DNA from: Peptococcaceae bacterium
GTDB lineage: Bacteria; Bacillota; Dehalobacteriia; UBA4068; UBA4997
Direction of reading: 5' to 3'
DNA: 64,000 nucleotides
Assembly: GCA_022797295.1 (NCBI GenBank)
Contig: JAAWKH010000008.1
Coordinates: 1,380-65,379, forward strand
The position numbers were made by a program, and so were the translations under genes. Below are positions 1 to 64,000 of the stretch, one piece after another. The notes beneath the pieces are model-generated. The model worked only from the letters and a program-made list of their open reading frames with translations. It searched no databases and was not told where the DNA came from. Position 1 is the first letter of the stretch, and each line of letters opens with the position of its first letter.

Positions 1-1
1 C

Positions 2-496
2 TATTGCCAGTGGAATCGGGTTTATGAAACCATTGAATTTATCAAACGGATGGATTATAAGCTGGTTGGTATTGCTTTTTGCGTGGGGTTGCAGCGGGAG
101 GCGGCGGCCTTTGATCGTTTGTTGCGGGAGCACGGCATTAAAACCTGTTCGCTGATTTGCAAAAACGGTGGTTTTGATAAAAACGAGTTTGGCATTTCCG
201 ATGACAACAAGCTGAAAGGCTGCGGATATGAGGCGGCTTGTAATCCGGTTGGCCAGGCTAAATTGCTGGCGGCTGCCGGCACGGATTTTAATGTAGTTAT
301 TGGTCTGTGCGTAGGACACGACACGCTGTTTTTCAAATATACCGAAACACCTTTCACCGTGCTGGTGGTGAAAGACCGCGTTTTGGGGCATAATCCTTGT
401 GTGGCATTGTATGGCGCAGAGGGCTATTTTAAGGGTGAGGGTTACTTCCGCAAAAAATTTGGCCTGCCGTTGCCAACAGAAAAGACTGATAAATAA
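2..496 (+). CDS. DUF1847 family Cys-rich putative metal-binding protein (5' end outside window)
   Basis: Frame is open from base 2 (YCQWNRVYETIEFIKRMDYKLVGIAFCVGL); motifs CNPVGQA, GLCVGHD and KDRVLGHNP are typical of DUF1847. Confidence 0.8.
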   Translation, partial: YCQWNRVYETIEFIKRMDYKLVGIAFCVGLQREAAAFDRLLREHGIKTCSLICKNGGFDKNEFGISDDNKLKGCGYEAACNPVGQAKLLAAAGTDFNVVIGLCVGHDTLFFKYTETPFTVLVVKDRVLGHNPCVALYGAEGYFKGEGYFRKKFGLPLPTEKTDK

Positions 497-505
497 GTTG
501 AGCGG

Positions 506-991
506 CTAAATCGTCAGTTGGGCGAATTTGGCCTCGCAAATTTTGGCCAGGTCCTGGGGCGCAAGGGTTATTTGTAGCCCCAGTTTGCCTGCACTTACTG
601 TTAAGCTGGTCAAGTCTTGCGCGCTGGCGTCGATAACAGTTGTAAAGTGTTTTTTCATACCAATAGGTGAGCAACCGCCTTTTACGTAGCCAGTGGTGGC
701 GGTGATTTCCTTGGACGGCAGCATTGCGATGGATTTTTCTCCCACACTAGCGGCGGCCTTTTTTAAGTCAAGCTCAGCGGCCACAGGGATAACAAAAACA
801 TAATTAGTGCGGCTGGCGGCTACTGTCACCAGTGTTTTGAAACACTCCTCCGGTTGCTTGCCAACGGCTTTGGCCACGCTGAGCCCGTCCATAAAGCTAT
901 CGCTGGGGTAGGCTGTATATTCATAACTGATGTGTTGCTGGTCAAGCGTGCGCATTGCATTTGTTTTGGCAACTTTTACTGTTTTAGACAT
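506..991 (-). CDS. ybaK: Cys-tRNA(Pro) deacylase, YbaK/EbsC family
   Basis: KTNAMRTL start, FKTLV, LDLKKAA, TGYVKGGCSPIG, VSAGKLG; start set at ATG 991 behind AGAGGTG RBS. Confidence 0.92.
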   Translation of the reverse strand: MSKTVKVAKTNAMRTLDQQHISYEYTAYPSDSFMDGLSVAKAVGKQPEECFKTLVTVAASRTNYVFVIPVAAELDLKKAAASVGEKSIAMLPSKEITATTGYVKGGCSPIGMKKHFTTVIDASAQDLTSLTVSAGKLGLQITLAPQDLAKICEAKFAQLTI

Positions 992-1055
992 TTTTACACC
1001 TCTTGTTGGGATTAAATTAATTTGAACAACAACTATTATAATATTTTTTTGGAGA

Positions 1056-2411
1056 TTGTCAATATTGTTATCAAATATAAATGAAAAGAATTTGCCGACG
1101 GCGGGTTTGCATCCAGGTGATATTATCATGCTGGAAATTGACGGCTACACTCACGATGGCCAGGGAGTGGGCAGGATGAATGGGGCTGTGGTTTTTGTGC
1201 GGGGCGCGTTGCAGGGCGAGCTGGTGCAGGCGGAAATTAAACGCGAGCGCCGAGGCGTGTTTTATGCGGATTTGCTGGCGGTGTTGCAAGCTAGCGGGCA
1301 GCGACAGGAGCCGGACTGCCCGGTTTACGCTAGCTGCGGCGGTTGTCATTTGCAGCATATGAGCTATGCTGAGGAGCTAAATTTCAAACAGCAGCAGGTG
1401 CAGGCGGCTTTGCAGCGTTTAGCTGGTTTGCAGGTGGAGTGCCGGCCGCCCCTACCGGCGGAGCAGATTTATCATTATCGCAACAAGGGTGTTTTTCACG
1501 TCAGCCGGCAGGAGAGTAGGTTGCAGCTGGGTTTTTGGGATGAGGCTTCGCACCAACCGGCCGGGGCGGCCTGCCAGCTGCTTTTTCCGCTACCCTTAAA
1601 CGAGCTGGTGGCGCATTTGCAACAGACAGGTTTGCCGCTTTGTGTCAGCGATGTTTTGTTGCGTTTCAGTTTTGCTGAAGAAAAAATTATGCTGTTTTTG
1701 CGCATCCAGCCTGGCAGCAGCAAAAAGGCTTTGGCTGAAGCCAGCCTTTGTTTGCAGCAAATTAGTCGGAATTTTGCTAATCTGGCGGTTTGGGGCTTGC
1801 AAACTGATACGGGCTGGCAAACTTTGTCTGCGGAAAAATATTTAACGGATACTTTGTCTGATGTGCGTTATCAGATTGCGCCTGAGGCTTTTTTTCAAGT
1901 GAACAATGTACAAACATTGCGCCTTTTACAGATGATTGAGCAGGCCTTGCCGCCGGACACGGAGCAACTTTTGGACGCTTACTGTGGCATTGGTACATTG
2001 GGCTTGGCTTTGGCTAAACATTTGCCTGGTCTGCGGCGTTTGCTTGGCATTGAACTAAACCGGGGCGCGGTTGCTAGCGCCAGGCAAAATGCCAGGTTGA
2101 ATGATTTGGTGCAAGCGGAGTTTTGGCTTGGCAAGGCGGAACAGGAATTTGCCAAAGTTTTGCGGCAAGGTTTTGTTCCTGACGCAGTGATTGTGGATCC
2201 GCCACGTCGCGGTTGTCATCAGCAGTTGTTAAATGGGCTTTTGCAGCTTGCGCCACGGCAGCTGATTTATGTTTCGTGTAATCCGGCCACTTTGGCCAGG
2301 GATTTGCGCTTGCTTTGCGCGGAAAAATATGCCGTGCAGCTGGTGCAGCCGGTGGATATGTTTCCTAGAACGCATCACGTGGAAACGGTAGTTTTACTTT
2401 CCAAGGGATAA
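1056..2411 (+). CDS. rlmD: 23S rRNA (uracil-5)-methyltransferase RlmD/RumA
   Basis: TRAM-like N-terminus, CPVYASCGGC Fe-S motif, FFQVN, DAYCGIG, DPPRRG, YVSCNPATLARD, DMFPRTHHVE. Start uncertain (alternative ATG 1128). Confidence 0.93.
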   Translation: MSILLSNINEKNLPTAGLHPGDIIMLEIDGYTHDGQGVGRMNGAVVFVRGALQGELVQAEIKRERRGVFYADLLAVLQASGQRQEPDCPVYASCGGCHLQHMSYAEELNFKQQQVQAALQRLAGLQVECRPPLPAEQIYHYRNKGVFHVSRQESRLQLGFWDEASHQPAGAACQLLFPLPLNELVAHLQQTGLPLCVSDVLLRFSFAEEKIMLFLRIQPGSSKKALAEASLCLQQISRNFANLAVWGLQTDTGWQTLSAEKYLTDTLSDVRYQIAPEAFFQVNNVQTLRLLQMIEQALPPDTEQLLDAYCGIGTLGLALAKHLPGLRRLLGIELNRGAVASARQNARLNDLVQAEFWLGKAEQEFAKVLRQGFVPDAVIVDPPRRGCHQQLLNGLLQLAPRQLIYVSCNPATLARDLRLLCAEKYAVQLVQPVDMFPRTHHVETVVLLSKG

Positions 2412-2486
2412 ATCAACTCGAAAAAGTGCGAGTGTAGACATATATTACGGCTAGTGAGAATGTATAATCATAATGGATAATGGCAT

Positions 2487-2530
2487 AACCGTCGTGTATG
2501 GTTCAACACTATATGCGACGGTTTGTTTGT
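2487..2530 (+). terminator. Hairpin, probable intrinsic terminator downstream of rlmD
   Basis: AACCGTCGTGTATGG / CTATATGCGACGGTT stem (with G-U pairs) followed by TGTTTGT. Confidence 0.6.
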
Positions 2531-2580
2531 ATTATAATAATGAAATAAGAAATTTTGATGTAAAAAAGGTTTGACACTGT

Positions 2581-2610
2581 CCAGTTACGGTGTTAAATCG
2601 TCCAGTTGCG
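2581..2610 (+). promoter_or_regulatory. LytTR-family binding site (paired direct repeat)
   Basis: CCAGTTACG (2581-2589), 12 bp spacer, CCAGTTGCG (2602-2610); 21 bp period, ~60 bp upstream of a LytTR regulator. Confidence 0.8.
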
Positions 2611-2668
2611 TTAATCAACTTTACTACCGCATTTATTTGTACGAATAAATAAATAGAGGAATATCAAA

Positions 2669-3394
2669 ATGATAAAAATAGCGATTTGTGATGACGAGGC
2701 CAATATTCGCAATTATCTTGCGTCATTAATTCGGGCGCAGCCCTGTAACTGTGAAGTTGTGGAGTATGCTTCCGCCATAGACTGTCTGACAGATTGTCGG
2801 GAAATTGACCTGCTGTTTTTAGACATAGAGCTATCCCCTGACCGTCCGGATGGCATGGCTCTGGCGCGAAAGATTAGGGAGAGGACTTCGGGGGCTTTGC
2901 CGGTCATTATCTTTGTAACTGGCTATGAGAAATATGTGTTTGACGCTTTTGATGTAGGTGCGTTCCAATACCTGCTGAAGCCGGTGAGTGAGAAAAGGTT
3001 TGCCCAGGTCTTTGAGCGGGCGGTAAAGCAAATTTTGACCGAACGGGTAAACCCACAAAGGAGCCGGGTGCTGACGCTTCAAGCCGCCAACATTAACAAG
3101 ACCGTACCTTTAGACGACATTTTTTACGTTGAAAGCAGCAATCACAAGGTTGTGCTGCATTTGCAGGACGGCGAATTTGCGTACTATGCCAAAATCCGGG
3201 ATTTGGAGTTGGAACTGCAAGACCAGTTTTTTCGTATCCATAAGGGGTATTTGGTCAACCTCTCCTATGTGGCCGGGTATAGCAAAACGGAAGTGATGTT
3301 GGTAAATGGAGAAAAGCTTTTGCTCTCCAAGTATAAGTACAAGGATTTTGTAAAGGCATATCTCCATTTTTTGCAGGCGGGGGCTGGCCTATGA
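2669..3394 (+). CDS. LytTR-family response regulator (AgrA/VirR-like)
   Basis: REC domain (IAICDD, LFLDI, FVTG, YLLKP) plus LytTR domain (FFRIHKGYLVNL). Confidence 0.95.
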   Translation: MIKIAICDDEANIRNYLASLIRAQPCNCEVVEYASAIDCLTDCREIDLLFLDIELSPDRPDGMALARKIRERTSGALPVIIFVTGYEKYVFDAFDVGAFQYLLKPVSEKRFAQVFERAVKQILTERVNPQRSRVLTLQAANINKTVPLDDIFYVESSNHKVVLHLQDGEFAYYAKIRDLELELQDQFFRIHKGYLVNLSYVAGYSKTEVMLVNGEKLLLSKYKYKDFVKAYLHFLQAGAGL

Positions 3395-4755
3395 GCGAAG
3401 CAGTATTTCAGATTTTTAGCAACGCCTTGTTTGGTGGGGCTGAACTAATCTATGCTATGCTGTTTGTTGCCTTTGTCAGGCCATTTTTGCCTGGCCGGGG
3501 TAGATGGATAAAGCTGGCAAGCGTTTTGGCCGTTTACCTCATTTTGAATAGCGTTTGTCCTTATGGCTCGTTCATCCTGATTTTAACACTGGTGATGCTG
3601 GCCGTGGCGAAATGCCTTGGTTTGCCCAAATCGCTTGTTTTTCTGCTGACGCTGCTTTATTTTAACGCCAGAATTTCTGGCGGTCTGTTGGTGCAAAGTC
3701 CGTATTTTATTATGGAACAATTTTTTCCTCAAAGCAGCGCGATGCCGGAAAGATTTTTGTTTTATTCTTCTCTGCTGACAATGCTGCTTTTGCTGTCACA
3801 CGTTGTCTTGCTGGCGGTCATGCTTTATGCCATTCAGCAACGGCTGCGCAAACAGCGTCTGACGCTTCGGCGGCGCGAGCTGTGTTATATCAGTTTGATA
3901 CCAACGGCGGGAATTTTGTTCGGTCAGCTGATTGCCCGGTTGTTATTCGAGGTCAAGGACGGAGTTCTGCTTCAGCTTTACGAACGACATCCAGCATTTT
4001 TGGCGGTAGTGCCGGCTCTGGCTCTGCTGTTTTATGCCGGGACTTATTTAACCATTGTATTTCAGCAGGGTATGGCGGCGCTGCAAGAGGAACAGTCCAG
4101 CCGTTATGTCGAACAGCAGCAGACGCAGGCAATTCGGGCGCGTATTCATGAGGCAGAACAGTTTTATGCCCACATTCGCGAGCTGAAACATGAAATGCGT
4201 GGGCATATGACCAACATTAAGAGTCTGGCGCGAAATGGTGAATACGACAGTTTGGTGGACTATATCGTTAAAATGGATGAGAACAAAAGCGACTTTGAAC
4301 TGACGCTGCAAACGGGCAACCCGGTTACAGATGTGATTGTCAACGATATACGGCGGCGGAGCCTTGACTTGGGTATTCGTTTCCAGCTGGATTTTCATTA
4401 TCCGGAGCTTGGAGCCTATGACACCTTTGACATGGGAATTATCCTGCAAAATCTTTTGCAAAATGCCGTAGAGGCCTGCGAGAAAGTTAATGAGGGTGCG
4501 CGTTTTATTGAACTGAGCAGCAAAAGAAAGGGACGTTTCTTTCTGATAGAGGTCAAAAACTCTTTTTCGGGCGAGGTGGTATTCGGGCCGGACGGTTTGC
4601 CGGTTACCAGCAAAAAAGAGGACGTTTTTCTGCATGGTATTGGGCTTGCCAATGTGCGCCGAGAAGCCGAAAAATATATGGGAGAATTGGAATTGAATAT
4701 CCAACCACAGGAATTTGTAGTAACAGTTTTATTACAGGAAAGGAGTGTATTATGA
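3391..4755 (+). CDS. Membrane sensor histidine kinase, AgrC/VirS-like GHKL type
   Basis: About 7 hydrophobic segments, H-box RELKHEMRGH, TGNPVTD, NLLQNAVEA, HGIGLANV; ATGA overlap with the regulator. Confidence 0.92.
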   Translation: MSEAVFQIFSNALFGGAELIYAMLFVAFVRPFLPGRGRWIKLASVLAVYLILNSVCPYGSFILILTLVMLAVAKCLGLPKSLVFLLTLLYFNARISGGLLVQSPYFIMEQFFPQSSAMPERFLFYSSLLTMLLLLSHVVLLAVMLYAIQQRLRKQRLTLRRRELCYISLIPTAGILFGQLIARLLFEVKDGVLLQLYERHPAFLAVVPALALLFYAGTYLTIVFQQGMAALQEEQSSRYVEQQQTQAIRARIHEAEQFYAHIRELKHEMRGHMTNIKSLARNGEYDSLVDYIVKMDENKSDFELTLQTGNPVTDVIVNDIRRRSLDLGIRFQLDFHYPELGAYDTFDMGIILQNLLQNAVEACEKVNEGARFIELSSKRKGRFFLIEVKNSFSGEVVFGPDGLPVTSKKEDVFLHGIGLANVRREAEKYMGELELNIQPQEFVVTVLLQERSVL

Positions 4756-5564
4756 ATACAGTTAAAGATTTACTATCTGGGCATTTCAAAAATTCTTATG
4801 GCGTGGAGGGCATGGATATTACAGGGCGGAGCGATTGGAAGCGGATTGTTCCGGTTTCGGATGAAATGAAAAATCACGTTTTGGCCGATGTTAAAAAAGC
4901 CTTTTATAAATATGGCGGTATGTCCGGTGGCAATAAGTCCGAAGAAGATGCTTATTATGATAAAATCCATAACTACATTAAGTCGGTTAATCAGCAGGAG
5001 CGTTCTGCAGTTGGTTGGACGCTGAGTCAACTGCATTTGGATCTGACAAATGCAGTGAACAGCGCGGTCAAGGAAAAAATGCCCAGCTGGACGCCTGGCC
5101 AGAGTATTCCCTCTGAGGTGCTGGATGAGATTTTTGCCAGCGAACGGATTACATCAATTATGTCGGGCCAATCTGGCGCCGCAGAAAATGCTGCTCTGCG
5201 CACGGACAGAGTAGAAATTTCTGAGGAAGGACGTTTGGCTGCCCAGCAGACACAAAATGAAAATGATGAAGAGGTATCGGAAAAACAGGGCGGCAATGTT
5301 GCTGTTAATGTGGGCAAGCGTGCCCGGCAAATTGCGGCGGCAGCCTCCAAGGAGCAGGTTCAGCAGGTGTTGGCTTTGTTGCAAAATGATATGTCGGAGT
5401 GTAAGGCTGGCTTGGAGCAGGGTATGTGCGATGAAGCGGAAATTGCCAAAGTAGAGGCACTGCTGAATCAGGCCAACTCTCGCTTGAGCCAGGTTCCTAA
5501 TGCAGCAGATTTGGAAAATCCGCAGGATGCTTTGAATGCGTTTGCGATGGCGTCGCTGATGTAA
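4752..5564 (+). CDS. Hypothetical protein; N-terminal DUF3879-like region, DRVEIS motif, helical C-terminus
   Basis: 270 aa with AGGAG RBS and ATGA overlap with the kinase stop; GMDITG..KRIVPVSDEMK resembles DUF3879 from recall only. Confidence 0.7.
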   Translation: MNTVKDLLSGHFKNSYGVEGMDITGRSDWKRIVPVSDEMKNHVLADVKKAFYKYGGMSGGNKSEEDAYYDKIHNYIKSVNQQERSAVGWTLSQLHLDLTNAVNSAVKEKMPSWTPGQSIPSEVLDEIFASERITSIMSGQSGAAENAALRTDRVEISEEGRLAAQQTQNENDEEVSEKQGGNVAVNVGKRARQIAAAASKEQVQQVLALLQNDMSECKAGLEQGMCDEAEIAKVEALLNQANSRLSQVPNAADLENPQDALNAFAMASLM

Positions 5565-5580
5565 AAAGGAAGGTTAAAAA

Positions 5581-6333
5581 ATGGCTAATATTATTCAACC
5601 AATATTTGGCACGCAAACATATAATGTTACTTCAAAGGCCAGTGAAACCAAACAGACTGGAACACGGGTCAATAGTTTTCTTGATATGGCGCTGTTGGCT
5701 ACCGAACGTGGTAAAACGGAGAGTTTAGAAGCAACGGCGGCTCCTTCCTTGGAAACTATGCTTAAAGCCAAATATCCCAATATTCACTATCATGTCTTCG
5801 ATGCCAGCAGCGGTTATTGGAGTACGCGGAATGACTATCCCCATTATCTGTTGTATCAAGATGGTGACAAAGCAAAGGAAACGCTGGAAAATTGGCAGCC
5901 CACAGGAGCCAACCCGTTCTATGGTTCTATTGACGGCAGGTTTACAGCTCCTAAGGAGATTCACGCCCTGAGTAGCGTTCCACCTGGCAGCAAAGCCGTA
6001 GTTATTCATCCAAAGGTGCAGGAGCGTATGGAGCAAGACCCGGCCTATGCCCAGGAAATATTTGCAAAGATTGACGCGTGGTTTGCCATTGATGTGGCTC
6101 GGAACGAGGCTATTATGCCCGGAAGTACACTTGGTATGTCACAGGCTGTTGCTATTGGGGAGGACGGGAATATCTGTAATGCCTGTTCCTCCAGTGCAGG
6201 TGGTGATATTACTTACTCCAAGAGCGGCTCGTATAGTCAAGAAAGTTGGTGGGATTTGCGTATGGCTCGCCATGCAGAGTTTATGAGGTTGGCACTGGAG
6301 AAACAAATCCAATCGGCGAGAATAAAACAATAA
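5581..6333 (+). CDS. Hypothetical protein (possibly DUF6033-like)
   Basis: 250 aa with AGGAAGG RBS; LKAKYP...VVIHPKVQERMEQDP pattern; family assignment tentative. Confidence 0.7.
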   Translation: MANIIQPIFGTQTYNVTSKASETKQTGTRVNSFLDMALLATERGKTESLEATAAPSLETMLKAKYPNIHYHVFDASSGYWSTRNDYPHYLLYQDGDKAKETLENWQPTGANPFYGSIDGRFTAPKEIHALSSVPPGSKAVVIHPKVQERMEQDPAYAQEIFAKIDAWFAIDVARNEAIMPGSTLGMSQAVAIGEDGNICNACSSSAGGDITYSKSGSYSQESWWDLRMARHAEFMRLALEKQIQSARIKQ

Positions 6334-6413
6334 ATGTTATTTTAAAAGTGTTTTGAGCCATTCTCCCAAAAACGTACAAAAAAGCAGATGAAAAAACGGA
6401 ATAAAAATAAAGC

Positions 6414-6456
6414 AAGGTAGATACAGGGTGGTTTTACCTGTCTCTACCTTTATTTT
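6414..6456 (+). terminator. Intrinsic terminator of the TCS-hypotheticals operon
   Basis: AAGGTAGATACAGG / CCTGTCTCTACCTT stem (1 mismatch) followed by TATTTT. Confidence 0.7.
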
Positions 6457-6573
6457 ACCATTACACTGCAACGGGGGATATTTATTTATACTTTGGGGGC
6501 GAAGTTAGGGCAATAGATATGTGCAGATATGCCTTTGCGGTGTTGAAGATTTTGTTTAGGGAAGTGTTCACAT

Positions 6574-6608
6574 AAAAAGGGAACTCATCGCAATCGCTAT
6601 GAGTTCCT
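6574..6608 (-). terminator. Intrinsic terminator of the HD-domain gene
   Basis: Minus strand: GGAACTCATAGC-GATT-GCGATGAGTTCC then CTTTTT. Confidence 0.75.
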
Positions 6609-6621
6609 AATATTATTAAAC

Positions 6622-7194
6622 CTAAAGATTGCCTTTCAGACCAACGGCTTCAGCACGTTCCTGTAAACCGGCGATAGTTTCTCGGATAACCTCATCCAGC
6701 TCCAGGCCTAGCAGCTCGCAGCCTTTGCGGATAACATCGCGGTTAACGCCGGCGGCAAAAGCTTTATCCTTAAACTTCTTTTTTACGGATTTCACTTCCA
6801 AATCCAGCACGCTTTTAGAGGGGCGCATTAGGCAGGTGGCGTTAATCAGTCCGCAAAGCTCATCCACGGTGTAAAGGGTTTTTTCCAGCTTGCTTTGTGG
6901 CTCAACATCAGTGCAAAGGCCCCAGCCGTGGCAGTTCATTGCCCGTATGTAAAGCTCGTCCAGGCCGCGCTCGCGCATAATTTCCTCTGATTTTTGGCAG
7001 TGTTGCTCCGGGAATTTTTCATAGTCCAGGTCATGCAGCAGGCCGGCTACGCCCCAAATCTCCTCGTCCTCACCGTTTAAGCGGCCAAAATGGGCCATCA
7101 CAGCTTCCACGGCCAAAGCGTGGTGCTGTAAGGCTTCGGTTTGGGTGTATTCAGTCAGCAGATTCCAGGCGTCGCTGCGGGATAATTTGTTCAT
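6622..7194 (-). CDS. HD/HDIG-domain metal-dependent phosphohydrolase
   Basis: HALAVEA...GLLHDLD...H...H...DEL; KKKFKDKAFAAGVNRD; AGGAGG RBS. Confidence 0.88.
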   Translation of the reverse strand: MNKLSRSDAWNLLTEYTQTEALQHHALAVEAVMAHFGRLNGEDEEIWGVAGLLHDLDYEKFPEQHCQKSEEIMRERGLDELYIRAMNCHGWGLCTDVEPQSKLEKTLYTVDELCGLINATCLMRPSKSVLDLEVKSVKKKFKDKAFAAGVNRDVIRKGCELLGLELDEVIRETIAGLQERAEAVGLKGNL

Positions 7195-7346
7195 TTGTTA
7201 ATCCTCCTGTGTAAATTAATTTGTTCATATTATATAATAATGAGCGATAATAAGCAACTGAAAAATCCGATTGATTTTGTATTTAGTTTAAGTTATAATA
7301 TTATTAAGTTATAATAAACAACAAATGAACACAGGGAGATGTTGCT

Positions 7347-8771
7347 ATGAATAAAGCGGAAATTGCAGAGGCGTTGCAGGCGCAAAAGGAATATTTTGCA
7401 GCTGGCTACACTACGAATTATATGAAAGGCAAAGCGTTTCGGAGCACTATGCTGGCCGATTTGCGGGACGCTTTGCAAAAATATGAGCCGCAACTGTTGC
7501 AGGCTTTGCAGCAGGATTTGGATAAAGCGGAATATGAGGCTTATACCACGGAAATTATTCCGATACAACAGGAAATGGAATATGTTTTCAAAAAAGGCGG
7601 TTCCTGGCTTAAAGAAAAAAGCGTGCTGCCTAACAAACTGACGGCTCACGGCACGGCTAAGGTGCAATACCTGCCCAAAGGTTGTGTGTTGATTATGGCG
7701 CCTTGGAACTATCCGCTTCTGTTGACGATTATGCCGCTGATTTCGGCTATTTTAGCTGGTAATTGCTGCGTGATTAAACCATCGGAGAGTGCGCCAGCCA
7801 CAGCGGCTGTGCTGGAGGAGATGATTAGCAACACTTTTAAGCCGGAATATATTCGGGTGATTAATGGTGACGCCGAAACTGCTCGTGCTTTAACAGAGGC
7901 CCCCTTTGATCATATCTTTTTTACCGGCAGCCAGCAGGTGGGGCGGCAGGTTATGGCGGCCGCGGCCAAAAATATGGCCTCGGTGACGCTGGAGTTGGGC
8001 GGTAAATCGCCGTGCATTGTTACGTCTTCGGCTAATATTTTCAAATCGGCTAAAAGTATTATCTGGGCCAAGCTGTTGAACTGTGGCCAAACTTGTGTGG
8101 CTCCTGATTATGTGTTGGTTAGTGAGGAGCAAAAGGATCCGTTTATATCCTCTCTGGTGTTTGCTATTAAGGAAATGTATGGTCAGGAGCCGTTACAATC
8201 GCCGGATTATGGGCGGATTGTTAATCGGCAGCATTTTGACCGTCTGTTGGCTTATATTGAGCCTTATCGTAACAAAGGCGGTTTGGTTTATGGCGGTCAG
8301 AGCGACGCTAGTCAGCTAAAACTGGCTCCTACGATTTTAAGCGGCGTTAACCTTGACGACCCAGTTATGCAGGAGGAAATTTTTGGGCCTATTTTGCCCG
8401 TGCTCACGTATGATAAAATCAGCAATGCCATTCGCTTTATTAACAGCCGGCCTGAGCCGTTGGCTTGCTATATGTTTGATAATACAGATGAACTTACCAG
8501 ACAGGTTTGCAGTAAGGTGCGCTGTGGCGGCATTTGCATTAATGATACTCTTACCCAAATGCTGCATCCTGGGCTGCCCTTTGGCGGTTTGGGAGCCAGC
8601 GGTTTTGGTCGCTATCACGGCGAGGCTGGTTTTGCAGAATTTTCTGTGCCGCAAGCTGTTTTCAAAAACCGAATGGGCGCAAATGCGTTGCGCTACGCGC
8701 CTTATACGGAAAGCAAGCTGCAAAAGCTTAAACAAACCTTTAAGCTGGGTATATTTGGTAAAAAATTTTAG
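7347..8771 (+). CDS. NAD(P)-dependent aldehyde dehydrogenase (ALDH3/YwdH-like)
   Basis: PWNYP, KPSE, FTGS, catalytic ELGGKSP and NCGQTCVAPD, EEIFGP, PFGG. Confidence 0.95.
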   Translation: MNKAEIAEALQAQKEYFAAGYTTNYMKGKAFRSTMLADLRDALQKYEPQLLQALQQDLDKAEYEAYTTEIIPIQQEMEYVFKKGGSWLKEKSVLPNKLTAHGTAKVQYLPKGCVLIMAPWNYPLLLTIMPLISAILAGNCCVIKPSESAPATAAVLEEMISNTFKPEYIRVINGDAETARALTEAPFDHIFFTGSQQVGRQVMAAAAKNMASVTLELGGKSPCIVTSSANIFKSAKSIIWAKLLNCGQTCVAPDYVLVSEEQKDPFISSLVFAIKEMYGQEPLQSPDYGRIVNRQHFDRLLAYIEPYRNKGGLVYGGQSDASQLKLAPTILSGVNLDDPVMQEEIFGPILPVLTYDKISNAIRFINSRPEPLACYMFDNTDELTRQVCSKVRCGGICINDTLTQMLHPGLPFGGLGASGFGRYHGEAGFAEFSVPQAVFKNRMGANALRYAPYTESKLQKLKQTFKLGIFGKKF

Positions 8772-8882
8772 TTAAAAAGCTAGCGCCGCTTCAATATTTT
8801 GTCTGATTTAACATATAATAAACCCAAAAACAAAGGGGTAATGGTTTTTATGATGCACAAGGGGCGGCGTTGGAATTGGCAG

Positions 8883-9287
8883 ATGTCGGACAATCTGGCT
8901 TTGGCGGCAGCGCCTGGTTTTGGTCAGGCCTTGCTGCTGCTGGCAGGTGCGCTGGGCTATGGATTGTTGGAAATTAGCTGGCGTGGTTGGACGCATTGGT
9001 CAATGCTGTTGGCTGGCGGCTTGTGCTTTTGCTGCATTAATTATCTGGATGTGCAACTGCCTGGCTGCGGCAATGGGCACAAGGCCTGGCTATGCTGTTT
9101 GGTGATAACCGCGCTGGAGCTTTGCTTTGGCTTGGTGTTTAACTGCTGGCTGGGCCTGGATATTTGGGATTACACCAGGCTGCCGGGCAACTTTTTGGGG
9201 CAAGTTTGTCTGCCATATGCCGCTTTGTGGTATTTGCTTTCACTGCTGCTTTTGCGGCTGGCTCGATGGCTGAGGCCGGCTTTGTGA
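8883..9287 (+). CDS. Small integral membrane protein (DUF1113/putative ABC permease-like)
   Basis: GYGLLEISWRGWTHWSM, ITALELCFG, IWDY...GNFLGQVCL; start uncertain (8799-8883). Confidence 0.7.
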   Translation: MSDNLALAAAPGFGQALLLLAGALGYGLLEISWRGWTHWSMLLAGGLCFCCINYLDVQLPGCGNGHKAWLCCLVITALELCFGLVFNCWLGLDIWDYTRLPGNFLGQVCLPYAALWYLLSLLLLRLARWLRPAL

Positions 9288-9312
9288 AATAGATGAATGG
9301 AGTGGGTTGATT

Positions 9313-9579
9313 ATGAATATTCGTCCGGCTACATCAATTTGTCATAACTACAATGAAATTGCCGATATGTGCCGCAAAACGGCGGAGCCAATTTTTCTCA
9401 CCCAAAATGGAGAGGGCGATTTGGTGGTTATGGATATTGAAACCTATAACAGACGTGAAAAAATGCTGAAGCTGAGGGAAGAACTGCTGGCTGTTGAGGA
9501 GGAAAAGCTGGCCGGTAGAGGCGGTTGCTCGCTGGATGAGCTGGATGCTTATCTTGATGAGGCGCTTTCAGAGGTTTAG
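9313..9579 (+). CDS. Phd/YefM-family type II antitoxin
   Basis: MNIRP...NYNEIADMC...EPIFLTQNGEGDLVVMDIETY; acidic C-terminus. Confidence 0.88.
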   Translation: MNIRPATSICHNYNEIADMCRKTAEPIFLTQNGEGDLVVMDIETYNRREKMLKLREELLAVEEEKLAGRGGCSLDELDAYLDEALSEV

Positions 9580-9582
9580 TTT

Positions 9583-9720
9583 ATGGCTGAGATTAAGCAT
9601 TATCAGGTGATTGTATCGAACAAGGCTAAGAGGATGTTGGTTGCTCATATTCGTTTTTTGGCGCAGGTTAGTCCTAAGGCTGCGGCCGCAAAAAAGCAGG
9701 AGATAATGGCTGCTTTGGTA
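9583..9720 (+). pseudogene. 3'-truncated RelE/ParE-family toxin
   Basis: YQVIVSNKAKRMLVAHIRFLAQVSPKAA resembles a ParE/RelE N-terminus; after ~aa 45 the frame reads through AT-rich ylxM promoter DNA. Confidence 0.7.
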
Positions 9721-9751
9721 AAAAATATTTTCACGTATCAAGTAAAAAAGC

Positions 9752-9780
9752 TTGACACCGTTCGTTTTTTATTATATAAT
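9752..9780 (+). promoter_or_regulatory. Consensus sigma-A promoter of the ylxM-ffh operon
   Basis: TTGACA (9752-9757), 17 bp, TATAAT (9775-9780). Confidence 0.9.
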
Positions 9781-9827
9781 AAACGAGTTCGGTGTGAAGC
9801 TTTTCACTTTTTAAAGAGGTCTGTTTA

Positions 9828-10172
9828 ATGGATAAGCTTGGTTACAAATTAATGCTGTTTGACGCTTATGGTGGCCTGCTTACGGATAAACAGCAGCAGG
9901 CTTTGGCCCTCACCTACAATGAGGATTACTCTTTGGGTGAGATTGCAGAATTGCTGGGTATCAGCCGGCAAGCAGTTTTTGACAACTTGCGCCGGGCGGA
10001 GGCCTTGCTGGAAAATTATGAAGCTAAGCTTGGGTTGATTGCCCGCAACGCTGCGGAGCAGCGTTTGTTAGGGGAGCTGGCTCAAGCGGAACAAAATGCC
10101 AGCTGGCAGCAGGTGGCGGCGGTTCGGCAACAGCTTTTGCAGTTGATTGCGCCGGATAAAGAGGAAAATTAG
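9828..10172 (+). CDS. ylxM: YlxM, HTH protein associated with SRP
   Basis: [13 protein letters not shown]...[18 protein letters not shown]; directly upstream of ffh. Confidence 0.92.
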
Positions 10173-10200
10173 CTAAAAGAGGCGAAAGGAGGGCTGCACA

Positions 10201-11619
10201 GTGGCAGTGTTTAGCAGCCTGGCTGATAAATTACAGGAAACTTTTAAGAAGCTGACCGGCAAGGGCAAGCTGACCGAGGCGGATATTAATGAAGCGATGC
10301 GCACGGTGCGGATGGCCCTGCTGGAAGCTGACGTAAGCTACAAGGTGGTTAAGGATTTTGTAGCCACCGTTAAGGAGCGGGCCCTGGGCGCGGATATTTT
10401 AGGCAGCCTGACCCCTGGCCAACAGGTTATCAAAATTGTGCAGGAGGAGCTCACCGCGTTGATGGGCTCGGAGCAGGTTAGGGTTAATATGCAGAACAAG
10501 CCGCCCACGATTGTGATGATGGCTGGTTTGCAGGGCAGTGGTAAAACCACTTCCGCCGCTAAAATTGCCCTTTTGTTCAAAAAGCAGCACAAGCGGCCGC
10601 TGCTGGTGGCCGGCGATATTTATCGGCCGGCGGCTATCAAGCAGTTGCAGGTGTTGGGCGAGCAAACGGAAATACCGGTTTTTGCATTGGGCGACAAGGT
10701 TAGCCCTGTGGAGATTGCCCGGCAGGGCGTGGAGCATGCCAAGGCCAACAATAACGATTTGGTGCTGATTGATACAGCCGGCCGTTTGCATATTGACGAA
10801 GCCCTGATGCAGGAGCTGAAAGACATCAAGGCCACGGTGCAGCCGCACGAGATTTTGCTGGTGGTTGACGCTATGGCCGGCCAGGACGCTGTGAAAGTGG
10901 CGGAAACCTTTAATGCGGAGTTGGAAATTGACGGTCTGGTTTTGACCAAAATGGACGGCGATACGCGCGGCGGCGCGGCGCTTTCGGCCAAAGCGGTGAC
11001 TGGCAAGCCGATTAAATTTGTCGGTATGGGTGAAAAGCTGGACGCAATGGAGCCTTTCTATCCAGACCGGATGGCCTCGCGCATTTTGGGTATGGGCGAT
11101 GTTTTGACCTTGATTGAAAAGGTACAGGCTGAGGTTGATGACCAAAAGGCGCAGGAATTGGAAGAAAAAATGCGCAATGCCAGTTACACTCTGGACGATT
11201 TTTTGGATCAGATGGCTCAGTTGCGCAAGATGGGCGGCATGAAAGATATGCTGGCTTTGATTCCGGGCATTGGCAAGCAGCTGAAGGATTTGGAAATTGA
11301 CGAGCGGGAAATCGGCAAGGTGGAGGCCATTGTGCTTTCTATGACGTCGGCGGAGCGGCAAAATCCATCAATCATCAATGCCTCGCGCAAGCAGCGGATA
11401 GCAAAGGGCAGCGGCGTGCAGGTGCAGCAGGTGAACCGGCTGTTGAAGCAGTTTGAGGACACCAAAAAGATGATGAAAAAGCTGACTGAAAACGGCATGT
11501 TGAAGCAGGAGCGTGTGCATAAGCCTCGCAACAAAAAGGGTAAAGGCAAAAAGGGCGGCGGTGGTAAGCAAAACCGCAACAGTATGGCGGGGATGTTCTC
11601 CAAGCTGATGGGCCGCTGA
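10201..11619 (+). CDS. ffh: Signal recognition particle protein Ffh
   Basis: GLQGSGKTT, DTAGR, TKMDGDTRGG, Met-rich M domain with RIAKGSG. Confidence 0.98.
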   Translation: MAVFSSLADKLQETFKKLTGKGKLTEADINEAMRTVRMALLEADVSYKVVKDFVATVKERALGADILGSLTPGQQVIKIVQEELTALMGSEQVRVNMQNKPPTIVMMAGLQGSGKTTSAAKIALLFKKQHKRPLLVAGDIYRPAAIKQLQVLGEQTEIPVFALGDKVSPVEIARQGVEHAKANNNDLVLIDTAGRLHIDEALMQELKDIKATVQPHEILLVVDAMAGQDAVKVAETFNAELEIDGLVLTKMDGDTRGGAALSAKAVTGKPIKFVGMGEKLDAMEPFYPDRMASRILGMGDVLTLIEKVQAEVDDQKAQELEEKMRNASYTLDDFLDQMAQLRKMGGMKDMLALIPGIGKQLKDLEIDEREIGKVEAIVLSMTSAERQNPSIINASRKQRIAKGSGVQVQQVNRLLKQFEDTKKMMKKLTENGMLKQERVHKPRNKKGKGKKGGGGKQNRNSMAGMFSKLMGR

Positions 11620-11683
11620 TTGATTAAGTTTATTAGTTTAATAATTATATAAATAGATTAGCTGATATTGGAGGTGAAAGATT

Positions 11684-11941
11684 ATGGCAACAAAAATTCG
11701 TCTGCGCCGTATGGGCGCCAAAAAAGCGCCGTTCTATCGTGTGGTGGTGGCTGATTCCCGCAGCCCGCGTGATGGTCGTTTTATTGAGGAAATTGGCTAC
11801 TACAATCCGATTTCGGAGCCTGCTGAAATTAAAATTAATGAGGAAAAGGTTCTGAAATGGCTGCAAACTGGCGCTGAGCCCTCAGAAACAGTTAAGCAGC
11901 TGTTGAAAACAACTGGTATCTGGGCCAAACGCAGCAAATAG
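11684..11941 (+). CDS. rpsP: 30S ribosomal protein S16
   Basis: [32 protein letters not shown]. Confidence 0.98.
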
Positions 11942-11963
11942 TCTGGCGGAAGGAAGATGACTT

Positions 11964-12197
11964 ATGATGAAGGAATTGGTTGAACACATGGCAAAATCAC
12001 TGGTAACTCAGCCTGAGGCCATTGAGGTTGTGGAGCAGATCTTGGATGACCGAACTGTCAATCTGGAGCTGCACACCGCCAAGGATGATATGGGCAAGGT
12101 TATCGGTAAACAGGGGCGTATTGCCAAAGCTATGCGTATCGTGTTAAAAGCGGCAGCCAGCACCGAAGGCAAAAAGGCCAATTTGGATATTGTTTAG
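11964..12197 (+). CDS. khpA: KH-domain RNA-binding protein KhpA/YlqC
   Basis: DMGKVIGKQGRIAKAMR; lies between rpsP and rimM. Confidence 0.93.
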   Translation: MMKELVEHMAKSLVTQPEAIEVVEQILDDRTVNLELHTAKDDMGKVIGKQGRIAKAMRIVLKAAASTEGKKANLDIV

Positions 12198-12226
12198 CTT
12201 TTTAAGCTTGAGGTTACTTTATTGTT

Positions 12227-12257
12227 ACAGGGGGAGGCTGCTTGCGGTCTCCCCTGT
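12227..12257 (+). terminator. GC-rich hairpin between khpA and rimM (partial terminator or processing stem)
   Basis: ACAGGGGGAGGCTGC-TT-GCGGTCTCCCCTGT; weak U tract. Confidence 0.5.
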
Positions 12258-12280
12258 GCTTATTAATATTAGGAGAATTT

Positions 12281-12823
12281 ATGATTGCAAAACAGCAATA
12301 TTCACCGGACGATATGATTATTGTGGGTGAAATCACCGGTGCGCACGGTATTAAAGGGCAGGTTAAGGCGGAATGTCTGACGGATTTTCCAGAGGTGCGT
12401 TTTGCGCCTGGCGCGGAGCTTTATGTGGAAAAACTGCGCCAAAACCGCAAGGTGCTGGCGGCTAGTGTTCACAAGGGTTTATACCTGCTAACCTTGGCTG
12501 GTGTTGAGGATCGCGACGCTGCTCAGGCTTTGCTGCATACGTATCTGCGGGTGCCTATGGATAGTCTGCCGCCGTTGCCGGAAGGGGAATATTACCACTT
12601 TCAGCTGATTGGCTTGCAGGTTTTTGAGGGCGAGCGTTATCTGGGCCAGCTGACGGAGATTATGGAAACTGGCGCTAACGACGTGTATATCATCAAAAAT
12701 GCGGAGCCGGAGCCTGGCTTGCCGGCGGAAATTTTGTTGCCTGCTTTGCAAAGTTGTATAAAGCAGGTGGATTTGGCGGCCGGCCGTATGCAGGTGCAAA
12801 TTCCGGCTGGTCTGTTGGATTGA
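12281..12823 (+). CDS. rimM: Ribosome maturation factor RimM
   Basis: GEITGAHGIKGQV, GEYYHFQLIG, TGANDVY; start at ATG 12281 behind AGGAG. Confidence 0.95.
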   Translation: MIAKQQYSPDDMIIVGEITGAHGIKGQVKAECLTDFPEVRFAPGAELYVEKLRQNRKVLAASVHKGLYLLTLAGVEDRDAAQALLHTYLRVPMDSLPPLPEGEYYHFQLIGLQVFEGERYLGQLTEIMETGANDVYIIKNAEPEPGLPAEILLPALQSCIKQVDLAAGRMQVQIPAGLLD

Positions 12824-12831
12824 GGTTGAAG

Positions 12832-14154
12832 ATGCGTATTGATATTTTAACGCTTTTTCCAGAGATGTTCACCCCATTACAGCATAGTATTGTGGGTAGA
12901 GCCGTAAAAAATGAACTTTTACAGTTGAATATCAAAAATATTCGGGATTACACTGGCCCTAAGCACGGTTTGACGGATGATAAGCTTTACGGCGGCGGAG
13001 CTGGTATGGTGATGAAGCCGGAGCCTTTGTTTGAAGCAGTGGCGGATTTGCGCCGCAGCCCCAAGGCCAGGGTGATTATCACCAGCCCGGCCGGCCGCCT
13101 GTTTGACCAGCAGGCTGCGCAGGAGCTAAGCCAGGCCGAACAGCTGATTTTCATTTGCGGTCATTACGAGGGTATTGACCAGCGGGTGGAGGACGCGCTG
13201 GCCACGGATGTTTTTTCCATTGGCGATTTTGTGTTGACGGGTGGCGAGCTGCCGGCTATGGTGATGGCCGATTCAGTTGTTCGTCTGCTGCCCGGAGCCT
13301 TGGGGCATGATGAATCCAGCCAGGAGGAAAGCTTCGGCGAGGATATGAAGGGGTTGCTGGAATATCCGCAATATACGCGGCCGCCGGTGTTTGACGGCCG
13401 GGAGGTGCCGCCGGTGCTTTTGGGCGGCAACCACGAGGAAATCAGCCGCTGGCGCAGAGAGCAAAGCCTGCGGCGCACTTGGGAGCGGCGGCCGGAGCTG
13501 TTGCGGGAGGCGGCTTTGACGCAGTCTGATTTGCAGCTGTTGGCGGATTGTCAGGCGGAGCGTCGGGGGCGCGGCCAGGTTTGGCTGGCTTTGGTGCATT
13601 ATCCGGTTTATAACAAAAAGCACGAGGTGATTAACACCTCAATTACCAATTTAGATATTCACGATATTGCCAGAGCCTGCGCTACCTTTGGTTTGGCCGG
13701 TTACTTTTTGGTGCAGCCGGCAGCCGGGCAGCAGGAGCTGATTGGCAGCTTGCTGAAGCATTGGCAATATGGTTTTGGTGCGCGCTACAACCCGGACCGA
13801 CATGAGGCTTTGAGTAAAATTAGCCTTTGCGCCAGCCTGGCCGAGGCGCAGGCTGCTATTGAGCAGCAGACGGGGCAAAAGCCACAGCTGGTGGCCACTT
13901 CGGCGCGGCCGACTCCTGGCATGCAGGGATATGCGGAAATGCGCCGACAAATTGCCGAGGCGGATGAGCCGTATCTGTTGGTTTTCGGCACTGGTTGGGG
14001 GCTTACGGATGAGCTGCTGGCGGAGGCGGATTGGGTTCTGCGGCCGGTTTACGGCGTTGACGATTACAATCACCTTTCCGTGCGCAGTGCGGTTTCGATT
14101 ATTTTGGACAGATTGTTTGGCGAGGCTAGAGAAAGCAAAGCAAGCCGGGATTGA
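12832..14154 (+). CDS. trmD: tRNA (guanine37-N1)-methyltransferase TrmD fused to a C-terminal DUF2168-type SPOUT methyltransferase
   Basis: MRIDILTLFPEMF, YGGGAGMVMKP, CGHYEGIDQR, LTGGELPA, LEYPQYTRP; then in frame LALVHYPV..TNLDIHDIAR..FGTGWGL..YNHLSVRSA. Confidence 0.93.
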   Translation: MRIDILTLFPEMFTPLQHSIVGRAVKNELLQLNIKNIRDYTGPKHGLTDDKLYGGGAGMVMKPEPLFEAVADLRRSPKARVIITSPAGRLFDQQAAQELSQAEQLIFICGHYEGIDQRVEDALATDVFSIGDFVLTGGELPAMVMADSVVRLLPGALGHDESSQEESFGEDMKGLLEYPQYTRPPVFDGREVPPVLLGGNHEEISRWRREQSLRRTWERRPELLREAALTQSDLQLLADCQAERRGRGQVWLALVHYPVYNKKHEVINTSITNLDIHDIARACATFGLAGYFLVQPAAGQQELIGSLLKHWQYGFGARYNPDRHEALSKISLCASLAEAQAAIEQQTGQKPQLVATSARPTPGMQGYAEMRRQIAEADEPYLLVFGTGWGLTDELLAEADWVLRPVYGVDDYNHLSVRSAVSIILDRLFGEARESKASRD

Positions 14155-14171
14155 AAGCCCGACTTGCTTTG
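14136..14171. terminator. Hairpin at the convergent trmD / LysM gene ends
   Basis: CAAAGCAAGCCGGG / CCCGACTTGCTTTG inverted repeat spanning the trmD stop. Confidence 0.55.
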
Positions 14172-14194
14172 GGTATTGGTGTTGCCGGCATTGT

Positions 14195-14734
14195 TTAATT
14201 AAGCCGGGAGCCGCAGGTGGGGCAAAAGCGGCCGCCGCAATCGCCGGTGAAGCTGTGGATGTTGTGGCTGGCGTGGGCCCGCGGCACAAAGATTTTGTCG
14301 CCAGGATAAATCATATCCGGGTTTTGAATGTGCGGATTAACTTTTAAGAGCTCCTGAATGCTGATGTTGAAGCATTTGGCCAGCTGATAAATGTTATCGT
14401 TTTTACGCACCACGTAAATCAGCGGCCGGGGCAGGTTGGCCAGCTCAGTGCAGAACTCGGTCCGCTGCTCCTCCGTCATATCGTTTACGCCAACTTCCGG
14501 TTGGGCCGGGATGGTTGGCTGATTGGGCTGGCTGGGCGTGTTGTTTGGCGAATCGTTTGGTTCGCTGGGCTCAGCGGTTTGGCAGCCCTCCGGCAGAAAA
14601 ATTTTTTCGCCCAGGCTGATGTTGTTTGGGTTGGTGATTTGCGGGTTGGCGGCCAAAAGTTCCGCCAGGCTACAGCCGTGGGTCTGGGCAATGCTCCACA
14701 GGCTTTCGCCTTTTGCGATTATGTGGTAATTCAT
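14195..14734 (-). CDS. Double-LysM protein, SafA/ExsA-like spore coat/cortex assembly protein
   Basis: HIIAKGESLWSIA..ANPQITNPNNISLG and YVVRKNDNIYQLA..NPHIQNPDMIYPG joined by a Pro/Asn/Gln linker; AGGAGG RBS. Confidence 0.85.
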   Translation of the reverse strand: MNYHIIAKGESLWSIAQTHGCSLAELLAANPQITNPNNISLGEKIFLPEGCQTAEPSEPNDSPNNTPSQPNQPTIPAQPEVGVNDMTEEQRTEFCTELANLPRPLIYVVRKNDNIYQLAKCFNISIQELLKVNPHIQNPDMIYPGDKIFVPRAHASHNIHSFTGDCGGRFCPTCGSRLN

Positions 14735-14964
14735 GCTGTTCCTCCTTGTTTTGCCTGCTTGATATATATTAGTTTATAGCAGAGCCCTTGGATTTGTTAC
14801 TTGTCTGCTTGAAAAAGTGGGTTGCTTTGGCAAAAAGTTTCTACAAAAGTTTGCGACTTGCTATTTAAATTTGCCGGAAAACATGATATTATATAGAATA
14901 AAGGTTCTGTTGGCAAGCAACCAGCAGGGCCGCAGGAATAAAAAAGCTTTTTAAGAGGTTTGCT

Positions 14965-15405
14965 GTGATGAATTTGGAAAAGCACGCTAAAATTTTTCAA
15001 ACGGCCAGTTTGTTGGCCGAACTGCTGCGCACCTGCCCGGAATATACACATTATATCAACGCCAGGGAGCGCTTGTTTCAGGACCCGGTTAATAAGCGTA
15101 TTTTTATGGAACTGCGCCAAAAGCAGCTTGCTTTGGCAGATGAGCCAAGACTGGCGGAGGCCAGGGAGTTTGACCCCAAGCAAAAGTTTGTGGATGATTT
15201 GCTGATGTCGGTGGCGCTTAACCCGGTGGTTAATGATTTTTTGAATGCAGAATATAACTTTGGACGGATTATTGAACATATTGGCGAGATTTTTGAGCCG
15301 ATTCTTCCTTACGACGATTTGGAGGACGAGGATGTCAACGAGTTGCTGGGTTGGCTGGAAACTGGCGATAAGCAAGCCCCCAATGAATCTACTTATCTGA
15401 ATTGA
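14965..15405 (+). CDS. YlbF/YmcA (Com_YlbF) family regulator
   Basis: LAELLRTCPEY..Y, LNPVVNDFLNAE pattern. Confidence 0.75.
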   Translation: MMNLEKHAKIFQTASLLAELLRTCPEYTHYINARERLFQDPVNKRIFMELRQKQLALADEPRLAEAREFDPKQKFVDDLLMSVALNPVVNDFLNAEYNFGRIIEHIGEIFEPILPYDDLEDEDVNELLGWLETGDKQAPNESTYLN

Positions 15406-15827
15406 ACAGCGAGGAGTGCAGCTTTGTGTTAAATGAAAAAACTGCTGGCCGCCGGATGACCAGGCAGCGTCAGGCGATTATGGAAATGTTGGCTAAAACG
15501 GACGAGCACCCTACTGCGGAGATGGTCTACGAGGCTGTGCGCAAGCAACTGCCGGAGATTAGTCTGGGCACGGTTTATCGCAATTTGCAGCTTTTGGTGG
15601 AGGAGGGCCTGGCCCGGGAGATTGACCGAGGCCGGGGAAGCTCGCGCTTTGATGGCAAGCTGGAGCAGCACAGCCATTTCTTTTGCCAGGCCTGCGGGCG
15701 AGTTTTTGACCTGCCGGCTTGTCAGGTTGATTTGCCGCCGGATTTGCCGGGTCAAATGCTGTGGCAGCGCACCGACTTTTTCGGTCTTTGTCAGGATTGC
15801 CTGCCGCCGGAGGCTGATAAAAACTGA
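15402..15827 (+). CDS. Fur-family transcriptional repressor (PerR-like)
   Basis: RMTRQR, HPTAE, ISLGTVYRNL, HSHFFCQACG, GLCQDC. Confidence 0.92.
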   Translation: MNSEECSFVLNEKTAGRRMTRQRQAIMEMLAKTDEHPTAEMVYEAVRKQLPEISLGTVYRNLQLLVEEGLAREIDRGRGSSRFDGKLEQHSHFFCQACGRVFDLPACQVDLPPDLPGQMLWQRTDFFGLCQDCLPPEADKN

Positions 15828-15923
15828 AAGCTGCAATAATAAAAAGCTTTAACAGGGCAATAATAATTAAAAAAGCTTAATCTAAAATAAAGTTTTAAAT
15901 GCTTATAATGGAGGAAAAAATTA

Positions 15924-17087
15924 ATGTCAATTATGGGTATGCGGGAATGGTTCCGCAAAAATAGAGCGTCGATGTTGGTGGTTTTTGTTTTACTGCTGGT
16001 TGGCCTGTTGATTTCCTATGGCCGTTTTGGCAGCAGCCCCACCTACACCGCGGCTGATTATGAAAAAATGCTGACAGATGCGCGCGAGGCTTATGCGGCT
16101 GACCCGGAATCACCGGAAAATGTTTTTTATATGTATCAGGTGTTGAACAGCTATGCAGTGTTTTTGAACGAAAGCCATCAGGAACCGGAGCAGGCCAAGG
16201 CGATGAGCAATGAGGCCATCACTTATTACGATATGTATTATGGTATGCTGGCCGACGAGGCTAAGGACACCTATCAGGCTAGCCCCAATTACGCTAACGC
16301 TTCGGTGGTTGCCAATTATCTTAGCCAGCGAGTGCAAGCTCAAAGCTTATCGGAGAGTATGGACCCGGCGGCTATGCAAGCTGAGGTAAACAACTGGATG
16401 GTGATAGCGTTGGGGCATCGCTTGGATGAGGTGAATGCGGAGCTGGCAAACACTCCCAATGATTCCGCTTTGCTGGCTGATTTGGCTGACGCTACCAGCG
16501 CTTTGGCTTACTATAAGCATGAGCAGGACAACACATTTGACCAAAACCCGGCTTACCAAGAGTCTTTGGCGCTTTATCAGCAGGCTATTGCCAACAAACC
16601 GGCTGATATTGACCTGACCAATCTGGCAGGCTACTACAGCAGCGCGGCGGCTTGTGCTTACGAATTGAAAGATTATGCTCAGGCGCAGCAGCTTTACTTG
16701 CAGGCGGTTGAGGTTTGCGGCGGCGCTTTGGAGCCGGCGGCTTTGGCAGAGCTTTACACCAACGCTGCGGTTTGCGCCAATGCTCAGGATGACAAAGCTG
16801 CGGCTGAGGGCTTCTATCAGCAGGCTGTGGCGGCGGCTCCTGGCGATTACAATGCGAATATGAACTATGCTTCATTCCTGCTGAACGCGGCTAGATATGA
16901 CGAGGCTATTGCTGTGTTCACCGCTTATCGGGATACCTTTGACAAGAATAGCGAAGAATATCAGACTGCTCAGGAAAATTTGGACTATATCCAGTCCATT
17001 AAGGATATGATGGAAAGCCCAGAGCCTGAAAATGATGGCGAGGGCGAGACGGCCAATAACGAGGGGCAGCCTGAAGCTACAAATTAA
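15924..17087 (+). CDS. Membrane-anchored TPR-repeat protein
   Basis: N-terminal TM helix, Ala/Tyr-rich TPR-like helices (YQQAI, YLQAV, YQQAV), acidic tail; GGAGG RBS. Confidence 0.75.
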   Translation: MSIMGMREWFRKNRASMLVVFVLLLVGLLISYGRFGSSPTYTAADYEKMLTDAREAYAADPESPENVFYMYQVLNSYAVFLNESHQEPEQAKAMSNEAITYYDMYYGMLADEAKDTYQASPNYANASVVANYLSQRVQAQSLSESMDPAAMQAEVNNWMVIALGHRLDEVNAELANTPNDSALLADLADATSALAYYKHEQDNTFDQNPAYQESLALYQQAIANKPADIDLTNLAGYYSSAAACAYELKDYAQAQQLYLQAVEVCGGALEPAALAELYTNAAVCANAQDDKAAAEGFYQQAVAAAPGDYNANMNYASFLLNAARYDEAIAVFTAYRDTFDKNSEEYQTAQENLDYIQSIKDMMESPEPENDGEGETANNEGQPEATN

Positions 17088-17124
17088 GCTTTACAATAAA
17101 ACTGAATAAAAAAACAAGAAAGAG

Positions 17125-18369
17125 GTGGCTTCTATGTTACAAGGCAATGCAGTGATTGCCCAATCCGGCGGGCCGACTGCGGTTATCAACAGCAGCGTTT
17201 GCGGGGCGGTGCAGACCTGGCTGGCGGCGGAAAATCGCCCTGGCACTATTTACGCGGCGATTTCTGGCATTAAGGGTTTTTTTGACGAGGAACTGTTGGA
17301 TTTGGCCGAACAGCCGGCCGAGGTTATCGCCGGCCTGCGTTGGACGCCAGGCGCTGGTTTGTTCTCCTGCCGCTACAAGGTTAGCGAGGAGGAATATCCC
17401 CGGTTAGTGGAAATTTGCAAGAAATATAACATCCGTTATTTCTTCTATAACGGCGGCAACGATTCAATGGACACCTGCAACAAGATGAGCCTGGCTGCGG
17501 AAAAGCTGGGCTATGAAATGCGGGTAATTGGTATTCCCAAAACGGTAGATAACGATTTGCCAATTACTGACCATTGCCCCGGTTTTGCCAGCGCCGCTAA
17601 ATATTTGGCGGCCACGGTGATGGAAACCGGCATTGATTTGGCGTCGGTTGCCACCAAAAATAAGGTTTGTATTATTGAAGCTATGGGGCGCAACGCCGGT
17701 TGGCTGACGGCGGCCGCCGCTTTGGCTAAACGTACGCCGGACGAAGCCCCGCATTTGATTTATCTGCCGGAGGTGCCATTTGATACGGAGCAGTTTTTGA
17801 AAGACGTGCAGGCGGTTTACGACCGCTTGGGTTACTGCTTTGTGGTGGCTAGCGAGGGTATTATGGATAAAGACGGCAATTATATTGCCGCAGACGGCCG
17901 GGTGGACGCTTTTGGTCACGCTCAGCTTTCCGGCGCGGGCGAAACCCTGAAAAATCTGGTGGAGGAGCGTTTGGGCCTGAAAGCTCGCTGCAACACGTTG
18001 GGTACCGCTCAGCGTAGCGCTATGCACTTTGCTTCCAAAACTGATTCCGACGAAGCCTATGCCACGGGCGTTAAGGCGGTGGAGCTGGCTTTGGCTGGCC
18101 AAACCGGCCTGATGGTGACGTTGGATCGGGCTCCTGGCGAGGAATATAAATGCACCCTGGGGGCGGCTCCTTTGGGTGAAGTGGCTAATGTGGAGAAAAA
18201 GGTGCCGCGTGAATGGGTGAACGCCGAGGGTAATTATGTTACAGAGGAGTTCATCAAATACTGCCGCCCGTTGATTGAGGGCGAGGTTCCCGTGCCAATG
18301 CGCGGCGGCCTGCCAGATTATGTGGCTTTGAATATGCAGCTTGGCCGCGTTGACCAAGGCCAGAAATAA
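17125..18369 (+). CDS. Phosphofructokinase, likely pyrophosphate-dependent
   Basis: QSGGPTAVIN, GGNDS and PKTVDND (the Asp/Lys pair associated with PPi use), MGRNAGWL. Start may be ATG 17134. Confidence 0.9.
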   Translation: MASMLQGNAVIAQSGGPTAVINSSVCGAVQTWLAAENRPGTIYAAISGIKGFFDEELLDLAEQPAEVIAGLRWTPGAGLFSCRYKVSEEEYPRLVEICKKYNIRYFFYNGGNDSMDTCNKMSLAAEKLGYEMRVIGIPKTVDNDLPITDHCPGFASAAKYLAATVMETGIDLASVATKNKVCIIEAMGRNAGWLTAAAALAKRTPDEAPHLIYLPEVPFDTEQFLKDVQAVYDRLGYCFVVASEGIMDKDGNYIAADGRVDAFGHAQLSGAGETLKNLVEERLGLKARCNTLGTAQRSAMHFASKTDSDEAYATGVKAVELALAGQTGLMVTLDRAPGEEYKCTLGAAPLGEVANVEKKVPREWVNAEGNYVTEEFIKYCRPLIEGEVPVPMRGGLPDYVALNMQLGRVDQGQK

Positions 18370-18437
18370 AGCAGTCTTTAAGCTGAACATAAAATAAATC
18401 CCTTTCAGTTAAAAATTTAGAGGGCTTTATATGAAAC

Positions 18438-18482
18438 AAGTTAAGTCGGCGTTCTGTTTGGAAAACGCCGACTTAATTTTCC
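18438..18482 (+). terminator. Intrinsic terminator after the phosphofructokinase gene
   Basis: TTAAGTCGGCGTT / AACGCCGACTTAA perfect 13 bp stem followed by TTTT. Confidence 0.8.
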
Positions 18483-18514
18483 TTTTGAAGCATAGATTTT
18501 ACAGAGGTGATTTT

Positions 18515-19453
18515 ATGCTGAAATTTGCTGACGCACATTGTGATACGATTACCAAGCTGCGGCCGCAGCAGTTGGCGTTGGGCTGCGATACGACGTTGGC
18601 TCATTTGGATTTGCCGCGCTTGCAGGAGGGAACGCAGCTGCAATTTATGGCCTTTTTTTTGCAGCAAGCAGCTCCGACGGAGGCCTGGCGGCTGTTACGA
18701 AAGCATTGGCGAAGCTTGCGGCAGGCGGTTGCTTTGAACGGCGGTGTGGAGATTTTAACTGATTTGCGGCAGGCCGGTTGTTTTCAGCAAACTGAGCGCC
18801 CGCAGCTGTTGCTGGCGGTTGAGGGCCTGGATTTGTTGGCGGAAAATGGGGAGGCTGGCGCGGAGGAATTGTTTCAGTTGGGTTTCCGTAGCCTGGGGTT
18901 GTTTTGGAACAATGATAATTGGCTGGGTTGTGGGGCGGCGGCTCAAGGCGTGGCGGATACTGGGCTGACTTTGGCTGGTCAGGATTTTGTTCGTTATGCT
19001 GAAGAGCGTGGTTTTTTGTTGGATTGGGCTCACGCTTCAGCCGGCAGTTTTTGGCACGGTGCAGCAATTTGTCACAAGCCTCTGTTTGTTAGCCATGCCT
19101 GTTGCGCGGAGCTGTGTTTGCACCGGCGTAATCTGACGGATGAGCAGTTGCGAGCCTTGGGGGAGAGCGGCGGCTGGTTGGGCGTTGCGCTGGCCCCGGC
19201 TTTTTTGCGGCCGGACGGCCGGGCGGAGCTGGCCGACGTGGTGCGGCATATTCAGCATGCCGTGAAGCTGGCCGGGGAGGAAGCTGTGGGGTTGGGTTCT
19301 GATTTTGATGGATTGGATGAGTTGCCGCTGGGCCTTGAGGGAGTGCAGAGCTGGCCGTGTTTGGCGGAGGCTTTGGTTGCCGCCGGCCTGCCGGAAGCAT
19401 TGGTGGCTAAAATTATGGGAGAGAATTTGCTGCGCTTTTTGCGGGAATATTAG
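18515..19453 (+). CDS. Membrane dipeptidase family (peptidase M19)
   Basis: DAHCD, VEG, SHA..HRRNLTD, GLGSDFDG, GENLLR; start at ATG 18515 behind GAGGTG. Confidence 0.88.
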   Translation: MLKFADAHCDTITKLRPQQLALGCDTTLAHLDLPRLQEGTQLQFMAFFLQQAAPTEAWRLLRKHWRSLRQAVALNGGVEILTDLRQAGCFQQTERPQLLLAVEGLDLLAENGEAGAEELFQLGFRSLGLFWNNDNWLGCGAAAQGVADTGLTLAGQDFVRYAEERGFLLDWAHASAGSFWHGAAICHKPLFVSHACCAELCLHRRNLTDEQLRALGESGGWLGVALAPAFLRPDGRAELADVVRHIQHAVKLAGEEAVGLGSDFDGLDELPLGLEGVQSWPCLAEALVAAGLPEALVAKIMGENLLRFLREY

Positions 19454-19497
19454 GAAAGCGTGCACGCAAAAAAATAACCAAATTCGGATATTTAATC

Positions 19498-19526
19498 TTG
19501 ACAAGCGTAAGTAAACGTTGTATAAT
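19498..19526 (+). promoter_or_regulatory. Consensus sigma-A promoter of yceD-rpmF
   Basis: TTGACA (19498-19503), 17 bp, TATAAT (19521-19526). Confidence 0.9.
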
Positions 19527-19533
19527 ATCATTT

Positions 19534-20073
19534 ATGTTGATAAATGTTACAAAAGTAAAAAGCACCGCGCAAAGCTCGGAGCGGTTGAATCTGGCCGAGG
19601 TGGTTGACGCCGCTGCTTACGGCTACCCGGAGTTGGCCCTGCAAGGGCCGGTGCAGTTTGTGGGCCAGGTGGAGAACGCCGCTCCTTTTTTGGAGCTGCA
19701 CGGCCAAGTCACCGGCTGCCTGCGTTTAACCTGCGCCCGCTGTCTGGCTCAATTTGAGCTGACCCTGCAAGCGGAAATTGCCGAGGCTTACACCAACAAG
19801 CCGGAGGCGATGTCGGAAGATGACGAATATGCGGTTAGCTTTTTTGAGGGTGATGAAATTGATATTGCCCCAGCTCTTTTGCAAGCCTTGCTGTTGGAGC
19901 TGCCTATGCAGCCTCTTTGCCGGCCGGATTGCAAGGGCCTTTGCCCGGATTGTGGCGCTGATTTAAATCAGCAGCCTTGCACTTGTAACCACCAGGATAT
20001 TGACATACGTTTTAGCAAGTTGCAAGCCCTTTTGCAGGAAATGCAGGGCCAGCAGCCGGAAAAGGAGGTGTAA
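19534..20073 (+). CDS. yceD: YceD/DUF177 (YlbN) 23S rRNA accumulation protein
   Basis: CARCL, LPMQPLCRPDCKGLCPDCG, DIRFSKL; upstream of rpmF. Confidence 0.9.
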   Translation: MLINVTKVKSTAQSSERLNLAEVVDAAAYGYPELALQGPVQFVGQVENAAPFLELHGQVTGCLRLTCARCLAQFELTLQAEIAEAYTNKPEAMSEDDEYAVSFFEGDEIDIAPALLQALLLELPMQPLCRPDCKGLCPDCGADLNQQPCTCNHQDIDIRFSKLQALLQEMQGQQPEKEV

Positions 20074-20078
20074 AACCA

Positions 20079-20279
20079 ATGGGTGTACCTAAGAATAAAA
20101 CTTCCAAAGCCAACCGCCGCATGAACCGCGCCGGTCGCTATGCTGATTTTACAGCCACCGCAGTTTCCCTGTGCCCACAGTGCCACGCTTTCAAGCTGCC
20201 ACATCACGCTTGCCCGCAGTGCGGCTATTACAAAGGCCGTCCGGTGAAAACTGTTAAAGCTGAGAAAGTGGAAGAATAA
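20079..20279 (+). CDS. rpmF: 50S ribosomal protein L32 (Zn-binding form)
   Basis: MGVPKNKTSK..CPQC..HHACPQCGYYKG. Confidence 0.96.
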   Translation: MGVPKNKTSKANRRMNRAGRYADFTATAVSLCPQCHAFKLPHHACPQCGYYKGRPVKTVKAEKVEE

Positions 20280-20301
20280 AATTTTGAACAGCTCAAACAT
20301 C

Positions 20302-20328
20302 CCCTCAACCTGTGGTTGAGGGTTTTTT
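20302..20328 (+). terminator. Intrinsic terminator after rpmF
   Basis: CCCTCAACC-TGT-GGTTGAGGG-TTTTTT. Confidence 0.85.
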
Positions 20329-20330
20329 GT

Positions 20331-20367
20331 GTGAACACTTAGCGATTGTCAAGTCCACTTTAGTGGA
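20331..20367. repeat. Partial copy of a dispersed palindromic (REP/MITE-like) element
   Basis: GTGAACACTTAGCGATTGTCAAGTCCACTTTAGTGGA is 34/37 identical to 31348-31384. Confidence 0.85.
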
Positions 20368-20519
20368 AATCTTAAAACTGCCGTTTTTTGACGAAAAAAA
20401 ATTGCCGGATTAAGTGCATAACTGATTGCAAGGCGTTGTAATGTGGAAAAAATTGTGGTAAAATAATTTAGATAAGGATTGTTTATTAATTGCACGAAGT
20501 TGCTTACACGGAGGTTAAA

Positions 20520-21497
20520 ATGCTCAACTCATTTTTGGAAAAGCATAGATATACCCTGCTAGGGGCCGTTTTGATTGTACTGATTTTGGCTTTCTTCTGT
20601 TTTGTGGATGTGCCTTACACGATTTATGGTGTTTCAGTTGATTCTCAGATGGCCGAGCCGGATGTTTTGCCGGTGCCGGAATATCAAGCCGGCAGCGACC
20701 ACGGCGCGGTGGTTTTGATGTATCATCATTTGGTGACGGACGCGGAGATGGCCAGTGGTAAATATGCAGATAATAATGCGATTATTTCCGTGAGCCAGTT
20801 TGCGGAGGAAATGCGCTATTTGGCGGAAAATGGTTATCACACCTTCAAAATGTCGGAAGTGGCTTCCATATTATATAATTCGCTTTCTTTTCCTGAAAAA
20901 TCCGTGATAATCACCTTTGATGACGGCTATGCCAGCAATTATACGCTTGCTTATCCAATCTTGCAGGATTATAATTTAAAGGCGACTATTGCTGTGGTGG
21001 TGCTGTCCTCTATGGTTGCTTCAGACGACGGCGGCCTGACGTCTCAGAATATTCCGCACCTGAGTTTTGACCAGATGCGGGAAATGCAGCAATCTGGCCT
21101 GGTGGAAATTGGTAGCCATAGCTACGACGGACACGGAATGATTAAATCCAGCCAAAGTGGCGATTTGGGGCGTTTTTTCATTGACCGTAAATATCTGACT
21201 GACGAGGGACGCCGGGAAACCGACGCGGAATATCGGGACAGAATTAATCAGGATTTGCGTTTGTCTAAATATGTTCTGGAATCAGAGCTCAACACAGTGG
21301 TTAATTATTTTGCTTATCCTTATGGCGTGACTAATGGCGGCAGTTACGACGCTTTGGCCAGAAATGGCTTTTTGGTGGCGGTGACCACCGCCAAAGGCAC
21401 GATAAACAGCCGTAGCGACGCTTTGAAGTTGAATCGGCGCAATGTGGACCAGGGTATTAGTCTGACTGAGTTTGCTCGATTGCTGGAAGTAAAATAG
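20520..21497 (+). CDS. Membrane-anchored polysaccharide deacetylase (CE4, IcaB/PgaB-like)
   Basis: N-terminal TM helix, VLMYHH, ITFDDGY, GSHSYDGH, FAYPYG; start at ATG 20520 behind GGAGG. Confidence 0.88.
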   Translation: MLNSFLEKHRYTLLGAVLIVLILAFFCFVDVPYTIYGVSVDSQMAEPDVLPVPEYQAGSDHGAVVLMYHHLVTDAEMASGKYADNNAIISVSQFAEEMRYLAENGYHTFKMSEVASILYNSLSFPEKSVIITFDDGYASNYTLAYPILQDYNLKATIAVVVLSSMVASDDGGLTSQNIPHLSFDQMREMQQSGLVEIGSHSYDGHGMIKSSQSGDLGRFFIDRKYLTDEGRRETDAEYRDRINQDLRLSKYVLESELNTVVNYFAYPYGVTNGGSYDALARNGFLVAVTTAKGTINSRSDALKLNRRNVDQGISLTEFARLLEVK

Positions 21498-21535
21498 ATT
21501 TTTGGTTAGGTATTTTTATTTTTGGAGGCGGAATT

Positions 21536-22528
21536 TTGAGCGTGAGAATTGCTATTGACGCTATGGGCGGCGATTTGGCCCCTAAGGCTTTGGTGGAGGG
21601 GGCTATTAAGGCGGCCACCGCTGACCAGGAAGTTCAGATTATTTTGGTAGGGCAGCCTGATAAGCTGCCTCAGGAACAGGCTTTGCCAGCCAACGTGACG
21701 GTTGAAGAGGCTGCTACAGTGATGGCGATGGATGAATCGGTGGAGAATTTGCGTAAAAAACGCGATAGCTCCATTTGGGTGGCTACTAAAATGGTGAAAG
21801 AGGGTCGGGCTGACGCGGTGATTTCCGCTGGCAGCACCGGCGCTCAGATGGCCTCCGCCTTGCTGCTTTTGGGCCGGATTCCCGGCATTACTAGGCCGGG
21901 AATCTGCACGATTTTTCCATCCTTAAAAGGCGGTTCTATCCTGCTGGATATTGGCGCCAATTTGGAGCTGGATGTTGAGCAGTATCTGCAATTTGCGGTG
22001 CTGGGTCAGGTTGCGGCGCAGGCTTTGTTGCAGGTGGAAAATCCAACTATTGCTTTGCTGAACAATGGTACCGAAGAACATAAGGGTACAGATAAGCTGG
22101 TGGAGGCGCATCAGTTGTTGAAAAAATCCGGCCTTAATTTTGTTGGCAATTTTGAGGCGCGGGATTTGATGTCTGGCAATGTGGATGTGATTGTGACGGA
22201 TGGTTTCACTGGTAATGCGGTGCTGAAAACCTCCGAGGGTTTGGCCAAAACGTTTGTCGGGGTGCTGAAGCAGGAGCTTTCGGCCACGCCGGTGCGGCGG
22301 TTTGGGGCGGCTTTGGTGATGCCGGGGCTGAAAAAATTGAAGCAGATGTTGGATTATAAAAAGGTTGGCGGCGCGCCTTTGCTGGGCGTGGGTGGTTTGA
22401 GCGTGGTTTGCCACGGCAGCTCTGATGCTGTGACGATTGAGGCTGCGGTGAAGCAAACGGTGAATTTGCATAAAAGTGATTTTATTCCAGCTATGAAGGA
22501 ACGAGCGGCCAGTTTTTTTGTCAAATAA
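21536..22528 (+). CDS. plsX: Phosphate acyltransferase PlsX
   Basis: IAIDAMGGD, SAGSTGA, LDIGAN, DGFTGN, GGAPLLG, HGSS. Confidence 0.96.
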   Translation: MSVRIAIDAMGGDLAPKALVEGAIKAATADQEVQIILVGQPDKLPQEQALPANVTVEEAATVMAMDESVENLRKKRDSSIWVATKMVKEGRADAVISAGSTGAQMASALLLLGRIPGITRPGICTIFPSLKGGSILLDIGANLELDVEQYLQFAVLGQVAAQALLQVENPTIALLNNGTEEHKGTDKLVEAHQLLKKSGLNFVGNFEARDLMSGNVDVIVTDGFTGNAVLKTSEGLAKTFVGVLKQELSATPVRRFGAALVMPGLKKLKQMLDYKKVGGAPLLGVGGLSVVCHGSSDAVTIEAAVKQTVNLHKSDFIPAMKERAASFFVK

Positions 22529-22567
22529 TAAAGCGAAAGTAGATTGATTTAACGGGAGGTTGGCTAG

Positions 22568-22795
22568 ATGAATACGATTGAAACCTTACAGCAAGCGATT
22601 AAAAAGGAATTGGGCCGTGATTTGGGCACATTGACCAAGGATACCAGCTTTGAGGAGCTAGCTTTAGATTCCTTGGATGTGGTGCAGATGGTTATGGCTA
22701 TTGAAGAAGCTTTTGATATTGAAATTGATGATGATGATGTGGAAAATCTGAAAACGGTTGGGCAACTTTTGGATTATATTGAGGCCAGAAAATAA
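22568..22795 (+). CDS. acpP: Acyl carrier protein
   Basis: LDSLDVVQMVMAIEEAFDIEI phosphopantetheine site. Confidence 0.93.
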   Translation: MNTIETLQQAIKKELGRDLGTLTKDTSFEELALDSLDVVQMVMAIEEAFDIEIDDDDVENLKTVGQLLDYIEARK

Positions 22796-22873
22796 ATTGC
22801 TGGCAAGAGGGAAATACTATTTAAAAGTTAAAGCAGTTTAAGAAATATTTTGTATTAAAATTGGAGATTTGTT

Positions 22874-23611
22874 TTGAATACTGTTGATGTAAACAAAAGC
22901 AGAAGAGAACGCCTTGGTGAATTGGCGGAAAAATTGAACTGGCAGGGGGATATGCAGCTGTTACAGCAGGCGTTGACGCATCCCACTTACTTTGAGGGGC
23001 AAAAATCGCCGGGTGATGAGGATAACCAGCGGTTGGAATTTTTGGGAGATTCCATTTTGGGCTTTGTGGTGGCGCGGGAGCTTTTCAAGCGCAATCCGGC
23101 CGCCGATGAGGGCTATCTGAGCAAAACGCGGGCGGCTCTGGTTTGCGAGGGTTCCTTGGCGGATTTGGCGCGTGAATTGGGGCTTGGCGACTATATTATT
23201 ATGGGCAAAGGCAGCTTGAAAAACGGAGAACAAAATCGCAATTCTATTTTGGCGGACGCCTTTGAAGCCGTGGTTGGCGCGATGTATCTGGCGCAGGGGC
23301 AGGAAAAGGTGGAGGCCTTTTTGCTGGCTCGCTTTACCACGGAGCTGGAGGAAAAAGTGGGCGATCGCTATGAGGATTACAAGGGCCTAATGCAAATGCT
23401 GGTGCAGACGCTCTCGGAGCGGCATATCACTTACCAGCTGCTTTCTGCGGTTGGCCCCTCGCACCAGCGCACTTTTACGGTGGCTTTGGTGTACTGTGGG
23501 GAAACGCTGGCTTCTGCTTCCGGCCCCAGCAAAAAGGAGGCCGAGCAAAAAGCGGCTCGGCTGGCCTGGCAGCGCAAGGATGAATGGGTGGCCCGGCTGG
23601 CTAATGGTTAA
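22874..23611 (+). CDS. rnc: Ribonuclease III
   Basis: ALTH, NQRLEFLGDS, ADAFEAVVGA, dsRBD with SKKEAEQKAA. Confidence 0.96.
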   Translation: MNTVDVNKSRRERLGELAEKLNWQGDMQLLQQALTHPTYFEGQKSPGDEDNQRLEFLGDSILGFVVARELFKRNPAADEGYLSKTRAALVCEGSLADLARELGLGDYIIMGKGSLKNGEQNRNSILADAFEAVVGAMYLAQGQEKVEAFLLARFTTELEEKVGDRYEDYKGLMQMLVQTLSERHITYQLLSAVGPSHQRTFTVALVYCGETLASASGPSKKEAEQKAARLAWQRKDEWVARLANG

Positions 23612-23657
23612 GCCGAAACGGAAGATAGCAAAAATAATTTGATAAGAGGGGTGGAAT

Positions 23658-24734
23658 ATGGCGCAGGCAAAAAAGCATATTCTACCTTTTTTTATTCCTC
23701 ATTTGGGTTGCCCGCAGCAGTGTATTTTCTGTGACCAGCATAAAATTGCCGGGCAGGCGGCTCCCACAGCGGAGACGGTTTGGCAGGCTATTTTGGCATT
23801 GCCGGCGGCGCAGCGTCAGGATTATGAGCTGGCTTTTTACGGCGGCAGCTTTACGGCATTGCCGGTGGAACGGCAAGAATATTATCTGGAGCCGGTGCGT
23901 CAGGCATTGACGGCCGGCCTTTTGGGCGCTGCTCGCATTTCCACCCGGCCGGATTGTTTGGACGAGGTGGTTTTGGCTCGGCTACGTCACTTTGGCGTGG
24001 GCACGGTGGAGCTTGGCGTGCAATCTATGGATGATGAAGTGCTGAGGCGGGCCAGGCGCGGTCACACTGCGCAGCAGTCCTTGGCGGCGGTGCGTCGGTT
24101 GCAGCGGGCTGGTTTTGTGGTTGGCGTGCAGCTGATGCCGGGTCTGCCGGGGGAAACGCTGGCTTCTGCCTGGGCTGGAGCACAGCGGGTTTTGGCGGAG
24201 CAGCCGCAGCTTTTGCGCATTTACCCCACTGTGGTGTTGCAAGGCACGGCTTTGGGGCGGCTTTGGCAGCAGGGAGAATACCAACCTTTGAGCTTGGAGC
24301 AGGCGGCCCAAATTACGCTGGCCATTAAGCTGCTGGCGGAGGAACAGGGGACGGCTGTTATTCGGATGGGATTGCAGCCTAGCCCCGATTTGGCGGCGGC
24401 TGTGCTGGCCGGGCCTTATCATCCAGCTTTTGGCGAGATGGTGCAAGGGTTGTTTTGGCGTTTTCGGGTGCTGGCGGCTTTGCGCGAAATGCCCCAGGCG
24501 GCTGTTTTGCTGGTTGGGCGACGGCATTTTTCCGCTGTGGTGGGGCAAAAGCGGCAAAATTGGCCGTATTATGCGGAAATTGCGCCTCGGTTGCGTTTGC
24601 GGGAGTTGCCGCCGGAGCGCGCGCTACCGGAGGATACCTTGCTTTTACAGGCTGGCGAGGCCGAATTTTGCCAGACGGAGGCGGATTTTCGGCAAGCCTG
24701 GCGGCGGCTGTGTAACTTGCCTTTTCTGGGCTGA
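23658..24734 (+). CDS. Radical SAM protein, Elp3/MiaB/NifB-like
   Basis: FIPHLGCPQQCIFC, FYGGSFT, STRPD, ELGVQS, RIYPT, GPYHPAFG. Confidence 0.88.
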   Translation: MAQAKKHILPFFIPHLGCPQQCIFCDQHKIAGQAAPTAETVWQAILALPAAQRQDYELAFYGGSFTALPVERQEYYLEPVRQALTAGLLGAARISTRPDCLDEVVLARLRHFGVGTVELGVQSMDDEVLRRARRGHTAQQSLAAVRRLQRAGFVVGVQLMPGLPGETLASAWAGAQRVLAEQPQLLRIYPTVVLQGTALGRLWQQGEYQPLSLEQAAQITLAIKLLAEEQGTAVIRMGLQPSPDLAAAVLAGPYHPAFGEMVQGLFWRFRVLAALREMPQAAVLLVGRRHFSAVVGQKRQNWPYYAEIAPRLRLRELPPERALPEDTLLLQAGEAEFCQTEADFRQAWRRLCNLPFLG

Positions 24735-24797
24735 TATGATATAATATAATAATTAAATATTATAAGTAAAAACACAAATTCTTATGGAGTTTAATGA

Positions 24798-27700
24798 ATG
24801 TACTTAAAAAGTATTGAATTAGCTGGTTTTAAATCCTTTACCGATCGCACGATTATTAAGTTGGAGGATGGGATTTCCTGTATTGTGGGGCCTAACGGCA
24901 GCGGCAAATCCAATATTGCCGACGCGGTGCGCTGGGTGTTGGGCGAGCAAAGCGCGCGGATTTTGCGCGGGCACAAGATGGAGGATGTTATCTTTGCCGG
25001 CTCCGACAAGCGCAAGCCTTTGGGTATGGCGGAGGTTATTCTGCATATTGACAATTCCGACGGTTCCCTGCCGGTGGAGTTCTCTGAGGTGGACGTTTGC
25101 CGCCGCGCTTATCGTGACGGTGATTCGGAATATTTGCTAAACGGCCGCCAGTGCCGGTTGAGCGATATTCGGGAAATGTTTATGGATAGCGGTATCAGCA
25201 ACAACTCGCTGGCGTTGATTGGTCAGGGGCGTATTCAGGAGGTTGTAAATATGAAGCCGGAGGAGCGTCGTCTGCTTTTGGAGGACGCCGCCGGCATTGT
25301 TAAATATCGCACGCGAAAGCAAACCGCCCAGCGCAAATTGGCGGACACCGAGCAGAATTTGACTCGTATTTGGGATATTATCAGCGAGCTTTCAGCCCGC
25401 CTGGCCCCGTTGGCTGAGCAAAGCAGCCGGGCGGAAACTTTTTTGCAGCTGAAAACCAGCGCCGACCAGCAGGAGATTAATTTGCTTTTGCAGGAGATGT
25501 TGGAAAATCGCCAGCTTTTACGACAGAACAGCCAAGCCTTGCAGGAGAAGCGGGACAAGGCTGCGGTGGTGGAAACTGGCCGTTTGGAGGCGGAGGCGGC
25601 GCTGGCGGAGGCGCGTTTGAATTATGACCGAGCTGAGGAGCAGATTGCGATGGCCCGGCAGCAGCTTTTTGATTTGAAAACCGGCCGGGAGCAGGCCGAA
25701 GCGCAGGCGGCCTTGTGGCAGGAAAAGGCGGCTGCGGCGGAGGCGAACATCAGCCGCTTGCAGGCGGAGCTGAGCAGCCTTTTGCAGCAGGACAGCGGCT
25801 TTGTGGCTGAGGTGGAGCGTTTGCAGCAGCGGCAAACGGCGGCTGGGCAGGAGCTTCAGGCGGCCGAAGCGGAAATTGGCGAGCGTGAGGCGGCTTTTGC
25901 GGCCAAACGTGAAGCGGTGGCTGACTTGCAGGCAGAGCAGGAGATAGCTCAGCAGGATATTTTGGCGAACACGGAGCAGTTGGCTAACCTAAATAATGAG
26001 TTAACCTTTTTGCAAAAAACTCTGGCGGAGGCGGAGCAAGGCCTGACGGCGGCTGACCAGAATATGGCGGCTTTGCGTCAGGAGGAGCAGGCTGGCGCGG
26101 CCAAGGCGGAGGTTATGCAGCAGGAATTGGCTGCTTTGCAACAGCGGCGAGAGGCCAACAAAACGGCTTTGCAAGAGCTGGCCGGGCGGCTTAATCGGCA
26201 GGAAGCGGAGCTGGTGCAGGCTAACGAGGCCAACGTATCGGTTCGGATGCAGTTAAACAGCGAGGAATCTCGCTTGAAGATATTGTCGGAAATGGCGGAG
26301 AACAAGAGCGGCTTTTATCCTGGTGTGCGCTCGATTTTGCGGGCTAAGGAGCAAGGGAAGTTGCCGACGGACGGCGTTTTGGGCGTGCTGCTGGATTTAA
26401 TAGAGTCCGACGTGCGCTACAGCCAGGCTTTGGAAGCGGCGGTGGGCGCTGGCCTGCAAAATCTGGTGGTGCGCGACGACCAGGCAGCCCGCGCCTGTGT
26501 GGCTTATCTGAAACAGGAAAAACTGGGCCGGGCCACCTTTTTGCCGTTAGCCTCATTGCGTTGGCGGCCCAACGGGGAGATTGAGCAGGCTTTGGGGCGG
26601 CCGGGGGTTATCGGCCGTTGCTCGCAGGTTATCAACTGTGCGGAGCCGGTGCGCCCGGCGGTGGAATTTCTGTTTGCTAATACGTTGCTGGTGGAAAATT
26701 TGGATGTGGCCACTCAGGTGGCCAGGCAGCACCGGCAGCAGTTCAAAATTGTCACCTTGGCCGGGGATATAATTTCCCCCGGCGGTTCAATTACCGGCGG
26801 CAGCCGGCAAAAGAACAGCGGCGATCTTTTGCAGAAGAAAAATCAGTTGGCCCAACTTCAGCATAGCGTGCAAAAGCTGCGGCAGCAGGGCGAAGCCGGG
26901 CGGCAGCGTTTGGTTGAGCTGGAGCAGCAGCGGGCTGACCTGGACGCTGAGCGGGCGGAGTTGGCCGCGGCTGACCGGGAGCTGGAGCTGCAATATTTGG
27001 GTAAGGTTAAGGATATAACACATCTGCGGGACAATTTGGCGGACAAGCAGGAGCAGTTGGCTCAAATGGAGCGCGACCAGGCGGCGGCGCAACAGGAGCA
27101 GGCGCGTCTGCAACGGCGGCGGCAGGAGTTGGCGGCTGATTTGGCCGATTGGGACGCGGGCAGCCAGCGGGCCAATGAGCAGTTGGAGCAGCTGCGCCAA
27201 CGCTGGCAGGTGGAAAACGAAGAGCTGGAGGTGCAACGGCAAGCTTTGGAGCAAAGCCGTTTGCAGGCCTTGGAAAAGCGACAGGCTTATCAAAGCCTGG
27301 ATAATGAGGTGCAACGTCTGACGGCGGAAAAGGGCAGCTTGTTTGAGCAAAAGGAGCAAAAGGAACAGGCGGCGGCTCAATATCAGCAGCAGCTGGCGGA
27401 GCAGCGGCAGGCTTGGCAGGATAAACTAGCCGAGGCGCAAAGCTTGGCTGGACAAATTGCTGAAGCCGAGGAACAGCTGGCCCAGGCGACTGATAAAAAC
27501 GGTCTTTTGAAGCAGCAGATTGAGGCTGGGGAGCGGCAGACAGCGGCTTTGAGCCGGGACGGCGGCGTTTTGCAGCAGGAAATTCATCAGCTGGAGGTTA
27601 AGGAGGCGCGTTTGCAAACGGAGGACGCAGCCGGCGTGCAAAAGCTGGCCGAGGGATTTGAGCTGACCTTTGAGCAGGCTTTGCCGCAGCTGGATGAAAG

Positions 27701-28376
27701 CATGAGCCGGCCTCAGCTGGTGCAAAATCTGAAGCTGTTGAAAAAGCAGCTGGCGGCTTTGGGTAATGTTAATTTGGATGCGATTGAGGAATATCGCCAG
27801 GTGCGGGAGCGGTATGAATTTTTGTCTGCGCAACGGGAGGATTTGCTGGAGGCGCATAACTCCTTGCTTAACGTAATCAAGGAGATGGAGGAGATTATGA
27901 CCCAGCGTTTCCGCGCCACCTTTGAGCAGGTTAACCTGAACTTTGGCCAAACGTTTGTGCAGCTTTTCGGCGGCGGTTCGGCGGCCTTGTTTTTGACGGA
28001 GCCGGACGATTTGCTGACCAGCGGCGTGGATTTGCTGGTGCAGCCGCCGGGCAAAAAGCTGATAAATTATAATTTGCTTTCCGGCGGGGAAAAATCGTTG
28101 ATTGGCGTGGCTTTGGTGCTGGCGATTTTTCAGGTGAAGCCCAGCCCTTTCTGTATTCTGGACGAGGTGGACGCTGCTTTGGACGAGGCCAATGTGGACC
28201 GTTTTGCGGAATATATCAAAATGTTTAAGTTGAAAACCCAGTTTATTGTGGTGACGCACCGGCAGGGCACTATGGAGGCGGCCGACCGGCTTTGGGGCGT
28301 TACGATGGAAAAGGATGGGGTTTCTAAAATGGTTTCCGTGCGGCTGACGGATGATTTGCAACAATATGTTTCCTAA
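24798..28376 (+). CDS. smc: Chromosome segregation protein SMC
   Basis: Walker A GPNGSGKS, long coiled coils, hinge GRATFLPL, LSGGEK, LDEVDAALD. Confidence 0.98.
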   Translation: MYLKSIELAGFKSFTDRTIIKLEDGISCIVGPNGSGKSNIADAVRWVLGEQSARILRGHKMEDVIFAGSDKRKPLGMAEVILHIDNSDGSLPVEFSEVDVCRRAYRDGDSEYLLNGRQCRLSDIREMFMDSGISNNSLALIGQGRIQEVVNMKPEERRLLLEDAAGIVKYRTRKQTAQRKLADTEQNLTRIWDIISELSARLAPLAEQSSRAETFLQLKTSADQQEINLLLQEMLENRQLLRQNSQALQEKRDKAAVVETGRLEAEAALAEARLNYDRAEEQIAMARQQLFDLKTGREQAEAQAALWQEKAAAAEANISRLQAELSSLLQQDSGFVAEVERLQQRQTAAGQELQAAEAEIGEREAAFAAKREAVADLQAEQEIAQQDILANTEQLANLNNELTFLQKTLAEAEQGLTAADQNMAALRQEEQAGAAKAEVMQQELAALQQRREANKTALQELAGRLNRQEAELVQANEANVSVRMQLNSEESRLKILSEMAENKSGFYPGVRSILRAKEQGKLPTDGVLGVLLDLIESDVRYSQALEAAVGAGLQNLVVRDDQAARACVAYLKQEKLGRATFLPLASLRWRPNGEIEQALGRPGVIGRCSQVINCAEPVRPAVEFLFANTLLVENLDVATQVARQHRQQFKIVTLAGDIISPGGSITGGSRQKNSGDLLQKKNQLAQLQHSVQKLRQQGEAGRQRLVELEQQRADLDAERAELAAADRELELQYLGKVKDITHLRDNLADKQEQLAQMERDQAAAQQEQARLQRRRQELAADLADWDAGSQRANEQLEQLRQRWQVENEELEVQRQALEQSRLQALEKRQAYQSLDNEVQRLTAEKGSLFEQKEQKEQAAAQYQQQLAEQRQAWQDKLAEAQSLAGQIAEAEEQLAQATDKNGLLKQQIEAGERQTAALSRDGGVLQQEIHQLEVKEARLQTEDAAGVQKLAEGFELTFEQALPQLDESMSRPQLVQNLKLLKKQLAALGNVNLDAIEEYRQVRERYEFLSAQREDLLEAHNSLLNVIKEMEEIMTQRFRATFEQVNLNFGQTFVQLFGGGSAALFLTEPDDLLTSGVDLLVQPPGKKLINYNLLSGGEKSLIGVALVLAIFQVKPSPFCILDEVDAALDEANVDRFAEYIKMFKLKTQFIVVTHRQGTMEAADRLWGVTMEKDGVSKMVSVRLTDDLQQYVS

Positions 28377-28415
28377 TTAATTTAATTTGGAGTTTTAAAA
28401 TAGGAGGTTTGGCTG

Positions 28416-29387
28416 ATGGGTTTTTTTGAGAAGCTAAAACAAGGCCTGAGCAAAACGCGGGATGATTTTAACAACAAGCTTTCCCAGGTGTTTTCAATGG
28501 GGCGCAAAATCGACGAGGAGTTTTACGAGGAGTTGGAGGAAACTCTTATTCAGGCGGACGTGGGCGTGCAAACAGCGGTGGAGCTTTGCGAACGGCTGCG
28601 CGAGCTTGAGAAAAAACAGCATATCCGAGAGGCGGAACCCCTGCGCGGCGCTTTGCAGGAGGAGATTGTGAAAATCATCAAGGGCTCTGCCGAGGGTGAA
28701 AATAAAAACCGTTTTCTGCTGAAGGGCGGCCGATTAAATATCATTTTGGTGGTGGGCGTGAACGGAGCCGGCAAAACCACCACTATTGGCAAAATGGCCG
28801 CTTACTATCACAGCATTGGCCACAAGGTGCTGCTGGCTGCGGCGGATACTTTCCGGGCGGCCGCTATTGAGCAGCTTTGCATGTGGGGCGAGCGGGCCGG
28901 GGTGGACGTTATCCGCCAAAGCAGCGGTTCTGACCCTGGGGCGGTGGTTTTCGACGCTTGCAAAGCGGCGGCTTCCCGTGGCACTAACATTTTGATTGTG
29001 GATACTGCCGGCCGTTTGCAGAATAAAACTAATTTAATGGAAGAGTTGCGCAAGATTAATCGGATTATTGAGCGAGAGGCTCCGCAAGCTAATGTGGAGG
29101 TTCTGCTGGTGTTGGATTCTGGCACCGGCCAAAACGCTATCAGCCAAGCCAAGCTTTTTGGCGAGGTTGTCCCGCTTTCCGGTATTATTTTAACCAAGCT
29201 GGACGGCACGGCTAAAGGCGGCGTGGTGATTGGCATTGCTAATGAGCTGAACTTGCCGGTGAAGATGATTGGCGTGGGCGAGGGCATTGACGATCTGCGC
29301 GAGTTTGTGGCGGCGGATTTTGCCGCGGCCCTGTTTGCTGGCGATAACGAGGAAGCGCATAATTATGATACGATACAGGAGGAATAA
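28416..29387 (+). CDS. ftsY: SRP receptor FtsY
   Basis: GVNGAGKTT, DTFRAAA, DTAGR, TKLDGTAKGG. Confidence 0.97.
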   Translation: MGFFEKLKQGLSKTRDDFNNKLSQVFSMGRKIDEEFYEELEETLIQADVGVQTAVELCERLRELEKKQHIREAEPLRGALQEEIVKIIKGSAEGENKNRFLLKGGRLNIILVVGVNGAGKTTTIGKMAAYYHSIGHKVLLAAADTFRAAAIEQLCMWGERAGVDVIRQSSGSDPGAVVFDACKAAASRGTNILIVDTAGRLQNKTNLMEELRKINRIIEREAPQANVEVLLVLDSGTGQNAISQAKLFGEVVPLSGIILTKLDGTAKGGVVIGIANELNLPVKMIGVGEGIDDLREFVAADFAAALFAGDNEEAHNYDTIQEE

Positions 29388-29390
29388 AAA

Positions 29391-30137
29391 ATGTTGGCAT
29401 TGATTGCCGGAACCGGCTTTTACGATTGGGAAGCTTTGCAAAATCAGCAGGAAAAACACGTGCAAACGCCTTACGGCGAGGCGGTGCTGTTTGTGGGCGA
29501 GGTGGCGACGCCGGACGGCTCCAAGCCGTTGGTTTTTTTGCCGCGCCATGCTCGTAGCCACAGTATTCCGCCGCATTTAATCAATTATCGGGCCAACATT
29601 TGGGCTTTGCATAGCTTGGGTGTGCAAAAGATTGTGGCCGTCAATGCGGTTGGCTCGCTGCTGCGGGAGGTGCCGCCGGGCAGCATTGTGCTGGTTGATG
29701 ATTTTTTGGATTTCACCTATGGCCGGGAGCACACCTTTTTTGAGGGCGGCGAAGCCGGCGTGCGCCACACGGATATGACGGATTGCTACGCCAAAGACTG
29801 GCAGCGGCAGATTAAGGCGGCGGCGGAGCGGGCCGGCGTGCCGATTGTGGAGGATGGCGTTTATGTTTGTGTGCAGGGGCCGCGCTTTGAATCGCGGGCG
29901 GAAATTCGCGCTTTTGCCAGATTGGGCGGCACCATATCCGGTATGACCGGAGTGCCGGAGGTGACGTTGGCCAATGAATTGGGTCTGCAATATGGCTCTT
30001 TGGCGATGGTGACCAACTTTGCCTGCGGTCTGGCGGAAAAGGTGACGCACGAGGAAGTGACGGAGCTGATGGGCGCCAATGCGGAACGTTTGGCTAAAAT
30101 TCTGCTTCAACTGGTTTACGCCTATCAGGAGTGCTAA
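29391..30137 (+). CDS. mtnP: MTAP-family purine nucleoside phosphorylase (likely methylthioinosine/6-oxopurine type)
   Basis: TPYG, RH, INYRANIWAL, GPRFES, GMT; VTNFA in place of the TDYD typical of MTA-specific enzymes. Confidence 0.85.
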   Translation: MLALIAGTGFYDWEALQNQQEKHVQTPYGEAVLFVGEVATPDGSKPLVFLPRHARSHSIPPHLINYRANIWALHSLGVQKIVAVNAVGSLLREVPPGSIVLVDDFLDFTYGREHTFFEGGEAGVRHTDMTDCYAKDWQRQIKAAAERAGVPIVEDGVYVCVQGPRFESRAEIRAFARLGGTISGMTGVPEVTLANELGLQYGSLAMVTNFACGLAEKVTHEEVTELMGANAERLAKILLQLVYAYQEC

Positions 30138-30189
30138 AACCTGACCACTCTGCATATACTTAAACATCTTAAATGAAGTGGGTGAGCAT

Positions 30190-30708
30190 ATGGCAGAGAA
30201 TATCGTTTTGGTGGGCATGATGGGTGTGGGTAAAACCGCCGTTGGCCGTCTGCTGGCCGAGGAGTTGGCCTTTGATTTTGTGGATTTGGACGCGGAGCTG
30301 GAGCAGGTGACAGGCCTGAAGCTACCGGAAATATATCGAAAATACGGGCAAATTCGTTTTTATTCAGAGGATAAGCTGCTGCTGGGCAAGCAGCTGGGCA
30401 AAAGCAGCCAGGTGTTTGCTGCGGACGGCGCGCTGCCGCCTCAGGCGGAGCACCTGCGGCTTTGGCGGCAGATGGGCTGTGTGGTTTGGTTGCAGGCGGA
30501 GGCGGAAACGGTTTTTCGGCGGATGCGCCGCAAAAAGAATCGTCTGTTTTTGCCTAAGCAGGCCTCGGTGGAAACTGTGCAACAAATGATGGCGGAGCGA
30601 GAACCGCTTTACGCTGAGACGGCTGATTTTGCTGTTAATGTGGATAAGTGGGCGCTGGAGCAGGTGGCGGCTAAGATTTTGGCCTTTTACCGCCGGCGCT
30701 CCTGTTGA
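30190..30708 (+). CDS. Shikimate kinase-like protein (divergent)
   Basis: NIVLVGMMGVGKT, FVDLD, REPLY; shikimate-binding motifs altered. Confidence 0.8.
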   Translation: MAENIVLVGMMGVGKTAVGRLLAEELAFDFVDLDAELEQVTGLKLPEIYRKYGQIRFYSEDKLLLGKQLGKSSQVFAADGALPPQAEHLRLWRQMGCVVWLQAEAETVFRRMRRKKNRLFLPKQASVETVQQMMAEREPLYAETADFAVNVDKWALEQVAAKILAFYRRRSC

Positions 30709-30871
30709 GAGATTGTGCGGCGATTAAGTTCCGCAGGCTGCGGGCGGCTTGCAGACTTAAAGCGGCCAGCGCTGCGGCGGCAATGGCCAGGGCGGTTGTG
30801 CAAAGCAGCAAAGCGCCCAGCATTGCTGCGGCCAACCAGCAGGCCAGAAAAAAGTATAATATTACCAACAA
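30671..30871 (-). CDS. Small hydrophobic membrane protein (66 aa)
   Basis: TTG start 9 nt after GGAGG on the minus strand; ~40 uncharged residues then a basic tail. Confidence 0.5.
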   Translation of the reverse strand: MLVILYFFLACWLAAAMLGALLLCTTALAIAAAALAALSLQAARSLRNLIAAQSLNRSAGGKRPKS

Positions 30872-30984
30872 AGTAAAAAACCTCCAAATAGTGCCTGGAA
30901 AGGGACTTCTGCTGCATTTTATGCAATATTTGGCTACCTTGCTTATATTTTAATAAAACTTTATACTTTCTTTTGCCCAAAAGC

Positions 30985-31013
30985 TTGACAAGTCGCCTTA
31001 TAAAATATAGAAT
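30985..31013 (+). promoter_or_regulatory. Sigma-A promoter upstream of the rny leader
   Basis: TTGACA (30985-30990), 17 bp, TAGAAT (31008-31013). Confidence 0.75.
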
Positions 31014-31115
31014 AATATATAGTTATAAAAGTTTTACAAAAATACATTAAAATTTTTATGGCTTTTAGAATAAATTTTTTTCATTTTTGCACCGTCGGGC
31101 TTGAAATAAAAAAAC

Positions 31116-31144
31116 TTGACACAGATATTCTGATTTTATATATT
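31116..31144 (+). promoter_or_regulatory. Possible second sigma-A promoter in the rny leader
   Basis: TTGACA (31116-31121), 17 bp, TATATT (31139-31144). Confidence 0.5.
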
Positions 31145-31310
31145 GACTGAGGAAGCTGGAGTGGATTGAGGCTGCCGAGTGGCAACCGGAGGTTTTTTTG
31201 CTGAAAACAGTTGGCTAAAGGTTTATTATTAGAATATGGCAAGATTGTGGGGGCTTTGGGCCGCCATGCTGTGATGTGCGGAAAATGAAAGCTGTGAATT
31301 TATTCTGATT

Positions 31311-31345
31311 GCCCGTCGCCTTGTGCGGCAGGGCTATTATTTTTT
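31311..31345 (+). terminator. Terminator-like hairpin in the rny leader
   Basis: GCCCGTCGC-CTTGT-GCGGCAGGGC followed by TATTATTTTTT. Confidence 0.55.
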
Positions 31346-31347
31346 AC

Positions 31348-31407
31348 GTGAACACTTAGCGATTGACAAGTTTACTTTAGTGGACGCTGACAGAGCTTAG
31401 TGTGAAC
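31348..31407. repeat. ~60 bp imperfect palindromic (REP/MITE-like) element
   Basis: GTGAACACTTAGCGATTGACAAGTTTACT-TT-AGTGGACGCTGACAGAGCTTAGTGTGAAC; second copy at 20331, fragment at 6562-6571 (minus). Confidence 0.8.
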
Positions 31408-31491
31408 CATTTCAACCAGTCGCGTTTTTTATGGCTGGCGGCTGCTTGATTGAAAAAGAGAAATAAAAAATAAAAAAAAGGAGGTGAAAGA

Positions 31492-33051
31492 ATGCCGCAA
31501 TTTTCAATCTTAAATCTGATTGTTAACGCTCTTTTTTTGGTGATAGGCCTGGCTTTGGGCTATTTTGTTGGCGCTGCTTTTTACCGCAAAATTGTGGAGG
31601 CCAAGCTGGGCGCAGCCAAAGGGACGATTGATAAAATGCTGGATGATGCGGCCAAGGAGGCGGAGTCTCAGAAGAAAGAGGCTTTGCTGGAAGCCAAGGA
31701 TGAAATTTTTAAGCTGCGTAGCAAGGCTGAGGATGAGGCGAAAGCCCGCCGTAATGAGCTGAACCAGCTGGAACAGCGTCTGCTGCAAAAGGAGGACGCT
31801 TTGGACAAAAAGCTGGAGGGTATTGAGCGCAAGGAAGCTCATTTGCAAAAGAAAAATGGCGAGCTGGATGTGCTGCGGGAGAAGATTACCAATCTGGAGC
31901 AGGAGCAACTGGCGGAGTTGGAGCGTATTTCCGGGCTGACCTCAGAGCAGGCCAAGGAAAAGCTGCTGAACGATGTTAATAAAGAAGTTCAGGTGGATAT
32001 GGCTACAATGATTAGGGAGATGGAGGCCGAGGCTAAGGACGAGGCTGAAACCCGTGCCAGAGAGGTTATTACGGAGGCTATTCAGCGCGTGGCTGCCGAC
32101 CACGCTGTGGAAAGCACAGTTTCCGTGGTGGCTCTGCCAAATGAGGAAATGAAAGGCCGAATTATTGGCCGTGAGGGCCGTAACATTCGGGCTTTGGAAA
32201 ACCTAACCGGTATTGATTTGATTATTGACGATACGCCGGAGGCGGTTATTCTTTCCGGCTTTGACCCAATTCGCCGTGAAATTGCCCGCCTTGCTTTGGG
32301 CAAGCTGATTTTAGATGGGCGTATTCACCCGGCTCGCATTGAGGAAATGGTGGAGAAGGCCAAAAAAGAGGTTGAGCAGAAAATTCGCCAGGAGGGCGAA
32401 CAAGCTGTGCTGGAAACCAATGTGCGCGGCTTGCATATTGAGCTGGTGAAGCTGCTGGGGCGGCTGCATTATCGTACCAGCTACGGCCAGAATGTGTTGA
32501 AACACTCTATTGAAGTTTCACATTTGGCTGGGGTGATGGCCGCTGAACTGGGGGCTGATGTTACCCTGGCTAAACGTGCCGGTTTGTTGCATGATATTGG
32601 CAAGGCCTTGGATCATGAGATGGAGGGCCCGCACGTGGAAATTGGTGCGGATATTGCTAAAAAATATCACGAGAGCAAGCAGGTGGTGCACGGCATTTTG
32701 GCGCACCACGGCGATGTTGAGGTGGAATCAGTGGAGGCGGCGTTGGTGCAGGCTGCCGATGCGATTTCCGCAGCCCGGCCGGGCGCGCGCCGCGACACTT
32801 TGGAATCCTATATCAAGCGGATGGAGAAGTTGGAAGCCATTGCCAATGATTTTGAGGGCGTGGAAACTGCCTATGCCATTCAGGCCGGGCGCGAACTGCG
32901 GATTATCCTGAAGCCGGAGAAGGTGGCGGAGGCTCGTGCTGAAATTATGGTGCGGGAGATTGTGAAACGCATTGAGGCGGAGCTGGATTATCCAGGCCAA
33001 ATCAAGGTTGTACTTATCCGTGAAACCCGTGTGACGGATTACGCTAAATAA
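31492..33051 (+). CDS. rny: Ribonuclease Y
   Basis: N-terminal TM helix, coiled coil, KH ([14 protein letters not shown]), HD (LLHDIGKA), AIQAGRE. Confidence 0.98.
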
Positions 33052-33074
33052 GCTTTTGGCAAACTGAAAATATG

Positions 33075-33114
33075 AAAGCCGCTTCTGCTTGTGTTACATA
33101 GCAGAGCGGCTTTT
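33075..33114 (+). terminator. Intrinsic terminator after rny
   Basis: AAAGCCGCTTCTGCT / AGCAGAGCGGCTTTT stem with one bulge. Confidence 0.75.
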
Positions 33115-33137
33115 ACTATAGAGAGATGAGGTTGAAA

Positions 33138-33755
33138 ATGCTTTATTTTTTACAGGGTTTAACCGTTGGCTTGGCGTATTCCGCGCCGATTGGTATGCAA
33201 AATCTGTTTATCATTAATTCCGCTTTGAACAGCCGTCGCCGCCGGGCTTTTTTGACGGCTTTGATTGTGGCCTTTTTTGACATTGTGCTGTCGTTGGCTT
33301 GCTTTTTCGGTGTGGGTGCGGTTATGCAGCGTTTTGTTTGGCTGCAAATGCTGATTTTGCTGGCTGGCGGCCTGGTGGTGTTGGTTATCGGCCTGCGGCT
33401 GTTGCGGGCCAAGCCGGCGGAGTTGAAGCTGGCAGGTGGTGCGCCCAGCCTGCGCCAAACGGCGGCCGCTGCTTGCGCTGTTACTTGGTTTAATCCGCAG
33501 GCGTTGATTGACGGTTCTATGATGTTGGGAGCTTTTCACGCTAGCTTGCTGCCGGGGCAGGTGCTGCCTTTTATCGCCGGGGTTGAGCTGGCTAGCTGCC
33601 TATGGTTTGCCGGGCTGACCTTTTTGGTTTCCCATTTGCGCAGCAAATTTAACGCCGGTTTATTGCGGGCAGTGAATGTTATCTGTGGTTTGGTGATAAT
33701 TTTCTATGCTGGTAAGCTGCTGTGGGATTTTGGCCGCCTGCTGTCCGGGAGTTGA
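33138..33755 (+). CDS. LysE/ArgO family amino acid exporter
   Basis: APIGMQNLFII, VTWFNPQALID, about 6 TM helices. Confidence 0.9.
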   Translation: MLYFLQGLTVGLAYSAPIGMQNLFIINSALNSRRRRAFLTALIVAFFDIVLSLACFFGVGAVMQRFVWLQMLILLAGGLVVLVIGLRLLRAKPAELKLAGGAPSLRQTAAAACAVTWFNPQALIDGSMMLGAFHASLLPGQVLPFIAGVELASCLWFAGLTFLVSHLRSKFNAGLLRAVNVICGLVIIFYAGKLLWDFGRLLSGS

Positions 33756-33760
33756 GAGTA

Positions 33761-33911
33761 AAAATTGATTGACAGAAAATGCTTAGTTATGGTATAAAGT
33801 GAAAACACATTGAAGCCAAGCCCAAAGGGCGCGGGCTGAAATGATGTTGAACTAATGCCACAGTGCAATTTGTAAAATTGATTGACAGAAAATGCTTGTC
33901 TGTGGTATAAT
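33761..33911 (+). promoter_or_regulatory. Tandemly duplicated sigma-A promoter upstream of carA
   Basis: AAAATTGATTGACAGAAAATGCTT exact at 33761 and 33874; each gives TTGACA-N18-TATAA(A/T) with extended -10 TG. Confidence 0.85.
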
Positions 33912-33964
33912 TAATCAATTTGGAGAAGTTTTTTAAGTCGAATTGATGACAGGAGTGAGTTTTT

Positions 33965-35065
33965 GTGGAGCTGTATCTTATTTTGGAAAACGGCCGTGTT
34001 TTTAAGGGACAATCCTTTGGCTGGCAAGGCGAGGTTTGCGGCGAGTTGGTTTTCACCACGGCAATGGTGGGGTATCTGGAAACTTTGACCGACCCCAGTT
34101 TTTACGGACAAATGGTTATTCAAACCTTTCCGTTGATCGGCAACTATGGAGTTATTCCGGCTGATTTTGAAAGTGCGAAGCCACACCTGAGCGCTTATAT
34201 TGTGCGTGAGTGGTGTCAGGAACCTTCTAATTTCCGCGGCGAGAGCAATCTTAACAGCTTTTTAGAGGAAAATCATATTGTGGGACTGTGCGGTATAGAT
34301 ACCCGCGCTTTAACCAGAATTATTCGTGAATATGGTGTGATGAATGCCAAAATCACCAGCAATCCAGCCGTGACGCCGGAGGTTCTGGCGGAAATCAAGG
34401 CGTATAGCTTGAAAAATCCTGTAAGCGCTGTGAGCAGACGTGATAAAGCGTCGCAGGGCAGCGGCCGGCGTGTTGTGCTTTGGGATTTTGGCGCGAAGAA
34501 TAGTATCACTCAGAATTTGTTAAAGCATGGCTGTGAGGTTATCAATATGCCGGCAGATAGCACGGCGGAACAAATTCTGGCTCAGCAGCCGCAGGGCGTT
34601 ATGCTTTCCAACGGCCCTGGGGACCCGGCCGATAATATGTCGATTGTGGCGGAGCTGCAAAAGCTTTTGGCTGCTAAAATACCAACTTTTGGTATTTGTA
34701 TGGGGCATCAGCTGTTGGCCTTGGCTGTTGGCGCTAAAACAGGCAAGCTGCATTACGGCCACCGTGGCGCTAACCAACCGATTAAGGATTTGCAGACCGG
34801 TCAGGTTTTCGTTTCCTGCCAAAATCACGGCTATGAGGTTTTGATTGACAGCCTGCCGGATTGTGCGCAACTGCGTTATATTAATGCGAACGACGGCTCC
34901 TGTGAGGGTATTGATTATCTGGACAAGCCTGCATTTTCGGTGCAGTTCCACCCGGAGGCGGCGGCCGGCCCGCTAGATACAGGCTTTTTGTTTGATAGAT
35001 TTGTAGAAATGATTGACGCCAATTTGGCTTGCAATAAAGATGCTGATAAAGCGGCGCAGAATTAG
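33965..35065 (+). CDS. carA: Carbamoyl-phosphate synthase small subunit
   Basis: LTDPSFYGQ, GIDTRALT, SNGPGDP, GICMGHQ, QFHPE. Confidence 0.97.
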   Translation: MELYLILENGRVFKGQSFGWQGEVCGELVFTTAMVGYLETLTDPSFYGQMVIQTFPLIGNYGVIPADFESAKPHLSAYIVREWCQEPSNFRGESNLNSFLEENHIVGLCGIDTRALTRIIREYGVMNAKITSNPAVTPEVLAEIKAYSLKNPVSAVSRRDKASQGSGRRVVLWDFGAKNSITQNLLKHGCEVINMPADSTAEQILAQQPQGVMLSNGPGDPADNMSIVAELQKLLAAKIPTFGICMGHQLLALAVGAKTGKLHYGHRGANQPIKDLQTGQVFVSCQNHGYEVLIDSLPDCAQLRYINANDGSCEGIDYLDKPAFSVQFHPEAAAGPLDTGFLFDRFVEMIDANLACNKDADKAAQN

Positions 35066-35080
35066 GGGAGGTAAAAATAA

Positions 35081-38000
35081 ATGCCATTAAATCCGGGAAT
35101 AAAAAAGGTTTTAGTGATTGGCTCCGGCCCGATTGTGATTGGGCAGGCGGCCGAATTTGATTACGCCGGCACGCAGGCCTGCCGGGCGCTTAAAGAGGAC
35201 GGCCTGGAGGTGGTGTTGGTAAACTCCAACCCGGCTACAATTATGACGGACAGCGCCATGGCGGACAAAATTTATATTGAACCGTTGACTTTGCCTGTGC
35301 TAAGACGGATTATTAAAAAGGAGAAGCCGGATAGTATTCTTTCCACCTTGGGCGGGCAGACCGGCCTCACTCTTTCTATGCAGCTGGCTAAGGAGGGCTT
35401 TTTGGCGGCCAACAATGTGCGGTTGCTGGGCGCGCGGCCGGAAACTATTGAGCGGGCGGAGGACCGCCAGCTTTTTAAGGAAACTATGCTGAAAATTGGC
35501 CAGCCGTGTATCCCCTCGGATATTGTAACCACGGTGGAGGACGCTGTGGTGCTGGCGGAAAAGCTGCAATATCCCGTTATCGTGCGGCCGGCCTTTACGC
35601 TGGGCGGCAGCGGCGGCGGTATCGTCAACAATGAGGCGGAGCTGCGCGAGATTGCCGACAATGGCCTGCGCCTATCGCCCATCAACCAGATTTTGCTGGA
35701 GAAATCAGTGGCCGGCTGGAAAGAAATCGAATTTGAGGTTATGCGCGATAGCAAGGGCAACAATATCACCATTTGCTCAATGGAGAATTTTGACCCGGTT
35801 GGCGTACACACCGGCGATAGTATTGTAATCGCTCCGGCTGTTACTCTTTCCGATAAGGAATATCAAATGCTGCGCACAGCCGCGCTGGATATTATCAATG
35901 AGCTGCAAGTGGAGGGCGGTTGCAACTGTCAGTTTGCCTTAAACCCCAACAGTTTTGAGTATGCCGTGATTGAGGTAAATCCGCGTGTTTCCCGCTCCTC
36001 GGCCCTGGCCTCCAAGGCCACGGGCTATCCGATTGCTAAGGTGGCCACCAAAATTGCCATTGGCTACACTTTGGATGAGATTAAAAACGCGGTGACGGGC
36101 AAAACGGCCGCGGCCTTTGAGCCGGCCATTGATTATGTGGTGGTGAAGTTCCCCAAGTGGCCATTTGATAAGTTTGTTTACGCCAAGCGCGATTTGGGCA
36201 CTCAGATGAAAGCCACCGGCGAGGTGATGGCTATTGGCCTGAACTTTGAGCAGGCCTTGATGAAAGCGGTGCGTGGGGCGGAAATTGGCTTGAGCGATTT
36301 GAATGCTCACCGCCAACTGGAGATGAGCGACGAGGAAATTCGTCAGGCTTTGCACCAATGCACGGATGAGCGGCTTTTCGTCATTTATCAAGCGATTAAG
36401 CGCGGCGTTGATTTGAAAGAGATTTACGATATTACTAAAATTGACCTGTGGTTTTTGCATAAGCTGGCTAAAATTGCTGCTATGGAGGCCAGCCTGCGCG
36501 GCGGTTACGACCAGGAGAAATATCTGGCGGCCAAGCGGATGGGCTTCCCCGACAAGGTGATTGCTCAGCTTTCCGGCCAACCGGTGACTGAGCCGGCGCG
36601 GGCTGTTTACAAGATGGTGGACACCTGCGCGGCGGAATTTGCGGCGGAAACTCCCTATTTTTACTCTACCTACGATGAGGAAAACGAGGCGGCGGAATTT
36701 TTGGCGGAGCGCGCCAATCCCAAGCCGACGATTATGGTTTTGGGCTCCGGCCCCATTCGTATCGGCCAGGGCATTGAGTTTGACTATGCCTCTGTGCATT
36801 GCGTGTGGGCTTTGCAGCAAAAGGGTTTTGAGGTGGCGATCGTCAACAACAACCCGGAAACTGTTTCCACCGATTTTGACACGGCCGACCGCTTGTATTT
36901 TGAGCCGCTCACCGAGGAGGATGTGAGCAATATTATTGCTACGGAAAAGCCTTATGGTGTTGTGGTGGCTTTTGGCGGCCAAACGGCTATTAAGCTGACC
37001 AACTTTTTGGACAAGCAGGGCGTGCGCATTTTGGGTACCTCGGCGGATAGTATTGACCGTGCGGAAGATCGCGGCCGCTTTGATGAATTGCTGACCAAGT
37101 TGAATATTATGCGTCCGCAGGGTGAAACGGTTAAAACCACCGAGGAGGCTTTGGCGGCAGCCGAGCATATCGGATACCCGGTTTTGATGCGTCCCTCTTA
37201 CGTTTTGGGCGGCCAAAATATGATTATCGCCTTTAATGAGGCGGATATTAAGGAATATATGGCAATTATCCTGGAACAGAATGTGGATAATCTGGTGCTT
37301 ATTGATAAATATTTGCAGGGTGTGGAGCTGGAAATTGACGCTATTTGCGACGGCGATGACATCCTAATTCCTGGTATTATGGAGCATGTGGAGCGTACCG
37401 GCGTACACTCCGGCGACTCGATTGCCGTTTATCCCTCTTTCAATATCAACGACGATATGGTGGAGGTGATTATTGAAACCACTCGTAAGCTGGCGGTGGA
37501 GCTGGAAACTCACGGCCTGGTAAATATTCAATACCTGATTAAGGACGACCAGCTTTACGTGATTGAGGTTAATCCGCGCTCATCTCGCACTATTCCGTAT
37601 TTGAGCAAGGTGACGGGCGTGCCGATGGTGGATTTGGCCACGCGGGCTTTGCTGGGTGAAAAGCTGGCCGATATGGGATATGGCACGGGGCTTTATCCCA
37701 CGCCGGTTTACTGTGCGGTTAAGGTGCCGATTTTCTCCTTTGAAAAGCTGCTGAACGTAGACAATCAGCTGGGGCCGGAGATGAAGAGCACCGGCGAGGT
37801 TTTGGGCATTGGCTCCAACTTTGAGGAGGCTATTTACAAAGGCCTGGTGGCGGCCGGTTACAATCTGAACCAAAAGGGCGGCCTGTTTGTGACGGTGAAC
37901 GACCGCGACAAGGCGGAGATTGTGCATGTGGTGAAAAAATTTGCCGATATGGGCTTTGAGATTTACGCCACGGCCGGCACTCAAAAGGTTTTGAAGCAAG

Positions 38001-39118
38001 CGGGCATTGAATCTAATTTTGTGGAGAAAATCCACGAGGGCGAGGACAATGCCGTGAAGCTGATGGAGGAGGGCAAGCTGAATTATCTCATCTCCACTTC
38101 AGCCAAGGGGCGCAACCCCCAAAAGGATAGTGTGATTACCCGGCGCAAGGCGGTGGAGCGGGGAATTCCCTGTCTGACATCTATCGACACGGCTAACGTG
38201 CTGGCAGACAGCTTGTGCAGTCTTTATACGCAGGATAGCATTGAGCTGGTGGATATTAACAATCTGCGGCGAGAGCTGCAAACCTTGCCGTTTACTAAAA
38301 TGCAGAGCTGCGGCAACGATTATATTTACTTCAACTGCCTGGAGCAGCAGCTGGATAACCCTGCCGGTTTGGCAGTGCGCCTGTGCCGGCGAAACCGGGG
38401 CGTTGGCGGCGACGGCGTGGTGATGATTTGCCCTTCTGATAAGGCTGATGTTTACGTTAAGGTTTACAATGTGGACGGTAGCAACGGCGGCATTGGCGGC
38501 AACGCCATCCGTTGCGTGGGCAAGTATCTTTACGATAATCAGATTGTTCACAAGGATGAAATGAGTATTGAAACCGATTACGGCATTAAGCAGCTGAAGC
38601 TGATTAAACGCAACGGTAAGGTTTGGGGCGCTTCGGTTCTGATGGGCAAGCCGCAACTGGTGCCGTCGGCTTTGCCAATGCTGGCGGAGGGTCAGGATTT
38701 CATCAACCGGCCGATTGAGGTGTTGGGCCAGACCTACAACGCTACTTGCCTTTCGGTGGGTAATCCGCATATGGTTATTTTCACAGACGATTTGGCGGGC
38801 GTGCAGCTGGACAAAATCGGCTCCGCCTTTGAGCATCACGAATGGTTCCCGGAGCGGGTGAATGTGGAGTTTGTGAAGGTGTTCAGCGAGGATATTTTGT
38901 ATATGCAGGTTTGGGAGCGCGGCAACGGCTACACCAACGCCTGCGGCACCGGCTCATGCGCGGCGGTGGTGGCGGCGGTGTTAAACGGCCTGTGCGCTAA
39001 GGGCCGCGACATCACAGTGAAGCAGCCTGGCGGTGATTTAATCATCAGCTTTGACGGCGAAAATATTCGTATGACCGGCAGCGCGGAGAAGCTTTTTGAC
39101 GGCGTGGTTGAAATCTAA
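35081..39118 (+). CDS. carB: Carbamoyl-phosphate synthase large subunit with C-terminal DapF-like domain
   Basis: GSGPIVIGQAAEFDY, two ATP-grasp halves, MGS domain; from ~38285 FTKMQSCGNDY, GDG, GNPH, NVEF, WERG..ACGTG. Confidence 0.96.
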   Translation: MPLNPGIKKVLVIGSGPIVIGQAAEFDYAGTQACRALKEDGLEVVLVNSNPATIMTDSAMADKIYIEPLTLPVLRRIIKKEKPDSILSTLGGQTGLTLSMQLAKEGFLAANNVRLLGARPETIERAEDRQLFKETMLKIGQPCIPSDIVTTVEDAVVLAEKLQYPVIVRPAFTLGGSGGGIVNNEAELREIADNGLRLSPINQILLEKSVAGWKEIEFEVMRDSKGNNITICSMENFDPVGVHTGDSIVIAPAVTLSDKEYQMLRTAALDIINELQVEGGCNCQFALNPNSFEYAVIEVNPRVSRSSALASKATGYPIAKVATKIAIGYTLDEIKNAVTGKTAAAFEPAIDYVVVKFPKWPFDKFVYAKRDLGTQMKATGEVMAIGLNFEQALMKAVRGAEIGLSDLNAHRQLEMSDEEIRQALHQCTDERLFVIYQAIKRGVDLKEIYDITKIDLWFLHKLAKIAAMEASLRGGYDQEKYLAAKRMGFPDKVIAQLSGQPVTEPARAVYKMVDTCAAEFAAETPYFYSTYDEENEAAEFLAERANPKPTIMVLGSGPIRIGQGIEFDYASVHCVWALQQKGFEVAIVNNNPETVSTDFDTADRLYFEPLTEEDVSNIIATEKPYGVVVAFGGQTAIKLTNFLDKQGVRILGTSADSIDRAEDRGRFDELLTKLNIMRPQGETVKTTEEALAAAEHIGYPVLMRPSYVLGGQNMIIAFNEADIKEYMAIILEQNVDNLVLIDKYLQGVELEIDAICDGDDILIPGIMEHVERTGVHSGDSIAVYPSFNINDDMVEVIIETTRKLAVELETHGLVNIQYLIKDDQLYVIEVNPRSSRTIPYLSKVTGVPMVDLATRALLGEKLADMGYGTGLYPTPVYCAVKVPIFSFEKLLNVDNQLGPEMKSTGEVLGIGSNFEEAIYKGLVAAGYNLNQKGGLFVTVNDRDKAEIVHVVKKFADMGFEIYATAGTQKVLKQAGIESNFVEKIHEGEDNAVKLMEEGKLNYLISTSAKGRNPQKDSVITRRKAVERGIPCLTSIDTANVLADSLCSLYTQDSIELVDINNLRRELQTLPFTKMQSCGNDYIYFNCLEQQLDNPAGLAVRLCRRNRGVGGDGVVMICPSDKADVYVKVYNVDGSNGGIGGNAIRCVGKYLYDNQIVHKDEMSIETDYGIKQLKLIKRNGKVWGASVLMGKPQLVPSALPMLAEGQDFINRPIEVLGQTYNATCLSVGNPHMVIFTDDLAGVQLDKIGSAFEHHEWFPERVNVEFVKVFSEDILYMQVWERGNGYTNACGTGSCAAVVAAVLNGLCAKGRDITVKQPGGDLIISFDGENIRMTGSAEKLFDGVVEI

Positions 39119-39225
39119 CTTGAAATATGAAGCGACATTTTGCCAGAATTTTGTTAGCAGAACCTTAACAGAAAAAACAGGCTTAATGTGTAATATTATA
39201 TAGATGAAAATTTTTATAAGGGGAA

Positions 39226-39720
39226 ATGAATATTATGGGCAAGGCAGCGGAAATTGATTTGCAGCCTTTGGAACCGGTGCTGGCGGAATATGCGGCCAAA
39301 CCGGGTTCATTGATTACGATTTTGCAGCACACACAAGATATTTACGGTTATCTGCCCCAGCCGGCGCTGGCTAAAATCAGCGAGGCTGTGGGCGTGGCCC
39401 CGGCCAAGGTGTTGGGGGTGGCCTCCTTTTACACCCAATTCCGGTTGCAGCCGGTGGGGCGTTATCTGATTATGCTGTGCCAGGGCACGGCCTGCCACGT
39501 GAACGGGGCGGAGAGTATTTCCGCTATTATCAGTGAGGAGCTGGGCATTGCCGACGGCCAAACCACGGCGGACGGTTTGTTTACATTGAAGCACGTGGCT
39601 TGTTTGGGTTGCTGTTCATTGGCGCCGGCGATGATGATTAACGGCGAGGTTTACGGCAATTTGACGGCTGATTCAGTGCGCGGTGTGCTGAAAGAGCTGC
39701 GGGCAAAGGAGGCGGAATAA
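39226..39720 (+). CDS. NuoE/HydC-like [2Fe-2S] subunit (StnA-like)
   Basis: YGYLP, VASFYTQF, CQGTAC, CLGCC..AP. Confidence 0.93.
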   Translation: MNIMGKAAEIDLQPLEPVLAEYAAKPGSLITILQHTQDIYGYLPQPALAKISEAVGVAPAKVLGVASFYTQFRLQPVGRYLIMLCQGTACHVNGAESISAIISEELGIADGQTTADGLFTLKHVACLGCCSLAPAMMINGEVYGNLTADSVRGVLKELRAKEAE

Positions 39721-41480
39721 TGGCAATCAGAGTGAAAATTGGCTTGGGCAGCTGTGGTATGGCCGCCGGAGCCAGGCAGACGCAGCAAGCTTTGGATGAG
39801 GCTTTGGCGGCGGGCGGCTCAAAAATTCGCAGCGAGCGCACCGGTTGTATTGGTTTGTGCTTTGCGGAACCGCTGGTGGAGGTTTGCGATGAAGCGGCCG
39901 GCCAAAGCTGGCTTTATGGCCGGGTGGACGCGGCGGCCGCAGCCCGGATTGCCGAGGGGCATATTTTGGGCGGCCAGGTGCAGGAAGATTTGTTGCTTTC
40001 TGGGGATGAGCTGCATTTTCTGCACAGCCAAACCCGCATTGCCCTGCGCAACTGCGGTGTAATCGACCCGGAAAATATCGAGGACTACATAGAGCGCGGC
40101 GGCTATCAAGCGTTGCGCCAGGCGGTTTGCGAGATGACCCCGGAGAGCGTTATCGATACGGTGAAAATCTCCGGCCTGCGCGGCCGGGGCGGCGCGGGCT
40201 TTCCCACCTGGTTTAAGTGGGATGCCTGCCGTAAGGCTGAGGGTGAACTGAAATATGTGATTTGCAACGCGGACGAGGGCGACCCCGGCGCGTTTATGGA
40301 CCGCAGCGTGCTGGAGAGCGACCCGCACAGCGTGTTGGAGGGTATGGCCATCGCCGCCCGCGCCATCGGCAGCAGCCAGGGCGTGATTTACGTGCGTGCG
40401 GAATATCCCCTGAGTATTCACCGGTTGGAGTTGGCTATGCAGGCGGCGCGAGAAAAAGGTTTTTTGGGTAAAAATATCTTTGGCAGCGGTTGGGATTTTG
40501 ATATTTACATCAAGGCCGGCGCGGGGGCGTTCGTTTGCGGCGAGGAAACGGCTTTGCTGGCCTCTTTGGAGGGCGAGCGGGGTATGCCGCGTTTGAAGCC
40601 GCCTTTCCCGGCCCAAAAGGGCTTTTGGCAGCGGCCTAGCAATATTAACAATGTGGAAACTTTCGCCAACGTGGCCTGGATTATTCGCAATGGCGGCGAG
40701 GCCTATGCCGCTATGGGCACGGAAACCAGCAAGGGCACCAAGGTGTTTGCTTTGGCTGGCAAAATTAAGCGTGGCGGCCTGGTTGAGGTGCCGATGGGCA
40801 TTACCCTGCGCGAGGTTATTTTTGACATCGGCGGCGGTATCAAGGACGGTGGCAATTTTAAGGCGGTGCAGATGGGCGGCCCCTCCGGCGGCTGTATTCC
40901 GGCCTCTCTGCTGGATACGCCGGTGGATTACGAGAGCATTAGCCAGACCGGTGCGATTATGGGCAGCGGCGGCATGATTATTATGGACGAAGCCACTTGT
41001 ATGGTGGATATGGCTCGCTTTTTTCTGGATTTTACGCAAAAGGAAAGCTGCGGCAAATGTGTGCATTGTCGTATTGGCACCAAACGTATGTTGGAGATTT
41101 TGGAGCGGATCTGCCGCGGCGAGGGCCAGCCCGGCGATGTGGAGCTTTTGCAGGATTTGGGCAAGCAAATTCAGGCCGGTTCTCTTTGCGGCCTGGGCGC
41201 TTCTGCGCCAAACCCGGCGCTGAGCACCATCCGCTACTTTGCGGAGGAATATCGGGCCCATATTGAGGAACACAAATGCCCCAGCCACAGCTGCCGGCCC
41301 CTGCTGGAATATCACATCAAGCCGGAAAAATGCAAGGGTTGTTCGCTTTGCGCGCGCAAATGCCCGGCTGGCGCGATCAGCGGCGAGCTGCGGGAAGTTT
41401 TTGTAATTGATATGACCAAGTGTATTAAATGTGGCAACTGTGCCGCCGTCTGCCGCTTTGGGGCGGTTGAGGCGCTGTGA
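39720..41480 (+). CDS. NuoF/HydB-like FMN/NADH-binding Fe-S subunit (StnB-like)
   Basis: GRGGAGFP, NADEGDPGAFMD, CGEETAL, GGPSGG, SCGKCVHC, C-terminal 2x[4Fe-4S]. Confidence 0.95.
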   Translation: MAIRVKIGLGSCGMAAGARQTQQALDEALAAGGSKIRSERTGCIGLCFAEPLVEVCDEAAGQSWLYGRVDAAAAARIAEGHILGGQVQEDLLLSGDELHFLHSQTRIALRNCGVIDPENIEDYIERGGYQALRQAVCEMTPESVIDTVKISGLRGRGGAGFPTWFKWDACRKAEGELKYVICNADEGDPGAFMDRSVLESDPHSVLEGMAIAARAIGSSQGVIYVRAEYPLSIHRLELAMQAAREKGFLGKNIFGSGWDFDIYIKAGAGAFVCGEETALLASLEGERGMPRLKPPFPAQKGFWQRPSNINNVETFANVAWIIRNGGEAYAAMGTETSKGTKVFALAGKIKRGGLVEVPMGITLREVIFDIGGGIKDGGNFKAVQMGGPSGGCIPASLLDTPVDYESISQTGAIMGSGGMIIMDEATCMVDMARFFLDFTQKESCGKCVHCRIGTKRMLEILERICRGEGQPGDVELLQDLGKQIQAGSLCGLGASAPNPALSTIRYFAEEYRAHIEEHKCPSHSCRPLLEYHIKPEKCKGCSLCARKCPAGAISGELREVFVIDMTKCIKCGNCAAVCRFGAVEAL

Positions 41481-41498
41481 TTAAGGAGGCTTTAAATA

Positions 41499-44400
41499 AT
41501 GTCCGAAATTAAATTGACTATTGACGGCAGAGAACTAACGGCCTCTGCTGGCGAAACGATTTTGGCTGTGGCCCGTCGGGCCGGGATTGAAATTCCTACC
41601 CTTTGCCATGACGACAGCCTGAAGCCTTACGGCGCTTGCGGCATGTGCGTGGTGGCGATGGAGGGCAGCCCGCGGCTGTTCCGCGCCTGCGCCACGGAGG
41701 CGGCCGAGGGACAGGTGATTTACACCAACACGGAGGCGGTGCGCTCTGCCCGCAAAACGGCTTTGGAGCTGTTGCTTTCCAACCACAAGGGCGATTGCAA
41801 GGCTCCTTGTCAGCTGGCTTGCCCGGCGGGCAGTGATTGCCAGGGCTACGTTGGGTTGATTGCCAACAATCGCTTTGCCGAGGCCTTGCAGTTGATTAAG
41901 GAGAGTTATCCGATTCCGGCTTCTCTGGGGCGGGTTTGTCCGCACCCTTGCGAAGAGGCTTGCCGTCGGGCTAAGGTGGAGCAGCCTATCAATTTGGCGC
42001 GCTTAAAGCAGTTTGCCGCCGATGTGGATTTGAATGCGGCGGAGCCTTATCTGCCGCAAAAGGAGGCGGCCACCGGCAAACGGGTGGCTGTGGTGGGCGG
42101 CGGCCCGGCTGGTTTGACGTTGGCTTATTTTATGGCTCTCAAGGGTCATCAGCCCGTAATTTTTGAAATGATGCCGCAGGCTGGCGGTATGCTGCGCTAT
42201 GGCATACCGGAATATCGCCTGCCGAAAAATATTTTGGATCTGGAAATTGCCCTGATTGAAAAGCTTGGTGTGGAAATTCGCACTAAATGTATGCTGGGGC
42301 GCGATGTGCAGTTTGCCGATTTGCAGCGGGATTTTGACGCGGTTTATCTGGCTAACGGTGCGTGGCGCAGCGCCGGTTTGCGTTGCGAGGGCGAGGACCT
42401 GCCCGGCGTGGTTGGCGGCATTGACTTTTTGGGCAATGTGGCTATGGGCAATTTGACTAAGCTGGGCGGCCGGGTGGCCGTTGTTGGCGGCGGCAACACT
42501 GCAATGGACGCTTGCCGCACGGCGGTGCGCTTGGGCGCCAGCAAGGTTTATATTTTGTACCGCCGGACGGAGGCGGAAATGCCGGCTGAGGATGTGGAAA
42601 TCCGCGAGGCTATGGAGGAGGGCGTGCAGTTTAAGTTTTTGGTGGCCCCCACCAGAGTTATTGGCGAGAACGGCCGGGCGGCGGCCATTGAGCTGCAACA
42701 GATGGAGCTGGGCGAGCCGGACGAGAGCGGCCGGCGTAAGCCGGTGCCGGTGGAGGGTGGCATTGAAACTCTGCCGGTTGATTTGGTGATTGCGGCCATT
42801 GGCCAAAAGGTGGTGCCGCTGGCTTTGGGCGAGGGAAATGAAAACGCCCTGCAATACACGCCTTGGCAGACGATTGCCGCTGATGAGCACACTTTTGCCA
42901 CTTCCATTCCCGGCGTGTTTGCCGGCGGCGACGCGATTAACGACGGCCCCGGCATTGCGGTGGAGGCGGTGGCCCACGCCAAACAGGCGGCTAAGGTTAT
43001 CGACCATTATCTGCGGACTGGTGAAGTTTCTGCCGCTATTAATGAAGCGAAATATCTGCACAAAAACGGCGAGCCGGAGGCGGAATTTTTTGCCCAGAAG
43101 CAGCGCGTGCAGCGTGTTTCCATTAGTTATTTACACCCCGATTATCGCCGGAGCAATTTTGCCGAGGTGGCCAAGGGATACGACCAGATGGAAGCGATGT
43201 ACGAGGCCAGCCGTTGCCTGGAGTGTGGCTGCGGCGATGTGTTCGAGTGCCGTTTGCTGCATTATGCGCAGGAATATCAGGCAGAGCCGCAAAAATATGC
43301 GGGCGAGATTAATCTGACTCCTAAGGACGCCAGCCATCCCTTTATTGTGCGGGATATGAGCAAGTGTATTTTGTGCGGTAACTGCGTGCGGGCTTGCGAG
43401 GAAGTGGCCGGTGTTGGCGCGCTGGGCCTGGACGGCCGCGGTTTTCCCACTGTGGTGGTGGCGGATTTTGGTCTGCCGCTGGGCGATAGCAGCTGCAAGG
43501 GCTGCGGCCAGTGCGTGGCGGTTTGCCCAACCGGCGCGTTGCAGGAGCGGCAGCCTTGGGAAAAACCGGTGCCGCTGGAGTGCGAGGCTCAGCCAAGCGT
43601 TTGCAATTTCTGTGGCAACGGCTGCAATTTGCAAATTCAGCATAAGGGGGATTATGTGGCTAAAGTGGAGCCGGCCGAGGGCGGCCGTTTGTGCCAGACG
43701 GGGCGGTTTGGCTATCCGCATGCTATGACTTCCACCGGGCGGCCCACGCCGGGCATTGATTTTGGCGAGGGTATGACGGAGAGCACCCACGCGCACGCTT
43801 TGAAAGCGGCGGCAGCGGCTATTAATTCCCTGCGGGAAACCGACGGCACCGATACCATCGGCGTTGTGGTTGGCGACCAGCTGACCAGCGAGGAGTTGTT
43901 CCTGTTAAAATTTATGGCGGATGAGATTATTGGCACGCCCTATCTTTACGCGCCCAATGCGCAGTCTGGCGGTTTGGGCAATATCTGGGGTTTTGACGCT
44001 TCCACGGCCACGGTGGCTGATGTGGAGGCGGCGGATTTGCTGTTGGCTGTTGGTGATGAGCTGGCGGAAAGCTATCCTATTTTAGGCTCCAAACTGCAAA
44101 AGGGCGCCAAGGCAGGGCAAAAGCTGCTGCTGGTGGCGGATAACCCCGGCGTTTTGGGCCAGGCTGCGGCTCGGGTTTTTGCGCCGGAGGGCAAGGCTGC
44201 CCTGCTGGCGGCGGCTTCGGTGCTGATGGCTGGCAAAAAGGCTGACGGGCTGGATGGCGTTGATAAAATTGCTTATGAAAAAATAAACTATAATAATAAT
44301 GCTGATAAGGAGCTGGTGGAACAGCTTTTGGCGGCCAAAAAACCGGTGATTTTGCTGGATAGGAGCCGCCTGACCAGCGAGGCTGCGCAGTGTGTGGCGG

Positions 44401-45014
44401 CGTTGGCTCAAAATGGCGGTCTGCCGGTGTTGCAGCTGGTGGCCCGCGCTAACAGCCAGACGGTGCGGGCGCTGGGCATTGAACGTGATATGAAGCAGCT
44501 TTACGCGGATATTGCCGCGGGCAAGCTGAAAGGTCTGCTGCTGTTTGGGGTGGATATTCCGGCGGAGCAGGCGGAGAATATGGAATTTGTGCTGGAGGCG
44601 GATTCCACCTATGGCCGGGCTTATCCCTATGCCTCGGTGTTGGTGCCGCTGGCTGGTTTTGGCGCGGTTACCGGCAGCTATGTCAACTTTGAGGGCAGGC
44701 TGCAAAAGGTTGAGGCCGCAGTGCAGCCTGCCTGGAAGCAGGAAAACTGGCAGCTTTTGGCAGAGTTGATTAACAACTTGAACTCTCGCTATAAGTTTAC
44801 TGATTTGCAGCAAATTCGCGACGGTTTGGCGGCGGTTGTGCCAGAATTTGCCGCGGCTTTGCAGCAGAACGCTGTTTTTGTGAGCGCAGACGGCCAGCTA
44901 CCCCAAACCCCAGACGGCGTGGTTTTGCTGCACGGACGGGAAACTGCGGCCTTTGCCAAGGAATATGAGCAGGCCAGCACTTCAATGAAAAATTGGTCTA
45001 AAATGAAGCATTAG
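41499..45014 (+). CDS. Multidomain [2Fe-2S]/GltD-like FAD-NADPH/[4Fe-4S]/NuoG-like subunit (StnC-like)
   Basis: IPTLC..CGMC, GRVCPHPCE, GGGPAG, GGGNTAMD, YRR, CILCGNC, CKGCGQC, CNFCGNGC; no H-cluster motifs. Confidence 0.88.
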   Translation: MSEIKLTIDGRELTASAGETILAVARRAGIEIPTLCHDDSLKPYGACGMCVVAMEGSPRLFRACATEAAEGQVIYTNTEAVRSARKTALELLLSNHKGDCKAPCQLACPAGSDCQGYVGLIANNRFAEALQLIKESYPIPASLGRVCPHPCEEACRRAKVEQPINLARLKQFAADVDLNAAEPYLPQKEAATGKRVAVVGGGPAGLTLAYFMALKGHQPVIFEMMPQAGGMLRYGIPEYRLPKNILDLEIALIEKLGVEIRTKCMLGRDVQFADLQRDFDAVYLANGAWRSAGLRCEGEDLPGVVGGIDFLGNVAMGNLTKLGGRVAVVGGGNTAMDACRTAVRLGASKVYILYRRTEAEMPAEDVEIREAMEEGVQFKFLVAPTRVIGENGRAAAIELQQMELGEPDESGRRKPVPVEGGIETLPVDLVIAAIGQKVVPLALGEGNENALQYTPWQTIAADEHTFATSIPGVFAGGDAINDGPGIAVEAVAHAKQAAKVIDHYLRTGEVSAAINEAKYLHKNGEPEAEFFAQKQRVQRVSISYLHPDYRRSNFAEVAKGYDQMEAMYEASRCLECGCGDVFECRLLHYAQEYQAEPQKYAGEINLTPKDASHPFIVRDMSKCILCGNCVRACEEVAGVGALGLDGRGFPTVVVADFGLPLGDSSCKGCGQCVAVCPTGALQERQPWEKPVPLECEAQPSVCNFCGNGCNLQIQHKGDYVAKVEPAEGGRLCQTGRFGYPHAMTSTGRPTPGIDFGEGMTESTHAHALKAAAAAINSLRETDGTDTIGVVVGDQLTSEELFLLKFMADEIIGTPYLYAPNAQSGGLGNIWGFDASTATVADVEAADLLLAVGDELAESYPILGSKLQKGAKAGQKLLLVADNPGVLGQAAARVFAPEGKAALLAAASVLMAGKKADGLDGVDKIAYEKINYNNNADKELVEQLLAAKKPVILLDRSRLTSEAAQCVAALAQNGGLPVLQLVARANSQTVRALGIERDMKQLYADIAAGKLKGLLLFGVDIPAEQAENMEFVLEADSTYGRAYPYASVLVPLAGFGAVTGSYVNFEGRLQKVEAAVQPAWKQENWQLLAELINNLNSRYKFTDLQQIRDGLAAVVPEFAAALQQNAVFVSADGQLPQTPDGVVLLHGRETAAFAKEYEQASTSMKNWSKMKH

Positions 45015-45028
45015 GCCGGAGATATAAT

Positions 45029-45952
45029 ATGAAAGATAATTTTGACGTTGCCGCCTATGTTGCAGCGCGGCAGCAGATGATTAACGAGGCTTTGGCGGCG
45101 GAGCTGGACAAAGCGGCGCAAGCCGCGCCGCCCGGCGAGGGCACGGAGCGACTGTTGGCGGCTATGCGTTATAGCTTGCTGGCCGGCGGTAAAAGACTGC
45201 GTCCGCTGCTGCTTTTAGCGACGGTGGAGAGCATTGGCGAAAAGCGGGAGGATGAGTTGGCGGGCTATCTGCCTTTTGCTTGCGGCCTGGAAATGCTGCA
45301 TACCTATTCTCTAATTCACGACGACCTGCCGGCAATGGACGACGACGATTTGCGCCGGGGGCGGCCCAGCTGCCACAAGGCTTTTGACGAGGCCACGGCC
45401 ATTTTGGCCGGGGACGCATTGCTGACGCATTGTTTCTTCTGCCTGCTGAGTACGCCTGGCTCCTCTGCGGTGCAGGTTTTGCAGGCGGCGCAGTATTTTG
45501 CCTGGAAAGCCGGCTTGGGCGGTATGGTGAGCGGCCAGGCTTTGGATTTGGCGGCGGAGGGGCAGCCTTTGGAATTGCCAGAGTTGCGGAAAATCCACGC
45601 CAACAAAACCGGGGCCTTGCTTGAGGCGGCGGTGGTTTGCGGCGGGCGGCTGGTTGGCAGCAGCGGTCCGCAGCAGCTGGCCTTGCAGGGATTTGGCCGC
45701 CAGTTTGGCATTGCCTTTCAAATTGCCGATGACATTTTGGATGTGGTGGGTGATGAAAGCAAGCTGGGCAAGCCGGTTGGCAGCGATGCGGAAAACGACA
45801 AGGTCACCTACGTTTCCCTGCTGGGAATGGACGGGGCCAAGCAGGCCGCGGTCGAGGCTATGGCGGCGGCCCAAAATGCCTTGCTGCTGCTGGGCGAGCA
45901 AGGCTGGCTGCTGGCGGCCCTGGCGGATTACTTCTGCCAGCGGGATAATTAA
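45029..45952 (+). CDS. ispA: Farnesyl/geranylgeranyl diphosphate synthase
   Basis: GGKRLRP, SLIHDDLPAMDDDDLRRG, KTG, FQIADDILD. Confidence 0.95.
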   Translation: MKDNFDVAAYVAARQQMINEALAAELDKAAQAAPPGEGTERLLAAMRYSLLAGGKRLRPLLLLATVESIGEKREDELAGYLPFACGLEMLHTYSLIHDDLPAMDDDDLRRGRPSCHKAFDEATAILAGDALLTHCFFCLLSTPGSSAVQVLQAAQYFAWKAGLGGMVSGQALDLAAEGQPLELPELRKIHANKTGALLEAAVVCGGRLVGSSGPQQLALQGFGRQFGIAFQIADDILDVVGDESKLGKPVGSDAENDKVTYVSLLGMDGAKQAAVEAMAAAQNALLLLGEQGWLLAALADYFCQRDN

Positions 45953-45967
45953 AAAGGAGGCAATATA

Positions 45968-46315
45968 ATGCCGTATATTAGAATGGCTACGTCACAAACT
46001 TTGACGGCGGCCCAAAAGGATGAATTTAAGGCTGGCCTGGCGGAGATTATCGGGCTGATACCGGGCAAAACGGAGGCGGCTTTGATGCTGGAGGTTGACG
46101 ACGGGCTGACGATGTACTTCAAGGGCGAAAAGCGCGGCCTGGCCTATCTGGACGCAAAATTTTCCGGCGATACGGAATTTGAGCATAAAAAGAATTTTAC
46201 CGAAGCCGCCTGCCGGCTGGCCGGGCAGGTCTGCGGCCTGCCCCAGGACGCGGTCTATCTGACTTACAGCGTGTTCAACGAGTGGGGCACCGGCGGCACT
46301 TTGAAAGCGCGTTAA
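45968..46315 (+). CDS. Tautomerase/MIF superfamily protein
   Basis: Pro directly after Met, IPGKTE, ..EWG tail, 115 aa; AGGAGG RBS. Confidence 0.8.
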   Translation: MPYIRMATSQTLTAAQKDEFKAGLAEIIGLIPGKTEAALMLEVDDGLTMYFKGEKRGLAYLDAKFSGDTEFEHKKNFTEAACRLAGQVCGLPQDAVYLTYSVFNEWGTGGTLKAR

Positions 46316-46321
46316 TTATAT

Positions 46322-46510
46322 ATGAAGAAATACGAATATAAAAAACTGAAGGCTGGCACCCTTTTGGGGGCGGAATTGAAAGAACATCGCCAGATTATTG
46401 ACGATTATGCCGCTAAGGGCTATCGCTTTGTTGCGTGTATTCCTACCTGCATTAATAATAACGGCGTGGCTTTTGAGTTTGATTTGGTATTTGAATTGGA
46501 CTGCGATTAA
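46322..46510 (+). CDS. DUF4177-like small protein
   Basis: MKKYEY..IIDDYAAKGYRFV..LVFE pattern. Confidence 0.7.
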   Translation: MKKYEYKKLKAGTLLGAELKEHRQIIDDYAAKGYRFVACIPTCINNNGVAFEFDLVFELDCD

Positions 46511-46558
46511 TTTTATTAATTGCCCGAAAAATAATTTGCAGGGAATGGGGCGAGGCAA

Positions 46559-48112
46559 ATGCTGGCGATAATTAATAGCTGCTCACTGTTGGGGGCGGAC
46601 GCTTATATGGTGCGGGTGGAGGTTGACGTTTCCAAGGGTATGCCGGCCTTTGATATTGTGGGCCTGCCGGACGCCGCGGTACGAGAAAGCCGGGAGCGGG
46701 TGCGCACTGCTATCCGCAACAGCGGATTGGAATTTCCTTTTGAGCGCATTACCGTCAACCTGGCTCCGGCGGATGTGAAAAAGGAGGGCGCAAATTTTGA
46801 CCTGGCGATTGCCGTTGGCGTGCTGGTGGCCACTGGTCAGCTGACTGCTCCAGAGCAGGAGGCGCGTTTGGCGAAAACCGCTTTTTTGGGCGAGCTTTCA
46901 CTGGACGGCAGCCTGCGCCGGGTGAACGGAGTTTTGCCAATGTCCCGCATATTGCCGGAAAACGGCGTTGCCAATTTGGTGTTGCCGCAGCCAAATGCGG
47001 CGGAGGGAGCTTTGTTGGGCCAAACCGAAGTTTGGGGCTTGCAAAGTCTGCGTCAGTTTGTTGATTGGTGGCAGGGGCGGGAGCCTTTGCAACCCACGGT
47101 GGTGGATGTGGAAGCGCTTTTTCGCCAGGCCACGCTTAAGCAGGCAGGATTGGATATGGCCGACGTTAAGGGGCAACAGCTGGTGAAGCGGGCGATGGAG
47201 ATTGCTGCGGCTGGCCGGCATAACCTGCTGATGGTTGGCGCGCCGGGCTCTGGCAAAACGATGCTGGCTCGTCGGCTGCCTACCATTTTGCCGGATTTAA
47301 CCCTGCCGGAGAGCTTGGAGATTACCCGAATTTACAGCATTTGTGGTCTGCTGCCGGAAGGTAGCCCACTGATTGTGGAGCGCCCTTTTCGGGCGCCGCA
47401 CCACACTGCCTCGGCTCAAAGTGTGATTGGCGGCGGTCGGCTGCCGCGCCCTGGCGAGGTTAGTTTGGCCCACAATGGCGTGCTGTTTTTGGACGAGTTG
47501 CCGGAGTTTGGCCGGGCGGTGCGGGAAAGCCTGCGCCAACCGTTGGAGGATAAAATTGTGACGGTGTCTCGTGTGCAGGGGCGGATGGATTATGACGCGT
47601 CTTTTCAGCTGGTGGCGGCGATGAATCCTTGCCCGTGTGGTTTTTTGGGAGATTCCACTAAGCCTTGCACTTGCACGCCGCACCAGGTTGGGCGGTATCT
47701 AGGGCGGGTTTCCGGCCCGCTGTTAGACCGAATTGATTTGCAGGTGAATGTGCAGCGGGTTGAGTTTGCGGATTTGAATGACAAAAACCGGCCGGAAAGT
47801 TCCGCGGAGATTAAAGCGCGGGTGATGGCTGCTAGGCAAATTCAGCTGCGACGTTTTGCGGCGGAAAAGATTTTTGCCAATGCGGATATGAATCGGGCTC
47901 AGTTGGAAAAATTTTGCGTGATGCAGCCGGACGCTGAGGCGCTGTTGGCGCAGGCCTTTGCCCAGCTGAATTTAAGCGCCCGCGCGCATGACCGTTTGCT
48001 GAAAGTGGCCCGCACTATTGCCGATTTGGCCGGAGCGGAGCTGATTGAGGCGGCGCATATTGCGGAGGCGGTGCAATATCGCGGCTTGGAAAAATTTTCG
48101 GAATATAAATAG
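46559..48112 (+). CDS. comM: YifB/ComM Mg-chelatase-like AAA+ ATPase
   Basis: VGLPDAAVRESRERV, NLAPAD, GAPGSGKT, PFRAPHH, FLDE, MNPCPCG, LSAR. Confidence 0.94.
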   Translation: MLAIINSCSLLGADAYMVRVEVDVSKGMPAFDIVGLPDAAVRESRERVRTAIRNSGLEFPFERITVNLAPADVKKEGANFDLAIAVGVLVATGQLTAPEQEARLAKTAFLGELSLDGSLRRVNGVLPMSRILPENGVANLVLPQPNAAEGALLGQTEVWGLQSLRQFVDWWQGREPLQPTVVDVEALFRQATLKQAGLDMADVKGQQLVKRAMEIAAAGRHNLLMVGAPGSGKTMLARRLPTILPDLTLPESLEITRIYSICGLLPEGSPLIVERPFRAPHHTASAQSVIGGGRLPRPGEVSLAHNGVLFLDELPEFGRAVRESLRQPLEDKIVTVSRVQGRMDYDASFQLVAAMNPCPCGFLGDSTKPCTCTPHQVGRYLGRVSGPLLDRIDLQVNVQRVEFADLNDKNRPESSAEIKARVMAARQIQLRRFAAEKIFANADMNRAQLEKFCVMQPDAEALLAQAFAQLNLSARAHDRLLKVARTIADLAGAELIEAAHIAEAVQYRGLEKFSEYK

Positions 48113-48206
48113 AAAATTGGCATATTGGTATAGAGAGGCGATTTGCTTTACGGATAGTTGAACGTTAGTTGTTGCGTTGTGTTTTGGGGAATAAGAGGGA
48201 TGCTGA

Positions 48207-49235
48207 ATGTATAGAGGACGGATGCATGGCAGGTACAAAATAACGGCGGCTGGTTTTATGCTGCTGGCTTTGGCAGCGGCTGTGGCTTGGCTGTTTGGTT
48301 ATTGTAATAGTGCGCAGTTGCAGGCTTGGCTGGCGGGTTTGCAGGATGGGGCAGAAGCACCAGGCCCGGCTCAGGTTCAGCTGGGCAAAAACTCTTTGCC
48401 GCCGGATTTGCGCCGGATGGCTTGGGAGGTTTACGACAACACTTATATTGTTCGCCCACATTTAGATAAGGATTATCAGGTGAGTAGCGGGCGTTATGAT
48501 TTGTTTGTGCGGGGCGGCAGCCAACAGGCTGTGGCTATGCAAACTGACGCGGCCAGGGTTTATGTGCAAGGAGCAGCCTTGCAGGAGTATTCTTTGGCTT
48601 GTCTTTCTCGTGGTTCGGTATTTTCCAATCGTTCAGCCGGCAAAATGGTGGCGTTAACGTTTGATGACGGGCCGTTTGCTTCCAAAACGCCGAAAATTCT
48701 GGAAATTTTGCAGCAAAATGATTGCCGGGCAACGTTTTTTAGCTTGGGAAAATATGTCAGCAATCATCCAGAGTTGGCTCAGCAGGTTTTGGCGGCAGGT
48801 TGTGAGTTGGGCAGCCACTCTTGGTTTCACAGCAAGCAAACCAGCTTGTCTGCCGAGGAGCGGGAGGCGGATTTTGCCAGAGTGGCCAAAGCCTTTGAAG
48901 AAGCCACTGGCAGCGCGCCTTATCTTTTTCGGGCTCCTTATGGGGCGATTGACGATGCGGTTAAGGCGGATTTGGCCGAACAAAATATGATTTCCGTTCT
49001 ATGGTCGTTGGATACGGAGGATTGGCGCGCGCCCTCGGCTGAGGCGGTATACAAATCGGTTATGGATGTGGTGCGCGATGGGGATATTATTTTGATGCAT
49101 GAAAATGCGGAGTACACCGTGGAGGTTCTGCCGCGAATTTTGGCGGCCTTGAAGGAACAGGGCTATCAGGTGGTGACGGTGAGCGAGCTGATTTACGCCG
49201 GCAGTGATATAAAAGCAGCTGCGGAGGGCAATTAA
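48207..49235 (+). CDS. Membrane-anchored polysaccharide/peptidoglycan deacetylase (CE4, NodB type)
   Basis: N-terminal TM helix, LTFDDGP, HSWFH, FRAPYG, DTEDW, ILMH; start may be 48225. Confidence 0.9.
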   Translation: MYRGRMHGRYKITAAGFMLLALAAAVAWLFGYCNSAQLQAWLAGLQDGAEAPGPAQVQLGKNSLPPDLRRMAWEVYDNTYIVRPHLDKDYQVSSGRYDLFVRGGSQQAVAMQTDAARVYVQGAALQEYSLACLSRGSVFSNRSAGKMVALTFDDGPFASKTPKILEILQQNDCRATFFSLGKYVSNHPELAQQVLAAGCELGSHSWFHSKQTSLSAEEREADFARVAKAFEEATGSAPYLFRAPYGAIDDAVKADLAEQNMISVLWSLDTEDWRAPSAEAVYKSVMDVVRDGDIILMHENAEYTVEVLPRILAALKEQGYQVVTVSELIYAGSDIKAAAEGN

Positions 49236-49259
49236 GCGGTGTTATTTGTCGAATAGGGG

Positions 49260-49301
49260 GCTTCTGTCGAACAAAAACCGGGTCGACAGAGGCTTTTTTT
49301 T
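49260..49301 (+). terminator. Intrinsic terminator
   Basis: GCTTCTGTCGA / TCGACAGAGGC followed by T8. Confidence 0.8.
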
Positions 49302-49321
49302 GGGTTTGGGATAATTTGAGG

Positions 49322-49350
49322 TTGCAATGCTGGCAAAGTTTGTATATAAT
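49322..49350 (+). promoter_or_regulatory. Sigma-A promoter of hydrolase-murF-ddl
   Basis: TTGCAA (49322-49327), 17 bp, TATAAT (49345-49350). Confidence 0.7.
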
Positions 49351-49404
49351 AGTATAGATTTAACTGCAAAATTCATATAAGTAGAAAGTGAGCAGGCTGA
49401 AAAG

Positions 49405-50202
49405 ATGAGCACAGTTGGCAAATATATTTATGCGGCGGAGGGCCGGGAGCAGCCGCTTTATTATCTGGAGGGTGGCAGCGGCTGGCCGGTTTTGCTGCTG
49501 CACGGCTGGGGTTGCTCCAGCGAGACAATGCAGCCGGTGTTTCGGCATTTGGAGGCGGATTTTCACGTTTACAATTTTGACCTGCCCGGCTTTGGTCTTA
49601 GCCCTGAGCCGCCAGCCGCCTGGGACACTGCGGCTTACGCGGCCTTGTTGGCGGAGTTCATCCAAAAAAATTGTGCGCAGCCGCCGGTGCTGGTGGCCCA
49701 TTCCTTTGGCGGACGGCTGAGCCTGCGCCTGGCGGCTCAGGGAGTGCCGCACAAGATGATATTAACCGGTTGTGCGGGGTTAAAAGCCCACCGTGGCCTG
49801 GATTACTACGCCAAGGTTTACAGCTACAAGGCGGCCAAAAAGCTGTTGTCGTTGCCGGGCCTGCGCGGTCAGCGGGAGGAGCTTTTGAATAAAGCCAAGG
49901 CTAAAAGTGGTTCGGCTGATTATCGTCAGGCCTCGGAGGTTATGCGGGCGGTGTTTGTGAAAACGGTGAATGAGGACCAAACGCCCAACCTGTCGCAGGT
50001 GCAAGCGCCCACCATTCTTTTTTGGGGCGGGCAGGATACCGCCACGCCTCTTTCCGATGGACGGCTGATGGAGGCTAAAATGCGGGACGCCGCCCTGATT
50101 GTGAAGCCGGACGGCAGCCATTTTGCCTTTTTGGAGTTTCTGCCGGAGTTTTTGGCGATTATTGACAGTTTCCTGAAGCCGGAAAAGGCGGCGGGCTGCT
50201 GA
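49405..50202 (+). CDS. Alpha/beta-fold hydrolase
   Basis: LHGWG, DLPGFG, nucleophile AHSFGG, WGGQD, SHFAF. Confidence 0.92.
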   Translation: MSTVGKYIYAAEGREQPLYYLEGGSGWPVLLLHGWGCSSETMQPVFRHLEADFHVYNFDLPGFGLSPEPPAAWDTAAYAALLAEFIQKNCAQPPVLVAHSFGGRLSLRLAAQGVPHKMILTGCAGLKAHRGLDYYAKVYSYKAAKKLLSLPGLRGQREELLNKAKAKSGSADYRQASEVMRAVFVKTVNEDQTPNLSQVQAPTILFWGGQDTATPLSDGRLMEAKMRDAALIVKPDGSHFAFLEFLPEFLAIIDSFLKPEKAAGC

Positions 50203-50233
50203 ATAAAGTGTGTAATGAGGAGGATAAGCCTCA

Positions 50234-51892
50234 ATGGATTTTTTAGCAAATTTATTTTCACTGAACAATTATGAGCTGATTTTTATTGGTTCGCTTTTAA
50301 GCTGGCTGCTGTGGCTGGTTTACGCCGCCCGCCGGTTGGCCTATTATCTGCAAATGGCCCAGCAGACCAGCTATCGCCCGGAGCGATATTGGCGTTGGCT
50401 GCGGCCAAAACTGGCCGGCGAGTTTTTCTGGGGGGATTCGGTGGCGGTTCTGCTGCTGATTCCCGCCCTCTTGATAGCGACCGGACATTTTTTTATGCCA
50501 ACAAAGGATTGGCAGGTTTGGCTGCTGATTGCTCTGCCGCCGCTGGCGGCCCTGCTGCCGCTTTTGCTGTGGCGGCGGCCGCAGGTGAAAAAGCCTCTGG
50601 TTTGGACGGCGCGGGCCAAGCGGCTTTACGCCACGGCTCTGCTGCTGTGGGCGTTGCTGCTGGCGGTGCAGCCCCTCTGCTGCTGGCGGGTGGATGTGGA
50701 GTGCTACTGGGTGCCTTTTTCCGCTGTGCTTTCCGGCTTTTTGCCGCTGGCAATGCAGCTGGCCGTGGCTCTGCGCCAGCCCTTTGAGGAGGCGCGCAAT
50801 CGCCGCTTTGTGCAGGAGGCTGCCAAAATTATTGCCGATTCGCCAAACCTGTTGCGCATTGGCATAACCGGCAGCTATGGTAAAACCAGCAGCAAAATGT
50901 TGTTGGGCCGGGTGCTGGCGGAAAGTAAATATACGCTGGTGACGCCGGACAGCTACAACACGCCGTTGGGTGTTACTCTGACTATTCGTCAGCAGTTAAA
51001 GCCCATTCATCAGGTTTTTGTGGCGGAGATGGGGGCCCGGCAAAAGGGTGATATTAAGGAACTGTGCGATTTGGTGCAGCCGGAAATTGGTATTGTTACC
51101 GCCGTTGGCCCGCAGCATTTGGAAACCTTTGGCAGTCTGGAAAACGTGGCCGCCACTAAGTTTGAGCTGATTGACAGCCTGCCGCCTTACGGGCTGGCGG
51201 TTTTGAATATAGATGACCCGATTATTGCCGAGCGGGCTAAAAGCTTGCAGGTTGCTTGCCGAACTTACGCTTTGGAGCAGCCGGGGGCGGATTATACAGC
51301 CACGGACGTTAGTTTTTCTCCACAGGGTATGCGTTTTGTGTTGCATACGGCGGAGGGTGGCAGTCAGCCAATTCATACCAAATTGCTGGGCCGGCATAAT
51401 ATTTACAATATTCTGGCGGCGGCAGCCGTGGGCGAGTATCTGGGCCTTGGGCTGGCGGAGATTGCCCGGGCGGTGGCGCAAACGCCGCCGGTGGAGCATC
51501 GTTTGGTGTTGAAAGCGGCCGGCGGCTTCACGATTATTGACGACGCTTTTAATTCCAATCCGCAGGGCAGCAAGGCGGCAGTGGATGTGCTGGCCGCGAT
51601 GCCTGGCGGCCGTAAGATGATTATTACGCCTGGTATGGTGGAGCTTGGTAGCGAGCAGGAGCGTTTGAACCGTGAGTTTGCCGCTTATTGTGCGGAAAAG
51701 TTGGATTATGTGCTGATTGTGGGGCAAAAGCAGAGCGGGCCGCTGTTGGCAGGCCTGCGCGAGGCTGGTCTTTCGCCGGAGCGTTGGCGGGTGGCGGCTG
51801 ATTTGGCCGAGGCCAGCGCCTTTATGCGCGGTTGGGTGCAGCCAGGCGATTATGTTTTGTTTGAGAACGATTTGCCGGATAGTTATTTATAA
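50234..51892 (+). CDS. murF: MurF-type Mur ligase with N-terminal multi-TM region
   Basis: About 185 hydrophobic N-terminal residues; GITGSYGKTS, SYNT, EMGAR, QHLE, HRL, IDDAFNSNP, PGMVELG, ENDLPD. Confidence 0.85.
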   Translation: MDFLANLFSLNNYELIFIGSLLSWLLWLVYAARRLAYYLQMAQQTSYRPERYWRWLRPKLAGEFFWGDSVAVLLLIPALLIATGHFFMPTKDWQVWLLIALPPLAALLPLLLWRRPQVKKPLVWTARAKRLYATALLLWALLLAVQPLCCWRVDVECYWVPFSAVLSGFLPLAMQLAVALRQPFEEARNRRFVQEAAKIIADSPNLLRIGITGSYGKTSSKMLLGRVLAESKYTLVTPDSYNTPLGVTLTIRQQLKPIHQVFVAEMGARQKGDIKELCDLVQPEIGIVTAVGPQHLETFGSLENVAATKFELIDSLPPYGLAVLNIDDPIIAERAKSLQVACRTYALEQPGADYTATDVSFSPQGMRFVLHTAEGGSQPIHTKLLGRHNIYNILAAAAVGEYLGLGLAEIARAVAQTPPVEHRLVLKAAGGFTIIDDAFNSNPQGSKAAVDVLAAMPGGRKMIITPGMVELGSEQERLNREFAAYCAEKLDYVLIVGQKQSGPLLAGLREAGLSPERWRVAADLAEASAFMRGWVQPGDYVLFENDLPDSYL

Positions 51893-51922
51893 AAAGGAAA
51901 GACTACGGAAGGAGCGGATACA

Positions 51923-53203
51923 ATGCAGAAAATCCGTTTGGGTGTGTTTTTTGGCGGCCCCTCGGTGGAGCATGAGATTGCGGTAATCTCGGCCGCGCAA
52001 GCAATGGCGGCGGCCGACCCAGCCAAATATGAGCTGGTGCCGGTTTACATCAGCAAGGACGGACTGTGGTACACCGGGCCACAGCTTTTGGATATGAAAA
52101 ATTACGCTGATTTGCCCAAATTGCTGAGCCAGTGCCAGCAGGTGCATATGCTGGCCGACCGAGGAGCGCACAAGCTGGTGGCCAAGGGGCGTGGGCTTTT
52201 TGCTAAAACGCAGGAGCTGCCATTGGATGTGGTGTTGCCGGTTATGCATGGCGCGCACGGCGAGGATGGCTGTTTGCAAGGCTTTTTGGAGCTGCTGAAT
52301 ATTCCTTATGCCGGGCCTGGCGTTCTGGCGGCGGCTGTGGGAATGGATAAAATTATGATGAAAAACGTGTTGGCGGCTAATCAGTTGCCGGTGCTGCCCG
52401 GCCTTTGGTTTACGGCGGACGAATGGTTTGCCGAGCGTGAGGCCAAACTGCAACAGGTGGAGGAGCAGTTGGGCTGGCCGGTTATTGTGAAGCCGGCTAA
52501 TTTGGGCAGCAGCGTTGGTATCAGCCGGGCGGATAACCCGGAGGAGCTGGCGGCTGCTTTGGACGAGGCGGCCAACTTCAGCGGACGTTTGCTGTTGGAG
52601 CCTTGTCTGACGGATTATCGGGAGATTAATTGCTCTGTGTTGGGCTATGGGCCAAAAATTCGGGCTAGCGTGTGTGAGGAGCCGCTGACCAGCAATGATT
52701 TTTTGACTTATCAGGATAAATATTTAGGTGGCTCCGGTGGAGCTAAAGGCGGCAAAATGGGCGCAAAGAGCGGCGTTAAGGCTGGGGTTGGCCCTAAAGC
52801 CGGTTCTCAAACCGGTGCTGGGATGAGCAGCGCGCAACGCCGGGTGCCGGCTGATTTGCCGTCGGAGCAGGCGGCGGAAATTCAAAGCTTGGCCAGCCGG
52901 GCTTTTACTGCGCTGGACGGCTGCGGCGTGGCCCGTGTGGATCTGCTTTTGGATAAAACCAGCGGCCACAGCTATATTAATGAGGTGAACACAATTCCTG
53001 GTTCGCTTTCCTTTTATTTGTGGCAGGCCAGCGGGCTTGATTTTACCGCCCTGATTGACGAGCTGGTGGAATCCGCCCTGTGGCGGCAGCGTAGTAAGGC
53101 CAAACTGACTTACTCTTATGATACGAATATTTTGGCCGGTCTGGCCGCAAGCGCTAATGGGCCAGTGGGAACCAAAGCCGGCGCCAAGAGCGGCCTGAAA
53201 TAA
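51923..53203 (+). CDS. ddl: D-Ala-D-Ala ligase family ATP-grasp enzyme
   Basis: FGGPSVEHE, HGAHGEDG, MDK, KPANLGSSVG, ARVD, NEVNTIPGS. Confidence 0.9.
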   Translation: MQKIRLGVFFGGPSVEHEIAVISAAQAMAAADPAKYELVPVYISKDGLWYTGPQLLDMKNYADLPKLLSQCQQVHMLADRGAHKLVAKGRGLFAKTQELPLDVVLPVMHGAHGEDGCLQGFLELLNIPYAGPGVLAAAVGMDKIMMKNVLAANQLPVLPGLWFTADEWFAEREAKLQQVEEQLGWPVIVKPANLGSSVGISRADNPEELAAALDEAANFSGRLLLEPCLTDYREINCSVLGYGPKIRASVCEEPLTSNDFLTYQDKYLGGSGGAKGGKMGAKSGVKAGVGPKAGSQTGAGMSSAQRRVPADLPSEQAAEIQSLASRAFTALDGCGVARVDLLLDKTSGHSYINEVNTIPGSLSFYLWQASGLDFTALIDELVESALWRQRSKAKLTYSYDTNILAGLAASANGPVGTKAGAKSGLK

Positions 53204-53224
53204 AACCAAAGGAGGCGATGTGGT

Positions 53225-54352
53225 TTGGGCATTGCGCATTTGCTGGCTTTACACAGTCTGCCGGAAATTGGTAATGTGCGGCTGACTGCCTTGCTGGATT
53301 ACTTTGGTGACGCTGAGGCGGCCTGGCAAAATCCGCAGGAGTGGGCGCAGGCTTTGCCACGGCAATTTTCCAAGGCGGCTTTGGCTCAGCTGCGGCAGGA
53401 TATGCAAAAGCTGGAGCCCTGGGAGGTTTATGAACGTTTTTTGCTGACGGGCGCTAAGTTGGTGACGCTGCCGGAGCCGCATTATCCGCAACAGCTGGCT
53501 CAGATTGACGACCCACCTTATCTGTTGTTTTATAAAGGGCAGTTGCCCCAGCCGTTGGATTTGGCTATTGCTATTATTGGCTCTCGTCGGGCGACTTCCT
53601 ATGGCCGGGAGGCTGCGGGCTTTTTGGCCGGAGGTTTGGCGCAGGCGGGCGTTTGGGTGATTGCTGGCCTGGCCAGAGGCATTGACACCGCGGCTCATCA
53701 AGCAGCCCTGCAAGCTGGTGGCAAAACCCTTGGCGTGCTGGGTTGTGGTATTGATGTGATTTATCCGCGGGAGAACCGCCTGCTTTTTCAGCAGATGGCG
53801 GAAAAGGGTTGTATTCTCACAGAGTATCCGTTGGGTATGCAGCCGTTGGCCAAAAATTTTCCTATTCGTAACCGGATAATCAGCGGCCTGAGCCAGGGCG
53901 TGATTGTGGTGGAGGCCGGGCTGAAAAGCGGCACGCAAATTACGGTGGATTACGCCTTAAACCAAGGCCGCAGTATTTATGCGGTTCCGGGCAGTATTTT
54001 CAGCCCGTTTAGCCAAGGCACGTTTAGTTTGTTGAAAAATGTTGGCGTAAAGCCGGTGGCCACGCCGGAGGATGTGCTGGATGATTTGCGGCCGGTTCAT
54101 CGCCAGCCGCCGCCCAGCGTGCAGCCGCAGCTGTTTGGCGGGCAGCCGGAAGCGCCGCCGCCCGGTTTGGATGAGCTGGAGCAGCGGATTTGGCAGGCGT
54201 TGGCTGGAGAAAAACGTCATTTTAATGATTTGGCGGCTGAGTTGGCCGTAAGCGCCAGCGAACTTAGCGCCAAGCTGACGATGTGTGAATTAAAGGGTCT
54301 GGTGAAAAGGGCGGACGGGCAATATTTCAGCCGCCGGACAACTGGGCTTTAA
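53225..54352 (+). CDS. dprA: DNA processing protein DprA/Smf
   Basis: AIIGSR, GLARGID, FPIRNRIISGLS, VVEA..KSG, C-terminal winged helix. Confidence 0.95.
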   Translation: MGIAHLLALHSLPEIGNVRLTALLDYFGDAEAAWQNPQEWAQALPRQFSKAALAQLRQDMQKLEPWEVYERFLLTGAKLVTLPEPHYPQQLAQIDDPPYLLFYKGQLPQPLDLAIAIIGSRRATSYGREAAGFLAGGLAQAGVWVIAGLARGIDTAAHQAALQAGGKTLGVLGCGIDVIYPRENRLLFQQMAEKGCILTEYPLGMQPLAKNFPIRNRIISGLSQGVIVVEAGLKSGTQITVDYALNQGRSIYAVPGSIFSPFSQGTFSLLKNVGVKPVATPEDVLDDLRPVHRQPPPSVQPQLFGGQPEAPPPGLDELEQRIWQALAGEKRHFNDLAAELAVSASELSAKLTMCELKGLVKRADGQYFSRRTTGL

Positions 54353-54396
54353 GATATAATTTAGTATAAAAATAATTTGAGGTGCAAATTTTTATT

Positions 54397-56559
54397 ATGG
54401 GAAAAACACTGATTGTTGTTGAATCACCAACCAAGGCCAAAACCATTGGCAAATATTTGGGCTCCAACTATGTGGTGCTTTCTTCAATGGGGCACGTGCG
54501 GGATTTGCCCAAAAGCACGCTGGGCGTGGATGTGGAAAATGAGTTTGAACCGCATTATATTACCATTCGCGGCAAGGGAGCGATTTTGAAAAGCTTGCGC
54601 ACGGAGGCCAAACGGGCCGACCGCGTGCTGCTGGCAAGCGACCCGGACCGTGAAGGGGAGATGATTGCCTATCATCTCAAGGGTTATCTGGACAATGTGG
54701 ATGAAAAGTGCCGGGTGGAGTTTCATGAGATTACCAAGGAAACGGTAAAAAAGGCGGTGAAAACGCCGCGCGGGTTGGATATGGACCGTATTTACGCCCA
54801 GCAGGCCCGCCGGGTTTTGGATCGTCTGGTGGGTTACAAGCTTTCGCCGCTGTTGTGGGCCAAGGTTAAAAAAGGCCTTTCCGCCGGACGTGTGCAATCG
54901 GTGGCGGTGCGAATGATTTGCGACCGCGAAGCGGAGATTAACGCCTTTGTGCCGGAGGAATACTGGACTTTGCATGCCACTTTGCAAACGGAAAGCGGCC
55001 TGATGGAAACACAGCTGGCCCGGATTGACGGCAAAACAGCCCAAGTGCACAATCAGCAGGAGATGGACGAAATTTTGGCGGCCATCAAGGGGCAGGCTTA
55101 TCAGGTGGAAAAAATCAGCCAAAGGGAGCGCAAACGCAACCCAGTGGCTCCTTTTACCACCAGCAGCATGCAGCAGGAAGCTTATCGCAAGCACGGCTTG
55201 CTGACTAAAAAGACTATGCAGCTGGCCCAGCAGCTTTTTGAGGGTATCAGCATTGGCAAGCAGGGCGTGGTGGGTTTGATAACCTATATGCGTACCGATT
55301 CCACCCGCATTGCGCCAGATGTGCAAAAGCAGGCCCGCGAGTTCATTGCCGAGCAGTACGGGCCGGAATATATCCCGGCGGAGCCGCGCGTTTATCAGAG
55401 CAAAGGCAAAATTCAAGACGCGCACGAGGCCATTCGCCCCACTGACGTTACCCGGCGGCCGGCCGAGGTTCGGCAATATTTGACTCCGCAGCAGTTTAAG
55501 CTTTACAAGCTAATCTGGGAGCGTTTTGTGGCCAGCCAGATGTCATCGGCAGTTATCGACACCACCACGGTGGATTTGTTGAACGGCCGCTACACTTTCC
55601 GAGCCAGCGGTTCGGTAATTCGCTTTCCTGGTTTTATGCAGCTTTATATTGAGGGTCAGGACAATGAGGATGAAAAAGAGGATTTGGGTTTGTTGCCGGC
55701 TTTGCAGCAGGGCCAAAGCCTGCAAGCGGAAAAGCTAGACCCCAAACAGCATTTCACCGCGCCGCCGCCGCGCTACACGGAGGCTATGCTGGTGAAAACG
55801 CTGGAGGAAAAGGGCGTGGGCCGGCCCAGCACCTATGCGCCGATTGTGGATACCATCATCGGCCGCGGCTATGTGGTGCGCGAGGATAAGCATTTTTATT
55901 CCACGGAGCTTGGTATGGTGGTTGTAAATATGCTGAAAGAGGGCTTTCCAGATATTATTGATATTGATTTCACCGCTGGCCTGGAGGCGCATTTGGACGA
56001 GGTTGAGGAGGGCAAACGCAACTGGCGACAAATTGTTGATGAGTTTTACAAACCCTTTGCCGAGGAATTGGCCAAAGCTGAGGAGGAGCTGGAAAAGGTG
56101 GATTTGGCTCCAGAATATAGCGGCGATGATTGTGAGCTTTGCGGCAAGCCAATGGTTTACAAGCTGGGGCGTTACGGCAAGTTTTTGGCCTGTTCCGGCT
56201 TCCCGGATTGCCGCAACACCAAAGCTATTGTGATTAGCGCTGGGGTGAAATGCTTGGCCTGCGGCGGGGAAATTATCCAGCGCAAAAGCCGGGGCGGCCG
56301 TGTGTTTTACGGTTGCAGCAATTACCCGGAATGTAAATATGTTTCCTGGGAAAAGCCGATTGAGGAGGCTTGCCCGGAGTGTGGAGTTCAGCTGGCGGAG
56401 CGCAAACTGAACTCTGGCCAGGTTTTGCGGGTGTGCCCCAATGCGGAATGCCCCAGCAACGCCAACAAAAAGAAGCGCAAAAAGGCCAGCGCCGACGCTA
56501 CTATGCAAAAAGCGGCTCAGCAGGCAGCCAAAAAGATTAAAAAGGAAACTGAGAATTAA
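54397..56559 (+). CDS. topA: DNA topoisomerase I
   Basis: IVESPTKA, DPDREGE, SAGRVQS, ITYMRTDS, zinc ribbons, Lys-rich tail. Confidence 0.98.
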   Translation: MGKTLIVVESPTKAKTIGKYLGSNYVVLSSMGHVRDLPKSTLGVDVENEFEPHYITIRGKGAILKSLRTEAKRADRVLLASDPDREGEMIAYHLKGYLDNVDEKCRVEFHEITKETVKKAVKTPRGLDMDRIYAQQARRVLDRLVGYKLSPLLWAKVKKGLSAGRVQSVAVRMICDREAEINAFVPEEYWTLHATLQTESGLMETQLARIDGKTAQVHNQQEMDEILAAIKGQAYQVEKISQRERKRNPVAPFTTSSMQQEAYRKHGLLTKKTMQLAQQLFEGISIGKQGVVGLITYMRTDSTRIAPDVQKQAREFIAEQYGPEYIPAEPRVYQSKGKIQDAHEAIRPTDVTRRPAEVRQYLTPQQFKLYKLIWERFVASQMSSAVIDTTTVDLLNGRYTFRASGSVIRFPGFMQLYIEGQDNEDEKEDLGLLPALQQGQSLQAEKLDPKQHFTAPPPRYTEAMLVKTLEEKGVGRPSTYAPIVDTIIGRGYVVREDKHFYSTELGMVVVNMLKEGFPDIIDIDFTAGLEAHLDEVEEGKRNWRQIVDEFYKPFAEELAKAEEELEKVDLAPEYSGDDCELCGKPMVYKLGRYGKFLACSGFPDCRNTKAIVISAGVKCLACGGEIIQRKSRGGRVFYGCSNYPECKYVSWEKPIEEACPECGVQLAERKLNSGQVLRVCPNAECPSNANKKKRKKASADATMQKAAQQAAKKIKKETEN

Positions 56560-56562
56560 TAT

Positions 56563-57930
56563 ATGAAGAAAATTAAAATTATTGGCGCAGGCTTGGCCGG
56601 AGCAGAGGCCGCTTGGCAGGCCGCCGCAGCCGGTTGCCAGGTGGAGCTTTGGGAGATGCGCCCGGCCCGGCGTTCGCCTGCCCACAGCACGGATTATTTT
56701 GCGGAGCTGGTTTGCAGCAATTCACTGAGGGCGGCTGGGTTGACCAACGCCGTTGGCTTGCTGAAAGAGGAAATGCGCCGCCAAAACTCGCTGATTATGG
56801 CCTGTGCCGATTTGTGTCGGGTGCCGGCTGGCGGCGCTTTGGCGGTGGACCGGGAAAGGTTTGGCCAAATGGTGACGGAGCGGATTTTGGCTCAGCCAAA
56901 TATTACGCTGCATTACGCTGAGGTGCAAAGCCTGGACGATTTGCTGGACGGAGAAAGTTTGGTTATTGTGGCGGCCGGGCCTCTGCTGGACGGCGCTTTG
57001 GCCGAGGATTTGCGGCAGCGGTTGAGCGTGGACGAAACTGCGGGCGAGTATTTGCATTTTCATGATGCGGTGGCTCCGATTGTGGACGGCGGCACTATTG
57101 ATATGAGCAAGGTTTATTGGGCTTCGCGCTATGGCAAGAACGGTGATTTTCAACCGGAAGATAAGCCCGACCACGCCGGCGATTATCTAAACTGCCCAAT
57201 GGACAAGCAGCAATATTTGCATTTTTACCAGGAGCTGCTGGCCGCAGAGCGCGTGCCTTTGCATAATTTTGAGCAGGAAAAGGATTTTGAGGGCTGTATG
57301 CCGATTGAGAGCATGGCCCGCCGGGGAGAGGATACCATTCGTTTTGGTCCGCTGAAGCCGGTTGGTTTGGGCAATCCTTATGCCGAGGGCCGGGAGCCCT
57401 ATGCGGTGGTGCAGCTGCGGCAGGACAATGCCGCCGCCACAATGTTTAATCTGGTTGGCTTTCAGACACGCCTGACCTGGCCGGAACAAAAGCGGGTTTT
57501 TCGGCTGATACCAGGCTTGGAGCAAGCGGAATTTTTGCGCTTTGGCGTGATGCACCGCAACAGCTTTATTAACTCACCTCAGCTGCTAACGCCGGCCCTG
57601 TGCCTGAAAGCAGACCAACGCATTTACTTTGCCGGCCAGATTACCGGCGTGGAGGGCTACGTGGAAAGCGCGGCCTGCGGGCTGGCGGCCGGGCGCAACG
57701 CGGCCAGGGCAGCCCAGGGCTTGCCGCCGCTTGCCTGGAGCAGACAGACGGCCTTGGGCGGGCTTTTGGGCTGGCTGCAAACGCCGAATGCCAACTTTCA
57801 GCCGATGAACGTAACCTTTGGTTTGATTGAGCCTTTGGGTTACAAGGTGCGCGGCAAACAGAACAAAAACCAGCGGATTGCGGAGCGGGCCTTGGCGGTT
57901 CTTGATGAAATGCTGTCCGCGGAAGAGTAA
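56563..57930 (+). CDS. trmFO: Folate/FAD-dependent tRNA m5U54 methyltransferase TrmFO
   Basis: IGAGLAGAEAA, ELVCSNS, FEGCMPIE, GVMHRN, GQITGVEGY. Confidence 0.96.
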   Translation: MKKIKIIGAGLAGAEAAWQAAAAGCQVELWEMRPARRSPAHSTDYFAELVCSNSLRAAGLTNAVGLLKEEMRRQNSLIMACADLCRVPAGGALAVDRERFGQMVTERILAQPNITLHYAEVQSLDDLLDGESLVIVAAGPLLDGALAEDLRQRLSVDETAGEYLHFHDAVAPIVDGGTIDMSKVYWASRYGKNGDFQPEDKPDHAGDYLNCPMDKQQYLHFYQELLAAERVPLHNFEQEKDFEGCMPIESMARRGEDTIRFGPLKPVGLGNPYAEGREPYAVVQLRQDNAAATMFNLVGFQTRLTWPEQKRVFRLIPGLEQAEFLRFGVMHRNSFINSPQLLTPALCLKADQRIYFAGQITGVEGYVESAACGLAAGRNAARAAQGLPPLAWSRQTALGGLLGWLQTPNANFQPMNVTFGLIEPLGYKVRGKQNKNQRIAERALAVLDEMLSAEE

Positions 57931-58045
57931 GGGAAATTTGGTTGAATTTACATTCTGTTTATAGTATAATAGTATAATAATATATTAGATATAAATAGAT
58001 AGTGTGGTTATAAATATTGAAAACGATTAAAAGGAGGTTTTGTGG

Positions 58046-58582
58046 ATGGTGGAAATTAAAGGCACCACGATATGCGGCGTTAAACGAGACGGCAAAGTGG
58101 CCATTGCCGGCGACGGCCAGGTGACGATGGGCCAAAGCATTGTGATGAAAAACACGGCCCGCAAGGTGCGCCGCCTGTATAAAAACCAGGTGGTGGTTGG
58201 CTTTGCCGGGGCAGTGGCCGACGCTTTTACGCTTTGCGATAAATTTGAGGGTTATCTGGAGGAGTACCACGGCAATTTGCAGCGGGCGGCGGTTTCGCTG
58301 GCCAAGGAATGGCGCACTGATAAAATGCTGCGCAATCTGGAAGCTTTGATGGTGGTGGCTTCCGGGCAGGATATGCTGATTCTTTCCGGCAACGGCGAGG
58401 TGATTGAGCCGGACGACGGCATTGCCGCCATTGGCTCCGGCGGCGCTTATGCGCTGGCTGCGGCCAGGGCCTTGTTGGCTAACACGGAGCTTTCCGCTAA
58501 GGAGATTGCTTACAAGGCTATTGATATTGCGTCGGATATTTGCGTTTTCACTAATAAGAATATTATTACGGAAGAGGCTTAA
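58046..58582 (+). CDS. hslV: ATP-dependent protease peptidase subunit HslV/ClpQ
   Basis: [26 protein letters not shown]; start 58040 or 58046. Confidence 0.96.
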
Positions 58583-58598
58583 AAAAGGAGGCTATGTG

Positions 58599-59978
58599 AT
58601 GCAGGAATTAACGCCACGACAAATTGTGGCTGAACTGGACAAATATATTATCGGCCAGCTGGACGCCAAAAAAAGTGTGGCTGTGGCTTTGCGCAATCGC
58701 TATCGGCGCAAATGCCTGGGGGAAGCTATTCAGGATGAGATTATGCCCAAAAACATCATTATGATTGGCCCCACCGGCGTGGGCAAAACAGAAATTGCCC
58801 GGCGGCTGGCTCGTCTGGTGAGCGCGCCTTTCATCAAGGTGGAGGCCACCAAGTACACCGAAGTGGGCTATGTTGGCCGCGATGTTGAGGGGATTATCCG
58901 TGATTTGACGGAAACCGCCGTGCGGATGGTTAAGGCGGAGCAGCTGGAGCAGGTGCGCCCCAAGGGCGAGGCCGCGGCTGAGGAGCGGCTGGTTGAGCTG
59001 CTGGCTCCCACCAAGCGGGAGAAGAAGCCGAAAAACCCAATGGAAATGCTGTTTGGCGGCGGTGGCGATGACAAACCCACCGAGGAAGAGCGGCAGTTTA
59101 TGGAGGATAACAAGGCCCGACGCGAACAGGTGCGCCGTATGTTGGCCCTGGGCGAGATGGAGGATCACCTGGTGGAAATTGAGGTGGAGGAGCAGAATAG
59201 CTTTCCGGTTTCCGCTAGTATGGAGGAAATGGGTCTGAATTTTCAGGATATGCTGGGCAGCTTTATGCCGAAAAAGACCTACAAACGTCAGGTGACGGTC
59301 AGCGAGGCTCGCAAAATTTTGGTGCAAGAGGAAAGCGCCAAGCTGGTGGATATGGACGATGTGAAAGCCAAAGCCATTGAGCGGGCGGAGCAAAGCGGCA
59401 TTGTGTTCATTGATGAGATTGACAAAATCACCGGCCGTGGCGGCAACAGCACTGCCGATGTGGCTCGCGACGGCGTGCAGCGGGATATTCTGCCTATTGT
59501 GGAGGGCAGCACAGTGATGACCAAATATGGTCAGGTTAAAACCGACTACATTCTGTTTATTGCTGCCGGCGCTTTTTCGATGAGCAAACCTTCTGATTTG
59601 ATACCGGAATTGCAGGGCCGCTTCCCCATTCGGGTGGAGTTGGAAAGTCTGACCGAGGAGGATTTTAAGCGTATTTTGCAGGAGCCGCAAAACTCTCTGG
59701 TTAAGCAATACGTGGCTTTGTTGCAGGCTGACGGCGTGGATGTTTGCTTCACAGAGGACGGCATTGAGGCGCTGGCCAAAATTTCCTATCAGGTGAACGC
59801 TAGCACGGAGAACATTGGCGCACGCCGTCTGCACACCGTTTTGGAAAAGGTGCTGGAGGAGCTGCTGTTCATTGCACCGGACGCTTCGCTGGACAAGGTG
59901 ATTATTGACCGGCCTTACGTTGAAAACAAGTTATCGGCTTTGGCGGATAATGAGGATATGAGCAGATTTATTCTATAA
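58599..59978 (+). CDS. hslU: ATP-dependent protease ATPase subunit HslU/ClpY
   Basis: [39 protein letters not shown]-terminus. Confidence 0.97.
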
Positions 59979-59997
59979 TTAAGGAGGACATACAATT

Positions 59998-60708
59998 ATG
60001 AAAAACTTGAAAAAAATAGTCGCTGTATTACTGGCTGTTATGCTGTTGGGCGCGCTGGCTGCCTGTGGCGGCGATACTAAAACAGACCAGCCAACCAGTG
60101 GCGGCGATAGCCAACAGGGTGGCAACCAGATTTTGGAAACCGGCCTGAAGCAGGTGGCAGAGCTGGAAATTGTCGCTGGGGCAGAGGAGCCGGCCACTTT
60201 GGAAATCAGCCAGCTGACTGAGGCGGCGGATAATGCTGTGCTGGCTGATTTTAATACGGACATTCAGGCAAAATTGACCGAATGGCAGCAAAGTTTGATG
60301 GAGGGTGAAACTCTGTTGGTGCGGGCCTGTGTTTTGGATACCGAAAATTATCTGAGCGTTTTGTTGACTAAAGAAGTAACTCCTAATTATGGTAGCGACG
60401 CTGAGGTTTACTATTACGTTTACGACCGCATTGTTGATAACAAAATGGATGTGGAATATGCCAAAGCTTGGATGAGCCTGAGCGAGGACGCTCTTGCCGA
60501 CGCTGTAAATGCTTATATGGAGGAGGGCCAGAAATGGGTTAGCTTCAATGCAGACGCTTTTTACGTTGACACTGACGGAAAGGCTGTGTTCCTGGTTTCC
60601 TGCAAGGTACGCCAGGAGGGCGCTGACGACTGGACTTACGTTTACGTGCTGAAAGACGGCAAGATTGTTGGCAATATTACCCAGTTGATGGGGCAAATTA
60701 AGCAGTAA
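59998..60708 (+). CDS. Putative lipoprotein of unknown function
   Basis: MKNLKK, hydrophobic core and LAAC lipobox; AGGAGG RBS. Confidence 0.85.
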   Translation: MKNLKKIVAVLLAVMLLGALAACGGDTKTDQPTSGGDSQQGGNQILETGLKQVAELEIVAGAEEPATLEISQLTEAADNAVLADFNTDIQAKLTEWQQSLMEGETLLVRACVLDTENYLSVLLTKEVTPNYGSDAEVYYYVYDRIVDNKMDVEYAKAWMSLSEDALADAVNAYMEEGQKWVSFNADAFYVDTDGKAVFLVSCKVRQEGADDWTYVYVLKDGKIVGNITQLMGQIKQ

Positions 60709-60774
60709 TTTCTAAATTGCTGCAAAAAAGATAATAAAAAAGCCGCATTGTTTAGTATTTTGTGAAAAAAAAGC

Positions 60775-60803
60775 TTGCAGTGCGGCTTTGATTATGTTAC
60801 AAT
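60775..60803 (+). promoter_or_regulatory. rpsB promoter
   Basis: TTGCAG, 17 bp, TACAAT with extended -10 TG. Confidence 0.7.
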
Positions 60804-60820
60804 ATAAAACGTATGAAAAA

Positions 60821-60897
60821 ACACACGGCGGCGGATTGGCATTGCCAGTGTTCTTCCTGCTTGGGAGGATGCAGTGCTTTGGAGGCCCCGGAGGTGT
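60821..60897 (+). ncRNA. Probable rpsB (S2) autoregulatory leader RNA
   Basis: ACACAC...GGAGGTGT-bracketed GC-rich structured 5' UTR with inner hairpin TCTTCCT-GCTT-GGGAGGA, between promoter and RBS. Confidence 0.55.
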
Positions 60898-60918
60898 AAA
60901 CAAAAGGAGGAATTTAAA

Positions 60919-61674
60919 ATGGCAGTAATTTCTATGAAACAACTGCTGGAGGCCGGTGTTCATTTCGGCCACCAAACCCGGAGATGGAACCCCAAAATGG
61001 CGCGTTTTATCTTCACTGAACGGAACGGTATCTACATTATTGACTTGCAAAAAACAGTACACAAGGTGGATGAGGCTTATAACTTTATGAAATCTGTGGC
61101 TGCCGAGGGCAAGGATATTTTGTTTGTGGGTACCAAAAAACAGGCTCAGGAGGCTATTAAGGACGAGGCTTTGCGTTGCGGTATGTTCTATGTGAACGAG
61201 CGTTGGCTGGGCGGTATGCTTACCAACTTTAACACTATCCAAACCCGTATTCGTCGCCTGCGTGAGCTGGAAAAAATGGAAGAGGACGGCACCTTTGAGA
61301 AGCTGCCCAAAAAGGAAGTTGCTCAGCTGAACCACGAAAAGGAAAAGCTGGAACGTTTCCTGGGCGGCATTAAAGATATGAAGAAAAAGCCAGGCGCAAT
61401 GTTCATTGTGGATCCTCGCAAGGAGCGTATTGCTGTGGCTGAGGCCAAACGCCTGCATATTCCGATTGTGGCGATTGTGGACACCAACTGCGACCCGGAT
61501 GAGATTGATTATCCCATTCCTGGCAATGACGACGCTATCCGTGCTGTGCGTTTGCTGTGCGGCAAAATGGCTGACGCAGTGATTGAAGGCAACCAGGGCG
61601 TTTCTATGGCGGAGGCTCCGGCGGCTGCGCCTGAGGCCGAAGCTGCTGAGGCTCAGCCTGCGGTTGCGGAATAA
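60919..61674 (+). CDS. rpsB: 30S ribosomal protein S2
   Basis: [38 protein letters not shown]. Confidence 0.99.
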
Positions 61675-61701
61675 AGACTTTACACTATAGGAGGAATAGG
61701 C

Positions 61702-62613
61702 ATGATTAGTGCAGCAATGGTTAAAGAACTGCGCGAAAGAACTGGCGCAGGTATGATGGATTGTAAAAAAGCGCTGACTGAAACCAATGGCGATATGGAA
61801 GCGGCTATTGATTTTCTGCGTGAAAAGGGCCTTTCCCAGGCTGCCAAAAAATCTGGCCGCGTTGCCGCTGAGGGCATTGTGGCTGTGGGCTTTTCGGCAG
61901 ATGGCAAACAGGGCGCTATTATTGAAGTAAACTCGGAAACTGACTTTGTGGCTAAAAATGAGGAGTTTGTTGGTATGGTAAACTCCTTTGTGCAGGTGGT
62001 TTTGGCTAATGATTACGCCACCACTGACGAGCTGCTGGAGGGCAAGCTGGGCGATGGCACCGTGCGCGATGAGCTGACCGCCAAGATTGCCAAAATTGGC
62101 GAGAATATGACCCTGCGCCGCTTTGCTAAATTTGCTGAGCCTGGCACAATCTCTGCTGGTTATGTGCATGGCGATGGCAAGATTGGCGTGCTGGTGGAAT
62201 TTGCCACTGAAGCAGCCGATGTGGACACTGTAAAATCTATGGGCCGTGATGTGGCTATGCAGGTGGCTTCTATGGATCCGCAGTTTGTTGATGAAAGCGA
62301 CGTTGACCCGGCTTATCTGGAACGCGAGAAGAAGATTTTAATTCAGCAGGCTTTGAACGAGGGCAAACCGCAGGAGATTGTGGAAAAAATGGTGGTTGGC
62401 CGCTTAAAGAAGGAGCTGAAGGAAACCTGCTTGCTGGAGCAGAAGTTTGTTAAAAACGGCGACATCAGTGTGGCAGAATATGTTAAGCAGATTGCTAAGG
62501 CTGTGGGTTCTGACGTGACTGTGAAGCGTTTTGTACGCTACAAGGTTGGCGATGGCATTGAAAAGCAGGTTGACGATTTGGCGGCTGAGGTTGCCAAAAT
62601 GACCGCTCAATAA
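61702..62613 (+). CDS. tsf: Elongation factor Ts
   Basis: VKELRERTGAGMMDCKKAL, EVNSETDFVA. Confidence 0.98.
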   Translation: MISAAMVKELRERTGAGMMDCKKALTETNGDMEAAIDFLREKGLSQAAKKSGRVAAEGIVAVGFSADGKQGAIIEVNSETDFVAKNEEFVGMVNSFVQVVLANDYATTDELLEGKLGDGTVRDELTAKIAKIGENMTLRRFAKFAEPGTISAGYVHGDGKIGVLVEFATEAADVDTVKSMGRDVAMQVASMDPQFVDESDVDPAYLEREKKILIQQALNEGKPQEIVEKMVVGRLKKELKETCLLEQKFVKNGDISVAEYVKQIAKAVGSDVTVKRFVRYKVGDGIEKQVDDLAAEVAKMTAQ

Positions 62614-62636
62614 GTTGCAAGCCTTATATTAAAAAG

Positions 62637-62677
62637 CAAAAGCGATATTCCTTAACAATTTGGGGAATATCGCTTTT
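62637..62677 (+). terminator. Intrinsic terminator after tsf
   Basis: AAAGCGATATTCC / GGAATATCGCTTTT. Confidence 0.85.
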
Positions 62678-62706
62678 AATCTTTGCTGTAAAAAGGAGAA
62701 TTTGCC

Positions 62707-63393
62707 TTGCGTTTTTATAATCCATTTGCCGATTTGTCGCGCTTTGAACTGCTGCTGTGGCTGGCCTCTGTGGCGGTGATTGCAGCGGCCTCTTTGCTAG
62801 CGCCGGAAACGGATTATTTTAATATGTTTGTTTCGCTATTGGGTGTAACCTCGTTGATTTTCATTTCCAAGGGTTACGTGTTCGGCCAGGTGTTGACTGT
62901 GTTTTTTGCCCTTTTGTACGGTGTGGTGTCGTATTTTTGCCGCTACTACGGCGAGATGATAACCTTTATGGGAATGAGCGGCCCGGTTGCGGTTTGCTCG
63001 ATTGTTTCCTGGCTGCGGCATCCTTACGCCGGCACCAAAGAGGTGCAGGTGAGCCGCCTGAGCAGCAGGCAGGCCTGGCTGTTGGCTGGGGCGGCTTTGC
63101 TGGTTACGGTTGGTTTTTACTTTATCCTAGGCGCATTGGGCAACGCCAACTTGGCTGTCAGCACGCTTTCCGTTACAGCCAGCTTTGTGGCTTCTAGCTT
63201 AGCCTTTTTGCGCAGTCCTTATTATGCGCTGGCTTATTCTGTTAATGACTTGATTTTGGTGGTGCTTTGGGGGCTGGCCGCCCTGGAAAGCCTGGCTTAT
63301 ATACCAATGCTGGCCTGTTTTGCCGTTTTTTTCTTTAATGATTTGTATGGCTTTTACAACTGGCGGCGAATGCAGAGGCGGCAGCGGGGTTAG
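62707..63393 (+). CDS. PnuC-family vitamin/nicotinamide riboside transporter
   Basis: About 7 TM helices, YYGE, RSPYYALAY..ND, YGFYNW. Confidence 0.75.
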   Translation: MRFYNPFADLSRFELLLWLASVAVIAAASLLAPETDYFNMFVSLLGVTSLIFISKGYVFGQVLTVFFALLYGVVSYFCRYYGEMITFMGMSGPVAVCSIVSWLRHPYAGTKEVQVSRLSSRQAWLLAGAALLVTVGFYFILGALGNANLAVSTLSVTASFVASSLAFLRSPYYALAYSVNDLILVVLWGLAALESLAYIPMLACFAVFFFNDLYGFYNWRRMQRRQRG

Positions 63394-63399
63394 GTGCGG

Positions 63400-63996
63400 C
63401 TACTCCATTCCTAGCCGGCTTCTAATCGCTTTGTCCTGCACCGGATAAATCCGCTCGATTGGTAAATTTTTAGGGTTGAGCTTGCCGTTTTTCCTTTGCT
63501 CGTTCCATTTTTTTACCTGCGGCGTTAAGTCCTCTATTCGACAAATGCCGTTGGCTAAAAAATCCTTTAGAGTTTCGCCTTTCAAGCCAATTTGAATGGC
63601 CGCGCGGTTGATGGCGTTGCCGTTTAAGTTGCGGTCAGGGTCCCATTGACAGTAAACGCTGGCTGCATCAAAGGCTTTCTCCCATTGCCGGCCGGTTTGG
63701 TCGGCGGAATCCGGCGAGGTTAAAACGGCCTTTTGCAGCAGCTCGTTAAACTTATTTTGGTATATATCCAAAGCCAGGATACATTCCTGGTTTTTTTTGT
63801 TGCCCCAGTTGGAGCGATACATCAGCCAAAGGAATGAGGGCTTAATCCAGGTCATTCGGTTCAGGCTGAAGCTGGGGCCGAATGTTTGCAGCGCAACCGC
63901 CTCCTGCGCAATCGTTGGGTTGTAGGCTTGGTAAACACGGATACACTGCCGGTCGTATTGGGCAAAAACTTCTTTGTATTTTTTCAATGCTGTCAC
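63400..63996 (-). CDS. DUF4291 family protein (start uncertain, at window edge)
   Basis: IRVYQAY, RMTWIKPSFLWLMYRSNWG, QWDPDR, RAAIQIG. Confidence 0.85.
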   Translation of the reverse strand: MTALKKYKEVFAQYDRQCIRVYQAYNPTIAQEAVALQTFGPSFSLNRMTWIKPSFLWLMYRSNWGNKKNQECILALDIYQNKFNELLQKAVLTSPDSADQTGRQWEKAFDAASVYCQWDPDRNLNGNAINRAAIQIGLKGETLKDFLANGICRIEDLTPQVKKWNEQRKNGKLNPKNLPIERIYPVQDKAIRSRLGME

Positions 63997-64000
63997 ATCC

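Follow-up and report, generated by a model that had tools for sequence, protein, structure and literature searches.

A gene for the large subunit of carbamoyl-phosphate synthetase (CPS) in a 64,000-nucleotide stretch of DNA (the window) encodes CarB fused to a DapF-fold domain. As the first catalytic cysteine of this domain is absent and yet the whole substrate pocket is kept, we favor, at about even confidence, a reading in which it is a non-catalytic, DAP-binding module that regulates CPS. The parts of this reading differ in strength. Loss of catalysis is proposed with high confidence, ligand binding and the identity of the ligand as DAP each with moderate confidence, and an effect of the domain on CPS is the weakest step. 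We suggest more tentatively, at somewhat short of even chances, that a widespread class of clostridial CPS is controlled by DAP through fused DapF domains, with the change from enzyme to sensor made independently at least a dozen times.

The fusion gene and its parts

The preliminary description had reported CarB fused to a DapF domain whose first Cys reads Gly. Reanalysis bears this out in a single frame, with DGSNGGIGGN at the site and GGC at 38495; the GNPH, NVEF and ERG..ACGTG motifs described as kept are all present (Table 1). The CarB part is an intact-looking large subunit that matches NF003671 over residues 1-1047 at 1494.9 bits (NCBIfam cut-off 599). The DapF part matches TIGR00652 over residues 1071-1343 at 253.8 bits in the full-length protein and at 258.8 bits as a domain alone (cut-off 114.65). 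The preceding carA scores 416.8 bits against TIGR01368 (cut-off 307.35), and carA and CarB constitute the sole CPS detected in the genome. The two copies of the putative promoter repeat before carA are 89% identical, and the second has 12/12 consensus bases and an extended -10 TG. No Rfam match at gathering score was found within window positions 30000-42000.

Table 1 Features of the carA-carB::dapF region (window positions)
Feature	Coordinates	Strand	Basis
Two tandem sigma-70-like promoter sites before carA (putative)	33761..33910	+	37-nt direct repeat, 33761-33797 and 33874-33910
carA, glutaminase small subunit of CPS	33965..35065	+	TIGR01368; Cys and His motifs present
carB::dapF fusion gene	35081..39118	+	Single ORF, 1345 aa, no internal stop; family scans
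CarB part, residues 1-1047	35081..38221	+	Two ATP-grasp halves, oligomerisation domain, MGS domain; NF003671, TIGR01369; aligned to E. coli CPS 1bxr
MGS-like allosteric domain, residues 946-1033	37916..38179	+	Pfam PF02142
Linker of ~25 residues from MGS to DapF, with conserved ELVDIN motif	38216..38290	+	Alignments
DapF-fold domain	38291..39118	+	TIGR00652; Foldseek
Gly1139 (GGC), site of first catalytic Cys	38495..38497	+	Alignment
Asn1282 (ERGN), Ser-to-Asn site	38924..38926	+	Alignment
Cys1288, second catalytic Cys, retained	38942..38944	+	Alignment

The fusion with Gly is not an assembly artefact, since all ten of the other genus genomes searched share it, so that one motif is common to 11 genomes. 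Contigs from four runs in four studies read through the point where CarB joins DapF and through the Gly codon, with 0 indels and the codon unchanged; one of these runs may itself be the source of the assembled DNA. Contigs from RNA libraries also cover carB::dapF, a coverage that we do not take as evidence of expression.

Loss of the catalytic pair and retention of the DAP pocket

In an alignment with DapF of B. anthracis and of Anabaena, Gly1139 falls on the catalytic Cys. As the domain carries Gly1139/Cys1288 and neither a Cys/Cys nor a Ser/Ser pair, we do not class it as a DAP epimerase. The DAP-binding residues listed for Anabaena DapF (Asn13, Asn66, Gly76, Asn77, Asn164, Asn197, Glu215, Arg216, Gly225 and Thr226; PMC12039745, excerpt) were compared, and 10/10 pocket residues are present: Asn1079, Asn1130, Gly1140, Asn1141, Asn1228, Asn1261, Glu1279, Arg1280, Gly1289 and Thr1290. 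Lysine and ornithine, which the preliminary description had offered as ligands beside DAP, are less likely because the residues that bind the distal carboxylate of DAP are among those kept.

An excerpt of PMC5296763 reports that in C. glutamicum DapF either of the mutations C83A and C221A leaves almost no activity, that DapF closes on DAP via loop movements of 3.5-6.2 Å, and that the dimer interface is the C-terminal strand. This strand is conserved in the fused domain as F/Y-x-G-x-V/I-E-I. The model of the DapF domain (pLDDT 86) matched closed Anabaena DapF (9mro) in Foldseek with an rmsd of 1.6 Å, and B. anthracis DapF (2otn) at E 8e-36. AlphaFold modeling of MGS and DapF as a single chain gave a pTM of 0.70, a linker pLDDT of 58-68 and no confident relative orientation; the model therefore supplies no fixed MGS-DapF interface.

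A separate dapF, sought as the preliminary description had advised, is encoded in the same genome with both Cys (G000:C43:5245-6156), and Ddh gave no match there. Together with Gly at the Cys1 site, the separate gene upholds the earlier view that the fused domain is not a working epimerase.

Selection in the genus

In 9 genomes of the genus, compared in pairs with dS from 0.05 to 2, median dN/dS is 0.106 for the Cys-less domain and 0.212 for their stand-alone two-Cys DapF. Among the genus pairs listed, values for the fused domain range from 0.03 to 0.14, and 8/8 strain differences in it are synonymous. The domain is more constrained than the two-Cys dapF and is thus not decaying in the genus; it has lost a catalytic residue and keeps its pocket under purifying selection, as expected of an allosteric, ligand-binding pseudo-enzyme. 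With the motif shared across the genus, dN/dS low and the pocket kept across the family, the Cys loss is more than the strain-specific decay that had been considered at the outset. In the class, the fusion occurs in 28/52 genomes, each of which also gave a second DapF match.

Fused domains across the family

CarB-DapF fusions are common (2841 clusters). Fused sequences were picked by similarity to the window domain (best 120 of 2841; best 80 of 588), and decayed forms are therefore under-sampled. Of the 216 distinct fused domains in this sample, 110 keep both Cys and 105 have lost Cys1; stand-alone DapFs have both in 89/90 cases (counts exclude L164, a degenerate match). Alignment of fused and stand-alone domains, also proposed earlier, thus places Cys loss in about half of the sampled fusions and almost never in stand-alone enzymes. 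Retention of both Cys in about half of the sampled fusions was absent from the preliminary description.

Cys1 is replaced by Gly, Ala or Ser in 104 of the 105 Cys1-less domains; Arg and Tyr, to which a Cys codon would mutate by one transition, occupy the site in none of these 105. Cys2 is also gone in 26/105 and kept in 78 of the 104 readable ones; its loss with Cys1 kept was seen in 0 of the 216 sampled domains. All five distal DAP-binding residues (PMC12039745, excerpt) are kept in 100/105 Cys1-less domains and in 23 of the 26 that lack both Cys. Asn at domain position 218 (Asn1282) is found in 81/105 Cys1-less domains versus 1/111 Cys1-bearing ones, an association that is not significant after phylogenetic correction, and the Ser-to-Asn change comes after Cys1 loss in several lineages.

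The 77 fused CarBs group in a single clade (SH-aLRT 100) that contains 0/28 unfused CarBs; no domain loss is therefore seen in the sample, and no truncated fused domain was seen among these 77. The Cys1 state needs 17 changes on the domain tree and 12 on a CarB tree, and the Cys2 state 6, in several lineages, on the domain tree. Phylogeny-corrected tests of Cys loss (4-7 supported pairs) were non-significant for a second dapF, any backup, dapL adjacency, Met162, Met64 and Leu102. One fused copy (G028) looks decayed.

Backup genes and neighborhood

We tabulated 79 genomes, 34 with Cys1-less and 45 with two-Cys fusions (L109 was left out, as a contig end cuts off Cys2). A second dapF is present in 22/34 Cys1-less versus 8/45 two-Cys fusion genomes, with p = 1 on 4 supported pairs after phylogenetic correction. 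Cys1-less fusions are usually accompanied by a backup source of DAP; neither a second dapF nor Ddh was found in 4/34 of their genomes, whose assemblies are incomplete. Ddh alone was rejected as a correlate of Cys loss (14/34 Cys1-less, 20/45 two-Cys).

The two-Cys fusion is the sole detected DapF in 37/45 genomes, adjoins dapL in 21/45 (0/34 for Cys1-less fusions) and often lies in a cluster glnA-ANTAR-carA-carB::dapF-pyrG-dapL. Both Cys, the lack of another detected DapF and the frequent dapL neighbor indicate that two-Cys fusions are probably bifunctional, with a probably working epimerase. Arginine genes lie beside 9/34 Cys-less fusions, and no conserved partner enzyme was found next to the fusion gene in the neighborhoods compared. 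The earlier argument from the adjacent LysE/ArgO exporter for a link to basic amino acids is not supported: argO lies upstream of carA in 4/9 informative genus genomes (G008, where the contig ends, excluded), carA has promoter-like sites of its own after argO, and argO was dropped as a partner.

CarB effector sites

The effectors that one review gives for bacterial CPS, nucleotides and ornithine, exert their action through the MGS domain (PMC6245113, excerpt), and it is beside this domain that the DapF domain sits. The UMP/IMP-site residues are kept in the window MGS (Thr938 for Ser948, Thr967 for Thr977, Lys983 for Lys993), and Thr1033 corresponds to the ornithine-site Thr1042; the window CarB is therefore in no obvious need of another regulator. 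The UMP site is also lost in some Cys-less CarBs. The position of E. coli Glu892, which we take to be an ornithine-binding residue, is Val in the window CarB and Val or Ala in 77/77 fused CarBs; a literature search for E892A found no paper.

Alternative explanations

The fused domain could be a structural pseudo-enzyme that dimerises via its last beta-strand or stabilises CarB, with ligand binding incidental; we consider this unlikely, though deserving of real weight. The strand that is the DapF dimer interface (PMC5296763, excerpt) is free and conserved in the fusion, the fused clade sample has no domain loss, and a CPS fusion provides precedent in the dead dihydroorotase domain of fungal Ura2/CAD-like proteins (PMC8442968, excerpt). 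The fungal domain as described there is without an active site, however, whereas the polar pocket is kept here in nearly all Cys1-less domains, and the Cys replacements stay small, for which a pure scaffold has no obvious need. The single-Cys catalyst raised in the preliminary description is disfavored by the domains that lack Cys2 as well, in several lineages, while the pocket stays. In our version of this proposal, which we rate as improbable, Cys1288 would be the sole base; the reaction could be, for instance, the elimination or isomerisation of an amino acid that is DAP-like or carbamoylated, and carbamoyl phosphate from the fused synthetase may take part. It is consistent with a Cys2 that is mostly kept and never first to go, with the Ser-to-Asn change following Cys1 loss, with the arginine genes beside some Cys-less fusions and with a fold that structure and alignment matches also place in dehydratases, PhzF and O-ureidoserine racemase. 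No conserved partner enzyme adjoins the gene, and the distal pocket is unchanged, whereas HisR, with its changed substrate, lacks any basic residue in the pocket (PMC11602996, excerpt).

Slow interconversion of LL- and meso-DAP, with water or another residue replacing Cys1, appears more improbable still. Every binding residue is in place, Ser/Ser DapF enzymes exist (PMC13728532, excerpt) and four Cys1-less genomes have no detected backup, but Gly has no side chain, Cys-to-Ala nearly abolishes activity (PMC5296763, excerpt), the source genome has a two-Cys dapF and, in the genomes tabulated, dapL adjoins only two-Cys fusions. There is very little likelihood that the domain is a neutral passenger, slowly decaying after a second dapF took over, and for the genus this is largely refuted: dN/dS lies below that of the two-Cys DapF, the motif is the same in 11/11 genomes, strain differences are all synonymous and no truncation was seen. 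The degenerate copy, the loss of the UMP site in some Cys-less CarBs and a sampling that favors conserved copies are the points in its favor.

Proposed mechanism and implications

In the history that we propose, carB and dapF would have been neighbors in a cluster of nitrogen-assimilation genes, where a single fusion event would have produced a bifunctional enzyme. With another meso-DAP source present (a second dapF or Ddh), Gly, Ala or Ser would repeatedly have taken the place of Cys1. On the broader, family-wide reading, each conversion would follow one route, in which a small residue replaces Cys1, Asn often replaces Ser218 and Cys2 is lost later. LL- or meso-DAP would bind between the two lobes and elicit the DapF open-to-closed movement with no turnover. 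The signal would pass to the neighboring MGS allosteric domain, and the tethered domain would make the single CPS, on which both arginine and pyrimidine synthesis draw, more or less active. We slightly favor activation by DAP over inhibition, with DAP as a sign that nitrogen and the aspartate family are in good supply. The literature search turned up no physiological reason why CPS should respond to DAP.

A literature search of main article texts found no description of a CarB-DapF fusion; supplementary tables such as those of PMC9026213 may annotate some. If correct, our reading would amount to an undescribed control of arginine and pyrimidine synthesis by the cell-wall/lysine precursor pool, giving a central branch-point enzyme a new input across thousands of sequence clusters of anaerobic Firmicutes; on the broader reading, the family would also be a natural series of an enzyme turning into an allosteric domain. 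Two-Cys, one-Cys and no-Cys forms occur in one family, and so a pseudo-enzyme origin is directly testable. Because dead domains pass the TIGR00652 cut-off, annotation pipelines that reconstruct lysine and peptidoglycan synthesis will count them as dapF; two-Cys fusions, although probably active, mostly carry the name CarB alone.

Comparison with known systems

The window domain shares with DapF (TIGR00652, PF01678; 2otn, 9mro) its fold, length, HMM score, substrate-binding residues and second Cys, but has Gly for the first Cys and sits behind CarB. On a quick IQ-TREE tree, the stand-alone two-Cys DapF of the host belongs to another branch. E. coli CarB (1bxr) has the same domain order, equivalents of Ser948 (Thr here), Thr977, Lys993 and Thr1042, and a single CPS serving both pathways; the fusion differs in ~300 extra C-terminal residues and at the Glu892 position. 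Two-Cys CarB-DapF fusions of Clostridia (known only as database entries, among them P0025 and P0080) have the same architecture, linker and clade, but keep both Cys and often lie beside dapL.

Fungal Ura2/CAD-like proteins likewise carry on their CPS a dead enzyme domain whose reaction is catalyzed by the product of a separate gene, although fold and pathway are different. Their domain is described as structural and without an active site (PMC8442968, excerpt), whereas the fused DapF pocket is not erased but intact. A DapF fold regulating another enzyme is known from E. coli DapF, an activator of RppH (excerpts of PMC4227774, PMC6061791 and PMC13728532); in contrast to the fused domain proposed here, E. 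coli DapF acts in trans, is catalytically active and has an RNA-decay enzyme as its target.

The fused gene and its catalytic cysteines

The CarB and DapF matches of the window gene carB::dapF (residues 1-1047 and 1071-1343) both exceed the curated NCBIfam cut-offs, and the CarB-DapF junction and Gly codon are unchanged in contigs spanning both (4 runs, 4 studies). The preliminary description placed a change of the first catalytic cysteine (Cys1) to Gly near 38495. Alignment bears this out: Gly1139 (GGC, 38495) lies in the first catalytic motif where solved DapFs carry Cys, and the second cysteine (Cys2) is kept as Cys1288. The structure prediction that it had proposed, an AlphaFold model of the fused domain plus 50 upstream residues (pLDDT 86), has DapF structures as its top structural matches, with 1.6 Å rmsd to closed Anabaena DapF. 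The closest named relative among the matches listed is Candidatus Avidehalobacter gallistercoris (78% domain identity).

Features of the window around carB::dapF
Feature	Position	Strand	Remarks
37-nt direct repeat	33761-33910		before carA; copies 89% identical, 113 nt apart
carA	33965-35065		upstream of carB::dapF
carB::dapF	35081-39118	+	one 1345-codon frame downstream of carA
NuoE/NuoF/NuoG-like three-gene cluster	39226-45014		downstream of carB
115-aa ORF	45968-46315		Met-Pro start

When fused and stand-alone domains were aligned, both cysteines were present in 110 of 216 distinct fused domains and in 89/90 stand-alone DapFs. The remaining fused domains carried, at Cys1/Cys2, Gly/Cys (49), Ala/Cys (19), Ser/Ala (14), Gly/Ser (10), Ser/Cys (9), Ala/Ser (1), Ser/Ser (1) and Phe/Cys (1), with 2 partial; this sample is ranked by similarity to the window domain, and its shares are not family-wide estimates. 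Loss of Cys2 with Cys1 kept was not seen among the 216. Changes of Cys1 state numbered 17 on a domain tree with catalytic loops masked, 12 on a CarB tree and 11 on a reduced set, counts that carry no direction, loss being read from outgroups. A two-Cys group (L037-L048) nested among Cys-less lineages may conceivably have regained Cys1. The Phe-bearing copy (L020, G028:C29:1-2370), with several altered pocket residues, is the sole clearly decaying one seen. One stand-alone DapF (L155, G355:C168:21552-22970) has serine at both positions, matching the Ser/Ser epimerases noted in PMC13728532.

Distribution and origin of the fusion

The CarB-DapF fusion is real and conserved. Domain matches form 2841 clusters (739-2354 aa), and every one of the best 120 contains CarB Pfam domains. 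The fusion, with Gly at Cys1 and a second DapF match, is present in 10/10 other genus genomes; across the class it occurs in 28/52 genomes, with a second DapF match in 28/28 of these. A 301-genome phylum sample holds at least 7 fusions outside the class among the matches listed (100 weaker matches lie beyond). Named loci (best 80 of 588) are mostly Clostridia (Ruminococcus, Oscillospiraceae, Syntrophomonadaceae), and most of the 80 named genomes yielded no CarB besides the fused one. Single fusions in records labelled Treponema and Alloprevotella (L134, L144) suggest transfer out of Firmicutes or mis-binning.

All 77 fused CarBs fall in one clade (SH-aLRT 100) vs 28 unfused CarBs; in a quick tree, 70 representative fused domains lie within one 73-row clade (support 95) also holding 3 stand-alone copies. 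Stand-alone two-Cys DapFs inside or beside the fused clade (L055, L058, L160-L163, L165, L166) are possible fissions or donors. Two genomes carry unfused clusters, purF-carA-carB-dapF-dapL (L229, G417:C8:35500-45605) and carA-carB-dapF-dapL-nadE (L230, G426:C98:1-8218), each alongside a Cys-less fusion within an arginine operon. This arrangement suggests that the fusion arose from neighbouring carB and dapF genes; the unfused CarBs of these genomes are not the sister group of the fused clade.

Genomic context

The host genome (92.8% complete) was searched for a separate dapF, as the preliminary description had advised, and a copy with both cysteines was found (G000:C43:5245-6156), placed far from the fused clade; the host's meso-DAP supply therefore does not need the fused domain. 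At this completeness no Ddh and a single carB were found. Elsewhere in the genome lie dapL and an argC-J-B-D-F-G cluster (argC, argD and argG assigned by position and sequence appearance rather than by family scan). A second gene of the ATCase/OTCase family is probably pyrB; arginine and pyrimidine synthesis thus probably both draw on this one CPS.

Backup genes were tabulated for 79 named genomes (45 two-Cys, 34 Cys1-less fusions; with one row left out). Two-Cys fusions have a second two-Cys DapF in 8/45 cases and Cys1-less fusions in 22/34 (Fisher p 5e-5, with kin not independent), and neither second DapF nor Ddh was found for 21/45 two-Cys vs 4/34 Cys1-less fusions; after phylogenetic correction (4 pairs) Cys1 state and backup showed no signal. 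Within the fetched flanks, where many short contigs make absences soft, dapL occurs in 21/45 vs 0/34 and arg genes in 0/45 vs 9/34, those nine in two clades. Two-Cys fusions often sit in a glnA-ANTAR regulator-(purF)-carA-carB::dapF-pyrG-dapL-asnB cluster, and we infer that they are working bifunctional enzymes.

The LysE/ArgO exporter gene had been read as a link to basic amino acids. It lies upstream of carA in only 4/9 informative genus genomes, and a duplicated promoter-like element separates it from carA, so the exporter adds no support. The 37-nt repeat copies form two near-consensus sigma-70 promoter-like sites, an arrangement reminiscent of E. coli carAB with its tandem promoters. In the Nuo-like cluster, a 1171-aa gene, conserved in order throughout the genus, encodes a GltD-like flavin domain fused to a molybdopterin-oxidoreductase-like domain. 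The 115-aa ORF has no Pfam match at E 1e-8; its N-terminal proline is reminiscent of tautomerase/MIF-like proteins.

Pocket conservation and CarB effector sites

Asn66, Asn164, Asn197, Glu215 and Arg216 (Anabaena numbering) bind DAP through its distal amine and carboxylate (PMC12039745). All five are present in 100/105 Cys1-less, 23/26 doubly Cys-less, 110/111 Cys1-bearing and 80/90 stand-alone domains. Across nine genus genomes, median Nei-Gojobori dN/dS was 0.106 for the Cys-less domain (35/36 pairs usable), 0.212 for stand-alone DapF (31/36) and 0.041 across the final 480 codons of CarB (29/36), the pairs being non-independent and many dS values close to saturation. Strain differences within the fused domain were synonymous in 8/8 cases. 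Asn at domain position 218 marks 81/105 Cys1-less vs 1/111 Cys1-bearing domains, an association not significant in supported pairs (same direction in about 3/7, the reverse almost never).

In CarB, Val or Ala replaces Glu892 (E. coli numbering), which we take to be an ornithine-binding residue, in 77/77 fused proteins. In the window CarB, residues matching Thr977, Lys993 and Thr1042 are retained and Ser948 is replaced by Thr; these positions have effector-site roles in CPS (PMC6245113). One Ala/Cys clade (L127, L129, L131-L133, L139-L142, L149, L152) has a degenerate UMP/IMP site, with Gly976, Lys993 and Ser1026 positions altered in most members, and a retained DapF pocket; its members are possibly nucleotide-insensitive, arginine-type enzymes.

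Possible roles of the fused domain

Since DapF uses a two-base mechanism and replacing one Cys by Ala leaves the enzyme almost inactive (PMC5296763), loss of catalysis follows for the Gly/Cys domain; together with the host's separate two-Cys dapF, this upholds the earlier proposal that it is not a working epimerase. The intact polar pocket, small Cys1 replacements and strong constraint point to a domain predicted still to bind ligand. DapF closes upon its ligand (PMC5296763), and the fused domain would do so while tethered beside the CarB effector domain (MGS). Allosteric control of CPS is for these reasons the simplest use, and we give it about an even chance; an AlphaFold model of MGS-DapF (pTM 0.70, weak linker) counts against it.

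Its main rival, unlikely in our estimate, is a scaffold role like that of the fungal pseudo-dihydroorotase, a dead domain fused to CPS (PMC8442968). Single-Cys chemistry is more doubtful, a shared new reaction being disfavoured by later Cys2 loss in several lineages. Residual epimerase activity, set beside the almost inactive Cys-to-Ala mutants, is improbable, and neutral decay, set beside the constraint, comes last as very improbable.

Comparison with known systems

The fusion is apparently undescribed in print: a full-text literature search, with most subscription journals outside its reach, found no description, and it goes unmentioned in main-text passages from two papers on pathway reconstruction (PMC13759103, PMC9026213). 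Databases hold the proteins, mostly under CarB names. DapFs with a Ser/Ser pair exist (PMC13728532), a type from which the window's Gly/Cys domain differs. The two folds joined in the fusion are each already known, and fungi provide a precedent for a dead domain on CPS.
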